A stretch of DNA of 64,000 nt from an uncultured bacterium. GTDB lineage: Bacteria; Krumholzibacteriota; Krumholzibacteriia; Krumholzibacteriales; Krumholzibacteriaceae. Location of the stretch: positions 36,966 through 100,965 of the forward strand of contig CBDUQN010000002.1 of NCBI GenBank assembly GCA_965369375.1, read 5' to 3'. The notes under the pieces were generated by a model. That model worked only from the letters and a program-made list of their open reading frames with translations. It was not told the origin of the DNA and ran no database searches. The number at the start of each line of letters is the position of its first letter. The stretch's first letter is position 1. This document shows, in pieces, positions 1 to 64,000 of this stretch. Both the position numbers and the translations under genes were made by a program.

Positions 1-591
1 GGTCTCGAGGCGAAGGGAAAGCGGTTTCTTCTTCAGGCGCTCAATTACGACCCGGATCTCGATTTTGGGCACTGCAACGCGATCGCCGGGGAGCTGCTCC
101 TCGAGCGGAGGGATTACGAAGGATCCGTCGAGCATTTCGAACGTTATCTCGCGGAATATCCGGACACGGCCGGTGCGGCGCAGGTGATGATGCACCTCGG
201 AACGGCATACGAGGGCAAGGGTGATGTAGATAAAGCGATTGAACACTACCGGATCTTTCAGAAACGATATTCGCGGAGCCGGCTCAAGACAACAGCCAGA
301 TGGAGGATAGAAAACCTGCTCTATGCCAAGGCGAAGGATCATAGGGCGGCGGGAGAGACATCGTCGGCGATCGCCGTTCTCGAGCCACTCGCCTCATCGG
401 CTCAGAATCCATTGGTGCGCGAACGGGCCAATTTTGTCTTAGGAGAGATTTTCGAGGAGCAGGGAGATCCGACGAGAGCCCTTTCGTATTACCGTCACGT
501 TATCAACTTGAACCTCGGTTCGAGCGGCAGGCTCGTTGAAAAGGCAAAAGAAAGGATAGAGCGGATTGAGATATCGAAATCTTCCAGGTAA
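1..591 (+). CDS. TPR-repeat protein, 5'-truncated at window edge (frame open from nt 1; first ATG at 184)
   Basis: Frame 1 is open from nt 1 to the stop at 591. TPR-like A/Y/G-rich helical repeats (LGTAYEGKGDVDKAIEHY, LGEIFEEQGDPTRALSYY). Confidence 0.55.
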   Translation, partial: GLEAKGKRFLLQALNYDPDLDFGHCNAIAGELLLERRDYEGSVEHFERYLAEYPDTAGAAQVMMHLGTAYEGKGDVDKAIEHYRIFQKRYSRSRLKTTARWRIENLLYAKAKDHRAAGETSSAIAVLEPLASSAQNPLVRERANFVLGEIFEEQGDPTRALSYYRHVINLNLGSSGRLVEKAKERIERIEISKSSR

Positions 592-1348
592 CGGCTTGTC
601 ATCTGCGATCCTTCTCCTTTCGAGCCTTCTGATCTTCGCGTCGTGCGGCGGGCCCTACACGGCAAAGAGGGTTTCACTGCCCGACGAAAAACTGGCCCTC
701 GCGCGGAAATATTTCGACAGGGGCAGATACAACAGAGCCGCAGCCGAGTACAAGGATTTCCTCGCAACGTTTGCCGGTGACGAGAGAAGCGATTTCGCGC
801 AATACCGTCTTGCCGAGAGCTACCGTTTGGACGGGGATTATGCGCTCGCCGCAGTGGAGTATCGGATTCTTATTACCGATTACGGTTACAGCGAGTATGT
901 CGACGATGCATTCTTTCTCGAGGCCGTCTGTCACTTCAGGCAGGCGCAGCGCTCGGAGCGTGACCAGACGGAGAGCTACAACGCCCTGAACAAGATTACC
1001 AGGTTTCTCCAGCTCTTTCCCGACAGTCCCCGCCGTGAAGAGGCTGAGGCCGCGCGTGATGAGATACACGATCGCCTCGGCCGGAAGGATTTCCTCAATG
1101 CGAAGTTGTATTACAGGGGCAAGCACTATACCGCGGCGCTGATCTACTTCGATAAGATCATCAAGAGCTATCCGAAGACGATCTGGGCAGTGCGGAGTCA
1201 CTACTTCAGGGGGGCGATCATGGAGAAGCGGTATAAATTCGAAGAGGCGATCAAGGAGTACAAAGCCGCCCTGTCATCGGAGAGGTCGTTTCCTGAGAAG
1301 AATCACGCAGGCATGCGTCTAAAGGGGCTCGAGAAGTGGAGCGAGTAG
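566..1348 (+). CDS. bamD: Outer membrane protein assembly lipoprotein BamD/YfiO-like (TPR-like lipoprotein)
   Basis: N-terminal signal plus lipobox-like LIFASCGG. Repeated Y/A-rich helical motifs typical of BamD (AEYKDF, AQYRLAESY, AKLYYRGKHYTAAL). About 250 aa. Start position approximate. Confidence 0.55.
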   Translation: MRYRNLPGNGLSSAILLLSSLLIFASCGGPYTAKRVSLPDEKLALARKYFDRGRYNRAAAEYKDFLATFAGDERSDFAQYRLAESYRLDGDYALAAVEYRILITDYGYSEYVDDAFFLEAVCHFRQAQRSERDQTESYNALNKITRFLQLFPDSPRREEAEAARDEIHDRLGRKDFLNAKLYYRGKHYTAALIYFDKIIKSYPKTIWAVRSHYFRGAIMEKRYKFEEAIKEYKAALSSERSFPEKNHAGMRLKGLEKWSE

Positions 1349-1349
1349 G

Positions 1350-1946
1350 TTGACGGGCAGCTGGAAAGTCGGTCTTTTCGGAGGGACGTTCGATCCGATT
1401 CACACCGGACACCTGATCCTCGCTCAGGTTGCCTCTGATTTCATCGGACTCGACCGTGTCTTCTTTTTGCCGACCTCCTACCCGCCGCACAAGGCCGAAG
1501 CGTCGCTCACCGACTTCGCCACGCGAAGACGGATGGTGGAACTGGCGATAGCGGACAATTCTCGTTTCGAGCTTTCGCTTGCAGAAGAGAGCGAGGGTAT
1601 CGTTTATACATATGAAACGGTTCTCCATTTTGCCGACGGGGGATTCGATCGCGAGGCGCTGCATCTGCTCATCGGGAGCGATTCCCTCGAGGAGCTGTTT
1701 TCCTGGAAGAATCCCGATATCATATTTTCTCGTGCAACGATCGTGGTGCTCAAGCGCCCGGGGTGCGAATCGATGCCGGCGCTGCCGGACGACGCGGCGG
1801 TCATAATGATCGAGACCGGCTGTAATACTATCTCCTCGAGTGAGGTCAGGGAGCGTGTCGGTAGCGGAAAATCGGTGCGCTACCTCGTTCCAGACGCGGT
1901 GGAGCGCTTCATTATCGATCACTCGCTCTACGGCGCAACCGCTTGA
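1350..1946 (+). CDS. nadD: Nicotinate-nucleotide adenylyltransferase
   Basis: GGTFDPIHTGH nucleotidyltransferase motif near the N-terminus; about 198 aa. Non-ATG start (TTG/GTG) inferred from the ORF track. Confidence 0.8.
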   Translation: MTGSWKVGLFGGTFDPIHTGHLILAQVASDFIGLDRVFFLPTSYPPHKAEASLTDFATRRRMVELAIADNSRFELSLAEESEGIVYTYETVLHFADGGFDREALHLLIGSDSLEELFSWKNPDIIFSRATIVVLKRPGCESMPALPDDAAVIMIETGCNTISSSEVRERVGSGKSVRYLVPDAVERFIIDHSLYGATA

Positions 1947-1966
1947 CTGTAAGGGGAATCCTCACC

Positions 1967-4681
1967 ATGGCGCTCTTTCTCATAGATGGACATGCTCTCG
2001 TATACCGGGCGTATTTCGCCTTCATTCGCAGCCCACTGACGAACTCGAAGGGCGAGAATACGAGCGCCGTTTATGGATTCACGAGGACGCTTCTCCAGCT
2101 GATCAAGAAATACCGTCCGGAGCATCTCGCCGTCGTATTCGACAGTGAGGAAGAAACCGAGCGGCACCGCGCGTATCCCGAATACAAGGCGCATCGCGAA
2201 GAGATGCCCGACGAGATGTCGGTGCAGTTCCCCTGGATCTTCGATGTCATAGAGGCTATGGGGATCGCTATCGTGATTAAGCCGGGGTACGAGGCCGACG
2301 ATATAATCGCTACGCTTGCGAGGAAGGATTTTGCGGACGGCATGGACGTCAAGATCGTCACGAGTGACAAGGATCTCTTCCAGCTTCTCTCCGCGAAGGT
2401 GCATATCCTCAAGCCCTCGAAGGGATCGAACTTCGAGGATGAGATAGGTCCCGCATACCTCGAACAGCGATTCGGTCTCGGACCCGACCAGATAGTCGAT
2501 CTCCTTGCGCTCATGGGTGACAGCAGCGATAACATTCCCGGCGTGCGCGGAATCGGTGAAAAGACTGCGCTCAAGCTGCTGCATGCATTCGGCTCGCTCG
2601 ATGAGATACTGGCCAATACGGGCAGGATAGAGCCCCGGCATGTGCGCGACAAGATCGAGCGGGATCGTGACAGCGCACTCTCTTCCCGGGATCTCGTCAC
2701 GCTCTTGGAAGTTCCTCTAGATCTGACGCTCGAGGGCCTCGAGGTGGGAGAGCCCGACGAAAAGCGTCTCACGGAGCTTCTGATCAGGTTCGAATTTCAC
2801 CAGATCCTTCGGGAATTCTCCTTCGGATCGAAGAGCGCCCCGAAACGCGTCGACTACCGGTGCGTGGACGAGCAGGGCCTGTCCGCGCTCGCGGGTGCGC
2901 TTGGGGAAAGCACGGCGTTAGTGCTCGATGTCGAAACGACGTCTCTCGATCCGCTCTCAGCGGAGATCGTCGGGATATCATTCTGCGCGCGGGAAGGGAA
3001 GTCATGGTACGTGCCGGTCTCCTGCGTGGGCGATTCCGAGCCGGGGGGGCTCTTCGACGAGGGTGCAGGCATGGGTGGAGGTATTCCCGTCGATAAGGTG
3101 AGAAACGCCCTCGGACCCGTCCTGTCGGATGCCTCTATCGGCAAGATCGGGCACAATATCAAGTATGATTCCCTGGTGCTCGAAGCACACGGTTTCGAGG
3201 TGAAAGGGATTTCATTCGACACGATGATCGCATCGTACTGTCTCGATCCCGAGCGAAGGTCGCATTCGCTCGATACGCTTGCCCTCGAATTCTGCCGCCA
3301 TACGATGATCTCATACCGGGATCTCTTCCGGCCAGATGACAAGGTGCGCGATATACGTTCCGTTCCCCTCGAGAAGCTCACCCGGTACTCCTGCGAGGAT
3401 GCCGACTACACGATGAGACTGAAGAATATTTTCGATCCGAAGCTCGACTCGTACGGCGTGACTAAGCTCTTCAACGAGGTCGAGATGCCCCTCGCACTCG
3501 TTCTGGCGAGGATGGAGCGGGAAGGCGTCGCGCTCGACACGGGCATTCTAGAGTCCCTCTCGGATGGCGTTACCCGTGATCTCGATCGTCTGACATCACA
3601 GATCCACGAGATGGCGGGTGAGCAGTTCAATATCAATTCGAGCAAGCAGCTTCAGCGAATACTCTTTGAGAAACTGGGCCTCCCCGTCGTCAGACGGACA
3701 AAAACGGGATTCTCGACCGATGTCGAGGTGTTGCGCGAGCTCGCGCCGCAAAACGAGATCGCCGGAGCGGTTCTCGAGCACAGGCAGCTCTCGAAGCTCG
3801 CGAGCACGTATCTCCAAGCGTTGCCGAAGCTCGTGAATGATTCGACGGGGCGCATCCATACTTCATTCAACCAGACGGTGACGGCGACCGGCCGTCTCTC
3901 GTCGAGTGAGCCCAATTTGCAGAACATACCGATTCGAACCGAACTCGGGAGACGGATACGCAGCGCGTTCGTGCCGCGGGAGGGAAACGTCTTGATGGAC
4001 GCTGATTACTCGCAGATAGAGCTTCGCATCCTGGCGCACCTTTCCGAGGACGAGGCGCTGATGGAGGCATTCAGAGAGGGTGTCGATATCCACACGAGAA
4101 CCGCCGCGCGGATAAACGGCGTGAGCGAGGAGGAAGTCGACGGTGCGATGCGCTCACGCGCTAAGACGATCAATTTCGGCGTCGTGTACGGCATGGGTGC
4201 GCGCGGCCTCGCGCGCCAGCTCGGAATCCCGGTGCAGGAAGCGAAACAATTTATCGAGGAGTATTTCAGCACCTACCCGGGAGTCAAGGCGTTCATCGAT
4301 ACGGCGATCGAGAATGCCCGCAACAACATGTATACCGAGACATTGCTCGGCAGGAGACGTCTCCTTCCCGATATCAACACCGATGACGGGCGGGTGCGGA
4401 GTTTTTCCGAGCGCATAGCCGTGAATACGCCTATCCAGGGCACCGCGGCGGACATGATAAAGGTGGCGATGGTGAATATCGATCGGGCCGTCATGGAGCG
4501 CGCCCTCGGCAGCAGGATGATTCTGCAGGTTCACGACGAGCTCGTATTCGATGTTCCTCCCGCTGAGCTAGACGTCATCAAGGAGATTGTCCGATCATCG
4601 ATGGAGGCGGCGATCGACCTTCGCGTGCCTATCGTCGTCGACATCGGATGCGGCAAGAATTGGTTGGAGGCCCATCCATGA
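1967..4681 (+). CDS. polA: DNA polymerase I
   Basis: 5'-3' exonuclease N-terminus (MALFLIDGHALVYRAYFAF), 3'-5' exonuclease region and C-terminal polymerase motifs (RRxAKTINFGVVYG, LQVHDELVF). ATG at 1967 preceded by AAGGGG. The ORF track start at 1943 is a TTG extension. Confidence 0.95.
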   Translation: MALFLIDGHALVYRAYFAFIRSPLTNSKGENTSAVYGFTRTLLQLIKKYRPEHLAVVFDSEEETERHRAYPEYKAHREEMPDEMSVQFPWIFDVIEAMGIAIVIKPGYEADDIIATLARKDFADGMDVKIVTSDKDLFQLLSAKVHILKPSKGSNFEDEIGPAYLEQRFGLGPDQIVDLLALMGDSSDNIPGVRGIGEKTALKLLHAFGSLDEILANTGRIEPRHVRDKIERDRDSALSSRDLVTLLEVPLDLTLEGLEVGEPDEKRLTELLIRFEFHQILREFSFGSKSAPKRVDYRCVDEQGLSALAGALGESTALVLDVETTSLDPLSAEIVGISFCAREGKSWYVPVSCVGDSEPGGLFDEGAGMGGGIPVDKVRNALGPVLSDASIGKIGHNIKYDSLVLEAHGFEVKGISFDTMIASYCLDPERRSHSLDTLALEFCRHTMISYRDLFRPDDKVRDIRSVPLEKLTRYSCEDADYTMRLKNIFDPKLDSYGVTKLFNEVEMPLALVLARMEREGVALDTGILESLSDGVTRDLDRLTSQIHEMAGEQFNINSSKQLQRILFEKLGLPVVRRTKTGFSTDVEVLRELAPQNEIAGAVLEHRQLSKLASTYLQALPKLVNDSTGRIHTSFNQTVTATGRLSSSEPNLQNIPIRTELGRRIRSAFVPREGNVLMDADYSQIELRILAHLSEDEALMEAFREGVDIHTRTAARINGVSEEEVDGAMRSRAKTINFGVVYGMGARGLARQLGIPVQEAKQFIEEYFSTYPGVKAFIDTAIENARNNMYTETLLGRRRLLPDINTDDGRVRSFSERIAVNTPIQGTAADMIKVAMVNIDRAVMERALGSRMILQVHDELVFDVPPAELDVIKEIVRSSMEAAIDLRVPIVVDIGCGKNWLEAHP

Positions 4682-5280
4682 GACCACCGATTATCGTTGT
4701 CACGGGCTCTATAGCCTCGGGAAAAACGCTTGTCGCGGATCTTCTCGCCGGCGCGGACGGAGCGCTCATCGACTGTGACTCGCTCGCGCACCGTGCCTAC
4801 GATGACGCCGAGCTAACAGAGCGCATCATCCGGAGATTCGGCGATTCGATCCTCACGCCTTCCGGGAAGATCTCGAGGGTTGAACTCGGAAGAATGGTTT
4901 TCTCCGATAGTCAACTCCTTGCGGCGCTCAACAGGCTCGTAGGGCCGTTCGTGGGGAGGATTATCGGCGAAAAGGTAAGGAGTTTGAGAACCGAGGCGCG
5001 ATATATTGTGCTTGATGCGGTGCTCTTTTTTCAGTATAAATTCAGGTTCAAAGTCGATCTCGTGGTGCTGACGGAAGCCTCCATGGAGACACGTCTCAGT
5101 CGAGTGATGCGCAGAGACGGGTTTTCGAGAAAGGAGGCTCTCATGCGAATTGAGCGGCAAAAATCCCTCGAGCGGGAATGGGCGCAGGCCGACATTACAA
5201 TACGCACGGACCAACCGAGGGAGAGGGTTATCGCCGCCGCGGCCGGCATACGCGACCGGTTCATCGCGCAGTACCTGTAG
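4678..5280 (+). CDS. coaE: Dephospho-CoA kinase
   Basis: P-loop IIVVTGSIASGKT near the N-terminus; about 200 aa. ATGA overlap with the polA stop (ATG 4678, polA TGA 4679-4681). Confidence 0.8.
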   Translation: MRPPIIVVTGSIASGKTLVADLLAGADGALIDCDSLAHRAYDDAELTERIIRRFGDSILTPSGKISRVELGRMVFSDSQLLAALNRLVGPFVGRIIGEKVRSLRTEARYIVLDAVLFFQYKFRFKVDLVVLTEASMETRLSRVMRRDGFSRKEALMRIERQKSLEREWAQADITIRTDQPRERVIAAAAGIRDRFIAQYL

Positions 5281-5296
5281 CTGAGCGGAGGAGTTC

Positions 5297-6416
5297 ATGG
5301 AATCGAGAATGACATCGAAGGAGATCGAGGAGCACATCCTCAAAATGGAGGAGCGGCTTTCGGCGCTGCAGGGTTACCTTTGACCTGGAAGGGATGGACA
5401 GGGACGCCGCTTCGATAGAGAAGCTGATGGAGGTGCCGGGCTTCTGGGACGATCGCGAAAAGGCCGAGTCGCTGGTTTCGAGACTCAAGAAACTGAGGGG
5501 CAGCCTCGATCCTTTCAGGGCGCTTCAGGAGGACCTCGAGGCGATTAAGGAGCTGATCGCTCTCGATTCCGAGGTAGAAGAGGAATCGCTCCACGGTGAG
5601 ATAACCGCCGAGCTCGGCACATTGGAACGCAGGCTCATCGACTTCGAGATGAAGGTGCTCCTCGGCGGGGAGCATGACGGCGACAACGCGCTGATGAACA
5701 TACATCCGGGCGCCGGGGGAACGGAATCGCAGGACTGGGCCGAGATGCTGGTGCGGCTCTACACGCGGTACCTCGAGCAGAACGGGTACAGTATCCGGAT
5801 CCTCGATCACCAGCCGGGCGATGAGGCGGGGATCAAGAACGCCACAATAGAGATAAAAGGCGAGTACGCATACGGCAGGCTTAAATCCGAGAGTGGTATT
5901 CACCGGCTCGTGCGCATTTCTCCATTTGACGCGAGTAAGCGGAGGCATACATCGTTCGCTTCCGTTTTCGTATATCCTGAAATCGATGACAAGGTCGAAG
6001 TAGAGATCATTCCGAATGATATTCGTGTCGACACATACCGCGCGAGCGGCGCAGGCGGACAACACGTCAACAAGGTTTCCTCCGCCGTTCGGATCACGCA
6101 TTTTCCGTCGGGGATCGTCGTGCAGTGCCAGAACGAGCGTTCCCAGCACCGCAACCGGGAAATGTGCATGAGGGTGCTCCGGTCGCGAATCTACGCCAAG
6201 CTCCTCGAGAAGGAGGAAGAGAAGAAGGCGAAGATCGCCGGAGAAAAAAAGGACATATCCTGGGGAAACCAGATACGCAGTTATGTATTTCAACCATATA
6301 CAATGGTGAAGGATCATCGCACCGGCGTACAAACGGGCAATATCCAGGCGGTGATGAACGGGGAGATCGACGAATTCATAGAAGGGTATCTGAGATGGAA
6401 GGAAAGGAAGTCGTAA
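5297..6416 (+). CDS. prfB: Peptide chain release factor 2 with programmed +1 frameshift: join(5297..5380,5382..6416)
   Basis: ORF0 MESRMTSKEIEEHILKMEERLSALQGYL ends at an in-frame UGA (5381-5383) in the context CUU UGA C. The +1 frame continues DLEGMDRDAASIEKL... and carries the RF2 motifs SPFDASKRRHTSFASVFVYPE and GGQHVN. Layout matches E. coli RF2 (LRGYL*DY). GGAGGAG precedes ATG 5297. Confidence 0.9.
5372..5383 (+). promoter_or_regulatory. prfB: prfB autoregulatory +1 frameshift site (GGU UAC CUU UGA, slippery CUU followed by UGA C, weak upstream SD-like AGGG)
   Basis: Read directly: cag ggt tac ctt tga cct. The stop lies 28 codons into the gene and the downstream +1 frame encodes the rest of RF2. 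Confidence 0.85.
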
Positions 6417-6417
6417 C

Positions 6418-7914
6418 GTGACGGGTGAGGACCCGAAATCAAACGCAGGGAAGGAACGGGATCAGCGTATACTCAAGCTCGACCAGCTCCGCGCCATGGG
6501 CATCAATCCATATCCATACCGTTTCGAGCGAACGCATCACATCGCTGCTGCGGTGGCTGGGGAGGAGAAACTCACATCGGCCGGGACCGAGCTCGTTCTC
6601 GCCGGCCGGGTGATGTCGCTGCGAAAGCACGGTCACGCGGCTTTCGGAAACATCAAGGACAGTACGGGTACGATCCAGTTCTATATCAAGGAGGACGAGA
6701 TCGGCGAGGCGGCGTTCGAGGCCTTCAAGCTCGTCGATGTCGGCGACATCATCGGGATCACCGGGGTGTTCTTCCGCACGCGGACAGAGGAGCTGACGCT
6801 CAGGATCGGAGTGCTCGAGCTTCTCTGCAAGGCACTCAGGCCGCTTCCCGAAAAGTACCACGGGCTGCAAAACAAGGAACTCCGGTATCGTCGCAGGTAT
6901 GTCGATCTCATTGTCAATGATGATGTGGTGCAAGTTTTTCTCATGAGATCGAAAATCATCGAGACCGTGAGACGGTTTCTGCTCGACAACGACTTCGTGG
7001 AAGTCGAAACGCCTATTCTGCAGCCGATATACGGCGGCGCCGTGGCGAGACCGTTCATGACCCATCACAACGCTCTCGGGATGGATCTGTATTTGCGCAT
7101 CGCGGATGAGCTCTATCTCAAGCGTCTCATAGCGGGCGGCATGGAACGCGTCTTCGAATTCGCCAAGGATTTCCGAAACGAGGGCATGGATCGATCTCAC
7201 AATCCCGAGTTTACCATGCTCGAATGCTACGCGGCCTACTGGGATTACAATGACATGATGAATTTCGTCGAGCAGATGTTTTCCGCTCTTTCGGTGGGAG
7301 TGCTGGGAACGAACAAGTTCGTCTATTCGGAAACCGAACTCGATTTCTCTCCGCCCTGGCGGAGGTTGAAATTCTTTGAAGCTCTCGAGACGGTGACGGG
7401 AGCGGATCTAGCCGGCGCCGATGAGAAGAAACTTGGACGTTTGGCGAAAGACGGAAATATCGATCTCGAAGGTGTAACGGGAAGAGCCGGCCTTCTCGAT
7501 GCTCTCTTTTCCGAGCTCGTCGAACCTACGCTCATCCAGCCCACCTTTGTAATGGATTATCCTGTGGAGCTCTCGCCGCTCGCGAAGCTGCATCGCGAGA
7601 CGGAGGGTCTTGTGGAGCGGTTCGAACCGTATATAGCCGGACTCGAAATCGGGAACGCGTTCAGCGAGCTCAATGACCCTCTCGATCAGCGTAACCGCTT
7701 CGAGCGGCAGAACGCGGCGCGCGCGGCCGGGGCTGCCGAGGCCCACCCGATCGATGAAGATTACCTCCGGGCGCTCGAGCACGGCATGCCGCCGACGGGA
7801 GGGCTCGGAATCGGAATAGACAGGGTGATCATGTTGCTCACCGACTCGCCTTCCATTCGGGACGTCATCCTCTTTCCCCAGATGCGCCCCGAGGAAGGCA
7901 GGGAGAAAGAGTGA
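6418..7914 (+). CDS. lysS: Lysyl-tRNA synthetase (class II)
   Basis: Anticodon-binding OB-fold N-terminus followed by a class II catalytic core (motifs around FEFAKDFRNEGMD and GGLGIGIDRVIMLLTD). GTG start 1 nt after the prfB stop. prfB-lysS is a conserved gene pair. Confidence 0.9.
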   Translation: MTGEDPKSNAGKERDQRILKLDQLRAMGINPYPYRFERTHHIAAAVAGEEKLTSAGTELVLAGRVMSLRKHGHAAFGNIKDSTGTIQFYIKEDEIGEAAFEAFKLVDVGDIIGITGVFFRTRTEELTLRIGVLELLCKALRPLPEKYHGLQNKELRYRRRYVDLIVNDDVVQVFLMRSKIIETVRRFLLDNDFVEVETPILQPIYGGAVARPFMTHHNALGMDLYLRIADELYLKRLIAGGMERVFEFAKDFRNEGMDRSHNPEFTMLECYAAYWDYNDMMNFVEQMFSALSVGVLGTNKFVYSETELDFSPPWRRLKFFEALETVTGADLAGADEKKLGRLAKDGNIDLEGVTGRAGLLDALFSELVEPTLIQPTFVMDYPVELSPLAKLHRETEGLVERFEPYIAGLEIGNAFSELNDPLDQRNRFERQNAARAAGAAEAHPIDEDYLRALEHGMPPTGGLGIGIDRVIMLLTDSPSIRDVILFPQMRPEEGREKE

Positions 7915-7919
7915 GATAG

Positions 7920-9176
7920 ATGCACTATTCTCTCTCGATAGCGCTGCGGTATCTGCGAAAGAGACGTCGCAGCGGTTTCGTTTCACGCGTCACGATGATC
8001 GCCGTCGGGGGAACCTTTGTCGGCGTCGCAACGCTCATTATCGTTCTCTCGCTCATGAATGGTTTCGAGAGCGAGCTCCGCAGCAGGATCATCGGATTCA
8101 ACACCCACGTTCTCGTCTTTGCGAGAACCCCGGGATCGTGGACCGGCATCGATTCGATCGCGGCCGAGATCGAATCGATACCGAATGTCGTCGCATCAGC
8201 GCCGTTCGTGAGGGGGGAAGCGCTGGTCTATTACGAGATGGTGCCCGGTGTCAGGGTGAAAACGAAAGGCGTGATCGTCAAGGGGGTGGAGCTCAACAGG
8301 GAACGGAATGTATCGACCGTGATTGATTCCATCTCGCCTCCCGTTCGATCGTTCATCGTGGATGGCTTCGAGGAGGACGAGGATCTGCCGGGGATCGTAT
8401 TCGGAAAGGATCTCGGCAAGGATTTGAGAATCTATCTCGGCGAGGTGGTAACGCTCGTAACCACCCCCGCGAAGCTCAGGGTCGGCAAGATCCATCCGCG
8501 GACGCGTGATTTCCGCGTTATAGGTTTCTTCAAGACGGGGGTCTACGAATTCGACTCCCGGTTCGCCTACATCGACATCGGAGAGGCGGAGAGCTTTTTC
8601 GATTTCGAGGCGGCGACACGGGGGCTCGGCATCAAGGTGGAGGATATCTACCAGGCCGATTCCGTCGACGAGGAAATAAATGAACGGCTGCAGTCTTACG
8701 TCTACGGCACGAACAACTGGATACAGCTCAACCGGAATCTCTTCAGTTATATAAAAGTCGAGAAGATATTGATGTTCCTGCTTCTCACCCTGATCATTCT
8801 CGTTGCCGCCTTCAATCTCGTCGGAATGTTGACGATGGTAATCATGGAGAAGCGCAGCGAGATCGGGATACTGCGGTCGATGGGCGCATCGTCCGGCGGG
8901 ATCATGTCGATATTCATGATCGAGGGAACGTTGATAGGCGTCATAGGGACTATAATGGGAATCGCTGCAGGGCTCGGTATCTGCGCGATTCTGAGTTCGG
9001 TGAAGATAGATCTTCCCGCGGATGTCTACTTTATCAATACCCTCCCCGTCCTCGTTCAGGGACAGGATATAGTGATAGTAAGTCTCGCGTCACTCTTCAT
9101 ATCGTTTGTCGCGGCGGTCTATCCGAGCTGGGAGGCGTGCCGTCTTATGCCGCTCGACGTTATCCGGTATGACTGA
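7920..9176 (+). CDS. Lipoprotein-releasing system permease, LolC/LolE (FtsX/MacB-type) family
   Basis: N-terminal LRYLRKRR plus TM segment, a large periplasmic domain and a C-terminal FtsX-like 3-TM bundle. 418 aa, immediately upstream of lolD. A single permease gene, as in non-gammaproteobacterial Lol systems. Confidence 0.75.
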   Translation: MHYSLSIALRYLRKRRRSGFVSRVTMIAVGGTFVGVATLIIVLSLMNGFESELRSRIIGFNTHVLVFARTPGSWTGIDSIAAEIESIPNVVASAPFVRGEALVYYEMVPGVRVKTKGVIVKGVELNRERNVSTVIDSISPPVRSFIVDGFEEDEDLPGIVFGKDLGKDLRIYLGEVVTLVTTPAKLRVGKIHPRTRDFRVIGFFKTGVYEFDSRFAYIDIGEAESFFDFEAATRGLGIKVEDIYQADSVDEEINERLQSYVYGTNNWIQLNRNLFSYIKVEKILMFLLLTLIILVAAFNLVGMLTMVIMEKRSEIGILRSMGASSGGIMSIFMIEGTLIGVIGTIMGIAAGLGICAILSSVKIDLPADVYFINTLPVLVQGQDIVIVSLASLFISFVAAVYPSWEACRLMPLDVIRYD

Positions 9177-9263
9177 GCGCCAATTCCGTTAAGCGCGGCT
9201 CGAGAGGCATGCTAGAGGGCGTCTTGCTATAAGTGGAGCGAGTAAGTATATTTAAATACATCT

Positions 9264-9950
9264 GTGTGTATCTTGAAGGCAGAAGACGTTTGGAAGACCT
9301 TTCCGGGCTCGAAGGGGACGATCGAGGTTCTGACAGGTTTGAACCTCTCGGTGCGCGAGGGTGAAATAGCTGTAATTATCGGAGATTCCGGGGTGGGCAA
9401 AAGCACGCTGCTTCATATTCTCGGCACGCTCGACGTGCCGGACAGGGGCAGGGTCTTCATCCAGGGCAGGGATCCACGGGAGTGCTCGAGCGCCGAACTC
9501 AATGAGATACGGAACCGTAACATTGGATTTATATTCCAGTTCCACTATCTTCTGCCCGAATTCGATGCGCTCGAAAACGTGATGATGCCGGCTATCCTGA
9601 GAGGCACCGGGAGGGAGGCGGCCGAGAAGCGGGCAACGATGCTTCTCGCCGAGGTCGGCCTTGAAGAGCGTGTTTCGCACCGGCCGGCAGAGCTCTCTGG
9701 AGGAGAGCAGCAGCGGATCGCCGTTGCGAGAGCCCTTATGAACGCGCCGGCGATCGTGCTGGCGGACGAGCCCTCGGGCAACCTCGACGAGCGCAACAGT
9801 GAAGGGCTGCACTCGTTGATTCAGGAGCTCAGCAGATCGAAGAAACAGACATTTGTCATCGTGACGCACAAGAAGGAATTGTTACTGAAAGCCGACAGGA
9901 CGCTCGTTTTACGAGAAGGGATTCTGCACGATATGGATGGCGCCGGGTAG
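9264..9950 (+). CDS. lolD: Lipoprotein-releasing ABC transporter ATPase
   Basis: Walker A GDSGVGKST, ABC signature LSGGEQQRIAVARAL, Walker B IVLADEPSGNLD. Start ambiguous (GTG 9264 or TTG 9273). Confidence 0.8.
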   Translation: MCILKAEDVWKTFPGSKGTIEVLTGLNLSVREGEIAVIIGDSGVGKSTLLHILGTLDVPDRGRVFIQGRDPRECSSAELNEIRNRNIGFIFQFHYLLPEFDALENVMMPAILRGTGREAAEKRATMLLAEVGLEERVSHRPAELSGGEQQRIAVARALMNAPAIVLADEPSGNLDERNSEGLHSLIQELSRSKKQTFVIVTHKKELLLKADRTLVLREGILHDMDGAG

Positions 9951-9958
9951 GAGCAATC

Positions 9959-10462
9959 ATGATTTGTCAGTTCTGCAAGACACGCGAAGCATCGATTCAC
10001 TTTACGAACGTCGTTGGCAAAAAGGTGAACAAGATTCACATCTGCCACCACTGCGCCGAGGAGAAGGGATTCGACTACCTGAAAAAGAGCAATTTCGCCA
10101 TGGGAGATCTGCTATCCGGCCTCTTCGAATCGTCCGCGGAGCAGATGGAATCGGGGAGCACGAAGAACAAGTGTCCCAACTGCGGAACGCACTTCGCCAA
10201 CTTCAAGAAGGTCGGAAGGCTCGGATGCTCGCAATGCTATGAATCATTCGAGGCCGAGTTGCTGCCGCTGCTGAGATCCATTCATGGCAACACGACCCAT
10301 ATGGGGAAGGTGCCGAAGCGTTTCTGCCGGCAGGTCAATTTGCACAGAAGGGTCAGGGAGCTTCAGGAAGAGCTCGGAAGAGCCGTCGAGCGTGAGGAAT
10401 ACGAGCGGGCCGCCGAGATCAGGGATGAGATCAAGAACTTAAGACAGTGCGAAAACAAGTGA
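9959..10462 (+). CDS. mcsA: McsA-like activator of protein arginine kinase (zinc-finger plus UVR motif protein)
   Basis: MICQFCKTREASIHFT...HICHHCAEE, second Cys cluster CPNCG...LGCSQCYESF, C-terminal UvrB/C-like EYERAAEIRDEIKNL. Close parallel to Bacillus McsA (MICQECHERPATFHFTKVV...). Confidence 0.8.
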   Translation: MICQFCKTREASIHFTNVVGKKVNKIHICHHCAEEKGFDYLKKSNFAMGDLLSGLFESSAEQMESGSTKNKCPNCGTHFANFKKVGRLGCSQCYESFEAELLPLLRSIHGNTTHMGKVPKRFCRQVNLHRRVRELQEELGRAVEREEYERAAEIRDEIKNLRQCENK

Positions 10463-10469
10463 GATCATC

Positions 10470-11531
10470 GTGATTGCATTTCAGGAACTGATACAGAAAC
10501 CATCCGCATGGCTCTCCGGCGAGAACGAGGAGGGTGAGATCGTTCTGTCCTGCAGGGTGCGTCTCGCGAGAAATCTCGACAAGCGTCCATTCACGCACGG
10601 TTCAAAACCCGAATTTTTGGGGGCGATTCGCGAGGAGATTGTTTCCGCCCTCAAGAAAACATCTTCGATGAAGAAGACGCTCGTAATAGACATGGATGCC
10701 ATCTCCGAGTCGGAGCGCATGGTCCTCGCCGAGCGGCACCTCATCACGAGAGACATGGTAAAGAACTACAAGAGCAGGGGGCTCGCGTCTATTGCAAGCG
10801 AAAAGCTGAGCGTTATGATAAACGAAGAGGATCATCTGAGACTTCAATCGGTTGAATCGGGGCTCTCTTTCAAGCAGGCCTTCGTTAGGATGAGCAAGCT
10901 CGATCGCGATCTCGACGAGCATCTCCAGTACGCGTTCAGCGAGAAACTCGGATTCCTCACGGCGTGTCCGACGAATGTCGGCACGGGGCTGCGTGTTTCG
11001 GCAATGGTTCATCTGCCCGGCCTCGTCCACAACAAGGATATCAGCCAAATAATAGATGGGCTGCGCAGCGTTCGCCTGACAGTGAGGGGGCTCTACGGAG
11101 AGGGTTCCGAGATCATGGGAAACTTCGTCCAGATCTCGAACAGCATCACGCTCGGTCTCTCTGAAGAGGACACGGTGAAGAACCTCGAATCGCACATCAG
11201 GAAGGTGCTGGAATTCGAAAAGAAAGCACGCGAGGTAATACTCACGAAGGCACGGAGCTTGCTGGAAGACAAGATTTGGAGGGCGTACGGTTTATGCAAA
11301 ACGGCCCGCATTGTAACTTCAAAAGAGGCAATGGGTTTGATTTCCGCCGTGCGCATGGGTGTCGGTCTGGGTGTTATTACGGATGTCAAATTGTCAGTTC
11401 TCAACCAGCTTCTGATCATGATACAGCCGATGCATCTGCAGCGGCTGCATAAGCGGGCGATGGGGCCGGAAGAGCGGGACATGGCCAGGGCTGATTATAT
11501 CCGTGCTATATTGGCAGAGAAGAGGCCTTGA
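10470..11531 (+). CDS. mcsB: Protein arginine kinase McsB (ATP:guanido phosphotransferase family)
   Basis: Phosphagen-kinase-like catalytic domain (CPTNVGTGLRVSAMVHLPGL). 353 aa, GTG start. Sits between mcsA and clpC as in the Firmicutes ctsR operon. Confidence 0.8.
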   Translation: MIAFQELIQKPSAWLSGENEEGEIVLSCRVRLARNLDKRPFTHGSKPEFLGAIREEIVSALKKTSSMKKTLVIDMDAISESERMVLAERHLITRDMVKNYKSRGLASIASEKLSVMINEEDHLRLQSVESGLSFKQAFVRMSKLDRDLDEHLQYAFSEKLGFLTACPTNVGTGLRVSAMVHLPGLVHNKDISQIIDGLRSVRLTVRGLYGEGSEIMGNFVQISNSITLGLSEEDTVKNLESHIRKVLEFEKKAREVILTKARSLLEDKIWRAYGLCKTARIVTSKEAMGLISAVRMGVGLGVITDVKLSVLNQLLIMIQPMHLQRLHKRAMGPEERDMARADYIRAILAEKRP

Positions 11532-11564
11532 AATGGCAGCTGATGGAAAGGACACTGGAGGAAT

Positions 11565-14012
11565 ATGAACGATAAGTTCACTGAACGAGTACGTAAGGTG
11601 ATCTACCTTGCCCGGGATGAGGCAAACAGGTTGCAGCATGATTATATCGGAACCGAGCATCTGCTTCTCGGAATCGTGCGGGAGGGCGATGGAATCGCGG
11701 CGAGGGTTCTGCAGAAGCTCGATCTCGACCTCGATCAGATCCAGCAGGCCATAGAGCATATCGTCAAGCCAAGCGGCGGGACGCTCATGCTCGGTGAGAT
11801 CCCCCTGACGCCGAGAGCCAAGCGGGTTCTCGAGCTCTCCGTGGAGGAGGCGAGACTCCTCGGTCACAACTATGTCGGAACCGAGCATCTGCTTCTCGGT
11901 CTCATCCGTGAAGGTGACGGTGTTGCGGCGAGGGTTCTGCTCGAACTCGGTGTCGACCGAAAGCGCGTTCGTGAAGAGATCATGAAGATACTCAACCAGG
12001 GCGGAGGCGGCCCGAGAGGAGCAAAGGCGCGAAGGGAGAAGAGCGAATCCCCCACGCTCGACCAGTTCGGCCGCGATTTGACCAAGCTCGCCGGTGACAA
12101 CAAGCTCGATCCGATTACCGGGAGGGATCAGGAGATCAGCCGTGTCATTCAGATTCTCTGTCGCAGGAAAAAGAACAACCCCGTGCTTATCGGAGAGCCG
12201 GGCGTCGGCAAGACCGCCATAGTCGAGGGTCTTGCCCAGGGGATCATGGAAAACAAGGTCCCCGAGCTGCTCAGGGGCAAGAGGATAACGACACTCGACC
12301 TTGCATCTATTGTAGCTGGAACGAAATACAGGGGACAGTTTGAGGAACGCTTGAAGACGATCATCAACGAGATTAGTGAAAACGACCAGATCATAATCTT
12401 CATCGACGAGATACATACCATCGTCGGCGCCGGCGGCGCGGAGGGTGCGATCGATGCATCGAACATGCTCAAACCCGCGCTCGCGCGCGGTGAGATCCAG
12501 TGCATCGGCGCGACGACACTCAACGAGTACCGCAAGTACATCGAGAAGGACGGGGCGCTCGAGCGCAGGTTCCAGCCGATTCTCATCAATCCGCCGACGG
12601 AGGAAGAAACGATACAGATAATTATGGGCCTGCGTGATAAATACGAGGCCCACCACCGGACGAAATTCACCGACGAGGCGGTACGGCAGGCAGTTTATCT
12701 CTCCCAGCGGTACATCCAGGGGAGGTTCCTGCCGGACAAGGCGATCGACGTGATAGACGAAGCGGGCGCCAGGGCGAGGTTATCGGTTACGACGGTGCCC
12801 GATTCGCTCCGTGATCTCGAGCGCAAAATCGAAGAGATTTCGAAAGAGAAGGAATCGTCCATTCAGGCGCAGGAGTTCGAGAAGGCTGCGTCATTCAGGG
12901 ATGAGGAGAAGGAACTCCGTAAGATATTGAAGGATAAACACCGCGAGTGGAGTGAATCGAGGCAGGAGAACGAGTCGGAAGTCACTGAGAAGGACATTGC
13001 CTGCGTTATTTCCGCCATGACGGGGATTCCCGTTTCCGATGTCGAGGAGGAGGAGACGGCAAAACTTCTCAATCTCGAAAACGAGCTCCGCAATCGTGTT
13101 GTCGGCCAGGAGGAGGCGCTCAAGGCGATAGCTACGTCCGTGAGGCGAAACCGCGCAGGTCTGCGGGATCCGCGCCGGCCGATAGGCTCGTTCATGTTCC
13201 TCGGGCCCACGGGAGTAGGAAAAACAGAGCTAGCGAGGACGTTGTCGGCTATGCTCTTCGAGAGCGAAGATGCCCTCATTCAGATAGACATGTCGGAGTA
13301 TATGGAGAAATTCGCGATTTCGCGGCTCATAGGCGCCCCTCCGGGATATGTCGGTTACGAGGAGGGCGGGCAGCTCACAGAGAAGGTGCGGCGCAAACCA
13401 TACTCGGTCGTTCTGCTCGACGAGATCGAAAAAGCGCATCCCGATGTATTCAACCTCCTGCTGCAGATTCTCGAAGACGGCAGTCTCACCGATTCCTTCG
13501 GGCGACGGGTTGATTTCAAGAATACCGTTCTCATCATGACCTCCAACGTCGGCGCGAAGGCGATCAAGGGCACGAGGGGTCTCGGATTCATTTCCGAGGG
13601 AGTGGACAGCGGATATCAGCAGATGAAGTCGCGGGTTCTCGAGGAAGCGAAAAAGCTTTTCAATCCGGAGTTTATCAACAGGCTCGACGAGTTCATCGTA
13701 TTCCGGCACCTCGACCGCGAAAATCTGATGCAGATCATCGATATCCTGCTGAGAGACCTCTACACGAGGCTCGAATCCCAGAATATCGATTTCGAAATTG
13801 CAGTCTCGGCGAAGGAGTTCATACTGGAAAAGGGATACAATCCCGAACTGGGAGCGCGGCCGCTGAAGCGGGCAATCCAGAAATGTCTCGAGGATCCCCT
13901 GAGCGAGAAGATGCTCAGCGGACAGATCAGCCGCAAAAACAAGCTTTTGATAACGGCGAAACCGGGCGATGAGAACTTGAGCTTCGAGACGGAAAAAACG
14001 GTATCCTCCTAG
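11565..14012 (+). CDS. clpC: ATP-dependent Clp protease ATP-binding subunit ClpC
   Basis: Two Clp_N repeats, two AAA+ modules (GEPGVGKTAIVEGLA, GPTGVGKTELARTL) and a UVR-like linker. 815 aa. GGAGGAAT RBS before the ATG. Confidence 0.9.
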   Translation: MNDKFTERVRKVIYLARDEANRLQHDYIGTEHLLLGIVREGDGIAARVLQKLDLDLDQIQQAIEHIVKPSGGTLMLGEIPLTPRAKRVLELSVEEARLLGHNYVGTEHLLLGLIREGDGVAARVLLELGVDRKRVREEIMKILNQGGGGPRGAKARREKSESPTLDQFGRDLTKLAGDNKLDPITGRDQEISRVIQILCRRKKNNPVLIGEPGVGKTAIVEGLAQGIMENKVPELLRGKRITTLDLASIVAGTKYRGQFEERLKTIINEISENDQIIIFIDEIHTIVGAGGAEGAIDASNMLKPALARGEIQCIGATTLNEYRKYIEKDGALERRFQPILINPPTEEETIQIIMGLRDKYEAHHRTKFTDEAVRQAVYLSQRYIQGRFLPDKAIDVIDEAGARARLSVTTVPDSLRDLERKIEEISKEKESSIQAQEFEKAASFRDEEKELRKILKDKHREWSESRQENESEVTEKDIACVISAMTGIPVSDVEEEETAKLLNLENELRNRVVGQEEALKAIATSVRRNRAGLRDPRRPIGSFMFLGPTGVGKTELARTLSAMLFESEDALIQIDMSEYMEKFAISRLIGAPPGYVGYEEGGQLTEKVRRKPYSVVLLDEIEKAHPDVFNLLLQILEDGSLTDSFGRRVDFKNTVLIMTSNVGAKAIKGTRGLGFISEGVDSGYQQMKSRVLEEAKKLFNPEFINRLDEFIVFRHLDRENLMQIIDILLRDLYTRLESQNIDFEIAVSAKEFILEKGYNPELGARPLKRAIQKCLEDPLSEKMLSGQISRKNKLLITAKPGDENLSFETEKTVSS

Positions 14013-14167
14013 AGTGGGGGAACCTTCCTTCCCGCAAAATCGTTTAATGTAAAGAGAAGCCTAAAACCGGGCGTATGGGAGCATTCTGCATGTGCCTTTT
14101 ACGTTTGCAAAGGATATGGGCCTATGCTAGCATATACCGAATTTTTTGCAAGTCGAATAGGTGGAAT

Positions 14168-16420
14168 ATGATTGCAAAGGCGATGATGATCATTGCGGCG
14201 GGTCTGCTTCTCGCTTCCGCCGGTAATGCTATCGAAATCGGATCGATAGAGGTAGAGGGGAACATCAATGTTTCCGAGGAGAAGATTCTGTCCATCTTCG
14301 CGATCCGTGTGGGCGAGGAATTCAAACCCGAGCGGGTTTCTTCGGGCGTCAGGGCGCTCTTCAACACGAAAGATTTCTCCGATATCGAGGTTCGGTACGT
14401 CGAGGAGGAGGGCAAAGCGGTACTGATCGTCGTCATCAGGGAGTACCCGCGGGTGAAAGAGGTGCGGTTCATCGGCAACGATCATATCGATGATGATGAT
14501 CTGAGAAACAAGATCCTTCTCCGGGAGGGTTTCTTCGCCAGGCCGGCCATGATGACCAGGGATGTTGCGACGATCAAGGGGATGTACGAGGAGAAGGGAT
14601 ATAACAAGGCGGAGATAGAGATCAAGCAGACACCGAAGGAGAAGGAGCACAAGGTAATCGTTACATACGCAGTCGATGAGGGTGAAAAGGTCAAGATACG
14701 CAACATCGACTTTCTCGGCAACGGGGCGATCAGCTCCAAGGAGCTGCGCAAGGCGATGGAGAGCAAGACCGACAACTGGCTGCGGGGCGGAGAGTACAAA
14801 GCGGCCGTGCTCGAGGAGGATCTCAAGAAGATCAAGCAGCTCTATGCCAATCAGGGCTATCTCGATGCCGTGGTAATGCTCGGAGAGCAGGTGGAGATCG
14901 ACGGCGGAAAACACGTCGATATCTTTATCGAGATCGACGAGGGCAGGCCCTATTACGTAGGCGAGGTTACCTGGTCGGGCAATACGATAGTCAGCGACGA
15001 AGAGATCGAAGCGGTGATCGCGCTATACGAGGGGGATCGCTATTCGGTCGAGTACGTCGAGATGAATCAGATGGCGATAAACAGCAAATATATGGAGCAG
15101 GGGTACATATGGAGCAGGGTCATCCCGGAGCAGGAGGTTCGCCGGGGGAAGATCGACCTGCATCTCAAGGTCGTCGAGAACAATCCCGCCCATATACACG
15201 AGATAAAGATCAGCGGCAACACCAAGACGTTCGAAAATATCATTCGAAGGGAACTGGGAGTCTATCCGGGAGACAGATTCATACTCAGTGACGTCCAGCG
15301 AAGCCTCAGGGACATCTTCGCGCTCGGTTATTTCAACGGGCCTCCGCAGGTCGGGACGGAACCGGTGAATGAGGAAGGAGATATCAATCTCCTCATCTCC
15401 GTGGAGGAGAAACAGACCGGGTACTTCAGAATGGGCGCGGGGTTTTCGCAGCTCAATTCGATTACGGGTTTCTTCGGCGTAACCGAGAACAATTTCCTCG
15501 GCCGGGGCAAGCGGGTATCGATCGACTGGGAGTTTGGCAAATACCGTCAGAATCTGAACCTGTCATACTCCGAGCCGTACTTCCTCGGCACGAACAACTC
15601 GATGACCGTCTCGATTTTCAACTGGATACAGAACAGGGTCCAGCAGCAGTTTTACACCGACCGGCGCAAGGGTTTCTCGGTGCAGCTCGGGCGGCCCTTT
15701 CCGCTCCTCGACTACACGAGGATATTCACGAGCTACCGCTTAGAGAATGTCAACCTGTATGATTTCTCACCGCTTTATCCTTTATCGGGTTCACTTCGCC
15801 ACACCGACTGGCCGCTCAACAAGAGCAGTCTGCTCGTCAGCATTGCGCGAAACTCGACGGATAATCCCTTTCATCCGACGAGGGGGTCGATCACGAACCT
15901 CTCGGCGGAATTCACCGGAGGACCGCTCGGAGGCAATGTCGATTTCATGAGATACTCGGCCAGCTTTTCCTGGTTCAGAAGCATATTATGGAGATTTACG
16001 TATCACATGGCCGTCAAGGGCGCCGTTATCGACAGGTTTGCCGGTGGCGCCCCGGTCGAGGAATTCGAGAAGTACCGCCTCGGTGGAAACCGCCGGTATG
16101 CCTTGCGCGGATACGATTTCTACGAGGTGGTTCCCGAGGGGAATGATATATACGTGGGAGGGCGTTTCTTTTCAATATTCACGCAGGAGGTGCTTTTTCC
16201 CTTTACACCGGCGATTTACGGGCTCGTATTCTACGATGTCGGAAACACATGGAACTCGTTCAGCGGGGCGCAGCTCTCGAACATGAGACGGGGTTTGGGG
16301 TTCGGCATCAGGTTGGAAATGCCCGGCATCGGAAACCTTGGATTTGATTATGGTTACGGTTTTGACAAACGCGGCGGCGGAGCGTGGGAACCGCACTTCG
16401 CCTTCGGAACTTTCTTTTAA
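14168..16420 (+). CDS. bamA: Outer membrane protein assembly factor BamA (POTRA repeats plus Omp85 beta-barrel)
   Basis: Signal peptide MIAKAMMIIAAGLLLASAGNA, multiple POTRA-like repeats, C-terminal barrel ending in an aromatic residue (HFAFGTFF). Followed by skp-lpxD. ATG 14168 chosen over the longer TTG/ATG-extended ORF at 14075. Confidence 0.9.
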   Translation: MIAKAMMIIAAGLLLASAGNAIEIGSIEVEGNINVSEEKILSIFAIRVGEEFKPERVSSGVRALFNTKDFSDIEVRYVEEEGKAVLIVVIREYPRVKEVRFIGNDHIDDDDLRNKILLREGFFARPAMMTRDVATIKGMYEEKGYNKAEIEIKQTPKEKEHKVIVTYAVDEGEKVKIRNIDFLGNGAISSKELRKAMESKTDNWLRGGEYKAAVLEEDLKKIKQLYANQGYLDAVVMLGEQVEIDGGKHVDIFIEIDEGRPYYVGEVTWSGNTIVSDEEIEAVIALYEGDRYSVEYVEMNQMAINSKYMEQGYIWSRVIPEQEVRRGKIDLHLKVVENNPAHIHEIKISGNTKTFENIIRRELGVYPGDRFILSDVQRSLRDIFALGYFNGPPQVGTEPVNEEGDINLLISVEEKQTGYFRMGAGFSQLNSITGFFGVTENNFLGRGKRVSIDWEFGKYRQNLNLSYSEPYFLGTNNSMTVSIFNWIQNRVQQQFYTDRRKGFSVQLGRPFPLLDYTRIFTSYRLENVNLYDFSPLYPLSGSLRHTDWPLNKSSLLVSIARNSTDNPFHPTRGSITNLSAEFTGGPLGGNVDFMRYSASFSWFRSILWRFTYHMAVKGAVIDRFAGGAPVEEFEKYRLGGNRRYALRGYDFYEVVPEGNDIYVGGRFFSIFTQEVLFPFTPAIYGLVFYDVGNTWNSFSGAQLSNMRRGLGFGIRLEMPGIGNLGFDYGYGFDKRGGGAWEPHFAFGTFF

Positions 16421-16493
16421 AAGAGGTTTCGCGTGCGACGAGATTCAGCTATCATTAACGAGCTCTATGAGAGTATCCAAAAGGAGGCGTACG

Positions 16494-17027
16494 ATGAAGT
16501 TAGCGTCAAGAGTGATTCTCGCGGCCTGTCTCTGTGCCTTTTTACCGATTCATGCGGCCATAGCGCAGGAGATCAAGCTGGGTTACATTGATACTGTCAA
16601 GATCTTTGCGGAGTTCAAGGAAACGATCGAGGCCGAAGAGCTATACAAGAAGGAAGTAGAGGCCTGGAAGAAAGAAGCAGCCGAAATGGAAACGGAACTC
16701 GCCAATCTCCGTGAGGAGATTCAGAGCCAGAGCCTCATGCTCAGCGAGGAGAAGCTCGCGGAAAAGAAACTCGTATTCGAACAGAGGCTCAAGGAGTATC
16801 AGACGTACATGACGGATGTCTTCGGTGAGGGTGGACAGGCCGAACGCAGAAACAGAGAGCTCACACAGCCGATAGTAGAGAGGATAAACAGCGTTATCGC
16901 AGAGATGGCAGAGGCACAGGGGTACGATGTCATCCTCGATTCGGCGCAGGGAAATATCATCTATGCAAAAAAAGAACTCGATCTGACCGAGTTCGTCCTC
17001 GAGAAATTGCGCACCGAGCTGGAATAG
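16494..17027 (+). CDS. skp: Periplasmic chaperone Skp (OmpH)
   Basis: Signal peptide MKLASRVILAACLCAFLPIHA followed by a coiled-coil-rich, K/E-rich roughly 150 aa domain. AAGGAGG RBS 6 nt before ATG 16494. Canonical position between bamA and lpxD. Confidence 0.8.
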   Translation: MKLASRVILAACLCAFLPIHAAIAQEIKLGYIDTVKIFAEFKETIEAEELYKKEVEAWKKEAAEMETELANLREEIQSQSLMLSEEKLAEKKLVFEQRLKEYQTYMTDVFGEGGQAERRNRELTQPIVERINSVIAEMAEAQGYDVILDSAQGNIIYAKKELDLTEFVLEKLRTELE

Positions 17028-17063
17028 GGCTCATCCAGCGGGTGGACCGGCTTTTCTTTGCTA

Positions 17064-17093
17064 TTTACAATGTTCGCTCTTGAACGGTACAAT
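17064..17093 (+). promoter_or_regulatory. Candidate sigma70-type promoter upstream of lpxD (TTTACA-N18-TACAAT)
   Basis: Hexamers read directly in the 123-nt skp-lpxD gap. Weak call. Confidence 0.3.
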
Positions 17094-17150
17094 CCCTGAA
17101 AATCGTGTCAATAGCCGGACGTATCGCGGGTGCTTTAGTGGAATAGACTA

Positions 17151-18212
17151 ATGATTACTTACTCGCTCAAAGAATTAGCTGAAGCTGTCGGCGGTGAGAT
17201 TGTCGGCGAGCGCGAGGTGAAGATAACGGGTGTGGCGGGGATCAGGGAGGCGAAGGAGGGGGAGATCACCTTTCTTGCCAACCCGAAGTACGAACCGTAT
17301 CTCGCGACCACCAGGGCTTCCGCCGTTATTGCGGACAAGGACGGCAGCTCCCCGCGCCCCATCCTCAGGGTCGAGAATCCCTACCTTGCCTTCCTGAAGG
17401 TCGTAACCCTCTTTACGGAGCGTGCCTTCGATCTCTATCCCCGCGGCATTGACACAGCCGCGATTATTGCGGAAACCGCGAAACTGGGCAAGGATGTCTC
17501 GATCGGCGCCTATTCCGTGATAGAGGAGCGTGTCGAGATCGGGGACAGGGTCACCATTCGGCCACTCGTCTCTATCTGTGATGACGTCACGATCGGCGAG
17601 GATTGCCTGATCTATCCGCACGTGACGATCCGGGAGCGGTGTGAGATAGGCAACAGGGTGATCATTCACTCAGGCGCCGTTGTTGGAAGCGACGGATTCG
17701 GGTACGCAAAGGACGGTAATAAGCATCACAAGATACCCCAGATAGGGATAGTGCGCCTGGAGGATGATGTCGAGATAGGAGCCAATGCTACGATCGACAG
17801 GGCTACGACCGGTGTAACCCTCATCAAGCACGGTTCGAAAATAGACAATCTCGTTCAGATAGCGCATAATGTCATTGTGGGAGAAAACTCGATTCTTGCG
17901 GCGCAGGTCGGTGTCTCGGGGAGTACCGAGCTGGGCAAGAACGTTGTCCTCGCCGGCCAAGCGGGGCTGGTCGGTCATATCAGGATCGGTGACGGGGCTA
18001 TGGTGGGTGCCCAGGGCGGCGTCACGAAATCAATACCGCCGAACACGAGGGTTTCCGGCTACCCGGCACGGGAGCATGGATTCGCCCGGAAGATCTATGC
18101 GGCGTCGACGCGTCTGCCCGAGCTTCTCAAAGAGTTCAGAAAGCTCCAGAAGAGAGTCGAGGCGCTGGAGAAAGAAACAGGTAAGGATGGTTCGCCAGCA
18201 GAGAACGTTTAA
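17151..18212 (+). CDS. lpxD: UDP-3-O-(3-hydroxyacyl)glucosamine N-acyltransferase
   Basis: N-terminal LpxD domain followed by left-handed beta-helix hexapeptide repeats; about 353 aa. Correct cluster position. Confidence 0.9.
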   Translation: MITYSLKELAEAVGGEIVGEREVKITGVAGIREAKEGEITFLANPKYEPYLATTRASAVIADKDGSSPRPILRVENPYLAFLKVVTLFTERAFDLYPRGIDTAAIIAETAKLGKDVSIGAYSVIEERVEIGDRVTIRPLVSICDDVTIGEDCLIYPHVTIRERCEIGNRVIIHSGAVVGSDGFGYAKDGNKHHKIPQIGIVRLEDDVEIGANATIDRATTGVTLIKHGSKIDNLVQIAHNVIVGENSILAAQVGVSGSTELGKNVVLAGQAGLVGHIRIGDGAMVGAQGGVTKSIPPNTRVSGYPAREHGFARKIYAASTRLPELLKEFRKLQKRVEALEKETGKDGSPAENV

Positions 18213-19497
18213 GGATTCGTTTACCTATGAAGGTATCGGGCTTCACACGGGCAAGAAGGTGAAGACCGTCTATCACCCCGCCCCGCCCGATACGGGGATA
18301 ATCTTCAAGCGCGTGGATCTCGATCCGGCAATCGAGATTCCGGCGCGCGTCAATTATGTTCATGAAGAGGAGATCCGGCGCAACACGACGATAACGAAGC
18401 ATGGAATCAATATTCACACCGTCGAGCATATCCTGGCCACCGCTTCCGGCCTGCAGGTCGACAACATGATCGTCGAGATCGACGCGGATGAGCCGCCCGA
18501 GCCGAAGGACGGCAGTTGCGCGCCGTTTGTCGAGGCCTTTCAGAAGATCGGATTCAAGAATCAGGGAGTGCCGACGAGGTTTGTGAAGATTGCGAGACCG
18601 ATCACCTTTTCAGAGAACGGCTGCGAGCTCGTCGCCCTGCCGTATGACGGATTCAGGGTCAGTTTCACCATTGATTATGAAAACAAGCATATCGGAACGC
18701 AATTTGCCTCTTTCGAAATCAATCCCGAGGTTTTCATCAAGGAGATCGCCCCGGCGCGGACCTTCGCGCTCATGTCGGATGTGGAGATGCTCAAGTCCCA
18801 GGGTTTGATCAAGGGAGGAAGCCTCGAGAACGCGATCGTCGTCGACACGGACGGCATTCTCAACAAGGAACCGCTTCGCTTCTCGGATGAATTCGTGCGT
18901 CACAAGATACTCGATCTCCTAGGCGACCTGACACTCGTCGGAGCGCCGATCGAGGCTCATATCATTGCGCTGCGCTCCGGACACATCAGCAATCTGAAAT
19001 TCGCGCGGCTGCTCTCGGATGAAGCTGAGAACAGGGCAAAGATGTCTGTCGTCGGCGGCGGAAAAATCTGGGATATCAACGTGATCCAGCAGATTATGCC
19101 GCACCGGTATCCGTTTCTCCTCGTCGACCGGATACTCGAGCTCGAAGACAAGAAACGAGTCGTGGGAATAAAAAATGTGACGATCAATGAACCGTACTTC
19201 CAGGGTCATTTTCCGGGACATCCGATAATGCCGGCTGTTCTCATCATTGAATCGATGGCCCAGGTCGGGGGGATTCTGCTGCTTTCGAGCGTTGACAGGC
19301 CCGAGAATTACCTCGTTTACTTTATCGGAATCAACAAGGCCAAGTTCCGCAGGCCCGTCTTTCCGGGGGACCAGGTGCGGTTCGAGCTCGATATGCTCAT
19401 GCTGAGACGGCGCTTCTGCAAGATGAAGGGTGTGGCGTATGTTGACGGGCAGGTCGTGGCCGAAGCGGAGCTCACATCCTCGATCGTAAATCGCTGA
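18187..19497 (+). CDS. lpxC-fabZ: Bifunctional UDP-3-O-acyl-GlcNAc deacetylase / 3-hydroxyacyl-ACP dehydratase (LpxC-FabZ fusion)
   Basis: N-terminal LpxC (FTYEGIGLHTGKKV...HTVEHILATASGL...) joined to a C-terminal FabZ hot-dog fold (INEPYFQGHFPGHPIMPAVLIIESMAQ). ATG 18187 with a GGTAAGG RBS, overlapping the lpxD end by 26 nt. The ORF track start at 17869 is an over-extension. Confidence 0.9.
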   Translation: MVRQQRTFKDSFTYEGIGLHTGKKVKTVYHPAPPDTGIIFKRVDLDPAIEIPARVNYVHEEEIRRNTTITKHGINIHTVEHILATASGLQVDNMIVEIDADEPPEPKDGSCAPFVEAFQKIGFKNQGVPTRFVKIARPITFSENGCELVALPYDGFRVSFTIDYENKHIGTQFASFEINPEVFIKEIAPARTFALMSDVEMLKSQGLIKGGSLENAIVVDTDGILNKEPLRFSDEFVRHKILDLLGDLTLVGAPIEAHIIALRSGHISNLKFARLLSDEAENRAKMSVVGGGKIWDINVIQQIMPHRYPFLLVDRILELEDKKRVVGIKNVTINEPYFQGHFPGHPIMPAVLIIESMAQVGGILLLSSVDRPENYLVYFIGINKAKFRRPVFPGDQVRFELDMLMLRRRFCKMKGVAYVDGQVVAEAELTSSIVNR

Positions 19498-19507
19498 GCA
19501 AGGAGTC

Positions 19508-20284
19508 ATGCTGACCGAGATACACGATACGGCCATAGTTCATCCCGGCGCTCGGCTGGGCGAAAATGTTTCGATCGGTCCCTATTCCGTCATCGGAGAG
19601 CATGTCGAGATAGGGGATAATTGCACCATCGGGAGCTCGATCCTCCTGGACGGCAACACGGTGATGGGCGCAGATAACCGTGTCTTTCACGGCGCTTCGA
19701 TCGGGACGGTTCCGCAGGATCTCAAATACCGCGGCGCGAAATCTTCTCTCGTGATCGGTGACAGAAACGTTTTCCGTGAATTTGTTACGATCAACATAGC
19801 CACGAATGAAGGGGAGCGCACGTACATAGGTAATAATAATCTTCTCATGGCGTACGTCCACGTGGCCCACAATTGCTGGATAGGGGACAACGTCGTTCTC
19901 GCGAATTCGGTGAATCTCGCAGGCCATGTAACGATATACGATTATGTGATCGTCGGCGGAGTTGTTCCGATTCACCAGTTTGTTTCTATCGGCGCGCACT
20001 CGATCATCGGCGGCGGAAGCCGGGTCCCGAAAGATATTCCGCCCTTTATCAAGGTGGCGGGCAATCCCCCCCGAGTAGGCGGACTGAACAGTATCGGCCT
20101 CAAGCGGCGGGGATTCACTATTGAACAACGTTCATTGATCAAGAAGGCTTTCTGTATGCTGTACCGTGAAGACCTGAATGTCACGCAGGCGGTAGGAAAG
20201 ATAGAAATGGAGCTCCCGCAAACGCCGGAGATCGAAATGCTCGTTGATTTTGTTCGAAAGTCCAAGCGGGGCATCACGAAATAG
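19508..20284 (+). CDS. lpxA: Acyl-ACP--UDP-GlcNAc O-acyltransferase
   Basis: Hexapeptide-repeat beta-helix and a C-terminal helical domain; 258 aa. Cluster position. Confidence 0.9.
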   Translation: MLTEIHDTAIVHPGARLGENVSIGPYSVIGEHVEIGDNCTIGSSILLDGNTVMGADNRVFHGASIGTVPQDLKYRGAKSSLVIGDRNVFREFVTINIATNEGERTYIGNNNLLMAYVHVAHNCWIGDNVVLANSVNLAGHVTIYDYVIVGGVVPIHQFVSIGAHSIIGGGSRVPKDIPPFIKVAGNPPRVGGLNSIGLKRRGFTIEQRSLIKKAFCMLYREDLNVTQAVGKIEMELPQTPEIEMLVDFVRKSKRGITK

Positions 20285-20326
20285 CTTTTTCCATGAACAT
20301 TGCGTAGAGGAATCCTCTAAGGGGCT

Positions 20327-21280
20327 ATGAAAGGCAGCATAAAAGCGGGTGTAATCGGTGTCGGGACGCTCGGGAGGGAGCATGCGCGCATCTACGCCTC
20401 TTCAGATCATGTATCGGCGCTCGTGCTCTACGATCGGATCGAAGACCGCGCGCGGGAGGTGGCCTTGATTCACGGCGCGCAAGCCGCATCATCGATCGAG
20501 GAGCTGCTGGGAGAGTGCGATGCGGTGAGCGTCTGCACACCCGCCACCCATCATTATGAGACGGTACGGAGCGCGTTTGACCATGGCGTCGATGTCCTCG
20601 TCGAGAAGCCGATAGCTGCGAATTCGTCGGAAGCGAATCTCATGGCCCGCAGCGCGGAATCGAAGGGCTGTCTACTGCAGGTCGGACATATCGAGAGATT
20701 CAACGGGGCGTTTCAGGCGGCCCTGCCGCTGCTCGATCACCCGCTCTTTATAGAAACACACCGTCTCTCGACATTCACGCCGAGAGGTACGGATGTTTCC
20801 GTCGTCGTCGATCTCATGATTCATGATATCGATCTGATCCTCGCTACTCTGAAATGGGACGGCATCAAGGATCTCAAAGCTTCCGGCACGAGGGTTCTCA
20901 CGGATTCGCCCGACATCGTGAATGCGCGGCTCGAATTCGAGAACGGATGCGTGGCCAATATCACCGCAAGCAGGATATCGAGGGAGCCGCTGAGAAAGAT
21001 CCGGTTCTTCCAGGAGAACCGGTACGTATCGCTGGATCTCAGACGAAAAGAGATAGAGGCTTTCGAAAAAACGGCGACGACCGATATCGAGGCCCTCCAG
21101 GCCGATCCGAGCGCTTTCATTCGAAGGTTGAACATCGAGATTGATCGGACTGAACCCCTCAAGCGTGAGATCGATTCCTTTATCGAAGCGCATATGAACA
21201 GGAGTACGCCGCTCGTGTCGGGATTCGAAGCGGTTGCTGCCCTCGAGGTAGCGGAGATGATATTGGAACGCATTTCTTAA
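20327..21280 (+). CDS. Gfo/Idh/MocA-family NAD(P)-dependent oxidoreductase (GnnA-like UDP-GlcNAc 3-dehydrogenase candidate)
   Basis: Rossmann N-terminus AGVIGVGTLGREHARIY and EKP motif (VLVEKPIA). Inserted between lpxA and lpxB, the position where gnnA-gnnB sit in Acidithiobacillus. Confidence 0.7.
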   Translation: MKGSIKAGVIGVGTLGREHARIYASSDHVSALVLYDRIEDRAREVALIHGAQAASSIEELLGECDAVSVCTPATHHYETVRSAFDHGVDVLVEKPIAANSSEANLMARSAESKGCLLQVGHIERFNGAFQAALPLLDHPLFIETHRLSTFTPRGTDVSVVVDLMIHDIDLILATLKWDGIKDLKASGTRVLTDSPDIVNARLEFENGCVANITASRISREPLRKIRFFQENRYVSLDLRRKEIEAFEKTATTDIEALQADPSAFIRRLNIEIDRTEPLKREIDSFIEAHMNRSTPLVSGFEAVAALEVAEMILERIS

Positions 21281-21289
21281 GAGAAGGGT

Positions 21290-22456
21290 TTGAAGGTGAA
21301 GACGATCCTTCTGACCTGCGGCGAAACGAGCGGGGAGCACCATGCTTCCCGTGTCGTATATGAGCTTCGAAGCCGTGATCCGTCGGTTCGTGTCGTTGCA
21401 CTCGGCGGACGCGAGCTCGAGGCCGCGGGAGCGGAAATCCTCTTTCCCATGGCGGAGTACGCATTCATGGGTTTCTCCGAAGTGATCACCCATCTTCCGA
21501 AGGTGCTTGCGCTCGAGCGAAAGATCAAGAAACTCCTGAGAAGCGGTCGTATCGATCTGTTCATGCCGGTGGACTACCCGGGGCTCAATCTCCGCCTCGC
21601 GCGTTACGCGAAAGCGGCGGGCGTTCCCGTTCTATATTTTGTAAGCCCGCAGGTCTGGGCGTGGGGGGGATGGCGCGTGCAGCGGATGAAGGAGATCGTT
21701 GATCTGATGACGGTCATTCTCCCCTTCGAGGAAGAGATCTATCGTCGCGCGGGGATTCCGGTTGTGTTCGTCGGTCACTCGGCGCTCGATGAGATAGAAG
21801 CGCCGGCGCTTCCCAAAGAAGCGCCGAAAGAAAAACAACCCTTCAATATTCTGCTCTTTCCCGGAAGCCGACAGCAGGAGGTGGCGCGGATGCTTCCGCC
21901 GCTCATCGAGGCTTCGTTGATACTCAAACGCAGGTTTCCCCAGGCCCGTTTCAGGCTCGGCCTGGCGCCTCTTATCGAAGAAGAGACGCTCGATATCCCC
22001 TTGGATGCGCGGTCTTTTATCGAGATAACGAGAAGGGGCGTAGATGAACTGACCGACGCTGCTCTCGTTCTGGCCGCTTCAGGCACCGTAACCCTGCTCA
22101 CGGCGATTTCGGGAACACCGATGGTCGTATTCTACAAGACGACGATATTGACCTATTTGCTGGGGAGGCTTCTCGTGAAAATTCCCTGGATAGCCATGCC
22201 GAACGTTCTCGCAGGTAAGCGTCTAGTGCCCGAGCTCGTTCAGGGGGATGCCACGCCGGCACGCATCGCCGACGAAGCCGCCGCGCTGCTCGGCAGCGGG
22301 AACCGTTACCGGGAGCTATCGAGCAATCTCCTCGGGCTCAGAGAACGGCTGCGCGGATCGGGCGGAGCGGTCCGCGTCGCGGATGTTGCGGCGCGGATGG
22401 CGAACGGGGAGGAGATCGGCGATATGATCGGCTCTTCGATCGGAGAAGGGTCGTGA
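21290..22456 (+). CDS. lpxB: Lipid-A-disaccharide synthase
   Basis: GT19 fold; N-terminal ILLTCGETSGEHHA typical of LpxB; 388 aa. Confidence 0.9.
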   Translation: MKVKTILLTCGETSGEHHASRVVYELRSRDPSVRVVALGGRELEAAGAEILFPMAEYAFMGFSEVITHLPKVLALERKIKKLLRSGRIDLFMPVDYPGLNLRLARYAKAAGVPVLYFVSPQVWAWGGWRVQRMKEIVDLMTVILPFEEEIYRRAGIPVVFVGHSALDEIEAPALPKEAPKEKQPFNILLFPGSRQQEVARMLPPLIEASLILKRRFPQARFRLGLAPLIEEETLDIPLDARSFIEITRRGVDELTDAALVLAASGTVTLLTAISGTPMVVFYKTTILTYLLGRLLVKIPWIAMPNVLAGKRLVPELVQGDATPARIADEAAALLGSGNRYRELSSNLLGLRERLRGSGGAVRVADVAARMANGEEIGDMIGSSIGEGS

Positions 22457-23136
22457 AGATACCCTTTCATATGGGGCTTACGAGCTTTTTCGGGTCGTTG
22501 CTCATACGTTTGCTCGGCGCCACCTGGCGGATCGAGTGGCGTGGGAAGGAGCATCTCGAGCGTGCGCGGCGGATGTCGTCCCGCGTGATATTTGTCTTCT
22601 GGCACGGCCGGCTTCTCGTATTGAGCTTTTCCCACCGGCACAGGAGGATCCAGGTGCTCGCCTCGGAGCATCCCGACGGCGATCTCATGGGAAGAACGAT
22701 TCAATGGCTCGGGTTCGGCCATCTGAAAGGATCTTCTTCCAGGGGTGGAGCGCGCGCCCTGCGTGAGCTCGCACATGTTCTCAGGCAGGGGCTCGAGGTA
22801 GGTTTGACGGTAGACGGTCCGCGGGGTCCCCGGGGTGTGATGCAGCAGGGAGCGATCGAGCTGAGCCGGATAGCGGACTCGGCGATCGTGCCCGTTTCGA
22901 ACTCCGCCCGGCCGCGCCGCCTCTTCTCCTCCTGGGACCGGTTTCAGCTACCGGGGTTGTTTGCCAAAGTGGTGATCTCATACGGCGAACCGATTCTCGT
23001 TCCCGCCGATGCGGACACGAAGGCACGGAAAACACTGAAGTCGACACTCGAGGAGCGGTTGAACAGGCTCACGGCGGAGTTGGACGGCGCCCTCGGCTAC
23101 CGCGGATCGGAAATATGGCCTCATGAGAATAGTTGA
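22453..23136 (+). CDS. DUF374-domain protein (LPLAT-like), commonly encoded beside lpxB/lpxK
   Basis: About 227 aa with a conserved VFVFWHGRL motif. GTGA overlap with the lpxB stop. ATG 22471 is an alternative start. Confidence 0.55.
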   Translation: MKIPFHMGLTSFFGSLLIRLLGATWRIEWRGKEHLERARRMSSRVIFVFWHGRLLVLSFSHRHRRIQVLASEHPDGDLMGRTIQWLGFGHLKGSSSRGGARALRELAHVLRQGLEVGLTVDGPRGPRGVMQQGAIELSRIADSAIVPVSNSARPRRLFSSWDRFQLPGLFAKVVISYGEPILVPADADTKARKTLKSTLEERLNRLTAELDGALGYRGSEIWPHENS

Positions 23137-24286
23137 GCGTTACTCGACGGCGTTTTCAATCTTCTCGGGACGGGGACTCGGAATCCTCTTCCTCCCGGCA
23201 CGGGCCGTTCTTTCGCTCTTCTACTGGATCTGGATTTCTCTTTCCGATCGCGACGTGCCTGCGAAAGACGACGGACGGCAATCGAAGACAAAGCGCGAAA
23301 GGCACGGAGCAACGATAATCTCGGTCGGAAACATCGAGGTCGGGGGGAGCGGCAAAACACCCTGCGTCATCGCACTCGCTTCGGAGATCGCCCGGCGAGG
23401 CGGGAGCGTGGTCGTTGTCACGCGGGGGTACAAGAGTGAAGCCGCCCGGCATTGCCCCTTCGTCGTTTCAGCCGGCACGTCTCTCACGCATGCCGATGGT
23501 GTAGATTATACGACCGAAGAAGCATATGTCGAGGTGCGTCGCGGTTCGGGCAGGATGCGCGGGATGCCGCTCATCGCGCGGATTATCGGTGACGAGGTGA
23601 TGCTCTACCGGAATCGGAACATACCGGTTGTGATCGATCCGAAGCGCGCGCGCGGAATCGACGTTGCACAGCGGCTCTTTGAGCCGACCCACATACTGCT
23701 CGACGATGCGTATCAGCAGCGGTCTATTCATAAAGATCTCGATATCCTCCTTCTCGATGCATCGGATCCGCTGCGGGGAGGGATGCTTCTTCCGCTTGGA
23801 TTATTGCGGGAAAAGCCATCGGCGGTTCGCCGCGCCGATGCCGTTATCTTTACACGATCTGAAAGTGATACCGTCCCGCGCGACGTGGAATTGTTGGTGA
23901 AGGGCGGGATGGTACGCTTTGCGAGACATCGGGCGACCGATCTTGCTGCGAGGGGCGGGGCATCGCTCCCGTTGTCATACCTCGACGGCACATCCGTTTC
24001 CTGCTTCTCGGGGATTGCCCGGCCCGATTCCTTCGAAGGGCTCATGTTTTCCCTCGGTGCCCGGATAGACGTATCATTCAGATATATCGATCATCATACC
24101 TACACGCGAGGCGATATCGAAGCGATGACTGCTGCGGTGGGAGAAAGCGGTCCGTTCATCACAACCGAGAAGGATTGGGTGAAGGTGGCTCACCTGTTTC
24201 CTGATAATGCGGAGGTCTACGCGCTGCGCATAGTGATGGATATCGATGGAATCGGCGGCCTGCTCGATATGCTCGACCGGGGATAG
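23123..24286 (+). CDS. lpxK: Tetraacyldisaccharide 4'-kinase
   Basis: P-loop ISVGNIEVGGSGKTP and downstream LLDDAYQ motif. N-terminal membrane anchor. Confidence 0.85.
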   Translation: MRIVERYSTAFSIFSGRGLGILFLPARAVLSLFYWIWISLSDRDVPAKDDGRQSKTKRERHGATIISVGNIEVGGSGKTPCVIALASEIARRGGSVVVVTRGYKSEAARHCPFVVSAGTSLTHADGVDYTTEEAYVEVRRGSGRMRGMPLIARIIGDEVMLYRNRNIPVVIDPKRARGIDVAQRLFEPTHILLDDAYQQRSIHKDLDILLLDASDPLRGGMLLPLGLLREKPSAVRRADAVIFTRSESDTVPRDVELLVKGGMVRFARHRATDLAARGGASLPLSYLDGTSVSCFSGIARPDSFEGLMFSLGARIDVSFRYIDHHTYTRGDIEAMTAAVGESGPFITTEKDWVKVAHLFPDNAEVYALRIVMDIDGIGGLLDMLDRG

Positions 24287-24345
24287 ATTTTCGAGCTGCG
24301 GCGTCCACGCCGATCCCCCGTTCGAAGCCGGCGCAACGGGGCCGT

Positions 24346-25080
24346 TTACTTCATATTCCTGATTCGGACCTCTATATCTTTTTCGCCTTCGAGCAATGCG
24401 ACGATCTTCGATGTATCGGTGTCACCGAAGTGATAGGGGTAGAGTACCTTCGGTTTGAAGGCCCGGGCGGCATCCGCTGCCATTTCCGGCGTCATGGTAT
24501 AGGGGAGATTCATCGGTAGAAACGCTATGTCGATGTCGGTGAGCTCTTTCATCTCGGGAATATTCTCCGTGTCGCCCGCGATATATATTCTCGTGTTCCC
24601 GTACGTAATCACGTAGCCGTTACCGGCGCCCTTTGGGTGGAAGGGCTTGCCGTCGTCGCGTTTGTGAACGATGTTGTACGCGGGCACCGCCACGATCTCG
24701 AAGCCTCTGAACGTCAGGGTGTCCCCGTTTTTCATGACCGTTCCCTTCGGCCATTCGGCAAGGCACGCTTCGCTTAACACGACCTCTGTGCTCTCCGTGC
24801 ATATCTCTTTGAGCGCTTTCCCGTCGAGATGGTCTCGATGCTCGTGTGTTATCAGCACGAGATCGGCCTCGGCAAGCTCCGAATAATCGGCGAGACGGCC
24901 GAATGGATCGACATGGATGATCGCTTCCTCGAATTCGAACATCAGCGATCCATGGCCGATAAACACGATTGCGAAGTCACCCTCCTTCGCCTTGATGATA
25001 TCCTGCTCGAACGATGCCGCCCCTGTCGCCATGATTATCGGTAGCGCCATAAGGATCAATCCTGCCGGAACGCATCTCAT
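24346..25080 (-). CDS. Secreted MBL-fold metallo-hydrolase
   Basis: Signal peptide MRCVPAGLILMALPIIMATGAA. HxHxDH motif (ITHEHRDHLDG) plus downstream His/Asp ligands. 244 aa. Confidence 0.7.
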   Translation of the reverse strand: MRCVPAGLILMALPIIMATGAASFEQDIIKAKEGDFAIVFIGHGSLMFEFEEAIIHVDPFGRLADYSELAEADLVLITHEHRDHLDGKALKEICTESTEVVLSEACLAEWPKGTVMKNGDTLTFRGFEIVAVPAYNIVHKRDDGKPFHPKGAGNGYVITYGNTRIYIAGDTENIPEMKELTDIDIAFLPMNLPYTMTPEMAADAARAFKPKVLYPYHFGDTDTSKIVALLEGEKDIEVRIRNMK

Positions 25081-25200
25081 CGTATTACCTCCGGGCAGCG
25101 AGTTGCCCGGTTCGAGGAAAACAGCCGTCTGTGTGAGGGTATGATAATGTTAACTTCTTGTCAATTCCAACGCGGCTGGGAGTTGGTTGGAAGCAGCGGC

Positions 25201-25243
25201 AAAAAAAAGAACGGGAGGCCCGCGTGCGTAACGCAGACCTCCC
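25201..25243 (-). terminator. Rho-independent terminator for the minus-strand lipoprotein gene (GGGAGG...CCTCCC stem followed by U8 on the minus strand)
   Basis: Plus strand shows A8 (25201-25208) then GGGAGGcccgcgtgcgtaacgcagaCCTCCC. The reverse complement is a GC stem followed by a T-run, immediately downstream of the stop at 25284. Confidence 0.6.
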
Positions 25244-25283
25244 TATCTATCGATAGCGAACGGTGGTTACCTGGTTAATTTCA

Positions 25284-25901
25284 CTAGTTGTCGTCCGTGA
25301 TGAGCGGATCGGCAAAGTGAACGGTGATTCCCGATGTGAATGTGACTTTCCGCGATGTCTGCACCTCGTGCCCCTCGAAGGTGATCGTCGCATATGTCAT
25401 GATCTCTTCCGCCGTATAATGCATGTCGAAAAGCGGAGAGATGGTTTTAGCATAGAATGGGACGATCGGAACCGATATCTCAACCATGTTGTTCGCGGGA
25501 ACAAGCGAATTCAGCTTTCCAGAGAATGGCGCAACGGGTGCCGTCACGCCGGGAACCGTCGAAAACGTGACGGTATATTCGACATGGTAATCCGTTATGA
25601 GAAAGTCCCCGAGCGAGCCGGTACAGGGATTGATGATACTGTTGTACGGCCTGTTATGCACCAATACGAGAACATTATCCTCGCTGACGTAGTCGTCATT
25701 TCTGACGGGCGTCACACCGTCATTCTCGTAGATCGAATCACCCTGGTTGAGCACATCGCTGAAGTACGGATTGCCATCGTTTACGCTGGCCACTATGACG
25801 ACGGTTCTCTGATCGTAGTTCGAATCGTCACACCCGATTGCAATGAGGACTATACTGAGCACAACTATGAAGGTAAGGGGGATAAACTTCTTCGATAACA
25901 T
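25284..25901 (-). CDS. Hypothetical lipoprotein (no recognisable domain)
   Basis: Signal peptide plus lipobox MLSKKFIPLTFIVVLSIVLIAIGCDD. AGGAGG RBS 8 nt upstream of ATG 25901. GC visibly lower (about 50%) than the flanks. The tool ORF is extended to 26069. Confidence 0.5.
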   Translation of the reverse strand: MLSKKFIPLTFIVVLSIVLIAIGCDDSNYDQRTVVIVASVNDGNPYFSDVLNQGDSIYENDGVTPVRNDDYVSEDNVLVLVHNRPYNSIINPCTGSLGDFLITDYHVEYTVTFSTVPGVTAPVAPFSGKLNSLVPANNMVEISVPIVPFYAKTISPLFDMHYTAEEIMTYATITFEGHEVQTSRKVTFTSGITVHFADPLITDDN

Positions 25902-26136
25902 CGGGCAACCTCCTACTGCATGACTGGCTGTAAAGAGCTTCAACAACCCACGCTCGCAATGATTGTGCCAAGTATCACAGCGCCCAGAAGCGCATAATGT
26001 AATATTTAATAAGGAGATACGCCTGACTCCCGGGCTGCGGCAGAATTTTGTCTCTCCGTGATTGCACATTGCACTTCTTTATGTTGCGGTAATATCTGTC
26101 ATTACCTATGATGAATGTAAAACGGGGTGGTAATAA

Positions 26137-27729
26137 TTGGAGACGTACAAAAGCGATATACTCGTTCTGGGAAGCGGCGCCGCCGGGCTCTTCTTTGCGC
26201 TCGATGCCGCCCGATTCGCTGAGACGGTGGTGCTGACGAAAAAGCGGACCTTCCAGAGCAACACATACTATGCGCAGGGAGGTATCGCGTCCGTGGTGGG
26301 GGGGGACGACTCCTTCGAGCTCCACGTGGCGGACACCCTCGCCGCCGGGCAGGGTCTCTGCGACCGCGAGGCGGTCGAGATCATGGTCAGGGAAGGTCCC
26401 GATCGGCTCGAAGAGCTGTCGGCTCTCGGTGTCAGCTTCAACAGGGATGCAAAGAGCGGTTCCTACATTCTCGGGCGTGAGGGGGGACATTCCGCTCCGC
26501 GCATAGTTCATCACAATGATGTTACGGGTCGCACGATAGAGGATACACTGATAGACGAGGTCGAGAGAAACAAGAATATCGAGCTGCGGGAGGATCATCT
26601 CGCGGTTGATCTTATTAAGGATAAGTGGGGCGCGGTGAGGGGATGCTATGTCTTCGACCGGTGCGGTGGCAAGGCAATCGCGTTTCTCGCCAGGCATACC
26701 GTTCTCGCCACCGGCGGGGCCGGCAAGATATATCTCTATACATCGAATCCCGATGTCGCGACGGGGGACGGGATTGCAATGGCGTACCGGGCGGGGGCCA
26801 CCATCGCGAATCTCGAATTCGTACAGTTTCACCCCACCTGTTTCTATCATCAAGAGGTGAAATCACTGCTCATTTCAGAAACCCTCAGGGGAGAGGGCGC
26901 CGTGCTCAAGAATCTTGAGGGCGAGGAATTCATGGAGCGATACGATGATCGGCGCGAGCTTGCCCCCCGTGACATCGTTGCGCGGTCTATCGACAGCGAA
27001 ATGAAGCGGAGCGGGGATAAGAACGTCCTCCTCGACATCACGAGCAGGCCGGGGGATTGGCTGACAAAAAGGTTTCCCTATGTATTCGAGAACTGTCTTC
27101 GCTATGGAATCGACATCAGGCGGGATCCGATACCGGTCGTCCCGGCTGCACACTACATGTGCGGCGGCGTAAAGGTGGATCTCAACGGATGCACCGATCT
27201 GCCCGGGCTCTTCGCCATCGGTGAGGTATCGTGCTCGGGAGTGCACGGCGCGAACCGGCTGGCGAGCAATTCACTTCTCGAGGTGCTCGTCGTGGCAAAG
27301 CGGTGTTCGCAGTTGCTCGAGAAACAGCCGGGACGCAATCACGATTCCGACGGGGTGGGACTGATCGCTGCGAAGATCGCGGATGCGAAGGCCCTCGAGA
27401 CGGTCATTCTCGACCACGACTGGGATCTCACGAGAAGGGTGATGTGGGATTACGTGGGCATCGTGCGCTCCGAGGAACGGCTGGGGATTGCGCGCCAGAG
27501 AATCGCGCAGATCCGGGAGACGGTTGAACGTCTCTACCGGGAATATGGAATCTCGGGAGATCTTATCGAGCTCCGAAACATCGCGCTCGTCAGCAGGCTC
27601 GTCGTCGAATCGGCGCTCTTGCGCAAAGAGTCGAGGGGGCTCCATTTTATGCAGGAATATCCCGAGCCCGATCCTTCCTGGGAAAAGAATACCCTCATGA
27701 AATTAAAAAGGAATACGAATCGGAACTGA
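26137..27729 (+). CDS. nadB: L-aspartate oxidase
   Basis: FAD-binding VLGSGAAGL and flavoprotein-oxidase core (succinate dehydrogenase / fumarate reductase flavoprotein-like). 530 aa, TTG start. Confidence 0.85.
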   Translation: METYKSDILVLGSGAAGLFFALDAARFAETVVLTKKRTFQSNTYYAQGGIASVVGGDDSFELHVADTLAAGQGLCDREAVEIMVREGPDRLEELSALGVSFNRDAKSGSYILGREGGHSAPRIVHHNDVTGRTIEDTLIDEVERNKNIELREDHLAVDLIKDKWGAVRGCYVFDRCGGKAIAFLARHTVLATGGAGKIYLYTSNPDVATGDGIAMAYRAGATIANLEFVQFHPTCFYHQEVKSLLISETLRGEGAVLKNLEGEEFMERYDDRRELAPRDIVARSIDSEMKRSGDKNVLLDITSRPGDWLTKRFPYVFENCLRYGIDIRRDPIPVVPAAHYMCGGVKVDLNGCTDLPGLFAIGEVSCSGVHGANRLASNSLLEVLVVAKRCSQLLEKQPGRNHDSDGVGLIAAKIADAKALETVILDHDWDLTRRVMWDYVGIVRSEERLGIARQRIAQIRETVERLYREYGISGDLIELRNIALVSRLVVESALLRKESRGLHFMQEYPEPDPSWEKNTLMKLKRNTNRN

Positions 27730-27730
27730 A

Positions 27731-29320
27731 ATGAACGCCGAGTTTATTTCCGCATCATCAATTACCCGGTTTCAGCAGCCTTTCCGCGAGTTGCTCGGCG
27801 GCGCGGATCATCCGCTCCTTCCTGCGCTCTCGTCGCGTTTTGGATATGACGATCGACTCGGGCTCCTCTCGAACAGACCCGGCGTGCCGGAATCGATTGC
27901 CGCCGATCTCGAGGATCATAACAGAAGGATGGGTGCCGGCGAGGAGATCATCGAGAAGATGCGGTACGTTCTCGAGGGCGCGGGAGGCATCGTCGTCACG
28001 GGACAGCAGCCGGGACTCTTCGGCGGGCCGCTTCTGACGCTTTACAAAGGGCTGACCGCCGTGGCGCTCGCCCGGAGACTCGAGGAGCGGTTCGCGGTGC
28101 CGGTTGTTCCCGTCTTCTGGAACGCGGTGAACGACGATGATTTTGCCGAGGTGCGTTCCTGCACGCTCGTCACGCCTGAGCCGAAGCTCGTTACGATAGA
28201 GGTTCCAGCACGCTATCACGAGTCTGGAATGTGCGTCGGATCGATTCCCGTCGGGGATCTGTCGGGATTGCTCGATGCGGCCCGCGGATTCCTCGAACAA
28301 TGGGGCGGGAACGGCCGGGAAGCCTTTCGCTTGCTCGCGCAGGCCTTTGAATCGGAGTATTGGGGAGAGCATTTCGCGCGCATCCTCGTGCGCCTGCTCG
28401 GGGGGCGAATTCTCGTTTTCAACGCCGGTTCGAGCGCCTGGGTATGCGAAGGGGTGAATATCGCAAGGGCGTTTGCCGCCGATCGACAGAAGGCACTCGA
28501 ATCGCTGCGTGAACGAGCGAGACGCATGAAATCGATCGACATGCCGGCGACGATACCCGAGGGAACGCTCGGGATCCCCCTGACCCTGATCGAGGACGGC
28601 AGGCGCAGGCGTTTCTCCGCGTGGGACGAAGCGACGATCGCCCGCCTGATCGAAGAGCGGGCGTGCGATCTTTATCCTAATGTCGCGCTCAGATCGATAT
28701 ACCAGGACGCGCTCCTTCCCGTTCTCGCGCACGTGGTGGGTCCCGGCGAGGTGCACTATCTCGCGCAGCTCTCACCGCTCTACGAAGCGCTCGGTGTCCC
28801 CGAGCCGGTACGCGTTCCACGCATGACTCTCACGCTTCTCCCTCCGGCGGTGTCGTCGGTATCCGCGGCACTGGATAAGTCCCGATCTGATGTTTATCTC
28901 GATTGGGCGCTGAGCAGACGTCAGTATGTCGCATCCCTCATGCCGGACGGTTACTGCGAAGCGGTCGAGGAGCTGGCATCGCTCGTTTCCCGGGACGGAA
29001 GCGAGCTCATCCGGCGGATCGATGGGGGGGCGCAGCTTCAGAAAGAGATAAACAGGATTTCAGAGCTCGTTTCCGGCTTGAAATCAAAAGCCGAGGAGCT
29101 GTTAGTTCAACGATCCAAACAGGAGGGTCTCGATCTTTCTCTCGTTTCTGATTTTCTCCATCCGAGAGGCGCCCTCCAGGAGCGGATGCTATCGTTGCTC
29201 GTTCCGTTGTGCGCGGGGGGCTTTGAATTCGTCACCGGGCTTCTCTCTCTCGCGGATGAACATCTCGAGCGACTCGAGGGATCCGGCTCGGGGCATTTCG
29301 TCGTGGATTTGCAATCGTGA
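27731..29320 (+). CDS. bshC: Bacillithiol biosynthesis cysteine-adding enzyme BshC-like (YllA/UPF0747 family)
   Basis: VVTGQQPGLFGGPLLTLYK and PVVPVFWNAVNDDDFAEV match the BshC hallmark VVGGQQAGLLTGPLYTIHK / PVIPIFWVAGEDHDLDE. About 530 aa. Confidence 0.7.
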   Translation: MNAEFISASSITRFQQPFRELLGGADHPLLPALSSRFGYDDRLGLLSNRPGVPESIAADLEDHNRRMGAGEEIIEKMRYVLEGAGGIVVTGQQPGLFGGPLLTLYKGLTAVALARRLEERFAVPVVPVFWNAVNDDDFAEVRSCTLVTPEPKLVTIEVPARYHESGMCVGSIPVGDLSGLLDAARGFLEQWGGNGREAFRLLAQAFESEYWGEHFARILVRLLGGRILVFNAGSSAWVCEGVNIARAFAADRQKALESLRERARRMKSIDMPATIPEGTLGIPLTLIEDGRRRRFSAWDEATIARLIEERACDLYPNVALRSIYQDALLPVLAHVVGPGEVHYLAQLSPLYEALGVPEPVRVPRMTLTLLPPAVSSVSAALDKSRSDVYLDWALSRRQYVASLMPDGYCEAVEELASLVSRDGSELIRRIDGGAQLQKEINRISELVSGLKSKAEELLVQRSKQEGLDLSLVSDFLHPRGALQERMLSLLVPLCAGGFEFVTGLLSLADEHLERLEGSGSGHFVVDLQS

Positions 29321-29414
29321 GAATAGCACCGGCAACTGGTGGGGGCCCGGGAATGAGAGACACGGGCCGGACGCGGTAACGAGTTAACGGCATTGTTGGA
29401 GGAGGGAGGTCCAC

Positions 29415-30125
29415 ATGAAGGTGCTGTCGCTCGGCATACATCCCGATGATGCGGATTTCGGAACGGGGGGGTATCTCCTTCTTCTATCGCAGGCGGGCTG
29501 GGAGACGGTCATCCTCGATCTCACGGAGGGGGAGAGATCTACCAACGGAACAGTCGAGGAACGCAGAGATGAGGCGAAGCGATCCGCAGGCGTGCTCGGG
29601 CTGTCGAAGAGACTCAACTGCCGCCTTCCCGATTGCGGCATCGATCGGAGCGATTCGGGACAGCTCGTGTGCGTCGTGCGTCAGTTCCGTGCCGAACGGC
29701 CCGACCTCCTCCTCGTTCCGTACTGGGAAGACGATCATCCAGATCATATCGAAGGAAGCCATCTTGCGACGAGGGCGAGATATACGGCCGGTCTCGTCAA
29801 TTACCTGCCCGAAGGCGGAGAGCCGTACCGCATTCCGACCGTTTTGTATTATCCGTGCCGGAAGACGTTCAAGCCGACATTTATCGTGGATATTTCGTCC
29901 GTATTCGAGGAGAAGGAGCGCGCAGCACGGTGTTTCGAGAGCCAGGTGATACTGTCTGAGAAAACAAGGTCCACGCCGCTTAATTCTCCGCTTTTCCTCG
30001 ACCGGCTCAGGGCCCGATCTGTGACGCTGGGCGCGACGGCGGGGGTCGACTTCGGGGAGGCGTACCTTGCCACTGAACCGTTTCTTCTGAACAAATGCGA
30101 GCGGCTTGCTCCGGGGAGGTGGTAG
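29415..30125 (+). CDS. bshB: LmbE/PIG-L family N-acetylglucosaminyl deacetylase (BshB-like)
   Basis: N-terminal VLSLGIHPDDADFGTGG (HPDD motif) and a later HxDH motif. 236 aa. Sits between bshC and bshA. GGAGGAGGGAGG RBS. Confidence 0.7.
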   Translation: MKVLSLGIHPDDADFGTGGYLLLLSQAGWETVILDLTEGERSTNGTVEERRDEAKRSAGVLGLSKRLNCRLPDCGIDRSDSGQLVCVVRQFRAERPDLLLVPYWEDDHPDHIEGSHLATRARYTAGLVNYLPEGGEPYRIPTVLYYPCRKTFKPTFIVDISSVFEEKERAARCFESQVILSEKTRSTPLNSPLFLDRLRARSVTLGATAGVDFGEAYLATEPFLLNKCERLAPGRW

Positions 30126-30128
30126 GGC

Positions 30129-31262
30129 GTGGCCCAACAGGACTTGCTGCGAATCGGCATCACGTGCTATCCCTTTCTCGGCGGAAGCGGTATCGTCGCA
30201 ACCGAACTCGGTATCGAGCTCGCGCATCTCGGCCATGACGTCCATTTTATAACGACGTCCCAGCCGATCAGGCTCAAACACTTCACGCGGAACATATTCT
30301 TTCACCAGGTCAATGTCGATAACTACCCCGTATTTCATTCACCTCCCTACGTGCTCAATCTCGCGGTGAAGATGGTCGAGGTTGCGCGAAGAAACGCTCT
30401 CGACGTACTGCATGTTCACTATGCCATCCCGCACGCCGTTTCCGCATACCTCACCAAGGAGATACTCGGGTCGAATGCGCCGGGAATCATAACGACGCTG
30501 CATGGAACAGATATAACGCTCGTCGGCAACCGCCCGGGATTTTTCGACATAACCCGTTTCGCGATCGAGCGGAGCGACGCCGTTACGACCGTTTCGGAAT
30601 TTCTCAAAATCCAAACGCGGGAGACGTTCGATCTCGAGAAAGACATTGTCGTCATTCCCAACTTCGTCGATCAGCGAAGATTCAAACCGCTCGATGTAGA
30701 GGGCAGAAGGGAGCTCTTTGCGAAACCCGACGAGAAGATTGTCCTGCACGCGAGCAATTTCAGGGCGGTGAAGCGGGTCGATACGGTCATAAAGATCTTT
30801 GGCCGGATTGCCCGGTCGCGAGCGGCCCGGCTTCTGCTCATGGGTGACGGACCCGAACTCCACGCCACCCAGCTCCTCTCGGAAGAACTCGGACTGGGCG
30901 ATCGTGTGATCTTTCTCGGAGCAAATGAGAGCGTCGAGGAGATATTTCCAATTGCCGATGTTTTTATATTGCCGAGCGATCACGAGGCGTTCGGACTCGC
31001 GGCACTCGAGGCGATGAGCTGCGGCGTGCCGGTAATCGGCACTGCGAACGGCGGGATGCGCGAGTTTATAAAAGACGGCGTGAATGGTTTTCTCTACGAT
31101 CCCGATGATATCAATGGAATGGCCGGGCGCGCGATCGAGCTTCTCGGTGACGAAGCGCGGAGACTTTCCATCGGCAAGAATGCGAGATGCGCGGTTATTC
31201 AGAGCTTCACGCGTGAGAAAATCGTGAAAAAATATGTAGAGGTGTACCGCGGCCTCGTCTAA
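30129..31262 (+). CDS. bshA: GT4 glycosyltransferase BshA-like (N-acetyl-alpha-D-glucosaminyl L-malate synthase)
   Basis: N-terminus LRIGITCYPFLGGSGIVATELGIELAHLGHDVHFIT parallels Bacillus BshA ([35 protein letters not shown]). Retaining GT-B C-terminal motifs. GTG start. Confidence 0.75.
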   Translation: MAQQDLLRIGITCYPFLGGSGIVATELGIELAHLGHDVHFITTSQPIRLKHFTRNIFFHQVNVDNYPVFHSPPYVLNLAVKMVEVARRNALDVLHVHYAIPHAVSAYLTKEILGSNAPGIITTLHGTDITLVGNRPGFFDITRFAIERSDAVTTVSEFLKIQTRETFDLEKDIVVIPNFVDQRRFKPLDVEGRRELFAKPDEKIVLHASNFRAVKRVDTVIKIFGRIARSRAARLLLMGDGPELHATQLLSEELGLGDRVIFLGANESVEEIFPIADVFILPSDHEAFGLAALEAMSCGVPVIGTANGGMREFIKDGVNGFLYDPDDINGMAGRAIELLGDEARRLSIGKNARCAVIQSFTREKIVKKYVEVYRGLV

Positions 31263-31279
31263 AATCGGCTCGGCGAATC

Positions 31280-31678
31280 GTGGACTTTATCAAAGAGGCG
31301 TATTCGGCGATGAAGCACCTTGGGGAGACGTTGCAGAGGATTGAGGGGATCATAGAGCGTGATTCCCGGTACAAGGCAAACGCTTATACTTTTATCATGT
31401 CCGCGCTCGAATACACGGTGAGCTCTGTCCCTCAGACACGGCATGTATCGGGCAGGGAGCTGATTGCGGGGATCAGGCGGTTCGCGGTTCAGCAGTTCGG
31501 CCCGATGGCGAAAGAGGTGTTTAACTTCTGGGGCATTCATGCAACGGAAGATTTCGGGCATATCGTATTCAATCTCGTGGGGGAGGGGCTCCTGAGCAAA
31601 ACCGACGAAGACAGCATCGAGGATTTCCGCAACGGATACGATTTTAAGAAGGTGTTTGAAGACGATTACTACGGCTGA
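31280..31678 (+). CDS. Hypothetical cytoplasmic protein (132 aa)
   Basis: Clean ORF, GTG start, no recognised domain. Confidence 0.4.
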   Translation: MDFIKEAYSAMKHLGETLQRIEGIIERDSRYKANAYTFIMSALEYTVSSVPQTRHVSGRELIAGIRRFAVQQFGPMAKEVFNFWGIHATEDFGHIVFNLVGEGLLSKTDEDSIEDFRNGYDFKKVFEDDYYG

Positions 31679-31733
31679 CGATCTTTCATTACCACATCCG
31701 GTGAGTGACGAATCACTGAAATCGGTTCATGTA

Positions 31734-33938
31734 ATGGCTCTCGGGTTCTGTGCCCTCTGCGCGCAGGCCATTTTCATACGGGAGCTCATGGCCCTCTTCA
31801 CGGGGACGGAGCTCGTGATAGGCATTCTGTTCGCCGGTTGGCTTCTGTGGGTGGGACTCGGCGGGTTGGTGGGGGGCAGGATTCTCAGGGGAACGGGAAG
31901 GCAGGACTTCGCCCTCTTCGCAGTCATGGTCCTCATTGTATCGCTGCTTCTCCCGGTTACCGCCGTAGTAATCAGATTCGGCCGTGGGCTGATAGTTACG
32001 GTGCCCGGTGAGCTGCCCCGGTTCGCGCCCGCTCTCCTGCTCTCTCTCGCAGCGATGGCGCCGTTCGGGTTCCTCTACGGCACGCTCTACAACAGTGCAA
32101 GCAGATTGTGGAGAGAGAGAGGGGGGATTCGTGGCGGGGTGTCGCGGGTCTACATCTGGGAGGCGGCCGGTTCCATAGCGGGGGCGGTTGCGTTTTCATT
32201 TATTCTGCTTCCTTTTTTTTCCCAGCTCGAGGCGGCGTTCATTATCGCATTTATTGTTATCGCCATCGTGAATTTTCCCTCTGGAAGCAGGAGGCGGATC
32301 GTGGGCCGATCGGTGCTGCTTTGCGTTCTCGGCGCTGCTTTTCTCTTTCTCGCACCCCCGCTCGATCGGGTGAGTATCGAAGCCGTCTACCCGGGGTACC
32401 GCGTAGAGCGTTTTCTCTCGTCGAAATACGGCGAGATAGTGGCGGCATCGCGAGAAGAGGTGATCTCTTTCTTCTCGGCTGGAGGGAGGTTGTTCTCGGT
32501 TCCCGAGCCGGAACGAGCGGAGGAGGTTGTGCATTTACCATTGCTGCTGCATCCTGAGCCGAAACGTTTGCTTCTGATAGGGGGATCGCTCGGTGGGGGA
32601 TGGGAGGAGTCGATAAAGCATCCATCCATCGAGAGCGTTGACTGTCTGGAACTAGACGGTGAGCTTCTCAGGCTCGCGCTCGAGATGACGGCGGCGGATT
32701 CCTCGATGCTCGAAAATATCGATTCGAGCGGGAAAATCGAAATCGGCGGCAATCGAACGGTGCGGTTCATAGAGGGTGATGGCAGATTTTTTCTGTCGAC
32801 GAGGCGGGAACGGTACGACGTTATCATTCTCAGTGCGCCGCCGCCGGTCAATCTCCAGTGGAATCGTTACTATACGAGGGAATTCTTCGAGCTCGTGGCA
32901 ATGTCGCTGCATCGCGGCGGGCTCTTCGGATTCAGTCATCCCTCCTCTGAAAACTTCGTCTCCGAGGAGCAGGCGATGGTCCTTCGCTCGCTCGAGGTAA
33001 CACTCGAGAGCGTTTTCGGCGAGGTGACGATCCTTCCCGGCTCGACGGCCCACTTCATAGCGGGTGATGCGCCGATCGATTTGGGGGTGATTATGCCGAG
33101 GCTCGAGGCGAGGGGTATAGAGACGCTCTATATCAGCCGGGATTATATTCCGTACCGTTTCTCGAAAGACAGGATCGAATCCCTGGAGGCGACCCTCGCC
33201 GACGTAAGAAATGCCGGGGAGAATACCGATGCAAAGCCCGTTCTGCCCATTCATGAACTCGTCCTCGAGGGCAGACGGGTCGGCTCGCGCTTCATGGGGA
33301 TGTTCGAGGTTCTGCCGGCCGCGTCTTCTCTGATTGTCATAGGGATACTATCCGTTGCTATTATCATCCTGTTTATCACCGCGCGCGGCGCCGCCGCCGC
33401 GAGGCTCGGTGTGTGGGCGGTGGGTCTCGGAAGTTTCATCTTTCAGCTTCTCGTGCTGCTCGTGTACCAGTCGTTTTCCGGGATCTTGTATCAGGCGATT
33501 GTCATGATGACGGCGCTTTTCATGGCAGGCGCTTCCGTCGGCGCGTATGTTTCGTACCGTCGCCGGGGACGCGCGACGAGAACGCTCAGAATGATACATG
33601 CTGCTTATATTCTGCTGGCGCTTTCTATCATCGTGTGGACCCTTATAATCGAAAGGAGCGCGGTGCCGTACGGAGTGGGCGCCATGGTCTTTTTCCTGTA
33701 CGCGTTTTGCGGAGGAGGGCTCACGGGCATGTATTATCCGGTAGTCGTGCGGACTGCATTACCCGAGAACGAACGGTCGATTCCGGCTACTTTTTATGCG
33801 TGGGATCTCTTCGGGGCGTGTCTCGGCGGCCTTCTCGGCGGTGCGGTGCTCTTTCCCGCTCTCGGAATTCACGGAACGGCATTCTTCGTGGTGTTTATAC
33901 ACCTCGCTGCATCGATACTGCTCGCGGGGAGATGGTAG
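31734..33938 (+). CDS. Membrane-embedded spermidine-synthase-like (aminopropyltransferase-fold) protein flanked by polytopic TM domains
   Basis: Central region (LLLIGGSLGGG..., DCLELDGELLRLA, VRFIEGDGRFF, YDVIILSAPPP) matches the spermidine synthase / class I MTase fold. N- and C-terminal thirds are multi-pass hydrophobic. Start uncertain (TTG 31656 in the tool, ATG 31734 here). Confidence 0.55.
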   Translation: MALGFCALCAQAIFIRELMALFTGTELVIGILFAGWLLWVGLGGLVGGRILRGTGRQDFALFAVMVLIVSLLLPVTAVVIRFGRGLIVTVPGELPRFAPALLLSLAAMAPFGFLYGTLYNSASRLWRERGGIRGGVSRVYIWEAAGSIAGAVAFSFILLPFFSQLEAAFIIAFIVIAIVNFPSGSRRRIVGRSVLLCVLGAAFLFLAPPLDRVSIEAVYPGYRVERFLSSKYGEIVAASREEVISFFSAGGRLFSVPEPERAEEVVHLPLLLHPEPKRLLLIGGSLGGGWEESIKHPSIESVDCLELDGELLRLALEMTAADSSMLENIDSSGKIEIGGNRTVRFIEGDGRFFLSTRRERYDVIILSAPPPVNLQWNRYYTREFFELVAMSLHRGGLFGFSHPSSENFVSEEQAMVLRSLEVTLESVFGEVTILPGSTAHFIAGDAPIDLGVIMPRLEARGIETLYISRDYIPYRFSKDRIESLEATLADVRNAGENTDAKPVLPIHELVLEGRRVGSRFMGMFEVLPAASSLIVIGILSVAIIILFITARGAAAARLGVWAVGLGSFIFQLLVLLVYQSFSGILYQAIVMMTALFMAGASVGAYVSYRRRGRATRTLRMIHAAYILLALSIIVWTLIIERSAVPYGVGAMVFFLYAFCGGGLTGMYYPVVVRTALPENERSIPATFYAWDLFGACLGGLLGGAVLFPALGIHGTAFFVVFIHLAASILLAGRW

Positions 33939-33944
33939 CCCCGG

Positions 33945-35471
33945 CTATCGCAGGTCTAGTTCTCTTTCCGAAAAGATTTCCGCAGAGAAAACTTCTATCT
34001 TTATCCCCGGCTCTTTCCATGAATCCGCGGGAAGTCCCGCTTTCATGCAGGTATGCTCGAGAAAGGTCTTGCGGTCCCAACCCATTTCGGTTGCAACCTG
34101 CGGGAGAAGCAGGCCGCGGTTCACCCCCCGTGTGATTATGATGCCGTGCTTCCCGACTTCTATCTCCGATGGATCGTCAATCTTTCGTATCGGGCTCAGC
34201 ACCGATATCTCGATCTCGAGATCGGGGACCTCTCGGGTCGTAACGGGCCGGAACCGGTGGTCGCTGAATGCCGCGGCCTTTGCCATATCCCGTATCGTCT
34301 CGGCGAGCGGCTTGACCGCTTCGATGTATCCGATGCAGCCCCGAAGCTGTCCCTGCTTCTTGAGAGTGACGAATGCGCCGAGCGGCTTCTTCATGATCGC
34401 CGAGTCGGGGACTTCCGTGTCGGCCGTCTCACCGCTGCATTCGGCCTCGATCGTCCGGCGCGCGAGTGTAATGAGAAAAACCTTTTCGTCCCTGCTCAGT
34501 CCAACGATATCCTGCGACCCGGGGTGGTGGTCCTTGTTTTGCGAACCTGGAGGATTTGCCTTTCCCTGTGGATCCGGATTATGGATCTCTTTGCTTTGAG
34601 GCTCGCTTTTTTCTGAAGGCGCGCTCTCACTTCTTATTATCGCGGCGGAGACGTACCCTACGACGTTTCCCCTGTCGCCGGTGATATCGCCTGAAGTCGC
34701 ATAGTTGAGGACCTTGCATCGATCCGATCCGAGACTGCGGGCGGCGATCATGACTGCGGCCGTCGGTCCCCCGCCGCAGGCTTCTGTGCTACGTTCGCTC
34801 AGGGCGCTAGTGAGATCGTCCGCATCGAACGCCTCGAGCTTCTCGATAAAGACGCTATCGAGCTCCCGCGCAGTCTTGTCGTTGTGAAAATGTGAGAGAT
34901 CGGTGCTTGCGACCATCAGAACGTTGCGCCCCTGCAGCGCTTCTCCGAGAACCTCACCGAGGGCTCTGATATTCCTCGTGCTCTGATCTCCCATGACGAT
35001 CGGGACGAGTTCGAACGAGCCGAGTGCCACCTGCAGGAACGGTAGCTGTACCTCGAGTGAGTGCTCGCCGCGGTCGTGTGGTGTGAAGGTATGCCCTCTC
35101 GTATCGGCCCGCACGAGCTTATTCTTCGATGCAATGAGATCGGCGAGCTCTCGGGCGATAGGTATCTCGCCGAGGGGTGTCGCGTAGGCCTTCCCGGTGA
35201 AAACCGAGGAGAAATTAAAGTATTCGGTATGGCTCGGCGAGATTACGACGACGGCGTCATACTCTTTTCCCATTACGAGGCTGTAGCCGTAGGCTGCGAC
35301 TTGTCCAGAGTACATATATCCCGCGTGAGGAGAGACGAGCGCAATCACGTCTCCCTTACCGGCCGCTGCGTCGGCATTAGCGAGATACCGTTCGATTTCG
35401 GCCCGCAGTGCAGTCGGGTTGCCGGTATAGAACTGTCCCGCGAAAGCCGGCTTGCGAATCATCTGTTCCAT
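33945..35471 (-). CDS. AmmeMemoRadiSam system fusion protein: Memo-like (system protein B) N-terminal domain plus AMMECR1 (system protein A) C-terminal domain
   Basis: N-terminus MEQMIRKPAFAGQFYTGNP...VSPHAGYMYSG is Memo-like. C-terminus PLGAFVTLKKQGQLRGCIGYIE...GLLLPQV is AMMECR1. ATG 35471 has AAGGAG 5 nt upstream. The tool ORF to 35684 over-extends and would overlap the upstream gene by about 120 nt. Confidence 0.75.
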   Translation of the reverse strand: MEQMIRKPAFAGQFYTGNPTALRAEIERYLANADAAAGKGDVIALVSPHAGYMYSGQVAAYGYSLVMGKEYDAVVVISPSHTEYFNFSSVFTGKAYATPLGEIPIARELADLIASKNKLVRADTRGHTFTPHDRGEHSLEVQLPFLQVALGSFELVPIVMGDQSTRNIRALGEVLGEALQGRNVLMVASTDLSHFHNDKTARELDSVFIEKLEAFDADDLTSALSERSTEACGGGPTAAVMIAARSLGSDRCKVLNYATSGDITGDRGNVVGYVSAAIIRSESAPSEKSEPQSKEIHNPDPQGKANPPGSQNKDHHPGSQDIVGLSRDEKVFLITLARRTIEAECSGETADTEVPDSAIMKKPLGAFVTLKKQGQLRGCIGYIEAVKPLAETIRDMAKAAAFSDHRFRPVTTREVPDLEIEISVLSPIRKIDDPSEIEVGKHGIIITRGVNRGLLLPQVATEMGWDRKTFLEHTCMKAGLPADSWKEPGIKIEVFSAEIFSERELDLR

Positions 35472-35560
35472 TTCGCTCCTTCTTTTATCAGCCATAACCT
35501 GGGGCGCCGTCACGATTGTGGCGGTTACAAGCACAGCAATAATGCGCAGTAATCTCAAAT

Positions 35561-36709
35561 CTAGTCCTCCTGCCAGATCCCGGGAATCGAATGCCCGCAG
35601 AAGCGGCATCCGCCGTCCATAATGTCGACACGTTCGATGGTGTAGCCGCGCCTCGATATTACTACCTTGCCGCATTTCGGACAAACGGTACTTTCGGTCT
35701 TGTGCCCAGGCACGTTTCCGACATAGACATAGTCGAGGCCCTCTTCACGGCAAATCTCGTATGCCCGTTCGAGCGATGAAACGGGGGTGGGGGACAGGTT
35801 TGTCATGCGGTACTGGGGGAAGAATCGTGAAAAGTGAATCGGCACGTCGGCGCCGACGTTGGCGACGAGCCAGCGGGCCATTTCACGGATCTTGTCCGGG
35901 TTGTCGTTGAGCGTCGGCACCATGAGGTAAACGATCTCGAGCCATACTCCCTGCTTGCGTATCAGGATCAAGGCATCGAGAACGGGGCGGAGCTCCGAGC
36001 TGCAGACATCATGATAGTATGACTCTTCGAACGCTTTGAGGTCGACTTTTATCGCGTCGACCATGCCGCAGAGATCGAGCAGGGGATCTTTCTTGATATA
36101 GCCGCTCGATATTACGACGTTTCGTATTCCCTTGGCTGCGGCTTCTCGCGCGATATCCTGCATGTACTCAATGAAGACGACGGGCTCGCCGTATGTATAG
36201 GCGATTGACGGGGCGCGGTATCGTTCAGCCATGTCCACGATCTGCCGGGGCGGTGTGAAGCGGGTTTCAACCTGCTCCGGCGTTGATTGCGATATCTGCC
36301 AGTTCTGACAGAACTTGCACTCCATGTTGCAGCCTACCGTGGAGAGGGAGAGCGCCTGCGTACCGGGCAGGACATGGAAGAGCGGCTTCTTCTCTATCGG
36401 ATCGATATGGAGAGCGCAGGGATGACCGTATGCGAGCGCATAGTACGTGCCGTCCCTGTTCTCCCTCACGCCGCAGTATCCGCGCTCCCGGTCTCCGACC
36501 AGGCATTCCTTCGGGCAGAGGAGGCAGCGGATTTCGTGGTGCTCGAGTTTCTCGTAATACCGCGCTTCGACCGGCCTCTCACGAGCGCCCGTTCTCACCG
36601 GTATTCCGGCGGCCGCTACCGTCAGCAGCGCCGCTGAGCCGGTAATGAAGGTGCGCCGCGTTATGGCGTCACTTTCGCGCGTGTCGGCAATCTCTCGTTG
36701 CTTGCTCAT
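35561..36709 (-). CDS. AmmeMemoRadiSam system radical SAM enzyme with an N-terminal twin-arginine (TAT)-like extension
   Basis: CNMECKFCQNW (CxxxCxxC), conserved YYEKLEHHEIRCLLCPKEC...CGVREN N-terminal region, PFL-activase-like core. ATG 36709 with AGGAAC RBS gives a 48-aa leader TRRTFITGSAALLTVAAAG. An internal GTG at VRTGARERPV would remove the leader. Confidence 0.75.
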   Translation of the reverse strand: MSKQREIADTRESDAITRRTFITGSAALLTVAAAGIPVRTGARERPVEARYYEKLEHHEIRCLLCPKECLVGDRERGYCGVRENRDGTYYALAYGHPCALHIDPIEKKPLFHVLPGTQALSLSTVGCNMECKFCQNWQISQSTPEQVETRFTPPRQIVDMAERYRAPSIAYTYGEPVVFIEYMQDIAREAAAKGIRNVVISSGYIKKDPLLDLCGMVDAIKVDLKAFEESYYHDVCSSELRPVLDALILIRKQGVWLEIVYLMVPTLNDNPDKIREMARWLVANVGADVPIHFSRFFPQYRMTNLSPTPVSSLERAYEICREEGLDYVYVGNVPGHKTESTVCPKCGKVVISRRGYTIERVDIMDGGCRFCGHSIPGIWQED

Positions 36710-36745
36710 ATTCGTTCCTGTTTCCTCGATCACGTGAGGAGCATA

Positions 36746-37714
36746 CTATATATCGAGCTCGATCGTTTCAGTCGATTCGATACTGCCGATCCCGGCGCGC
36801 GCTGCTGTTTCGATATAAACGGGATAGATGCCCTTGTCCCGAAGACTCCGCCGCTGAAGGCCGCTCCGGTATTTTTCGAGCGCAGCGAGCGCCGTAACAT
36901 CGACCGATACGGGATTTCTGCCGGTGAGAATCGTGTTTGCCTCAACCGCCCACTGACTTTTGAACGAGGGACCGCCGTCGGCCTGTATGCGCGTGAGATC
37001 GCCGATAATGAGCGTCTCCCTTTCACGAATCAGCTTCATCGTGTTCAGATCGGCGATGTACGGGTCGCAGTGGTTGAGATGGTACCTGTTGGGATTATTT
37101 ATCGCTCCGAAGTAGTTTTTCAAGGCGAATGTGATTCCGCAGATCCCATGGTCCTTCAGAACGGGCATATTGATTACCTTGTTGCAGCGTCTTGCGAGAA
37201 TCTCGCTGAAGAGACTCGCCACCGATCCCTTCTCTTGGAGATCCCGTCCGTAGCCTGCCTCGTCTGTGCCGTAGCAATGCACGGCGCTCCCTCTTTTCGA
37301 AAGCTCATACCCGGCCTCCTCGAGCTCGCTGCTCTTGCGATCCCAGATGATGATCCTGTTCCGCCTGACTCCGCATATCTCGAGCCGGTCCGTCACCGCT
37401 CTCACAAGCATCGGATTTGTTGACATCGATGGGCCGCCGAGACAGTTTACCTTGATAGAAACATGGTCGGCGGGGGAGAAGAGACTGCTCCATGCATCGG
37501 CCGCATTCGGAGCGCCTGTCATCGCGGTCATGGATTTGTCCAGGAGAGATCCGAGTATCTCGATGTCGAGGCGCTTCTTTCCCCCGTACCTGGCGGTAAC
37601 GACTCTGCCGGAGGAAGGGGGGAGCGAATAACCACTGCGGGGCAGTCCCGCTCCGGAAAGTGCGCCACCGGCGAGAATTGTGAGCATGTCACGACGGCTG
37701 TAACGATTTTTCAC
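36746..37714 (-). CDS. DUF362-like protein with a TAT-type signal peptide
   Basis: N-terminus MKNRYSRRDMLTILAGGALSGAG (RR motif plus h-region). Conserved block VINMPVLKDHGICGITFALKNYFGAINNPNRYH resembles DUF362 (recalled from memory, not searched). GTG 37714 with GAGGAG upstream. Confidence 0.4.
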   Translation of the reverse strand: MKNRYSRRDMLTILAGGALSGAGLPRSGYSLPPSSGRVVTARYGGKKRLDIEILGSLLDKSMTAMTGAPNAADAWSSLFSPADHVSIKVNCLGGPSMSTNPMLVRAVTDRLEICGVRRNRIIIWDRKSSELEEAGYELSKRGSAVHCYGTDEAGYGRDLQEKGSVASLFSEILARRCNKVINMPVLKDHGICGITFALKNYFGAINNPNRYHLNHCDPYIADLNTMKLIRERETLIIGDLTRIQADGGPSFKSQWAVEANTILTGRNPVSVDVTALAALEKYRSGLQRRSLRDKGIYPVYIETAARAGIGSIESTETIELDI

Positions 37715-37740
37715 TGTCGAATCACTCCTCGCTACTATGT

Positions 37741-37769
37741 AAGATATCAGACAATGTTATGAAATTCAA
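37741..37769 (-). promoter_or_regulatory. Candidate sigma70-type promoter for the DUF362 / radical SAM / Memo-AMMECR1 operon (minus strand TTGAAT-N17-TATCTT)
   Basis: Hexamers read from the reverse complement of 37741-37769, about 27 nt upstream of the GTG at 37714. Confidence 0.3.
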
Positions 37770-37801
37770 GTGCGACGAGAGTTCCCGTCTGGAGCGCCGC
37801 C

Positions 37802-39133
37802 TCAGGGACCAGAGCCAATTGCGGTAAAGATCCGATGGAGCGAAGCAAGCGTTCCCGCCTCGAGGCGCCCCTGGGCGTTTGCCGAATTCGATGCGCCGAT
37901 TTCGTGAGAATCATCAATAACGGAAATCGCCATGCGATCGACGATCTCACCGGCGGGATCTCTCAGGGTGAGTTGCAGATCGGCCCCATCGAAAAAGCCG
38001 CCGCCTTCGGGAAACGGCTCTTTCGTGATTTTAGTGAACTTGATGCTCTCCAACTTTCTCAGAAACCGGTTTATCTCGTGCGAGTTGATCGGCGCCGAGG
38101 GGGCGCCGGCCATGTTCCACCGTCCGCCCGAAGCTTCAAAGACGGCCGATGTGTCTGCTGTTTCATAGTGAATGGTATGTAGCGCACCAACGTAGTAAAA
38201 GGTGAGATTCATGGCGCGCATTCCGTTCTCGAGGATATCGAACAGTCCTTCGACCTTACGGTCGAGAAGCAGCACCCGGTCTTCGCCGGTGCGGACGGCA
38301 TAGATACGGTTGCCCTTCCGGGCTCCGAAACGGATCGTTACGGTATCTGCGGCGGTGTACAGCACGATCTCGCGTTTCGGTTCTCCGAAGCCGAAAGACG
38401 AGAGGCTGTCGATATCTTCACGCGCGAACTCATAGACAAGCGCTTTCGTGATTTTATTGAGGTTTCCTTCGACTACTGCGTTGTGAACTCGGTGCCTCGG
38501 TTTCTCCCGCCACCAGTGATATGCGGTTCTCTCGAGAGAAACACGCTTCGTTCCTCCGGTGATCGTGATTTTGTTGATCGCCTCTGCGCGCAGGTGGAGG
38601 AAGTTTTTATCCCTCAGGTGGTACAGGTTTTTCTGCATCACATTGCGGGTCATCTCGTGCGCGACGATGATGTTCGGTGAACCGCCGAGACGAACATAGC
38701 TGCTCGAACCTGTTGGCGTCTTGTCGCCGACAAATATGGTATCGGGCTGCGAGCGCGCGCTCGAGAATATAATGAGTGTGGCGAACGGTTCCGCGAGTCC
38801 GTAGCCGGCCGGATCGATGGCGCCGGCGAGCTCTTTCAATCGAAATCCCGGTACCGTTTGCCGGAGCAACACGTCTATTGTGGAATTAGAGCCGGGTGTG
38901 ATAGTCGGGTAGGTGATCATCCAGTCGTCGCCGCGGCGTTCCATTTCGATCCGCTCGCCCCGAGGGTTGATCAGAACGAGCCACTGAACATCTTTCGGGC
39001 CGTAAGGAAGGAGCTTTCGCGCGATTATTCTCTCCTCTTCCTTTGCGGCTTGTTGCCTCTTTTCGACAAGAAAGTAGAAGAGAGCGATCACGGTGAAGGC
39101 GGCGAGGAGTATCCAGGTTGTCTTGAACTTCAT
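37802..39133 (-). CDS. DUF4340-domain protein (periplasmic partner commonly encoded after GldG-like genes)
   Basis: N-terminal TM anchor KTTWILLAAFTVIALFYFLV then a roughly 400 aa soluble domain. Last gene of the ABC-GldG operon. Confidence 0.55.
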   Translation of the reverse strand: MKFKTTWILLAAFTVIALFYFLVEKRQQAAKEEERIIARKLLPYGPKDVQWLVLINPRGERIEMERRGDDWMITYPTITPGSNSTIDVLLRQTVPGFRLKELAGAIDPAGYGLAEPFATLIIFSSARSQPDTIFVGDKTPTGSSSYVRLGGSPNIIVAHEMTRNVMQKNLYHLRDKNFLHLRAEAINKITITGGTKRVSLERTAYHWWREKPRHRVHNAVVEGNLNKITKALVYEFAREDIDSLSSFGFGEPKREIVLYTAADTVTIRFGARKGNRIYAVRTGEDRVLLLDRKVEGLFDILENGMRAMNLTFYYVGALHTIHYETADTSAVFEASGGRWNMAGAPSAPINSHEINRFLRKLESIKFTKITKEPFPEGGGFFDGADLQLTLRDPAGEIVDRMAISVIDDSHEIGASNSANAQGRLEAGTLASLHRIFTAIGSGP

Positions 39134-39146
39134 CGGTCACGCTCCA

Positions 39147-40697
39147 TCAACCCGATCGTCTCCTGTTGATTCCTGCAATGATTCCAAGGATCGTCACGAG
39201 CGCCGGCAGTCCGAAGATCGGTATCCAGAAAAAGATTCGTCCCTGCCGGTCGGAAAAGAGAAGGGGCTGAACCATGGGATCTTTCGCGCGGATTGCAATG
39301 AGATTCTCCTCGGCGGCAAGCCAGCTAATCGTGTTCATGATCAGATCCTTGTTGGCGAGCAGCTCGAAGTATGCGTTGTTGGCGAAATCGCTGTCGCCGA
39401 AGACCGCTATACGGCTGCCGCCGGTTGTATCGCCCTCCGCCGTCACCGTTGGTGCTCTCGTCGCCACCGCTGCGAGGTGCAAAGGGCCGGAGATGTCGCT
39501 TTCGCCTTCGAATTGGCTCTTTCCGGCGAGGAGGGTATCGATATTGGTCTCCCCGTAAGCCGTTTTTCCCGTCGAGGCGATCGCCGATACGCTCAACCCG
39601 TCGGAAGGCTTCCCGGAAACCATGACTGTTCGCGCCCTGGGAAACAGTGATGCCATCGTTATCTTTTCGGTGATCGGATGGTCGGAATATTCAGTGACGA
39701 CGGGGATGAGGAAGTTGCCGGCCATGATCCTTCCCGATTTATCGATTATGACGTTGTCGCCGACTTCGATACCGTAACCGGTAATAATGGTTTCCAATTC
39801 GGAGAGCTCGAGAATCGGCTCGAGCATGACGAGAACGTTGCCGCCCTTCGCAAGGTAGCGTGAAACGACTTCCCGCTCCTGGGGAAAGAGATCCTTCTCC
39901 GGGCCCGCAATAACGAGTATATAGCTGTCGTCCGGCACCGCTGCATCCCGTAATGTGAGAAGCTCTTTCACCTCGTAATTTTCACCCTTTAGTGCCTCCC
40001 GCAGCTTGCTGTATCCGTCCGTGTCGGTGTTCGTGACCGATTTTTCTCCGTGGCCTGTGAGGAAGTAGATGACCTTCTTTTCCTCGCGGATTACGCGCAG
40101 AATTACGTTGGTGATCTTTTCTTCCGTGATCTGAGATATTTTCTCTTCGGCGCCGCCGCTTCTGACGACGATTGTTCCGTCATCGGTGACGTCGTACCGA
40201 TTGGTCGTCACCGGGTCCTTATCGGGATCGATGAAGGTATAGAAAATGCGCGGACTCCTGCTCGTATATTCCTTGAGAAGCTCCTCGAGCTCGATCTTTC
40301 CGGGAGTTGTCCCTTTGAAGAAGCAGGTGAATTCGACTTCCCGGTCCAAGTTGTTCAGTATCTGGACGGTCTGTGAGGAGAGAGAAAACCTCTTGTTTCT
40401 CGTCGTGTCGATCCGCGCATTGTGTCTTGCAGAGAGTGTCTGCAGCAGGATGAGGATCGAGGCGAGAAATACGATCGAGGCGCCGGTATGCATACCGTAT
40501 CGCGCCGTTCTGCGGTATCCGGCCGCATCCTTCCTTCGCAGGTTGCTTACCAGGGAGAATACGACGAGAACGAGACCGACGAGCAGAGGCGCGAAAGCGA
40601 TCGGTCCGCTCGTGTAGAGTATTCCGTAGGTGACGCCCCCGACGAGGATGAGCGCGAGACCGACGGGACCGGCAAGCATTTTCAATCGTTCCACCAT
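39147..40697 (-). CDS. GldG-like ABC-transporter auxiliary component (Gldg family)
   Basis: N-terminal TM hairpin, large extracytoplasmic domain, C-terminal TM (LPALVTILGIIAGINRRRS). ATG 40697 shares one nt with the TGA of the upstream permease gene. The tool ORF is over-extended to 41033. Confidence 0.7.
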   Translation of the reverse strand: MVERLKMLAGPVGLALILVGGVTYGILYTSGPIAFAPLLVGLVLVVFSLVSNLRRKDAAGYRRTARYGMHTGASIVFLASILILLQTLSARHNARIDTTRNKRFSLSSQTVQILNNLDREVEFTCFFKGTTPGKIELEELLKEYTSRSPRIFYTFIDPDKDPVTTNRYDVTDDGTIVVRSGGAEEKISQITEEKITNVILRVIREEKKVIYFLTGHGEKSVTNTDTDGYSKLREALKGENYEVKELLTLRDAAVPDDSYILVIAGPEKDLFPQEREVVSRYLAKGGNVLVMLEPILELSELETIITGYGIEVGDNVIIDKSGRIMAGNFLIPVVTEYSDHPITEKITMASLFPRARTVMVSGKPSDGLSVSAIASTGKTAYGETNIDTLLAGKSQFEGESDISGPLHLAAVATRAPTVTAEGDTTGGSRIAVFGDSDFANNAYFELLANKDLIMNTISWLAAEENLIAIRAKDPMVQPLLFSDRQGRIFFWIPIFGLPALVTILGIIAGINRRRSG

Positions 40698-41467
40698 CAG
40701 CTTCTCCAGCGGGTTGATTCGATTGAGCGTACGGATAGAAACAGAAAAAACGTGGTGAGAAAGATGTAATAACTCACATCCTGCGTATCGATAACGCCCT
40801 TGGAAAAGGAGCCGAAATGCTGAAGCAGTGAGAACTGCGAAATTATCTTCGATGACCTGGGGCCGACGAAGGGCGCCGCCCAGCCGATGAGGAGAAAAAA
40901 GAGCGCAAGTCCGAATGTCAGAACACCAGCCACGAGCTGGCTGCTCGTTACGGACGAAAAAAAGATACCTATCGAGATAAAGGTGCAGCCGACGAGGAAC
41001 AATCCCAGGTATCCCACCAGTATCGGGCCCCATTCGGGTTCGGCGAGAATGTCGAGGAGGATGGGGTAGAGGAGCGTGGCGCCGATCATGATAGCGAACA
41101 TTGTGAGCGATGCGAGAAATTTGCCGGCGATCACGTAGCCATCACGAATAGGGTAGGTAAGCAGGAGTTCGAACGTTCCTTCCCTCTTCTCCTCGGCGAT
41201 CAGTCGCATGGTGAGCAGGGGGAGAACGAGCAGGAGCACGATGCTTATATTGCTCAGCAGGGGCTGGATGATACCTTCGACGAGGTTGAGGTATTGTTCG
41301 TAAGCAGGTTGTCTCGCGGCCTGGTACGATACCCAGTTGTATTTCGCGCACTGATTAAAGAAGAAGAAACCGGATATGAAGAGGAAAACGGCATACGTCA
41401 CATAGGCCGCTGTATGTTGAAAGTAATACTTTAACTCTCTTTTGTAAATAGCTATTATTTTAAGCAT
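40697..41467 (-). CDS. ABC-2 family transporter permease (GldF-like)
   Basis: Six predicted TM helices, 256 aa. Positioned between the ATPase and the GldG-like gene. Confidence 0.7.
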   Translation of the reverse strand: MLKIIAIYKRELKYYFQHTAAYVTYAVFLFISGFFFFNQCAKYNWVSYQAARQPAYEQYLNLVEGIIQPLLSNISIVLLLVLPLLTMRLIAEEKREGTFELLLTYPIRDGYVIAGKFLASLTMFAIMIGATLLYPILLDILAEPEWGPILVGYLGLFLVGCTFISIGIFFSSVTSSQLVAGVLTFGLALFFLLIGWAAPFVGPRSSKIISQFSLLQHFGSFSKGVIDTQDVSYYIFLTTFFLFLSVRSIESTRWRS

Positions 41468-42412
41468 TTATATCGCCTCTTCGGTAATCAGCCGAAGGTA
41501 GATGTCCTCGAGTGTGAGCTCCTCTTGATAGATTTCGATGAGCGGGAGGTCCGCCGCTGTGAGCGTCTTGACGATCTCGCCGCGAAGGTCACGATCGGGT
41601 GGCGTTTCGATCGTCAGGCCCCGCGGCCCGTCCGTGACGTGGTCTTCGGTAACGAGCTGGATCCCTTCCAGTTTCGAAAGTATATCTCTCGCGTGTTCCG
41701 ATGGTGCGGTATTTTTCAGTTTGATGTGGATTACCGAGGCTTGTTTGAGTTTCGCCCGGAGATTGTCCGGGGTGTCGTCCGCAACGAGCTCGCCCCTGTT
41801 TATGATGATAATCCGGTTACAGACATGACTAACCTCGGGAAGGATATGGCTGCTCAGGATAATGGTCCGGTCTTGCCCGAGGCCCTTGATCAGCTCCCTG
41901 ATCTCTATGATCTGCTTCGGGTCGAGGCCTATCGTCGGCTCGTCGAGAATCAGGAGCTCGGGATCGGCAAGGAGCGCCTGCGCGATTCCGATTCGCTGCT
42001 GGTATCCCTTCGAAAGTTTCTGAATCATCCGTTTGGGAACCGACTGCAGGCCGCATTGCTCGAGGACCCGGTCCACTTCGCGGGGGATACGCCTCGCATG
42101 GACACCCTTGAGCCGCGCGATATATTCGAGGTAGTGGTACGTGCTCATGTCTCCATAGAGGGGATTGTGTTCCGGGAGGTAACCGATGCACGCGCGAGCG
42201 GCAAGCGAATTCTCGAGAATATCATAACCGAAGATACTCGCCGTCCCCGAGCTGGGGGGGAGGTAGCAGGTCAGCATCTTCATGGTCGTCGTTTTGCCGG
42301 CTCCGTTCGGGCCGAGAAACCCGAGCACCTCGCCTTTGGCGACTTCGAAATTCAGATCACGGGCACCGACAGTGGCCCCGTAGTATTTGGTCAGACCCCT
42401 GACCTTTATCAA
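41468..42412 (-). CDS. ABC transporter ATP-binding protein (GldA-like)
   Basis: Walker A GPNGAGKTT, signature LSKGYQQRIGIAQAL, Walker B LLILDEPTIGLD. TTG start at 42412 with GGGAGG 6 nt upstream gives the canonical MIKVRGLTKYYG N-terminus. Confidence 0.8.
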   Translation of the reverse strand: MIKVRGLTKYYGATVGARDLNFEVAKGEVLGFLGPNGAGKTTTMKMLTCYLPPSSGTASIFGYDILENSLAARACIGYLPEHNPLYGDMSTYHYLEYIARLKGVHARRIPREVDRVLEQCGLQSVPKRMIQKLSKGYQQRIGIAQALLADPELLILDEPTIGLDPKQIIEIRELIKGLGQDRTIILSSHILPEVSHVCNRIIIINRGELVADDTPDNLRAKLKQASVIHIKLKNTAPSEHARDILSKLEGIQLVTEDHVTDGPRGLTIETPPDRDLRGEIVKTLTAADLPLIEIYQEELTLEDIYLRLITEEAI

Positions 42413-42480
42413 AAAGAACCTCCCGCGAGAACGCCGAGGCTGTGTGTAACCATGCTGATGATAATTCCAGTAACTTATAA

Positions 42481-42509
42481 AATGTAGTACTTTGCGGCAA
42501 AGTGTCAAT
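42481..42509 (-). promoter_or_regulatory. Sigma70-type promoter of the gldA-like operon (minus strand TTGACA-N17-TACATT) with a 15-bp perfect palindrome ACTTTGCgGCAAAGT in the spacer
   Basis: Consensus -35 TTGACA and near-consensus -10 read on the reverse complement. The 7-bp inverted-repeat arms fill the spacer. Confidence 0.5.
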
Positions 42510-42718
42510 TACAAACACGAAATAATTCTTTACCTCTGGCGGCGGGCTTATCTATTATGGCCCGTAATGCGAATCTGATAGCGTGTCATGTATGCGGATG
42601 GGGCGGGAACCGGCCCGCCGCCGGATTCAATGCGCTATCGGTTGAATTGATGGAACAAAATACGATAGCGCGCGTAGAGACTTATGATGCCGTTATGTAA
42701 CCAGGAGAAAGGAATGAG

Positions 42719-43195
42719 ATGAAAAGAGTATTCCTTCTGGCTGTCGTCATCGTTTTGCTGATGACATCCTCGCCTCAGGCCGATGGGAACGGTGACGTCT
42801 GGTATTCGGTTGTGTTTCCCGGATGGGGCCAGATGAGGTCGGGCCGGTACGGACGCGGGGCCACCTTTTTGACCCTCGGAGTCGTTTCACTGACCGGTCT
42901 CTTCATGTCGGAGGTTCAGTACAACAGGGCTGTGGAGGATTATGAAATCGGGCGCGCAAACTACCTGAACGCGACCTACATCGGTGATGCCGTGTCGTGG
43001 TACGATCAGATGAATGCCAAATGGAACGATGCCGAGAACTTGCACACGTATCGCCAGGTATTTCTATACAGCTACCTGGGCGTATGGGCGATAAATGTAA
43101 TCGACATGCTCGTGGGGCCCGAAGCAAAGCAACCACCGATTACGATGACGGTCGATGGCGATGGGTTCTACGTTATAAAGACATTTTCATTCTAA
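42719..43195 (+). CDS. Small secreted/membrane protein, DUF5683-like
   Basis: Signal peptide MKRVFLLAVVIVLLMTSSPQA. SVVFPGWGQM motif and hydrophobic helices. Family assignment from memory. Confidence 0.4.
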   Translation: MKRVFLLAVVIVLLMTSSPQADGNGDVWYSVVFPGWGQMRSGRYGRGATFLTLGVVSLTGLFMSEVQYNRAVEDYEIGRANYLNATYIGDAVSWYDQMNAKWNDAENLHTYRQVFLYSYLGVWAINVIDMLVGPEAKQPPITMTVDGDGFYVIKTFSF

Positions 43196-43211
43196 CGGCT
43201 GGGAGTAAACG

Positions 43212-43598
43212 ATGAAGCGAATACTAGCGATCTGCTCGATATGCCTGCTGGCGCTGCTGGGCGCCTGCTCAAAGGATCATACAGACCTGCCTACGGGATT
43301 CATCTACGATCCGCCGTCCACACCGACCAATCTCCAGGTGGAGGGGGGAGCGGAGCGAGCTGCCCTCTCGTGGAGCTACCCCGAGGATGAGTATGATGAT
43401 GTGGAGTTCAGGATCTACTACTATGTGCAGGTCTTTGATCTGCTGGAACTCATAGGAACGACGAGCGATTCCACCTATATAGATTCCCTGCTCGTGGGTA
43501 ATCTAGTTTACTGCTACTCCATATCCGCAGTCGATACAACAACGGGTCTTGAAGGTTGGCGCACGCCGTCCGTATGCGATACCGTCTATTCCAAGTAA
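43212..43598 (+). CDS. Lipoprotein with fibronectin-III-like domain
   Basis: Lipobox LLALLGACSKD; TNLQVEGGAERAALSWSYPED resembles an FN3 strand pattern. Confidence 0.4.
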   Translation: MKRILAICSICLLALLGACSKDHTDLPTGFIYDPPSTPTNLQVEGGAERAALSWSYPEDEYDDVEFRIYYYVQVFDLLELIGTTSDSTYIDSLLVGNLVYCYSISAVDTTTGLEGWRTPSVCDTVYSK

Positions 43599-43702
43599 CT
43601 GCACAGAGATAACTTCCCCCTTAGAGAATCCGGGCGGTACCGGGCAGCGGGCCGATTATGGCATGAAAAGTGCTGCAATCAGCCTATGTCAAGAGGTGGA
43701 GT

Positions 43703-44254
43703 ATGCCTGAAAAAATCAATAACGTTACATCCGGGAAAGAGCTCGGCCTCGGCGAGGCGATCTTCGATCAGCCTGATACGCGAAAGAACTATCGTGTCAT
43801 GCTCGAGGGCGAAAACAAAGAGATCGAAACGGCGGCTTCGTTTGCGATAAAGATTTCGATCCTGCTCAAGGTGCCTGTAACGAGGATCAAGCATACCATG
43901 CGCAGCCTCCCCGCGACCCTTTGGGCGGGGCCGAGCAAGATTCAGGCGCAGCGCCTGCTCGCATTGATCGAAGAAGCCGGTGGTTTAGGGCGGATAGAAG
44001 AGAAAGAACGGAATGATAAAAGCGCCGATCCGAAAAGCCCGAAGAGTCAGGACATGAAGGCGTGCCGGTCGTGCGGTTTCTCGATCAAGAATGGTGACAA
44101 GTTCTGCGGATTCTGCACCACTCCCGTCACTCACACCGAGCAGACCGAAACACACGTCAAAGTCGAAGGCAAACAAACGGTTCCAATGACTCGTCTCGTT
44201 TTCTACCTGGCGCTCTTTATCGCCATTTTAATTATCGCGTTGGCTCTGCGATAG
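43703..44254 (+). CDS. Membrane-anchored protein with an L7/L12-C-terminal-like domain and a zinc ribbon
   Basis: AGGTGGAG RBS before ATG 43703. Region AAS FAIKISILLKVPVTRIKHTMRSL...LIEEAGG resembles the bL12 C-terminal domain. CRSCGFSIKNGDKFCGFC zinc ribbon. C-terminal TM LVFYLALFIAILIIALAL. Confidence 0.4.
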   Translation: MPEKINNVTSGKELGLGEAIFDQPDTRKNYRVMLEGENKEIETAASFAIKISILLKVPVTRIKHTMRSLPATLWAGPSKIQAQRLLALIEEAGGLGRIEEKERNDKSADPKSPKSQDMKACRSCGFSIKNGDKFCGFCTTPVTHTEQTETHVKVEGKQTVPMTRLVFYLALFIAILIIALALR

Positions 44255-44285
44255 TGATTGCGATAGGTACTCACCCTAACACTCT

Positions 44286-45185
44286 TTACCCGAGAAGATC
44301 GCCTTGGCGGGAAACGTTTGTAGCTATCGCCCCGAGCTGCGGGTAGGCGGTGGTCAGTGTGGGGGGCACGTCGAGTTTTCGTTTCTCCAGCATCGACTTG
44401 ATCTGGAAGGCGTTGACGAGCGCCTGACCGCGATAATGATTATTTGTTATGATAAAAAGATTTTGCACCTTCTCCAACATCCTCTTGGCCCTATCACGCC
44501 ATTCTTCTAGCTCGCTTTCGTTATAGAGATAATCATACCGTTCGTCCCTGCCCGCTTCCTTCCTGAACCAGTTTCTCCTGTTCCGTCCGTGCAGACGTAT
44601 GTATCCGAGTTTTTCATCGGTCACATATTCCGTCGGAGGTATCGATTTCCCGATCACCGGCTGGTCTATATTGCAAAATGCAAGTCCGCTGCCGGTCAGG
44701 AGCTTTCTGGTTTCGTGCGCGTTCCAGGAGCCGTGGCGGAGTTCGATCGCCGTGGGGTATCCGGAAAACCAGCCCCCGAGTTTTTCGAGGTACCGGCGAT
44801 TGACGGCTTCGTTCTTGAACGACCATGGGAATTGGAGCAGGAACGCACCGATCTTCCCGCATTCCAACAGCGGATCGAAGCGGTGTATGAATGCGCCTAT
44901 CTCGTTTCCGGTCGCCTTCATCTCGTGCGTGTAGCGCTGCCACACTTTCACGCTGAATTTGAATCGTTGATTAAAGGACAGGCGCCTCCTCCAGCTCTCG
45001 ACGAGCCGTTCTCCCGGGATGCGATAGAACGAGCTGTTGAGCTCGATGCAATCGAAGAACCGCGCAATCGTCACGAGCTGGTCGACCTTTTTGCCGGCGG
45101 GATAGACGGGCCCGACCCAGTCCTTGTACGACCACCCGGCCGGACCGATATAGAGATCGGACGAGTGTGTTCGAGCATTATTCAT
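44286..45185 (-). CDS. DUF72-domain protein (UPF0759)
   Basis: N-terminus LYIGPAGWSYKDW typical of DUF72 (YIGTSGWSY). ATG 45185 with AGGTGG 7 nt upstream. Confidence 0.7.
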   Translation of the reverse strand: MNNARTHSSDLYIGPAGWSYKDWVGPVYPAGKKVDQLVTIARFFDCIELNSSFYRIPGERLVESWRRRLSFNQRFKFSVKVWQRYTHEMKATGNEIGAFIHRFDPLLECGKIGAFLLQFPWSFKNEAVNRRYLEKLGGWFSGYPTAIELRHGSWNAHETRKLLTGSGLAFCNIDQPVIGKSIPPTEYVTDEKLGYIRLHGRNRRNWFRKEAGRDERYDYLYNESELEEWRDRAKRMLEKVQNLFIITNNHYRGQALVNAFQIKSMLEKRKLDVPPTLTTAYPQLGAIATNVSRQGDLLG

Positions 45186-45306
45186 CGGTTTACCACCTGC
45201 CGGCACAAGGATATCCGGCTGGAAATATCAGCACAATTCTTTTTTGTTCTTCTTGGGCCGTGCTTTCGTCTGGAAAAATAGATCGTTATGGATTATAACT
45301 GTCTTC

Positions 45307-46824
45307 ATGAGGGAAGCACGGAATAGCGTAGGAGGATGGGCGCTCATCACGGCAATAATGGTCGTGGCATTATTCTTGAGGCTTTTCCGTATCGGCCACC
45401 AGTCCTTGTGGATCGATGAGCTGCTTTCGCTCAGGGCCATCACCCCCCCTCCCGGTGTTTCGTTCTGGGAAAGAGTCCTCTGGGATGTTCACGGACCCCT
45501 TCACTCGACGATCCTTCATTTCTGGAGCCGCGTTTCGATGTCGGATGCGTGGTTGAGAGGACCGAGCGCAATTGCCGGTGCCCTCTCCGTGTTCTTCATC
45601 TATCGGTGGCTCGCACCGAAAGGGGGGAGGGAAAGAGCCTTAGCGGCGGCCCTTATCCTTGCGCTCAATCCATTCAGCCTGTACTACTCTCAGGAGCTCC
45701 GATTCTATTCGTTGCTCGTTCTCTTCGTGATCATATCCCTGATCGTTTTCGAGCGCTTCCTCGAGCATCCGTCGCCGGGCAGCGGTGCGGTTCTCGGAGT
45801 TATCCTCGCACTGACTTGCCTGTCGCACTTCTCGGGCGGATTCCTCTGCCTCGCCTTTCTCGTCTACCTGACCTGCACCGGGAGGTTGAAGGGCGGACAC
45901 CTCTGGCCGGCGTTGCTCGCCGTTGTTATCGTTCTCGGGGCGATATCACCGTGGATCTATCGCGAGATCCTCAATTTGCGGAGCATAGAGGTAGTGAATA
46001 TTTCAACACTCCCAGTCGAAGAGAGACTGAGAGGCGAACTGACGCTGAATCTCTGGTCCTACCCGTATATTCTACACGCTTTTTCCACCGGGTACTCGTT
46101 CGGTCCCGATCTTCGCGAGCTCCATATGATCGGTTCCGCATTCGAACTGCTCAAGGGCTATTGGCCGCACCTGCTGATAACCGTAGCGCTCTTCGGCGGC
46201 CTCGCGGCGGCGGGAGTGGTCAGCGCATTCAGAGAAGGCAGGCTCGGGTTCTTCCTATCTATTGTTGCGGTTACGATCGTTTCCGGAACGGTCATAGCGC
46301 TGCTGAATATAAAGGTGTTCAACGTCCGGTACCTGATGAGCGCGTTCCCCGTTTTCATAGCGCTCCTCGCGTATGGATTGCCAAAACGCAGGATTTACCG
46401 GATAGCGTTTCTCGCGGTCGTCGCTGCCGTGATGCTCGTTTCCGATTGGAACTATTATTTCGCTGCGAAATATGCGAGGGACGATCTGAGGGGTGCGGCG
46501 CGCATCGTCGGCATGGAGGAGAGAGAGGGAGATTTGATAGTCACGGGTATGGCGAAACTCTTCACGTATTACTACGAAGGCCATAACCGGGTCAGGTATA
46601 TACGTCCCCGGAAGCACGATAGAGATGTCTTGAGAGAGATCGTCGGGACAATAATCGAGGGTCATCCGAGAGTCTGGTATCTTCGAACGAGAACGTGGCA
46701 CTTCGATCCCGATGATTCGCTCATTGATGTTCTTTCGTCATCGTTTCAGGGGCGCGAGGAATGGGACCTGCCCGGCATACGGTTGATGCTCTTCAAAGAA
46801 TCTTCTATAACTGATAATAAGTGA
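45307..46824 (+). CDS. Polytopic membrane glycosyltransferase, PMT/ArnT-like (GT39/GT83 fold)
   Basis: Multiple TM helices with N-terminal motifs (IGHQSLWIDE, DVHGPLH, ALNPFSLYYSQELRFYS) typical of dolichyl/undecaprenyl-phosphate-sugar-utilising transferases. Start uncertain (TTG 45244 or ATG 45307). Confidence 0.55.
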   Translation: MREARNSVGGWALITAIMVVALFLRLFRIGHQSLWIDELLSLRAITPPPGVSFWERVLWDVHGPLHSTILHFWSRVSMSDAWLRGPSAIAGALSVFFIYRWLAPKGGRERALAAALILALNPFSLYYSQELRFYSLLVLFVIISLIVFERFLEHPSPGSGAVLGVILALTCLSHFSGGFLCLAFLVYLTCTGRLKGGHLWPALLAVVIVLGAISPWIYREILNLRSIEVVNISTLPVEERLRGELTLNLWSYPYILHAFSTGYSFGPDLRELHMIGSAFELLKGYWPHLLITVALFGGLAAAGVVSAFREGRLGFFLSIVAVTIVSGTVIALLNIKVFNVRYLMSAFPVFIALLAYGLPKRRIYRIAFLAVVAAVMLVSDWNYYFAAKYARDDLRGAARIVGMEEREGDLIVTGMAKLFTYYYEGHNRVRYIRPRKHDRDVLREIVGTIIEGHPRVWYLRTRTWHFDPDDSLIDVLSSSFQGREEWDLPGIRLMLFKESSITDNK

Positions 46825-46918
46825 CGCACAGGCAACCACTTACACTCTTTGATAATTTTAAAAAGAGCGGCTTTATATTAATATATTCCGGCATGGCTCA
46901 ATAATTATGTTCAGGAGG

Positions 46919-46946
46919 TTGACAGTTGGATAAAGCGTGATATAAT
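46919..46946 (+). promoter_or_regulatory. Consensus sigma70 promoter: TTGACA (46919-46924), 16-nt spacer, TATAAT (46941-46946)
   Basis: Both hexamers are perfect consensus, read directly. Located in an AT-rich 300-nt gap upstream of the sORF and lipoprotein gene. Confidence 0.6.
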
Positions 46947-46984
46947 ACAATGTGTAGGGAGGGTTCCTCCAGAGGAGGCATCCC

Positions 46985-47119
46985 ATGAACGCAGAAAGCC
47001 CTAAAAAACCGAACTTTGACCGAGGCGCTACGGGTGAAATTGCACCATGGCGTTTTTTTTGTGCATTGGATATCCCTACCGCCAATGCCGGCCGATACCG
47101 TAAGACCCGAGAGGATTGA
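46985..47119 (+). CDS. Candidate small ORF, 44 aa (MNAESPKKPNFDRGATGEIAPWRFFCALDIPTANAGRYRKTRED), possibly a leader or upstream peptide of the lipoprotein gene
   Basis: Strong SD AGAGGAGG 6 nt before ATG 46985, about 30 nt downstream of the consensus promoter. The TGA stop (47117-47119) lies inside the RBS of the next gene (ATG 47125). Below the 60-aa ORF-track cutoff. No homolog recognised. Confidence 0.3.
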   Translation: MNAESPKKPNFDRGATGEIAPWRFFCALDIPTANAGRYRKTRED

Positions 47120-47124
47120 GGAAC

Positions 47125-47568
47125 ATGAAGTCTATTTCACTGGTAATGATCTTGATCGCAATTGCCGCAGGGGGTTGCTCCTGGGTGACATCGAGTGAAC
47201 GGGCGAGTCTCACGAGGCCACAGTCGAGAGAGGAGTATATTACGACCCATCATGATGGTGCGTATAACGATTACATCAGAAACGGTGAGATAACGAAGGG
47301 GATGAATACGCATGAAATTCTTGCTTCTTGGGGATTTCCGAATGCGTATCTCGCATCGAAAAAAGATTCGCGGGAGCATTGGATCTACTATGTGCAAAAC
47401 GAGGATTCGAGATCATATATAACCTACACGCTCAACTTTTCCGGCGAGGTTCTTGCTGGGTGGGCCATCGATATCAAGAGATTTAACGACTACGGCTCCG
47501 GCGGGTCGATCGTCCTGAAGCAGGAGATTCCAGCCGAAGAAAACCGTGTATTTCGAAAGAAGAATTAG
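47125..47568 (+). CDS. BamE/SmpA-OmlA-like outer membrane lipoprotein
   Basis: Lipobox VMILIAIAAGGCS. ITKGMNTHEILASWGFPN...HWIYY resembles the SmpA_OmlA domain. About 147 aa. GC lower than the window average. Confidence 0.45.
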   Translation: MKSISLVMILIAIAAGGCSWVTSSERASLTRPQSREEYITTHHDGAYNDYIRNGEITKGMNTHEILASWGFPNAYLASKKDSREHWIYYVQNEDSRSYITYTLNFSGEVLAGWAIDIKRFNDYGSGGSIVLKQEIPAEENRVFRKKN

Positions 47569-47574
47569 GGTTCG

Positions 47575-47637
47575 GGGCGCCCATTCCACGGAATTGATTT
47601 GAAGAGGTTAAAGGGTGACGAATCGAAGGGCGCCCCT
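47575..47637 (+). other. GC-clamped long-loop inverted repeat (GGGGCGCCC ... GGGCGCCCC, 9-bp arms, about 45-nt loop containing an inner ATTCC/GGAAT hairpin), followed by a pyrimidine-rich, T-rich tract
   Basis: Read directly 7 nt after the lipoprotein stop, about 130 nt upstream of hsp20. Terminator-like or regulatory structure. Confidence 0.35.
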
Positions 47638-47767
47638 TCCCGCTGCAGCCCTTCCTTTTTAAAATTGACTTTCTAATTTCCCTTCTCTATTCTAAAATTC
47701 GATATTTATTAAAGATACTTCTTCAAACGGTATTTCTTACACGGTTTGAGCGAGGGGTGAAGCGCTC

Positions 47768-48190
47768 ATGGCACGAGATGAGCATGATTCTTTAGAGGAG
47801 ATATTCAAGATCTGGGATTCGGAACGGCCCGGGAGCGGACGGATGAAAGTGCAGTCGGAGTTAACGTGGGAACCGGCGGTCGACGTTATCGAAACGGATG
47901 AAGAGCTCATCGCAATTGTCGAGATAGCCGGCATGAACGGTAAGGACATCGATGTCGTGACGGATGGCAATGTTCTCAGAATCAGCGGCCTGCGCAAGGC
48001 CGACGGCCCCGGCGGGAGGAAGCAGTTTCACACGCTCGAGATACGGGTCGGGCGGTTCCTGCGTGAGATCCCGATACCCGTGCGGGTGGACCATTCCAAG
48101 GTTACGGCGAGCTACAATAACGGTATGCTGGAAGTGAGAATCCGCAAGATAAAACAGAGCAGGCATGTCAGGAGAGTAGAGATCGATTGA
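47768..48190 (+). CDS. Hsp20 / alpha-crystallin family small heat-shock protein
   Basis: Alpha-crystallin domain (PAVDVIETDEELIAIVEIAGMNGKDIDV...GMLEVRIRKI), 140 aa. Confidence 0.85.
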   Translation: MARDEHDSLEEIFKIWDSERPGSGRMKVQSELTWEPAVDVIETDEELIAIVEIAGMNGKDIDVVTDGNVLRISGLRKADGPGGRKQFHTLEIRVGRFLREIPIPVRVDHSKVTASYNNGMLEVRIRKIKQSRHVRRVEID

Positions 48191-48207
48191 TCTCGTTACC
48201 TCTCGAT

Positions 48208-50619
48208 ATGAAAGGTGGGGGTATCGTGTCGAAAGACCGGGACAACAACGATCTCCTTCGGGAAATCCCCGAGGAGTTGGCAATTATTCCTGTCAACGAT
48301 GCAGTGGTCTTTCCCTATATGCTGATACCGCTCTTGATAACGGACGGTAACCTGATTCGGCTCGTTGACGAAGCCCTCGCAGAAAGCAAGATAGTCGGTG
48401 TTTGTACTCAGATTGACAGCTCGATCGAGCATCCGGGACCAGATGACATATTCACCGTTGGATGCGCTATTCTCATACAAAAGATGTCGCGTTTGCCCGA
48501 GGGTCACGTGCGGATTATCGGCCAGGGGCTCGCGCGCATCGAGATCGCAACGGTTATCGACGACATGCCGTTTATCCGGGCGCGAACGAAGATTCTCACC
48601 GAGCCCGAGAGAAGTGACGACCGGACGAAAGCCATGATGCGCAACGTGGTCAATGCGTTCATGAAGATAATTGACACTTCCGAAGGTATCCCTGACGAGA
48701 TCAGGAGCATTACTCGAAATCTGAAATCGGCGGGAAGGCTCGCTGATGTCCTCTCGGTGAACCTCAGCATGGAGATCGAGGAAAAGCAGAAGGTCCTCGA
48801 GATCATCGATCCCGCTCAGAGGCTCGCGTACGTCTATGAGTTCATCAATAACGAACTGGAGATACTGCGTATCGGGGAGAAGATCAAGAAGGACGTGCGC
48901 AGAGAGATGGACCGCGAGCAGCGCGAGTATTATCTCAGGCAGCAGATGAAAGTGATTCAGCGGGAGCTCGGTGACGAGGACACTGCCGTAGAGATGGAGG
49001 AGCTCAAAATCCAGATCGAAAAGATCGAAATGCCTGAGATCGCGCAGAGAGCGGCCATGAAAGAGTGGAACAGGCTTCAGAGAATGTCCGAGAATGCAGC
49101 CGAGTATAGCGTGGCGCGCACCTACATCGACTGGATTCTCGAGCTCCCGTGGGAGGAGTCCACCGAGGACGTTATCGATATCGAACAGGCGCGAAAGATC
49201 CTGAACAGGGATCACTACGATCTCGATCAGGTCAAGGAGCGGATACTAGAATTTCTGTCGGTGAAGAAACTCATGGCGAGCACAAAGGGCTCTATCCTCT
49301 GTTTCGTCGGGCCTCCCGGCGTCGGCAAGACATCCCTCGGGAGAAGTATTGCGTCTGCGCTCGGGCGAAAATTTATCAGGATTTCGCTCGGCGGCGTGAA
49401 GGATGAAGCCGAGATTCGCGGGCACCGGCGCACATACATCGGAGCGCTTCCCGGTCGCGTCATACAGGGTATCCGGACGGCGGGGAGCAACAATCCCGTC
49501 TTCATGCTCGACGAGATCGACAAGCTGGGAAGCGATTTCAGAGGTGATCCATCCTCCGCCCTGCTCGAAGTGCTCGATCCGGAGCACAACCGGACGTTCG
49601 AGGATCACTATATAAATCTGCCCTTCGATCTCTCCCGTGTAATGTTTATCACGACGGCGAACGTGCGGGACACCATTCCGGACCCGTTACTCGATCGAAT
49701 GGAGGTTCTCGATCTGCCGGGATACATCGGCACTGAGAAGATACGGATCGCGCGGCGGTATCTCATACCGAGGCAGTTCGAGGACAATGGTATCTCGAAA
49801 ACGAAACTGAATATTTCGGATGACGCGGTTCGGACGATTGTCGAGCGGTACACGAGGGAAGCAGGCGTGAGAGAGCTCGAACGGAAGATAGCCGGTATAG
49901 CCAGGAAGACGGCGAGGAAGCTCGTTGAAGGCAAGCGGGGTCCGTACCGGGTTACGGCTAGGAATATAAAGGCGTACCTCGGCCCGGAGGATTATCCCGA
50001 GCAGGAAAAATTACCGAGGCCCGAGGTCGGCGTTGCTACCGGGATGGCCAAGTCCAGGGCGGGAGGCGTCATACTCTTTGTCGAAGCATTGAAAATGAGC
50101 GGACAGGGAAAGCTGAAGATGACCGGTCATCTCGGTGAGGTGATGAAGGAATCGGCGGAAGCGGCGTTGAGCTATGTCAAGGCGAGGTTCAGCGGTGATT
50201 CGATGCAGACGGGATTTTTCGAGAAGAACGATATTCACCTCCATATTCCGGCCGGCGCGGTGCCGAAGGACGGGCCGAGTGCCGGTATAGCCATCGCTAC
50301 GGCTCTGGCCTCGCTTGCGTTGGAGCGACATGTGCGCAACGATGTCGCCATGACCGGTGAAGTAACGCTTACCGGCAAGATTTTGCCCGTTGGATCGATA
50401 AAGGACAAAGTTATAGCGGCTCACAGGGCCGGTATCAAGGAGATCATTCTTCCGGCGTCGAATAAAAAGGATCTCGAAGAGATTCCGGGAGAGATAAAGC
50501 GGGGGCTTACCTTCAGCTTCGTAGACAAGATCGAGGACGGGATTGCAATTGCTCTCGATGACAGGAAGTCAAGGGGAGGAGCCCGCACAAAGAGGAAGCG
50601 CAGATATGCGAGGATCTAA
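48208..50619 (+). CDS. lon: ATP-dependent protease Lon (La)
   Basis: LON N-domain, AAA+ module (GPPGVGKTSLGRSIA) and a C-terminal Ser-Lys protease domain (PKDGPSAGIAIATAL...). Start ATG 48208 (the tool begins at 48187). Confidence 0.95.
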   Translation: MKGGGIVSKDRDNNDLLREIPEELAIIPVNDAVVFPYMLIPLLITDGNLIRLVDEALAESKIVGVCTQIDSSIEHPGPDDIFTVGCAILIQKMSRLPEGHVRIIGQGLARIEIATVIDDMPFIRARTKILTEPERSDDRTKAMMRNVVNAFMKIIDTSEGIPDEIRSITRNLKSAGRLADVLSVNLSMEIEEKQKVLEIIDPAQRLAYVYEFINNELEILRIGEKIKKDVRREMDREQREYYLRQQMKVIQRELGDEDTAVEMEELKIQIEKIEMPEIAQRAAMKEWNRLQRMSENAAEYSVARTYIDWILELPWEESTEDVIDIEQARKILNRDHYDLDQVKERILEFLSVKKLMASTKGSILCFVGPPGVGKTSLGRSIASALGRKFIRISLGGVKDEAEIRGHRRTYIGALPGRVIQGIRTAGSNNPVFMLDEIDKLGSDFRGDPSSALLEVLDPEHNRTFEDHYINLPFDLSRVMFITTANVRDTIPDPLLDRMEVLDLPGYIGTEKIRIARRYLIPRQFEDNGISKTKLNISDDAVRTIVERYTREAGVRELERKIAGIARKTARKLVEGKRGPYRVTARNIKAYLGPEDYPEQEKLPRPEVGVATGMAKSRAGGVILFVEALKMSGQGKLKMTGHLGEVMKESAEAALSYVKARFSGDSMQTGFFEKNDIHLHIPAGAVPKDGPSAGIAIATALASLALERHVRNDVAMTGEVTLTGKILPVGSIKDKVIAAHRAGIKEIILPASNKKDLEEIPGEIKRGLTFSFVDKIEDGIAIALDDRKSRGGARTKRKRRYARI

Positions 50620-50689
50620 CAACAGGGAATATTTCCTGACAAGGATTGTCTCTTTCATATTAAGAAGAACGGGGAAGGGCCGGTCCTTT

Positions 50690-51697
50690 ATGATACCGAA
50701 GGATGTCGTCGAATCCGACCGTCTCCTCCTCATCGATTCCGGCGATGCGACGGATCTTTTGTTCGCCGCACCCGTTATCAACTATTTTCACAGCAATCAT
50801 CCCTCGATAAAGACGACGTTCATCGTTGAGGGAAAGAATGCAGAAATCGTCAAGGACATGATCCACGTCCACCGGATCATAACGTACGAGCGGAACCAGC
50901 TGAGACTGTTCCGGGCGGATTACCTTGCGTTGATTCGGAAACTCAAACGGCAGTCGATGGAGACGGCGATTATTCTCTGCCGTCGGTTCTCGCTCGAGAG
51001 GTATCTGCTCGCATTCGCCTGCGGAGCGAGAATTCGCATCGGTTTCGCTCATCCGCTCGCGTTTCCGTTTCTCAACTGCGAGATTCGTGTATCGGAGGAC
51101 GGATATGAAGGCAACAAGATGTCAGAGCTTCTTCGTAACATCGGATTGAAAATGGACGGGAAGATCGAGCCTATGAGTCTCTCCCAGAAACAGACGAAAC
51201 ACGCCCGCCAGTTGATACATTTCAGAAAGCCCGAGAAGGAATGTCTGATGGTTGGAATCGACCCGAGCCGGGGAAAAACGAAACACCAAGTGATACCTGA
51301 GATCATTGCGTACCTGGCGAACAATCTGGCGAGCCGCAGAAAGGTCAAGTTTCTCATTCTCGCCGATCCGTGGGAGGAGAGGGTGGTACGCACCCTGACC
51401 GGTGAATTGAAGGGTGAGGTGGTCGATCTCAAGCCCGCCGACGTCAATGATGCTGTTGCGTTCATGTCCCAGTGCGATCTCTTTCTATCGGGCAATACGA
51501 ACCTGTTCCATTTCGCCGCCGCCCTTCGTGTTCCCACTATCGGTCTTTTTACAAAGTACGACGATTCCAGGTGGATTCCTTCACATACCGAGAATGTGCG
51601 GATCTTCAAGGGAATGCGAGGTGAAAAGCTCTCCCTGAAAGACTTCTTCACCAAGGTCGAAGAGGTGCTCTCCACAGAAGAAAATGTTTCAGTGTAA
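50690..51697 (+). CDS. GT9 glycosyltransferase (ADP-heptose:LPS heptosyltransferase family)
   Basis: N-terminal LLLIDSGDATDLLFAAPVI pattern and GT-B C-terminal half typical of GT9. Start uncertain (50606 or 50690). Confidence 0.65.
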   Translation: MIPKDVVESDRLLLIDSGDATDLLFAAPVINYFHSNHPSIKTTFIVEGKNAEIVKDMIHVHRIITYERNQLRLFRADYLALIRKLKRQSMETAIILCRRFSLERYLLAFACGARIRIGFAHPLAFPFLNCEIRVSEDGYEGNKMSELLRNIGLKMDGKIEPMSLSQKQTKHARQLIHFRKPEKECLMVGIDPSRGKTKHQVIPEIIAYLANNLASRRKVKFLILADPWEERVVRTLTGELKGEVVDLKPADVNDAVAFMSQCDLFLSGNTNLFHFAAALRVPTIGLFTKYDDSRWIPSHTENVRIFKGMRGEKLSLKDFFTKVEEVLSTEENVSV

Positions 51698-51721
51698 AGT
51701 GGCTGCCATCATACAGGGAAT

Positions 51722-53584
51722 TTGATCATGGGTGATCAGAGTACCGGGAAAATATATTTCAGGCTCTTGAGCTACCTTGCTCCCTTCTGGAAACGAGTAA
51801 TCGTGCTCTTCATTTGCACGACGATCTTCGCATGCCTCAACGGCGTTTCTCTCACGCTTATTCCTCCGTTCTTGCACATACTCTTCGGTTCCCAGCCGAC
51901 CGAAGTGGTGGAAGAGTCGGAAAAGAAGGATGACGGCGTGCCGCTTCCCGACCAGATCGAGAGCCGCATAGACGGTGTAGTCGCTTTTGCAAAAGGCATC
52001 ATATACGAAGGAGAGCCGATCGAGCGGCTCGCAAGGTTTTGCGTCATATTCCTCGCGTTGATGCTTATCAAGAATTTTTTCGGATATGTGAGCACATATC
52101 TGACAATCTATCTCGAGCAATCCGTTCTGTACCGTATTAGAAACGATCTCTACGGCAAGATACAGGTTCTGCCGCTATCGTTCTTCGACAAACAGCGAAC
52201 GGGTCATCTCATCTCCCGGATCACCAATGATGTAACGAACCTGCGTGGGGCGGTCGTCGGCGGCATGGCGAGCATCGTACGCAACGGATTCATGACGTTG
52301 ATTGCAATAGGGATCATTTTTTACACGTCGTGGCGGCTTTCCCTGCTCACGATCATTGTCGTGCCGCTCAATATACTGCTCATCGCGATCATTAGCCGGA
52401 AGCTGAGAAAGGGGAGCCGCAGGTCGCAGGAGCGCATGGCGGATGTGACGTCCGTGTTGCAGGAGACGATATCCGGGGTGCGGGTCGTGAAGGCATTCGG
52501 GATGGAGGACTTCGAAAAGACCAAGTTCAATATGTTCAATCTGCGGTATCTGGGAGAGTATCTGAAGATGAGGCGTATCGCAGCGCTCGCTTCGCCGACG
52601 AGCGAGACCCTCGGAACATTCGCCAGCGTCGTGATCCTCTGGTACGGAGGAAGGCTTGTTATAGCTGAACATCTCGATCCTGCGAGTCTCATGATGTTCA
52701 TCGGCGCCATGCTGTGGGTAATCACGCCGATCAAGAACCTGAGCAAGTTGAACAATGCGATACAGGAGGGAATGGCGTGCGGCCAGCGGATTTTTCAGAT
52801 AATCGATATTGATTCCGAGACGAAGGATTCAGGAGAAATCGAAATCGGATCGCTCTCCGATTCAATCGTCTACGATGACATTTCCTTCAGTTACGGCGAG
52901 GATATCGAGGTCTTGCGGCACGTGAGCTTCACGATACACAAGGGGGAGTCCGTGGCGATCGTGGGCCCGAGCGGAGCGGGAAAATCGACGATTGCAGATC
53001 TCCTGCCGCGTTTCTACAGGCCCACCGGGGGCAGGATTCTGATCGACGGTAATGATCTAGCCGATATCAGGCTCCAATCTCTCCGGAAGCTCCTCGGCAT
53101 CGTCACGCAGGAGACGATTCTCTTCAACGACACGGTGTTCAACAATATCGCATACGGCAAGGAGGAATGCCCGAAGGAGGATGTAATCCGCGCGGCGCAA
53201 GCGGCGAATGCCCATGAATTCATAGTTGCGATGCCCAACGGATATGAAACGTTTATCGGTGACCGCGGTGTGCAGCTCTCCGGCGGACAGCGGCAGCGGC
53301 TCGCGATCGCGAGGGCGCTTCTCAAGAATCCGCAGATCCTCCTTCTCGACGAAGCTACGAGCTCCCTCGATGTCGAAAGTGAGGCGCTCGTACAGGAAGC
53401 GATCGATCGTTTGATGAAGGGGCGTACGAATCTGGTGATTGCGCACCGGCTGTCGACGATCAGGAGCGCAGACAAGATAATCGTCGTAGAAGACGGTAAG
53501 ATCAAGCAGATCGGCAATCATGAGGAGTTGATCGGTGAGGAAGGGACATACCGGAAGCTCTACCACCTGCAATTCCGGACGTAA
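51722..53584 (+). CDS. msbA: Lipid A / lipid exporter ABC transporter MsbA-like (fused permease-ATPase)
   Basis: Six-TM N-terminal domain plus NBD with Walker A GPSGAGKST, LSGGQRQRLAIARAL, ILLLDEATSSLD. 620 aa, embedded in LPS core genes. Confidence 0.8.
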   Translation: MIMGDQSTGKIYFRLLSYLAPFWKRVIVLFICTTIFACLNGVSLTLIPPFLHILFGSQPTEVVEESEKKDDGVPLPDQIESRIDGVVAFAKGIIYEGEPIERLARFCVIFLALMLIKNFFGYVSTYLTIYLEQSVLYRIRNDLYGKIQVLPLSFFDKQRTGHLISRITNDVTNLRGAVVGGMASIVRNGFMTLIAIGIIFYTSWRLSLLTIIVVPLNILLIAIISRKLRKGSRRSQERMADVTSVLQETISGVRVVKAFGMEDFEKTKFNMFNLRYLGEYLKMRRIAALASPTSETLGTFASVVILWYGGRLVIAEHLDPASLMMFIGAMLWVITPIKNLSKLNNAIQEGMACGQRIFQIIDIDSETKDSGEIEIGSLSDSIVYDDISFSYGEDIEVLRHVSFTIHKGESVAIVGPSGAGKSTIADLLPRFYRPTGGRILIDGNDLADIRLQSLRKLLGIVTQETILFNDTVFNNIAYGKEECPKEDVIRAAQAANAHEFIVAMPNGYETFIGDRGVQLSGGQRQRLAIARALLKNPQILLLDEATSSLDVESEALVQEAIDRLMKGRTNLVIAHRLSTIRSADKIIVVEDGKIKQIGNHEELIGEEGTYRKLYHLQFRT

Positions 53585-54599
53585 ATCTATTCTCGTCCTT
53601 GCTCCGAATTGGCTGGGGGATGCAGTTATGGCAACCCCTTTCCTATTTATGCTGCGCTCTTTTTTCCCCGATGCGCTCGTACATGTGCTGTGCCGGTCAT
53701 ACATCGCGGAGGTGTTACGCCGATGTTCGGCCGTGGACGCGCTCTTCGGCTATGAACGAGCGGGGGGATTCCGAGGGTGGTTATCGGCGCTACGCGGCAA
53801 CAGGCCCGCCAGAGGATGGGAAATATGTTTCGTGTTGCCCGTGTCATTCTCCTCGGCCCTTCTCGCCTTTATTTCACGCGCGCGCCGGCGAATCGGCTAC
53901 GGGGGTGAGCTGAGAGGTGCTTTTCTTACCGACGTTTTGCCGCATTCCGCCTACCGGAGCCGACATCTCTCTCTCGTATACGCTCGTCTCGCGGAGCGGG
54001 CGGCCGGTAGAGAGGCGGGAGAAATCCCGCTGCCCGTAGTCGTGGCGCCCTACGAGTGGGACCAGGTGCTCGAACGGGAGAAGATCGTTGAGAGTTATTT
54101 CGTTCTCGCCCCCGGTGCCACGTACGGAATAGCAAAAGTGTGGCCGGCGGAACGGTTCGCCGCCCTGGGCGCGCGGATCGCGGCGGAGACCGGTTGGCGG
54201 GTCGTCGTCGTCGGCACGGCGGCCGAACGGGAGAACGCGTCTGCGGTGCTCGAATCTTCCGGTGTCGAGGGAAGAAACATGGCGGGTGAATGCGACGTCG
54301 GCGGGCTTCTCTGCGTCTTGCGCGGAGCGAAGCTCGTCATCGGGAACGACAGCGGTCCGGTGCATCTCTCATCCGCAATGGGCAGGCCCACAGTCGCTCT
54401 CTTCGGATCGACCGACCGGGGATGGACGGCTCCCCGGGGAGGGGCGGTGAGCATTGTTGCGGGAGAGGCGGATTGTTCTCCGTGCTTCGAGCGGGAGTGT
54501 CCGATGGGGGCCCCCCGGTGCCTGCTCGATATAACGGTTAGTGATGTTTTCGAATCAGCGATACGGCTGATTGAGGAGGGTTACCGTGACGAAGCGTGA
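53535..54599 (+). CDS. GT9 heptosyltransferase (WaaF/RfaF-like)
   Basis: Conserved N-terminal SILVLAPNWLGDAVMATP motif. The only in-frame start upstream of that motif is GTG 53535 (GAGGAG 7 nt upstream), which overlaps the msbA 3' end by 50 nt. Confidence 0.7.
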   Translation: MRKGHTGSSTTCNSGRKSILVLAPNWLGDAVMATPFLFMLRSFFPDALVHVLCRSYIAEVLRRCSAVDALFGYERAGGFRGWLSALRGNRPARGWEICFVLPVSFSSALLAFISRARRRIGYGGELRGAFLTDVLPHSAYRSRHLSLVYARLAERAAGREAGEIPLPVVVAPYEWDQVLEREKIVESYFVLAPGATYGIAKVWPAERFAALGARIAAETGWRVVVVGTAAERENASAVLESSGVEGRNMAGECDVGGLLCVLRGAKLVIGNDSGPVHLSSAMGRPTVALFGSTDRGWTAPRGGAVSIVAGEADCSPCFERECPMGAPRCLLDITVSDVFESAIRLIEEGYRDEA

Positions 54600-55599
54600 T
54601 TTGAGGTCGGCGGCGCTCGAGGCGCTCATTTCTGGCTGGAAGAACAAGCGGATCATAGTCCTCGGTGATATGATACTAGATGAGTTCGTTTTCGGCACGA
54701 CGAATCGTGTATCCCGGGAAGCCCCCATTGTCATCGTCAAGTACGATGAGAGCAGTTACGGCCTCGGCGGCGCGGCGAACGCCGTGCAAAACCTCGCCTC
54801 GCTCGGCGGATATCCGATTGCGATCGGTGTGATCGGCACGGATGCATCCGGGCTGCAGATGAAACGCTTGTTCAAAGCGAGGGGAGCCGCGGTGAGGGGA
54901 CTCGTCTCCTCGCCGTCGAGAACGACGACAACGAAGATCAGGGTGCTTGCGGGCGATTACCATGCGCAGCGCCAGCAGATTGTGAGAATAGACAAGGAAC
55001 AGGACAAACCGTTGACGGCGCGCGAGGAGGACAAGATAATCGCCGTCTTCAAAAAGGAGCTCAGACAAGCAGACGCGGCGGTATTGAGCGATTATCACCA
55101 ATCCCTCTTCACAGACCGTGTGATCGGAGAATCGATACACCTATGCAGGCGGTCCGGCATTCCGGTGATCGCGGATTCCCGGTTCAGGTTGAAGAAGTTC
55201 AAGGGCGTGACGACCGCGACGCCGAACGAGGTTGAAGCCGCTGCGGCGGTAGGGGAAGATCTCGTCGGCGACGAAGCGGTTACCCGGATCGGAAGGAAGC
55301 TCCTGAGGGCGCTTTCGGCGTCTTCCCTTCTCGTTACACGGGGAAGATACGGAATGGCTCTCTTCGAGCCGGGTAAACGGGTGAAGACGATCGAGGTGAT
55401 CGGCAGCACGGAGGCGACCGATGTTACAGGCGCCGGAGACACGGTGGCGGCGTCCGTAGCGCTGACGCTGGCTGCAGGCGGAGATATGAGCGCGGCAATG
55501 CGCATTGCAAATGTTGCCGCATCGATTGTAGTGATGAAACGTGGCACGGCGGTGGCCGAAGTCGAAGAAGTTGTCGGGCTCGTCGGCAGCCTCGGGTAA
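54586..55599 (+). CDS. hldA: D-glycero-beta-D-manno-heptose-7-phosphate kinase (HldE domain I / HldA, PfkB family)
   Basis: PfkB ribokinase-like fold with the C-terminal GAGDT motif (VTGAGDTVAAS). GTG 54586 after GGAGGG. Confidence 0.75.
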   Translation: MTKRDLRSAALEALISGWKNKRIIVLGDMILDEFVFGTTNRVSREAPIVIVKYDESSYGLGGAANAVQNLASLGGYPIAIGVIGTDASGLQMKRLFKARGAAVRGLVSSPSRTTTTKIRVLAGDYHAQRQQIVRIDKEQDKPLTAREEDKIIAVFKKELRQADAAVLSDYHQSLFTDRVIGESIHLCRRSGIPVIADSRFRLKKFKGVTTATPNEVEAAAAVGEDLVGDEAVTRIGRKLLRALSASSLLVTRGRYGMALFEPGKRVKTIEVIGSTEATDVTGAGDTVAASVALTLAAGGDMSAAMRIANVAASIVVMKRGTAVAEVEEVVGLVGSLG

Positions 55600-55621
55600 G
55601 AGGCAAGGAGCTTTATACGCA

Positions 55622-56689
55622 TTGAGAATTGCAGCTGTTCTTCCTCATATGCTCGTTTACGGCGGCGTGCGCCGCTACATCGAGCTCGGCAATGAATTTG
55701 TGTCGAGAGGGCACGAGTTCATAATCTATACGCCGGATGGAAAGCCGCCGGATTGGCTTGCCTTTTTCGGTTCCATGCGACGGCTCGATTCCATGCCGGA
55801 GCACGGGCATGATGTGATCCTCAACGGTTCACCTGAGTATGCATCATATGTCGACAGGGGAAAGGCCCGGCTGAAGATATTCTATATACAGGGTGAAAAC
55901 GTTCTCGATGAGAGGGAGATAATAACGTCGGGCCGGTACCGGATCATGGTCAATTCGTCGGGGCTTCGCAAAAAGGTTCGCAAGCGTTATTCGATCGATC
56001 CGATCGACGGCATAGGTGGGATAAATCAGAAGATTTTCAATCCGGGAGGTAACGGCGAGGCGGAAGTGTTCACCGGGGCGGCGGAAGTGTTCACCGGGGC
56101 GAAGGAATCGAATAATGGGCGTGCGGGCGCCTTCGATGGACGAACGGGATCGTTCAAGGTTCTCTGCTACGGCCGGCTGTCGAGACCGCACAAGGGAACG
56201 CGGTTCGTGATACAGGCGGTGCGATCGATGTTGCGTAAGGGATGCGACGTCGAGCTGCATCTCTTCGATTATCATACACAGGGCAATCCCGATCCCAGGA
56301 TAGGATTTCAACCGGGTGTTCCCTTCACGTTCTACATGGACCTTCCTCAATCAGCCATGGCGGCCATGTACCGGGCGGCTGATGTGTTTGTTTCCGCCGA
56401 ACATCGAACGGGTTGGTGCAACACGGGTGTGGAGGCGGTTGCGTGCGGCCTGCCGCTCGTATGCACGAGGAGCGGGACCGAGGATTTTGCGATTAATAAT
56501 GTCAGCGCCCTCGTCGTTCCGTACCGCACCTCATTCTTCGTCAAGCGCGCATTGACAAGGCTCTACCATGACCGGGAGCTGGGGGTGCGGCTCGGCGAGG
56601 AGGCACGCGGCAGAATCAGCGAGTTCACCTGGGGGAAGGTATGTGATAAGATGGAGCGATCATTCGTGGAGCTCACACGCTCCGATTGA
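55622..56689 (+). CDS. GT4-family glycosyltransferase (retaining GT-B)
   Basis: N-terminus MRIAAVLPHMLVYGGVRRYIELGNEFVSRGHEF and C-terminal E-x7-E region typical of GT4. TTG 55622 start proposed. Contains the 21-bp tandem duplication listed below. Confidence 0.65.
   Translation: MRIAAVLPHMLVYGGVRRYIELGNEFVSRGHEFIIYTPDGKPPDWLAFFGSMRRLDSMPEHGHDVILNGSPEYASYVDRGKARLKIFYIQGENVLDEREIITSGRYRIMVNSSGLRKKVRKRYSIDPIDGIGGINQKIFNPGGNGEAEVFTGAAEVFTGAKESNNGRAGAFDGRTGSFKVLCYGRLSRPHKGTRFVIQAVRSMLRKGCDVELHLFDYHTQGNPDPRIGFQPGVPFTFYMDLPQSAMAAMYRAADVFVSAEHRTGWCNTGVEAVACGLPLVCTRSGTEDFAINNVSALVVPYRTSFFVKRALTRLYHDRELGVRLGEEARGRISEFTWGKVCDKMERSFVELTRSD
56060..56101 (+). repeat. Perfect 21-bp tandem duplication (gcggaagtgttcaccggggcg x2) inside the GT4 gene, encoding AEVFTGA twice
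   Basis: Read directly; both copies identical and in frame. Confidence 0.9.
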
Positions 56690-56764
56690 GCGTCGGGTCA
56701 GCAAACAGGCTGCGTGGAGATTTCTCTGTTCGGCGGCACTATATTCGTGAAGGAAGAATCATAC

Positions 56765-57256
56765 ATGAATGAGAGAATTTTCAGGGATGCCGGGCTCCTG
56801 GCGAAACATTTGCAGAAGCTCCGCGTAGACCAGGGCCCGCTCGTCCTCGCGAACGGCTGCTTTGACATCCTTCATGTCGGACATGTCCGTTACCTCGTCG
56901 ATGCGGCAGCGCTCGGCGGTATACTCGTCGTTGCGCTCAATGACGACGCTTCGACGCTCAAACTCAAGGGTGCGGGCAGACCGGCGGTACCGGTCGATGA
57001 GCGGGCTGAGATTCTCATAGCCCTCGAGCCCGTCGATTACGTTCTGATCTTCGCGGACGAAACGGTCGATTCCATTATCGAAGTGCTGCGGCCCGACTCC
57101 CACGCGAAGGGGACGGATTATGCCGTAGAGACCGTTCCGGAAAGGGGCGCGGCGAAGGCGATCGGATGCAAGACAGTGATCGTAGGGGATCCGAAGAACC
57201 ATTCGAGCCGGGACATGATTGGGAGAATCAGGGGGGAGGGGAAGTGTGGATCTTGA
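56765..57256 (+). CDS. hldC: D-beta-D-heptose-1-phosphate adenylyltransferase (HldE domain II / HldC, cytidylyltransferase-like)
   Basis: VLANGCFDILHVGHVRYL nucleotidyltransferase HxGH motif. About 164 aa. GAAGGAAG RBS before ATG 56765. Confidence 0.8.
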   Translation: MNERIFRDAGLLAKHLQKLRVDQGPLVLANGCFDILHVGHVRYLVDAAALGGILVVALNDDASTLKLKGAGRPAVPVDERAEILIALEPVDYVLIFADETVDSIIEVLRPDSHAKGTDYAVETVPERGAAKAIGCKTVIVGDPKNHSSRDMIGRIRGEGKCGS

Positions 57257-58289
57257 GAAGGAAGCCCGGCTCAGGGGAAGGAAACTGCGGATTCTCGTTA
57301 CGAGGCTCCGGTATCTCGGAGACGTGATCATTACGACCCCCGTGCTCTCGGCTCTCAAGCGGCGATACCCAACTGCTGAGATTCATTACCTGACCGAGGC
57401 CCGGTATGCCCCCGTCCTCTATGAGAATCCGTTTATCGACCGGGTGATCGAGCTCAAAAGCGGCATCTTTTCCTCGCTATCGGTCATACATACAATGCGG
57501 CAAACAGGATTCGTCGCGGCCCTCGATCTCTTTTTTAATCCGAGAAGCGCGTTTCTTCTCTATCTTTCAGGCATTCCCATTCGGATCGGGGGAAGCAGGA
57601 AGTGGCGCAGGAGATTCTACACCGATATCTTTTCCGTGCCGCCGGCGGTGCGAAGCACCGTTGCGTATAGCCTTAATGCGCTCGATTGTTTCGATATCGA
57701 AGCGGAGGAGGAGCTTCCGCGCATTTATCTCACCGATGAGGAGCGTTCGGAAGGTGTCAATCTGCTCGAAGAAACAATCGCGCGGAGCCCCGGCGGCAGG
57801 CTAGTCGTTGCCGTTCATCCGGGCGGTACCTGGCAGTCGAAACGATGGAAACCGGAATCGTTCGCCACCCTCGCCGATAACCTCGTGAAACGCCACGATG
57901 CACGGGTGGTGATTATCACGGGACCGGGAGAGGAGGGGATTGCCGAAGCTGTCCGGAATGAATCGAACGGCCGTGCGTTCGTTCTGCCCCACTTGCCGCT
58001 GCGTTCCCTTGCAGCCGTTCTCAATTCCTGCGATGCCGTCATCGCCAATGATGGCGGCGTGCTTCACATGGCGGTGGCGCTCGGGCGTCCGACGGTCGGC
58101 ATATTCGGACCGACGGAGCCGGACATCTGGTTTCCATACGGGGGGAAAGGCCCCTTTGTCCTCGTGACGAGAAACGAAGATTGCGCTCCGTGCCACAAAC
58201 ATTACTGCGATGATCTGCGATGCCTCGATTCGATCAAACCGCAGGAGGTTCTCCGTACGGTGGAAGAAGTGATCGGCGGAGGAGCGTGA
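57246..58289 (+). CDS. GT9 heptosyltransferase
   Basis: N-terminus LRILVTRLRYLGDVIITTPVL (GT9 signature). GTG 57246 after GGAGGGG. Confidence 0.7.
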   Translation: MDLEKEARLRGRKLRILVTRLRYLGDVIITTPVLSALKRRYPTAEIHYLTEARYAPVLYENPFIDRVIELKSGIFSSLSVIHTMRQTGFVAALDLFFNPRSAFLLYLSGIPIRIGGSRKWRRRFYTDIFSVPPAVRSTVAYSLNALDCFDIEAEEELPRIYLTDEERSEGVNLLEETIARSPGGRLVVAVHPGGTWQSKRWKPESFATLADNLVKRHDARVVIITGPGEEGIAEAVRNESNGRAFVLPHLPLRSLAAVLNSCDAVIANDGGVLHMAVALGRPTVGIFGPTEPDIWFPYGGKGPFVLVTRNEDCAPCHKHYCDDLRCLDSIKPQEVLRTVEEVIGGGA

Positions 58290-58339
58290 TGGATGGTAAA
58301 GCAAAATGAATGGAATAGCTTAATAGGCGGAAAAACGTG

Positions 58340-59473
58340 ATGACCGATTCGATGCAGTACGATCTTTCGGAAAGGGACGGCATCGACTCCATCCTGATTG
58401 TCAGGTTGAAGGCCCTCGGCGATATCGTTCTTTCCCTGCCGATCATCGGCGCTTTGCGCGCGCGTTTCCCGAACGCCTGGATCGGTTATCTCTGTTGGGA
58501 ACAGTTTGCCGAGGCCCTCTCGGGAGAGACGGGACTCGATGAGATTCTCACGCTGCCGAAGCGATGGCTCGATCAGGCCGGGCTGCTGCTGCGGCTTCGC
58601 CGGAAGCGGGTAGACATCGTTCTCGATCTTCTGAGCTCACCGCGCAGCGCACTATTCACCTGGATGTCCGGCGGACGCATGCGGATCGGGATGGATGTCG
58701 GGAGACATCGGTGGTGTTATCATCTCGTGCTCCCTCGCGCCATTCTGCGGGACGGGCGCATCGTAAAGCGGTATACGATGGTATCCAACTGGGAGATCGT
58801 CAGGTTGCTCGGGCTCAAGGAGGAATATGCGGCCCTCGTGGGCGCCGCATGCGGATCGGCCGGTATGACGGCTCATGACGCCGACCGTATGGTTGCCGAC
58901 TCGAAGGCGCCGAAGACATTCGATTTTCGTATAGGCTTTCCGGCGGCGGAAAGCGAGCGCGCGTGGGCGAGGCACTATTTCGACGCGCTCGGCACTCTTC
59001 CAGAGAAGATCGTCGGCATCGTTCCAGGGGCGACCTATCGAGCCAAATCGTGGCCTGAAGAAAAATTCGCAGCCCTTTCGATGCTGCTTGTGAAGCGCCT
59101 CGGCCTGACGCCGCTCCTTATATGGGGACCGGGAGAGGAAGATCTCGCCCGCAGCATCCAGAGCGCGGCGCCGGGATCGATCCTCGCTCCTCAAACGGGC
59201 ATAGCCAGGCTCGGTGCTCTCATCGCGCATCTGTCCCTTCTCGTCACGCTCGATACGGGGCCGAAGCATATTGCAGTGCTCGAGGGGACGCGCACGGTAA
59301 CACTCTTCGGTCCGACGGATCCGGAATATTGGGATCCGTTGACTGATAGGCACGTTGCGGTACACAGGAAAATCGAATGTTTTCCCTGCCGGGAATTTGA
59401 TTGCAACCCGAACAGCTGCCTCACCGGCATCAGCCCCGAGGATGTCCTCGATGCGATCAAGGAAATACCGTGA
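58340..59473 (+). CDS. GT9 heptosyltransferase
   Basis: N-terminus ILIVRLKALGDIVLSLPII (GT9 signature). 378 aa. Confidence 0.7.
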   Translation: MTDSMQYDLSERDGIDSILIVRLKALGDIVLSLPIIGALRARFPNAWIGYLCWEQFAEALSGETGLDEILTLPKRWLDQAGLLLRLRRKRVDIVLDLLSSPRSALFTWMSGGRMRIGMDVGRHRWCYHLVLPRAILRDGRIVKRYTMVSNWEIVRLLGLKEEYAALVGAACGSAGMTAHDADRMVADSKAPKTFDFRIGFPAAESERAWARHYFDALGTLPEKIVGIVPGATYRAKSWPEEKFAALSMLLVKRLGLTPLLIWGPGEEDLARSIQSAAPGSILAPQTGIARLGALIAHLSLLVTLDTGPKHIAVLEGTRTVTLFGPTDPEYWDPLTDRHVAVHRKIECFPCREFDCNPNSCLTGISPEDVLDAIKEIP

Positions 59474-59487
59474 ATGGATACTTTTTA

Positions 59488-59516
59488 TTGAAAATTGCAC
59501 AACCCTTGCATATTGT
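59488..59516 (+). promoter_or_regulatory. Candidate promoter TTGAAA-N17-TATTGT upstream of the DUF3108-like gene
   Basis: Hexamers read directly in the 117-nt AT-rich gap. Confidence 0.3.
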
Positions 59517-59590
59517 TTATTCAGGTATGGCGTACCAGCTTCACGAAGTGGATGAAGTGTGCGACATAACAGATTGGAATAAAAATAATT

Positions 59591-60511
59591 ATGCCAAACA
59601 AGATATTGAAAGATAGAAAAAGATTGATTGGCTGGATCCTCGCCGCCATCGCTGTTTTCGTCCTCGTTTCCGGTCAGGTGTGGTCGCGGGAGGACAGGGA
59701 TTCCGCAGGCGCCGCTGCGACTGAAGAGGTCCGGGGGCGCGACGGCGCGGCTGTCGATCCGCAGCTGGAAGGTTTCGAGCTGGTGAATCTGCTGCCGGAA
59801 GTAGTGCCGTTCGGTGTGGGGGAAAAGCTGACATTCGCCATTCAGTACGGTTTGATCTATGCGGGCGATGCGACACTCGAGATCAGGAATATAGCGGTAC
59901 TCGATTCTGTGAAGACTTACCATGTGATCTCAACCGCCCGCACGAACAGGGCGTTTGATCTGGTATTCAAGGTCAGGGACCGCCACGAGTCGTTCATCGA
60001 TTACGATAATCTATTTTCACTGCGCTTCGAGAAACATCTGCGGGAGGGTAAATTCAAACGGGATGAAGAGGTCGATTTCGATCAGAAGAACCACCGGGCG
60101 ATCTATCCCGACAGGGATGTATCGATTGCTCCTAATACACAGGATATTCTATCGGCCCTCTATTATGCGCGCACGCTCCCCCTCGATGTCGGCCAGGCTA
60201 TCGCGATGGCGAACCATACGGGAGGCAAGAATTACCCGATCTACATAAAGATCCTCGGGCGCGAGAAGGTCAGTGTCCCCGCCGGGGAATTCGACTGCCT
60301 CGTGGTGGAACCGGTGCTGAAGACGAGCAGCCTCTTCGAGCAGAAGGGGAAGTTGACAATCTGGATAACCGATGATACGGTCAAGATGCCCGTTCTCATG
60401 CGCTCGAAGGTCGTCGTCGGCGCTTTCGAAGCGGTGCTCAAGGAGTATCGGTTGAGCGAGGAAAGCTTTCGCGTTTTCGAAAGAAAGGCTTATCCCGGAA
60501 ATGGCCAGTAA
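59591..60511 (+). CDS. Secreted DUF3108-like protein
   Basis: N-terminal signal/anchor LIGWILAAIAVFVLVSG, then a roughly 250 aa beta-rich domain. Family assignment from memory only. Confidence 0.35.
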   Translation: MPNKILKDRKRLIGWILAAIAVFVLVSGQVWSREDRDSAGAAATEEVRGRDGAAVDPQLEGFELVNLLPEVVPFGVGEKLTFAIQYGLIYAGDATLEIRNIAVLDSVKTYHVISTARTNRAFDLVFKVRDRHESFIDYDNLFSLRFEKHLREGKFKRDEEVDFDQKNHRAIYPDRDVSIAPNTQDILSALYYARTLPLDVGQAIAMANHTGGKNYPIYIKILGREKVSVPAGEFDCLVVEPVLKTSSLFEQKGKLTIWITDDTVKMPVLMRSKVVVGAFEAVLKEYRLSEESFRVFERKAYPGNGQ

Positions 60512-61448
60512 GTACGAATCTCTCGATCTTTCCCGGATAAAAACCATCCCGATTGCAGAGCGCGGGAGCAAGGTCCGCGTCACGGATTTCGGCGATCCGG
60601 TCAAGGGGGGAAAGGCCTTTGCGAAATGGCTTCACGCTCTGCCAGATGTCCTCGCGGTGCGGCGCGTGCGCGAGCTCAAGACCGCGATGAGAAGGGCGGT
60701 TTCGGGAAAGAACAAGGAGATCATCTGGATGATCGGCGCCCATGTAATCAAATGCGGCCTGTCGCGCTACCTCATCGAGCTCATGAAAAAGGGGTATATT
60801 ACATCGATCGCTATGAACGGGGCCGCATTGATCCACGATATGGAGATTGCCGTCTTCGGCGAGACGTCCGAGGATGTTTCGCGAAACCTCGAACGTGGCA
60901 TATTCGGTTTCTCGGCGGAAACGGCCTCGATATGTTTCGAAGCGGTGTCGAAGGGGAGCGAGGCTGAACGGGGGCTCGGCGAGGCGGCGGGAGCGTACCT
61001 GGTGAAGACCAAGGCGCCTCACCGCGAATACAGCCTGCTCGCAGAGTCGTATCGCCTCGATGTCCCCGCGACGGTGCATATTGCCCTCGGCACGGACATC
61101 GTTCACCAGCACCCCGGATTCGACGGAGCGGCGTGGGGGGAGCTCTCGATGAGGGATTTCCGCATCTTTGCAGCCCGTATCGAGAATCTTGGAATCTCCG
61201 GCGGCGTCGCGCTCAACGTCGGATCGGCGGTGATCCTGCCGGAGGTCTTTCTCAAGGCATTGAGCGTCGCCCGTAATCTCGGCGCCGGATTCGATTCAAT
61301 TACCGTCTGCAACATGGATATGATCCACCATTACCGTCCCACCGAAAATGTGCTCGTGCGGCCCGCAGCCTTTGGAGGCACGGCCATCCAGCTCACGGGG
61401 CGTCACGAGATCATGCTCCCGCTCCTCTATTCGGCGCTGCTCTCCTGA
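60501..61448 (+). CDS. Deoxyhypusine-synthase-like (DHS family) protein, function unknown
   Basis: Segment CGLSRYLIELMKKGYITSIAMNGAALIHD parallels the DHS motif [29 protein letters not shown]. C-terminal Gly-rich region (LGTDIVHQHPGFDG, GISGGVALNVGSA). Assignment by eye. Confidence 0.35.
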   Translation: MASKYESLDLSRIKTIPIAERGSKVRVTDFGDPVKGGKAFAKWLHALPDVLAVRRVRELKTAMRRAVSGKNKEIIWMIGAHVIKCGLSRYLIELMKKGYITSIAMNGAALIHDMEIAVFGETSEDVSRNLERGIFGFSAETASICFEAVSKGSEAERGLGEAAGAYLVKTKAPHREYSLLAESYRLDVPATVHIALGTDIVHQHPGFDGAAWGELSMRDFRIFAARIENLGISGGVALNVGSAVILPEVFLKALSVARNLGAGFDSITVCNMDMIHHYRPTENVLVRPAAFGGTAIQLTGRHEIMLPLLYSALLS

Positions 61449-61491
61449 GCTTTCCGGCCGGCGGACAGCGGGAATGCCATCAATGCTAGAA

Positions 61492-61530
61492 ACCTATTAA
61501 AGGGAACCTATTAACGAGAACCATTATTAA
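61492..61530 (+). repeat. Three tandem direct repeats (AACCTATTAA, AACCTATTAA, AACCATTATTAA) separated by 3-4 nt spacers, abutting the -35 of the downstream promoter
   Basis: Read directly: gaaACCTATTAAagggAACCTATTAAcgagAACCATTATTAAtgtgTTGACA. Confidence 0.8.
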
Positions 61531-61534
61531 TGTG

Positions 61535-61564
61535 TTGACAAAACGGGTTTTTTCATGTTACAAT
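61535..61564 (+). promoter_or_regulatory. Strong sigma70 promoter with extended -10: TTGACA-N18-TGtTACAAT
   Basis: -35 TTGACA at 61535-61540, TG at 61556-61557, -10 TACAAT at 61559-61564. Drives the sugar-transferase / wza / wzc locus. Confidence 0.55.
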
Positions 61565-61656
61565 AGTGTTCGACATCAGGAGGTAACAGTTCGCGACGTT
61601 TGCTAAAGGTCTTTGCTTCGGAATCTAGCATGTGATCTGGGATTTGAAGTAGGCCT

Positions 61657-62412
61657 GTGGCAAGCGTTTTTATTATGCCCGGGCGGATCAGCATGCTCGG
61701 GCTTTTTGTTTCGGAGGATACAGTGTCAGGGTATCCAGAGTTGCGCGATGTTGCTTTAGAGCGGGAATCAGCCATCAATTTGGTCGATACTTCGGAGATC
61801 AAAGAAAGCCCATCATACATCTTCGTGAAACGTTTCATCGATATCGTTGCGGCTCTCCTGCTTATTATTCTATTCCTTCCGATCATTCCCGTTGTCGGCA
61901 TTCTGATAAAGCTGGATTCTCAGGGACCTGTTCTTTTCAAGCAGAAGAGAATCGGCAAGAACGGAAAAGAGTTCGACTTCTACAAATTTCGCTCCATGAT
62001 CGACGATGCGGAGGCGGTCATCAGGACACTCCGTCCCCTGAGCAAGGATAACGGTCCCATTTTCAAGCTCAAGGACGATCCGAGGGTCACTCCTGTTGGA
62101 CGGTTTCTCCGCCGTTCGAGCCTTGATGAACTGCCTCAATTGCTTAACGTCCTGAAGGGCGATATGAGCATTGTAGGACCCCGTCCGAACTTGCCTTCCG
62201 AGGTTTCACATTACCTGTCCTGGCAGAAGAGACGACTGGACGTAACTCCCGGTATAACATGCTTCTGGCAAATTGCCGGAAGAAGTCATATCGGGTTCCA
62301 GGAGTGGATGCGGCTGGATCTCGAGTATATCCGCAAAAGGAGCATGCTCACGGATCTCAAGATAATGATCAAGACGATCCCGGCCGTTATAGCCAGGAAG
62401 GGGGCCTATTAG
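61657..62412 (+). CDS. Undecaprenyl-phosphate sugar phosphotransferase (bacterial sugar transferase family, WbaP/WcaJ C-terminal-type)
   Basis: TM FIDIVAALLLIILFLPIIPVVGILIKL, then LFKQKRIGKNGKEFDFYKFRSM and SIVGPRP motifs. Start uncertain (GTG 61657, ATG 61693, or GTG 61723 behind GGAGG). Confidence 0.8.
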   Translation: MASVFIMPGRISMLGLFVSEDTVSGYPELRDVALERESAINLVDTSEIKESPSYIFVKRFIDIVAALLLIILFLPIIPVVGILIKLDSQGPVLFKQKRIGKNGKEFDFYKFRSMIDDAEAVIRTLRPLSKDNGPIFKLKDDPRVTPVGRFLRRSSLDELPQLLNVLKGDMSIVGPRPNLPSEVSHYLSWQKRRLDVTPGITCFWQIAGRSHIGFQEWMRLDLEYIRKRSMLTDLKIMIKTIPAVIARKGAY

Positions 62413-62523
62413 CTTACGTGGCACGTATCTTGCCGCAAAATTCATTGACATAGTATATCCAAATTCTTAGATTCTTCTTTAAGTTGCGTGGATAAAGGAA
62501 GTTTCTGAATAGGTTGCAGGGTG

Positions 62524-63348
62524 ATGTCGAAAAATTTTTCTGTTTGTATCGTATACTGTCGCATGCTCGCCGCCGCGGTGATCGCCGCCGCCATCCTCTC
62601 TGGATGCGGCCACAAGGGCAGCTATCTTCTCGATCGCGATCCCGATGGAGATGTACAGCGCGGTGAGCTCGATCTCCAGAACATTCCGACAGCGCCCGAA
62701 CCGGAGGGTTACGTTATCGGTTACGGTGACCATCTCGACATCCATTTTCTCTATAACACGGATTTTTCCATGATCGATGTCAAGGTGCGTCCCGACGGCA
62801 AGATATCCTTTCCGTACGTCGGCGAATTGGCCGTCGCGGGCATGACGACGACGATGCTCGACAGCATCATGACGGCGCGTTTTTCGGAGATCATCAGGGA
62901 ACCCGATATCACGGTGATGGTGAGCAGGCTGCAGACGAGATATGTCTATGTGTTGGGGCAAGTCAAGAGGCCCGGCGGGTATCCGCTGGATCAGAGCGGT
63001 TCTCTTCTGAGAGCCATGGCAATGAGCGGCGGGGCGACAAGCGAGGGCAAGAAAAACAGCGTGCTCGTTATCAGGCGCGTGACTCCCGATCGCATAGTGG
63101 GCATGCAGATCGATTATCAGGAACTTCTCAGCGGGCACAATTTCGCGCTGGATATACCGCTCAAGCCATATGATATCGTCTATGTGCCCAAGAACTGGAT
63201 CTCGAGAGTCGAGGATTATTCGCAGCAGCTCTACAATATACTCGTCATGCCGATGGATCTCTATCTGAAGGGCTGGCAGGTTCAGGGCATCAAGGTGTAC
63301 TACGAATTCTACGAGCGGGCGAGCCGGCCTGAAATAACCAATCCGTAA
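62524..63348 (+). CDS. wza: Polysaccharide export outer-membrane lipoprotein Wza/KpsD-like
   Basis: Lipobox AAILSGCG, Poly_export domain (YVIGYGDHLDIHF) and an SLBB-like region (VYVLGQVKRPGGYPL). Confidence 0.7.
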   Translation: MSKNFSVCIVYCRMLAAAVIAAAILSGCGHKGSYLLDRDPDGDVQRGELDLQNIPTAPEPEGYVIGYGDHLDIHFLYNTDFSMIDVKVRPDGKISFPYVGELAVAGMTTTMLDSIMTARFSEIIREPDITVMVSRLQTRYVYVLGQVKRPGGYPLDQSGSLLRAMAMSGGATSEGKKNSVLVIRRVTPDRIVGMQIDYQELLSGHNFALDIPLKPYDIVYVPKNWISRVEDYSQQLYNILVMPMDLYLKGWQVQGIKVYYEFYERASRPEITNP

Positions 63349-63360
63349 AGGGCGACGATA

Positions 63361-64000
63361 ATGGAGCAGACAGAGAAGCGACGGGAATCGACGGTAAAGG
63401 ATTTTCTCGAGGTTGTCTTCCGCCGTAAGTGGATAATCCTCGGAATCGTTGTCGTGGCCGTCATCGTCGTCGCCTTTCTCAACGTCCGGGAGCCCGCGTT
63501 GTACGAATCGAGCGCCAAGATGCTCGTGAGGCGGGGGGAGGCGATCAGCGTGTTCAGCCGATCCGTTCGGACGCTGGCGTGGGAGGAGGAGATCGCTTCG
63601 CAGATAGAGATGATCCGGTCGCAGGTGATCATCGGCAGGGCCAAGGAATTGCTCGGTGATTTCATGCCCGCGGGGTATGAACCGAAAGAGACGATATCGG
63701 GGGGACGCGTGAATTCCGGCGTGATCAGTACGTCAAACGTCCTCTGGGTGACGTATGGTTCGGGTGATCCCGTATTCTGCGAAGCGGCGGTGAATGCGCT
63801 CGCCAATGCGTATAAGGAGTACTACCAGAGTGTGCGGACCCCGCCGGAGATGGAGGATTTCTTTTCGAATGAAATGCAAAAGCTCAAGGACGAGATCGAT
63901 TACTGGAGGGAGCGAAAGCAGCAGGTCGAGCAGGCATGGGGCGTTATTGATATCAAGAGACAGAAGGGTATTACGCTCGATCGCCTCAACCGCTATCGGA
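63361..64000 (+). CDS. Polysaccharide chain-length determinant / Wzz-Wzc N-terminal domain protein, 3'-truncated at window end
   Basis: Open frame from ATG 63361 to the window edge. VFRRKWIILGIVVVAVIVVAFL TM plus a periplasmic coiled-coil region typical of Wzz/GumC. Absent from the ORF track because no stop falls inside the window. Confidence 0.6.
   Translation, partial: MEQTEKRRESTVKDFLEVVFRRKWIILGIVVVAVIVVAFLNVREPALYESSAKMLVRRGEAISVFSRSVRTLAWEEEIASQIEMIRSQVIIGRAKELLGDFMPAGYEPKETISGGRVNSGVISTSNVLWVTYGSGDPVFCEAAVNALANAYKEYYQSVRTPPEMEDFFSNEMQKLKDEIDYWRERKQQVEQAWGVIDIKRQKGITLDRLNRYR

Follow-up and report, generated by a model that had tools for sequence, protein, structure and literature searches.

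A lineage-specific promoter repeat and a candidate leader RNA at an exopolysaccharide locus of uncultured Krumholzibacteriota

What decides when an uncultured bacterium of the Krumholzibacteriota makes exopolysaccharide (EPS)? The locus described here raises this question through a short sequence that stands three times in tandem directly upstream of the promoter heading the EPS genes. A preliminary description had read these repeats as the binding array of a response regulator or activator, and the whole as a plausible switch of EPS synthesis. The window, which is the whole 64-kb stretch of DNA that was analyzed, was searched for further copies of the motif, and the intergenic region was compared with orthologous loci from the same phylum. 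The features are collected in Table 1.

Table 1. Features between the upstream repeats and the export genes, in window positions
Feature	Position	Strand	Basis and remarks
Dispersed direct repeat, upstream copy, AGCGGGAATGCCATCAAT	61467..61484	+	repeat-family search of the window
Repeat 1, AACCTATTAA	61491..61500	+	sequence reading, TRF; center at about -75.5 from the inferred transcription start
Repeat 2, AACCTATTAA	61505..61514	+	sequence reading, TRF; center at about -61.5 from the inferred transcription start
Repeat 3, AACCATTATTAA (AACC-AT-TATTAA)	61519..61530	+	2-nt insertion relative to the perfect AACCTATTAA of L164
A/T block TATTA, UP-element-like, proximal-subsite position	61525..61529	+	10 to 6 nt 5' of the -35; about -46 to -42
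Sigma-70-type promoter, TTGACA-N18-TGtTACAAT	61535..61564	+	promoter scan, 11/12 plus TG
Orphan Shine-Dalgarno-like GGAGG near the transcript 5' end	61579..61583	+	no start codon after it
P1, long imperfect RNA hairpin	61594..61669	+	26 modelled pairs; lower two-thirds conserved, tip variable
P2, putative intrinsic terminator, GCCCGGGCGG-ATCAGCAT-GCTCGGGC, then TTTTTGTTTC	61677..61712	+	terminator scan; cross-locus pairing
RBS GGAGGA (61713-61718) and start codon GTG (61723) of the sugar transferase	61713..61725	+	orthologue alignment
Priming polyprenyl glycosylphosphotransferase (Bac_transf, EPS_sugtrans)	61723..62412	+	domain matches
Dispersed direct repeat, partner copy, AGCGGGAATCAGCCATCAAT	61760-61779		inside the sugar transferase coding sequence
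Sigma-54-type -24/-12 element, TGGCAC-gtatc-TTGC	62419..62433	+	starts 7 nt after the sugar transferase stop
Second sigma-70-like promoter, TTGACA-N17-TAGATT	62445..62473	+	just 3' of the sigma-54 element, before the Wza-like gene

The promoter and the repeats in its flank

A strong extended -10 promoter of the sigma-70 type had been placed at the head of the EPS locus, and this was borne out by both the promoter scan and the relatives. The -35 TTGACA (61535-61540) is followed by an 18-bp spacer, the TG (61556-61557) and the -10 TACAAT (61559-61564). The architecture is invariant in all 19 orthologous Krumholzibacteriota loci, each of which has TTGACA without mismatch, a spacer of exactly 18 bp, TGn and TAnnAT. 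From this promoter, transcription is predicted to start at about 61571.

When the 19 loci are anchored on the -35, an A/T block is the only conserved position upstream. The A/T fraction is 0.8-1.0 at -10 to -6 before the -35; the other positions of the 60 nt upstream have 0.2-0.7. The consensus of the block is C-A-W-T-T-T, so it is T-rich, and a k-mer search 5' of the -35 in 17 non-redundant loci returned a single shared k-mer, ATTTTG (6/17). Across the 19 loci this is a conserved A/T-rich block between -38 and -59, as in UP elements. It resembles that of Escherichia coli rrnB P1 in standing directly 5' of the -35, at the position of the proximal subsite (PMC4390567, also for the extended -10). 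The E. coli proximal-subsite consensus is the A-rich AAAAAARNR, whereas CAWTTT shares only its A/T content and does not match that consensus. In the window, repeat 3 covers the block, and its TATTA fills those positions.

The triple repeat upstream of TTGACA is present as had been described, except that it starts at 61491, one base off the 61492 given earlier. Its spacers read, in order, aggg, cgag and tgtg, and repeat 3 is centered at about -46.5 from the inferred transcription start. The array is called by TRF at 61491-61526 with a period of 14, 2.6 copies and a score of 51, the second-strongest in the window. On its own, this score is only moderately beyond chance; 23% of 60 block-wise dinucleotide shuffles of the window held some array scoring at least 51 with a period of at least 7. 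The array is taken as a real feature despite this rate because the closest relative, L164, retains it in a cleaner form. L164 has a 96% identical sugar transferase, and its array consists of three in-phase copies with a 14-bp period, a TRF score of 65 and 95% matches. Repeat 1 of L164 reads ACCCTATTAA and repeat 2 is identical to that of the window. In the window, repeats 1 and 2 have the same 10-nt core, and their 4-nt spacers differ at two of four positions. The chance of two random substitutions in 14 nt both landing in the spacer is about 0.07 by our arithmetic. This gives a weak hint that the core may be constrained, though core 1 is substituted in L164.

Comparative alignment of the intergenic region, the check suggested with the earlier reading, went against it: among 18 related loci, the array is not conserved beyond L164. 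It is missing in L165, where the sugar transferase is 88% identical and only ...GGAAAGCATTAATGTA stands ahead of TTGACA. It is also missing in 16 further, more distant orthologous loci, so that the motif is absent from 17 of the 18 related promoters. In one of these loci (L143), the stop codon of the upstream gene ends 10 nt before the -35, so that an array would not fit between gene and promoter. The array is 90.9% identical between the window and L164 and is the least conserved non-coding segment, as against 100% for the core promoter; with these two genomes as the only carriers, selection on the array is hardly measurable. The two also differ by a 2-bp indel that moves repeats 1 and 2 to another phase against the -35. 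The dispersed direct repeat has both of its copies in L164 and neither in L165. Its lineage restriction matches that of the tandem array, which suggests that this intergenic stretch may have been remodelled by local duplications.

The repeats could be the binding sites of a lineage-specific transcription factor, either a response regulator or another activator or repressor, that switches the promoter. Three in-phase copies adjoin the -35, the array is kept in both genomes of the lineage, and the cores within the window are better conserved than the spacers. Class I activators act in the region of -46.5, -61.5 and -75.5, and the repeats are centered in this territory. This reading is nevertheless improbable. 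Besides being missing at 88% identity and in every other relative compared, the motif has no copies above chance in the 64-kb window (18 matches at up to two mismatches, 21.3 expected). The window holds no regulator gene, and none was found in four relatives within up to 10 kb on either side of the locus. The indel shifts repeats 1 and 2 against the -35, and with a promoter so near to consensus an activator should be unneeded. Classic arrays of the OmpR/PhoB type are also short direct repeats next to a -35. They are spaced by one helical turn (10-11 bp), with the protomers on one face of the helix, whereas the period in the window and in L164 is 14 bp, which is not helical and sets successive sites about 120 degrees apart. 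Those arrays further differ from the one in the window in that the latter is not conserved in orthologous promoters, gives no regulon signal within 64 kb and has no cognate regulator that could be detected. By eye, no ECF-type (GGAAC-N16-17-CGTC), sigma-54 or IHF pattern was seen within the repeats. A contingency (phase-variable) repeat, in which slippage changes the copy number and tunes promoter strength, would likewise be a tandem array adjoining a promoter. It is extremely unlikely here, as there are merely 2.6 imperfect copies of the 14-bp unit and the copy number is equal in the window and L164.

The array is probably a young, lineage-specific triplication of a 14-bp unit in the promoter flank, with control of EPS synthesis more likely to be found in the leader RNA and a sigma-54 promoter. 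It is read as the triplication of an UP-like block because the only upstream feature common to all loci is the A/T block under repeat 3. The promoter-proximal unit overlaps this block, which lies where a proximal subsite would contact the alpha-CTD of RNA polymerase. A triplicated block and flank with a 14-bp period would set the window lineage apart from known UP elements. The two distal units would be extra copies of the block, placed where the relatives show unconserved sequence of ordinary composition. Their effect would most likely be nil, or a modest UP-like boost to a promoter that is already near consensus.

A conserved RNA structure ahead of the first gene

A leader of 90-150 nt had been expected before the EPS genes. 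From the inferred start (about 61571) to the GTG at 61723 there are about 152 nt, in close agreement. The orphan GGAGG lies 10-15 nt past the -10 in all 19 loci, which places it in roughly the first 10 nt of the predicted RNA. In none of the 19 is there an ATG, GTG or TTG 3-13 nt downstream of it. For this reason a leader peptide behind the GGAGG was rejected; the window does have a short TTG open reading frame, but it is not conserved. A 5' hairpin that would present the GGAGG was also set aside; it is stable in L005, L006, L084 and L086 only (about -4 kcal/mol) and weak or absent in the remaining loci.

Folding gives the same architecture, P1 followed by P2, in all 19 loci. P2 has a 9-bp stem with 7 GC pairs that is followed by TTTTTGTTT, as in an intrinsic terminator. 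The stem is 99-100% paired across the loci, with 4 compensatory pairs. At least 5 T are found in the 8 nt after the stem in 16 of the 19 loci, and the U-tract is weak in the other three. In every locus some 10-30 nt separate the end of the structure from the start codon, and in the window P2 lies 10 nt before the RBS.

Over the leader as a whole, 91% of cells are paired (39-52% in slid controls), 13 pairs are compensatory, and both P1 and P2 show covariation. A covariation score of 0.335 was obtained, compared with about 0.1 in slid and 0.242 in shuffled controls, and none of 500 shuffles reached it. The sense strand is the more stable one in 19 of 19 loci, and G-U makes up 23% of the pairs. 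The leader has what characterizes structured cis-regulatory leader RNAs in general, a covarying structure on the sense strand that keeps its place before a gene. The primary sequence of P1 is conserved well past what pairing needs, which suggests that it may be recognized in a sequence-specific manner.

A covariance model of the leader was built from 14 loci. It recovers five independent new loci at 60-87 bits. No match was found among about 150 loci of other phyla, and there is no second copy in the window. A search of the leader, the whole window and seven related loci against Rfam 15 gave nothing at the gathering thresholds, and the best sub-threshold match reached 19.9 bits against a threshold of 70 bits.

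The sugar transferase gene and the putative promoters behind it

The genes downstream are those of an EPS export locus, as had been described. They encode a Bac_transf glycosylphosphotransferase, a Wza-like Poly_export/SLBB protein, a chain-length determinant, a PEP-CTERM-type ATPase and a tyrosine autokinase. The gene caller placed the start of the sugar transferase at an ATG (61693). This was rejected in favor of the GTG at 61723, because the orthologous proteins line up with the GTG-started protein from its first residue onward; the ATG sits inside the terminator.

A putative sigma-54 promoter follows the sugar transferase gene. The pattern search gave two matches in the window, with 0.12 expected, and the one at 62419-62433 is exact. 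Every orthologous locus that extends over the site has GGCAY-N5-TTGC 7-13 nt past the stop codon. The element has the GG and GC doublets in TGGCAC-N5-TTGCW, and its position is conserved. The TTGAC of the second sigma-70-like promoter is nearly invariant in 13 aligned loci. If sigma-54 is used here, the export genes would depend on an enhancer-binding activator.

XrtA/PEP-CTERM EPS loci, as described in TIGRFAMs, have sigma-54 promoters with enhancer-binding regulators of the PrsR type. The present locus is similar in its conserved GGCAY-N5-TTGC ahead of the export genes, and its proteins match the PEP-CTERM-type export, ATPase and tyrosine kinase models, mostly below the cut-offs. It differs in that no PrsR/PrsK, exosortase or RpoN gene was found in the sequence examined here. 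Also, one gene separates the sigma-54 element from the repeat array upstream.

How exopolysaccharide synthesis may be controlled

An RNA made from the conserved promoter would carry the orphan GGAGG first, then P1, and then the GC-rich P2 terminator with its U-tract. By default, transcription should stop ahead of the priming glycosyltransferase gene, and read-through of P2 would require some factor or condition. We tentatively propose that the GGAGG, P1 and the terminator may well form a cis-regulatory RNA that is specific to the phylum and new to description. Its role would be to gate the priming glycosyltransferase in Krumholzibacteriota; it would be read by a protein or ligand and act jointly with the tandem sigma-54 and sigma-70 promoters for the export genes.

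Several ways can be considered in which such a leader might act. A dedicated antitermination factor could bind P1 or the 5' region and let the polymerase pass P2. This layout would be like that of the LoaP-dependent dfn and mln leaders of Bacillus velezensis, in which a leader hairpin and an intrinsic terminator precede a long biosynthetic operon (PMC12691694). The same order of conserved 5' hairpin, intrinsic terminator and operon is found in all 19 loci, and the extra conservation of P1 would fit a bound factor. Even so, a mechanism of this kind is somewhat unlikely. A NusG-like gene was not found within 10 kb in five loci, nor a NusG-domain gene in the annotated flanks. The LoaP leaders have a small hairpin with a UNCG tetraloop and serve polyketide synthesis, whereas P1 is a hairpin of about 30 bp whose tip varies (in the window it is not UNCG), ahead of polysaccharide genes in another phylum. 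Processivity is also not obviously needed. An internal terminator of the operon in L001 (15920-15945) was considered as evidence for processive antitermination and rejected; the counterpart genes of L167 and L169 directly adjoin or overlap each other, which leaves no room for it, and it is not conserved.

The leader might instead govern the fate of the mRNA. The GGAGG could be a STAB-SD-like stabilizer that binds a 30S subunit and so blocks decay in the 5'-to-3' direction, and P1 an RNase III-type processing site, or the terminated RNA of about 135 nt could itself be an sRNA. In the cry3A mRNA of B. thuringiensis, an SD-like sequence in the 5' UTR does not start translation (PMC4113751), and a start-less GGAGG within about the first 10 nt in 19 of 19 loci is comparable. 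It differs in standing at the very 5' end of the primary transcript, in an uncultured phylum, and its binding of 30S would be putative, as would an RNase J in this phylum. P1 is a long, near-perfect duplex, and the promoter and terminator enclose a discrete unit of about 135 nt. We consider this account unlikely. The terminator lies 10 nt from the RBS with no promoter between them, so expression would come from read-through, and attenuation fits at least equally well.

A riboswitch that senses a metabolite or second messenger, with the P2 terminator as its expression platform, is quite improbable, although a conserved, structured 5' leader with a terminator directly before the RBS is of the right form. 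The tip of P1 is partly complementary to the 5' half or the loop of the terminator, with a shuffle p of at most 0.05 in 7 of 14 loci. A compensatory difference between tip and terminator is seen between L002 (GCCUGCCCG/CGGGCAGGC) and L082 (ACCUGCCCG/CGGGCAGGU). However, the other 7 of the 14 have no such complementarity or none of significance, there is no Rfam family match, and the leader is one long helix and has no multi-helix junction. With 7 of the 14 loci lacking significance, the P1 tip and the terminator were rejected as the arms of a universal antiterminator, and their pairing is kept as a hint only; among the 14 loci, no antitermination or sensing element was found that all members share. 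Non-coding elements that affect termination are known from other polysaccharide operon leaders, such as the EAR (epsC) RNA and JUMPstart/ops. The leader described here has no Rfam match to these even at E<=10, and it does not contain the ops sequence.

For the question of what switches EPS synthesis, the repeats that were proposed for this role are restricted to one lineage, and the conserved leader RNA and sigma-54 element are likelier controls. From the sequence comparisons, it is likely that these two, rather than the repeats, are the switches. The repeat array would then be of little importance, a recent local duplication beside a strong promoter. What the comparison does show is how the main EPS locus of the Krumholzibacteriota, an uncultured candidate phylum, is likely to be controlled. 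The elements of this control would be an invariant near-consensus promoter, a leader RNA unmatched in Rfam with its terminator, and a conserved sigma-54 promoter. The leader is an added candidate in the catalogue of structured bacterial leader RNAs. The priming glycosyltransferase carries out the committed step of EPS assembly, and it is this step that the leader, if the proposal is true, would gate. The covariance model and the exact coordinates are testable handles on how these bacteria decide on exopolysaccharide.

Promoter and gene neighborhood

The exopolysaccharide (EPS) locus begins with the gene for a priming glycosylphosphotransferase, the sugar transferase, followed by a gene for a Poly_export/SLBB Wza-like protein. 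Metagenome contig L001, which is identical to the window and runs past its end, continues with genes for a chain-length determinant, a PEP-CTERM-type ATPase, a tyrosine autokinase, a phosphodiesterase-family protein, and a flippase. The best protein matches were to Candidatus Krumholzibacteriota MAGs. From its GTG start, the sugar transferase has 229 aa and its own GGAGGA. An automatic call on L001 starts at ATG 61693 (239 aa); this codon lies inside the terminator hairpin, and the orthologue alignment favors GTG 61723. A strong intrinsic terminator is present at L001 15920-15945 (about 66420-66445, past the window end), in the gap that separates the tyrosine-kinase-like gene from its downstream neighbor. 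The loop and upper stem, GCGGTAGCG, have nine bases in common with the RfaH ops element. This terminator lacks conservation: in L167 and L169 the equivalent genes adjoin or overlap each other.

Elsewhere, the window holds housekeeping and envelope genes (PolA, ClpC, BamA, LpxD/C/A, bacillithiol synthesis, Lon), as well as LPS-core heptosyltransferases with MsbA. A phylum-wide gene order was observed (window 57219-61448; L164-L172): LPS-core glycosyltransferases, DUF3108, a GSU2086-family protein, an optional methyltransferase or PMT_2 gene, and then promoter, leader, and EPS locus.

Orthologous loci came from collections of genomes and metagenomes and from look-ups of exact protein sequences. 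With the window, L002-L006, L082-L087, L132, L143, L164-L167, and L169 gave 19 distinct promoters for comparison. The promoter scored 11/12 with TG in the promoter scan, and the exact TTGACA, exact 18-bp spacer, TGn, and TAnnAT are found in 19/19 loci. The gene 5' of it is a GSU2086-family member in the window, L164, and L165 and, judged by C-terminal coding-sequence match, in L003, L005, L006, L086, L087, L132, and L143. It is a methyltransferase in L166 and a PMT_2 gene in L167; L002, L004, and L082-L085 have different coding sequence at this place. Because the upstream gene varies while the promoter is invariant, the promoter travels with the sugar-transferase gene. The strong extended -10 promoter proposed at the head of the locus is thus well supported by its elements and spacing, with an inferred start.

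Features of the EPS locus and its upstream region
Feature	Sequence	Coordinates	Strand	Basis or remark
Upstream gene, GSU2086 family		60501-61448		5' of the promoter
Dispersed direct repeat, 18/20 nt	AGCGGGAAT(-/CA)GCCATCAAT	61467-61484 and 61760-61779	+	window and L164, not L165
Repeat 1	AACCTATTAA	61491-61500	+	sequence reading of 60800-62200
Repeat 2	AACCTATTAA	61505-61514	+	sequence reading of 60800-62200
Repeat 3	AACCATTATTAA	61519-61530	+	sequence reading of 60800-62200
A/T block, within repeat 3	TATTA	61525-61529	+	-35-anchored alignment of 19 promoters
Promoter	TTGACA-N18-TG...TACAAT	-35 61535-61540; TG 61556-61557; -10 61559-61564	+	sequence reading, promoter scan
P1, long imperfect hairpin		61594-61669	+	lower two-thirds sequence-conserved, both strands
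P2, GC-rich terminator hairpin	followed by TTTTTGTTT	61677-61702	+	ends 10 nt before RBS
Sugar-transferase RBS	GGAGGA	61713-61718	+	5' of GTG 61723
Sugar transferase, Bac_transf/EPS_sugtrans		start GTG 61723	+	orthologues align from residue 1
Consensus sigma-54 -24/-12 element	TGGCAC-gtatc-TTGC	62419-62433	+	seven nt past sugar-transferase stop codon
Sigma-70-like promoter	TTGACA-N17-TAGATT	62445-62473	+	about 11 nt 3' of sigma-54 element

Direct repeats upstream of the promoter

Three repeats are indeed present directly 5' of the promoter, with the spacers aggg, cgag, and tgtg in order. TRF reports the array at 61491-61526 (period 14, 2.6 copies, score 51) as the second strongest in the window. 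An array of this score (period of at least 7) occurred somewhere in 64 kb in 23% of 60 block-wise dinucleotide shuffles, and on its own statistics the array is only moderately unusual. The strongest tandem repeat of the window (TRF 86) is a perfect 21-bp, in-frame duplication of 7 codons in a Glycos_transf_1 gene at 56059-56107 (+). The array is nonetheless taken as real, since L164, the closest relative (sugar transferase 96% identical), retains a cleaner version, ACCCTATTAA-aggg-AACCTATTAA-cggg-AACCTATTAA-tgtg-TTGACA (TRF score 65, 95% matches).

The preliminary description took the repeats for a response-regulator or activator binding array. Only two genomes, those of the window and of L164, carry them. 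The array is absent from L165 (88% identical, same gene order), in which merely ...GGAAAGCATTAATGTA precedes TTGACA, and AACCTATTAA, or any 6-mer of it except TATTAA, is absent from the remaining 16 loci; in L143 the stop codon of the upstream gene ends 10 nt 5' of the -35. When the window is compared with L164, no other non-coding segment is as poorly conserved as the array (90.9% identical, versus 100% for the core promoter). It differs by two substitutions and by a 2-bp indel, which displaces repeats 1 and 2 with respect to the -35. The motif is not enriched in the 64-kb window, with 3 matches at up to one mismatch (1.0 expected) and 18 at up to two (21.3 expected). One single-mismatch copy, AACCTATTCA at 62506-62515 (-), lies just 5' of the Wza-like start codon; L164 differs at this position and the copy is probably due to chance. 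Sites in OmpR/PhoB-type arrays are spaced one helical turn, whereas the 14-bp period here turns each site by about 120 degrees around the helix from the one before. Low conservation, no motif enrichment, and a non-helical period thus argue, as far as these sequences allow a test, against an activator array, a reading that is not supported and probably wrong.

Once the 19 promoters are aligned at the -35, upstream conservation is confined to an A/T block of 5 nt, 10 to 6 nt 5' of TTGACA (consensus C-A-W-T-T-T), with an A/T fraction of 0.8-1.0 versus 0.2-0.7 at other upstream positions. ATTTTG is the only upstream k-mer common to the loci above shuffled expectation. Relative to the inferred transcription start, the block falls at about -46 to -42, the position occupied by the proximal subsite of an UP element (PMC4390567). 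Repeats 1 and 2 occupy a stretch that is unconserved and of ordinary composition in relatives. The dispersed repeat has one copy 5' of the array and the other, 293 bp away, inside the sugar-transferase coding sequence; they enclose the promoter, the leader, and the initial 37 nt of the gene. This duplication has the same lineage restriction as the array. Because only the A/T block is conserved, repeats 1 and 2 have no conserved counterpart, and the second duplication is lineage-matched, the array is read as a recent, lineage-specific tandem triplication of a 14-bp unit containing the UP-like block, in an intergenic stretch apparently remodeled by local duplications. Functionally, the array is probably neutral or gives a modest UP-like boost. 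One weak hint runs against this reading: the two perfect cores are identical and only their spacers differ (probability about 0.07 for two randomly placed substitutions), but core 1 of the L164 array does carry a substitution.

Structured leader RNA

The leader proposed ahead of the EPS genes was found to be conserved and structured in 19/19 loci, with 154-164 nt from the -10 to the start codon. All have a GGAGG 10-15 nt past the -10, which puts it within roughly ten nucleotides of the RNA 5' end, and none of the 19 has an ATG, GTG, or TTG 3-13 nt 3' of it. This orphan GGAGG resembles a STAB-SD stabilizer (PMC4113751). P1 is stabler on the sense strand in 19/19 loci (mean -32.8 versus -19.4 kcal/mol), and G-U makes up 23% of its pairs, so P1 is an RNA-level feature. 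In 16/19 loci, five or more of the 8 nt downstream of P2 are T.

A covariance model built on 14 loci retrieved five independent loci (60-87 bits), whose leaders each end just 5' of the RBS, 10-30 nt ahead of the start codon. It had no match among about 150 sugar-transferase loci of other phyla and, even with filters off, no second copy in the window. When 19 related sequences were fitted to the model, paired cells amounted to 91%, versus 39-52% with slid partners, and thirteen pairs had compensatory changes. The covariation score was 0.335, versus about 0.1 slid and 0.242 shuffled (reached in 0/500 shuffles). Since model fitting shapes that alignment, a plain MAFFT/RNAalifold run is given as well; it showed compensatory changes in 9/22 pairs. 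The leader had no Rfam match. It appears to be a noteworthy phylum-specific structured RNA with a terminator, outside the Rfam families.

This layout predicts that transcription would terminate by default before the priming glycosyltransferase gene and that read-through of P2 would be conditional. The nearest working parallel is with the LoaP-dependent dfn leader, a leader hairpin followed by a NusA-dependent intrinsic terminator (PMC12691694). P1, however, does not have the form of a small UNCG hairpin, and no NusG paralogue was found within 10 kb. The P1 tip is complementary to the terminator 5' half or loop in 7/14 loci (shuffle p<=0.05), and L002 and L082 differ there in a compensatory way. 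Because this complementarity is absent in the L005/L006/L084/L086 group and L143, a shared antiterminator is only a hint. Other possible readings of the leader are a riboswitch, a site for RNase III, and a stand-alone sRNA of about 135 nt.

Sigma-54 element and proposed control of export genes

The exact sigma-54 pattern has 2 matches in the window versus 0.12 expected, and GGCAY-N5-TTGC is found at the same place in every orthologous Krumholzibacteriota locus covering the site. The second exact TGGCAY-N5-TTGC match, TGGCACAATCATTGC at 25956-25970 (-), lies about 55 nt 5' of a 205-aa gene without a Pfam match (25284-25901, -) and may be another sigma-54 promoter. The TTGAC of the sigma-70-like promoter is nearly invariant in 13 aligned loci. 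Since these promoters are tandem or overlapping, two holoenzymes may compete there. No transcription-regulator gene was found in the 64-kb window.

The noteworthy result adjoins the array: a structured leader and a tandem sigma-54/sigma-70 promoter pair. The conserved sigma-54 element implies that an enhancer-binding activator would serve the Wza-like gene and the export genes downstream of it. Because sigma-54 promoters need such an activator, a response-regulator-type switch of the export genes, if any, would most plausibly act at this element and not at the repeats.
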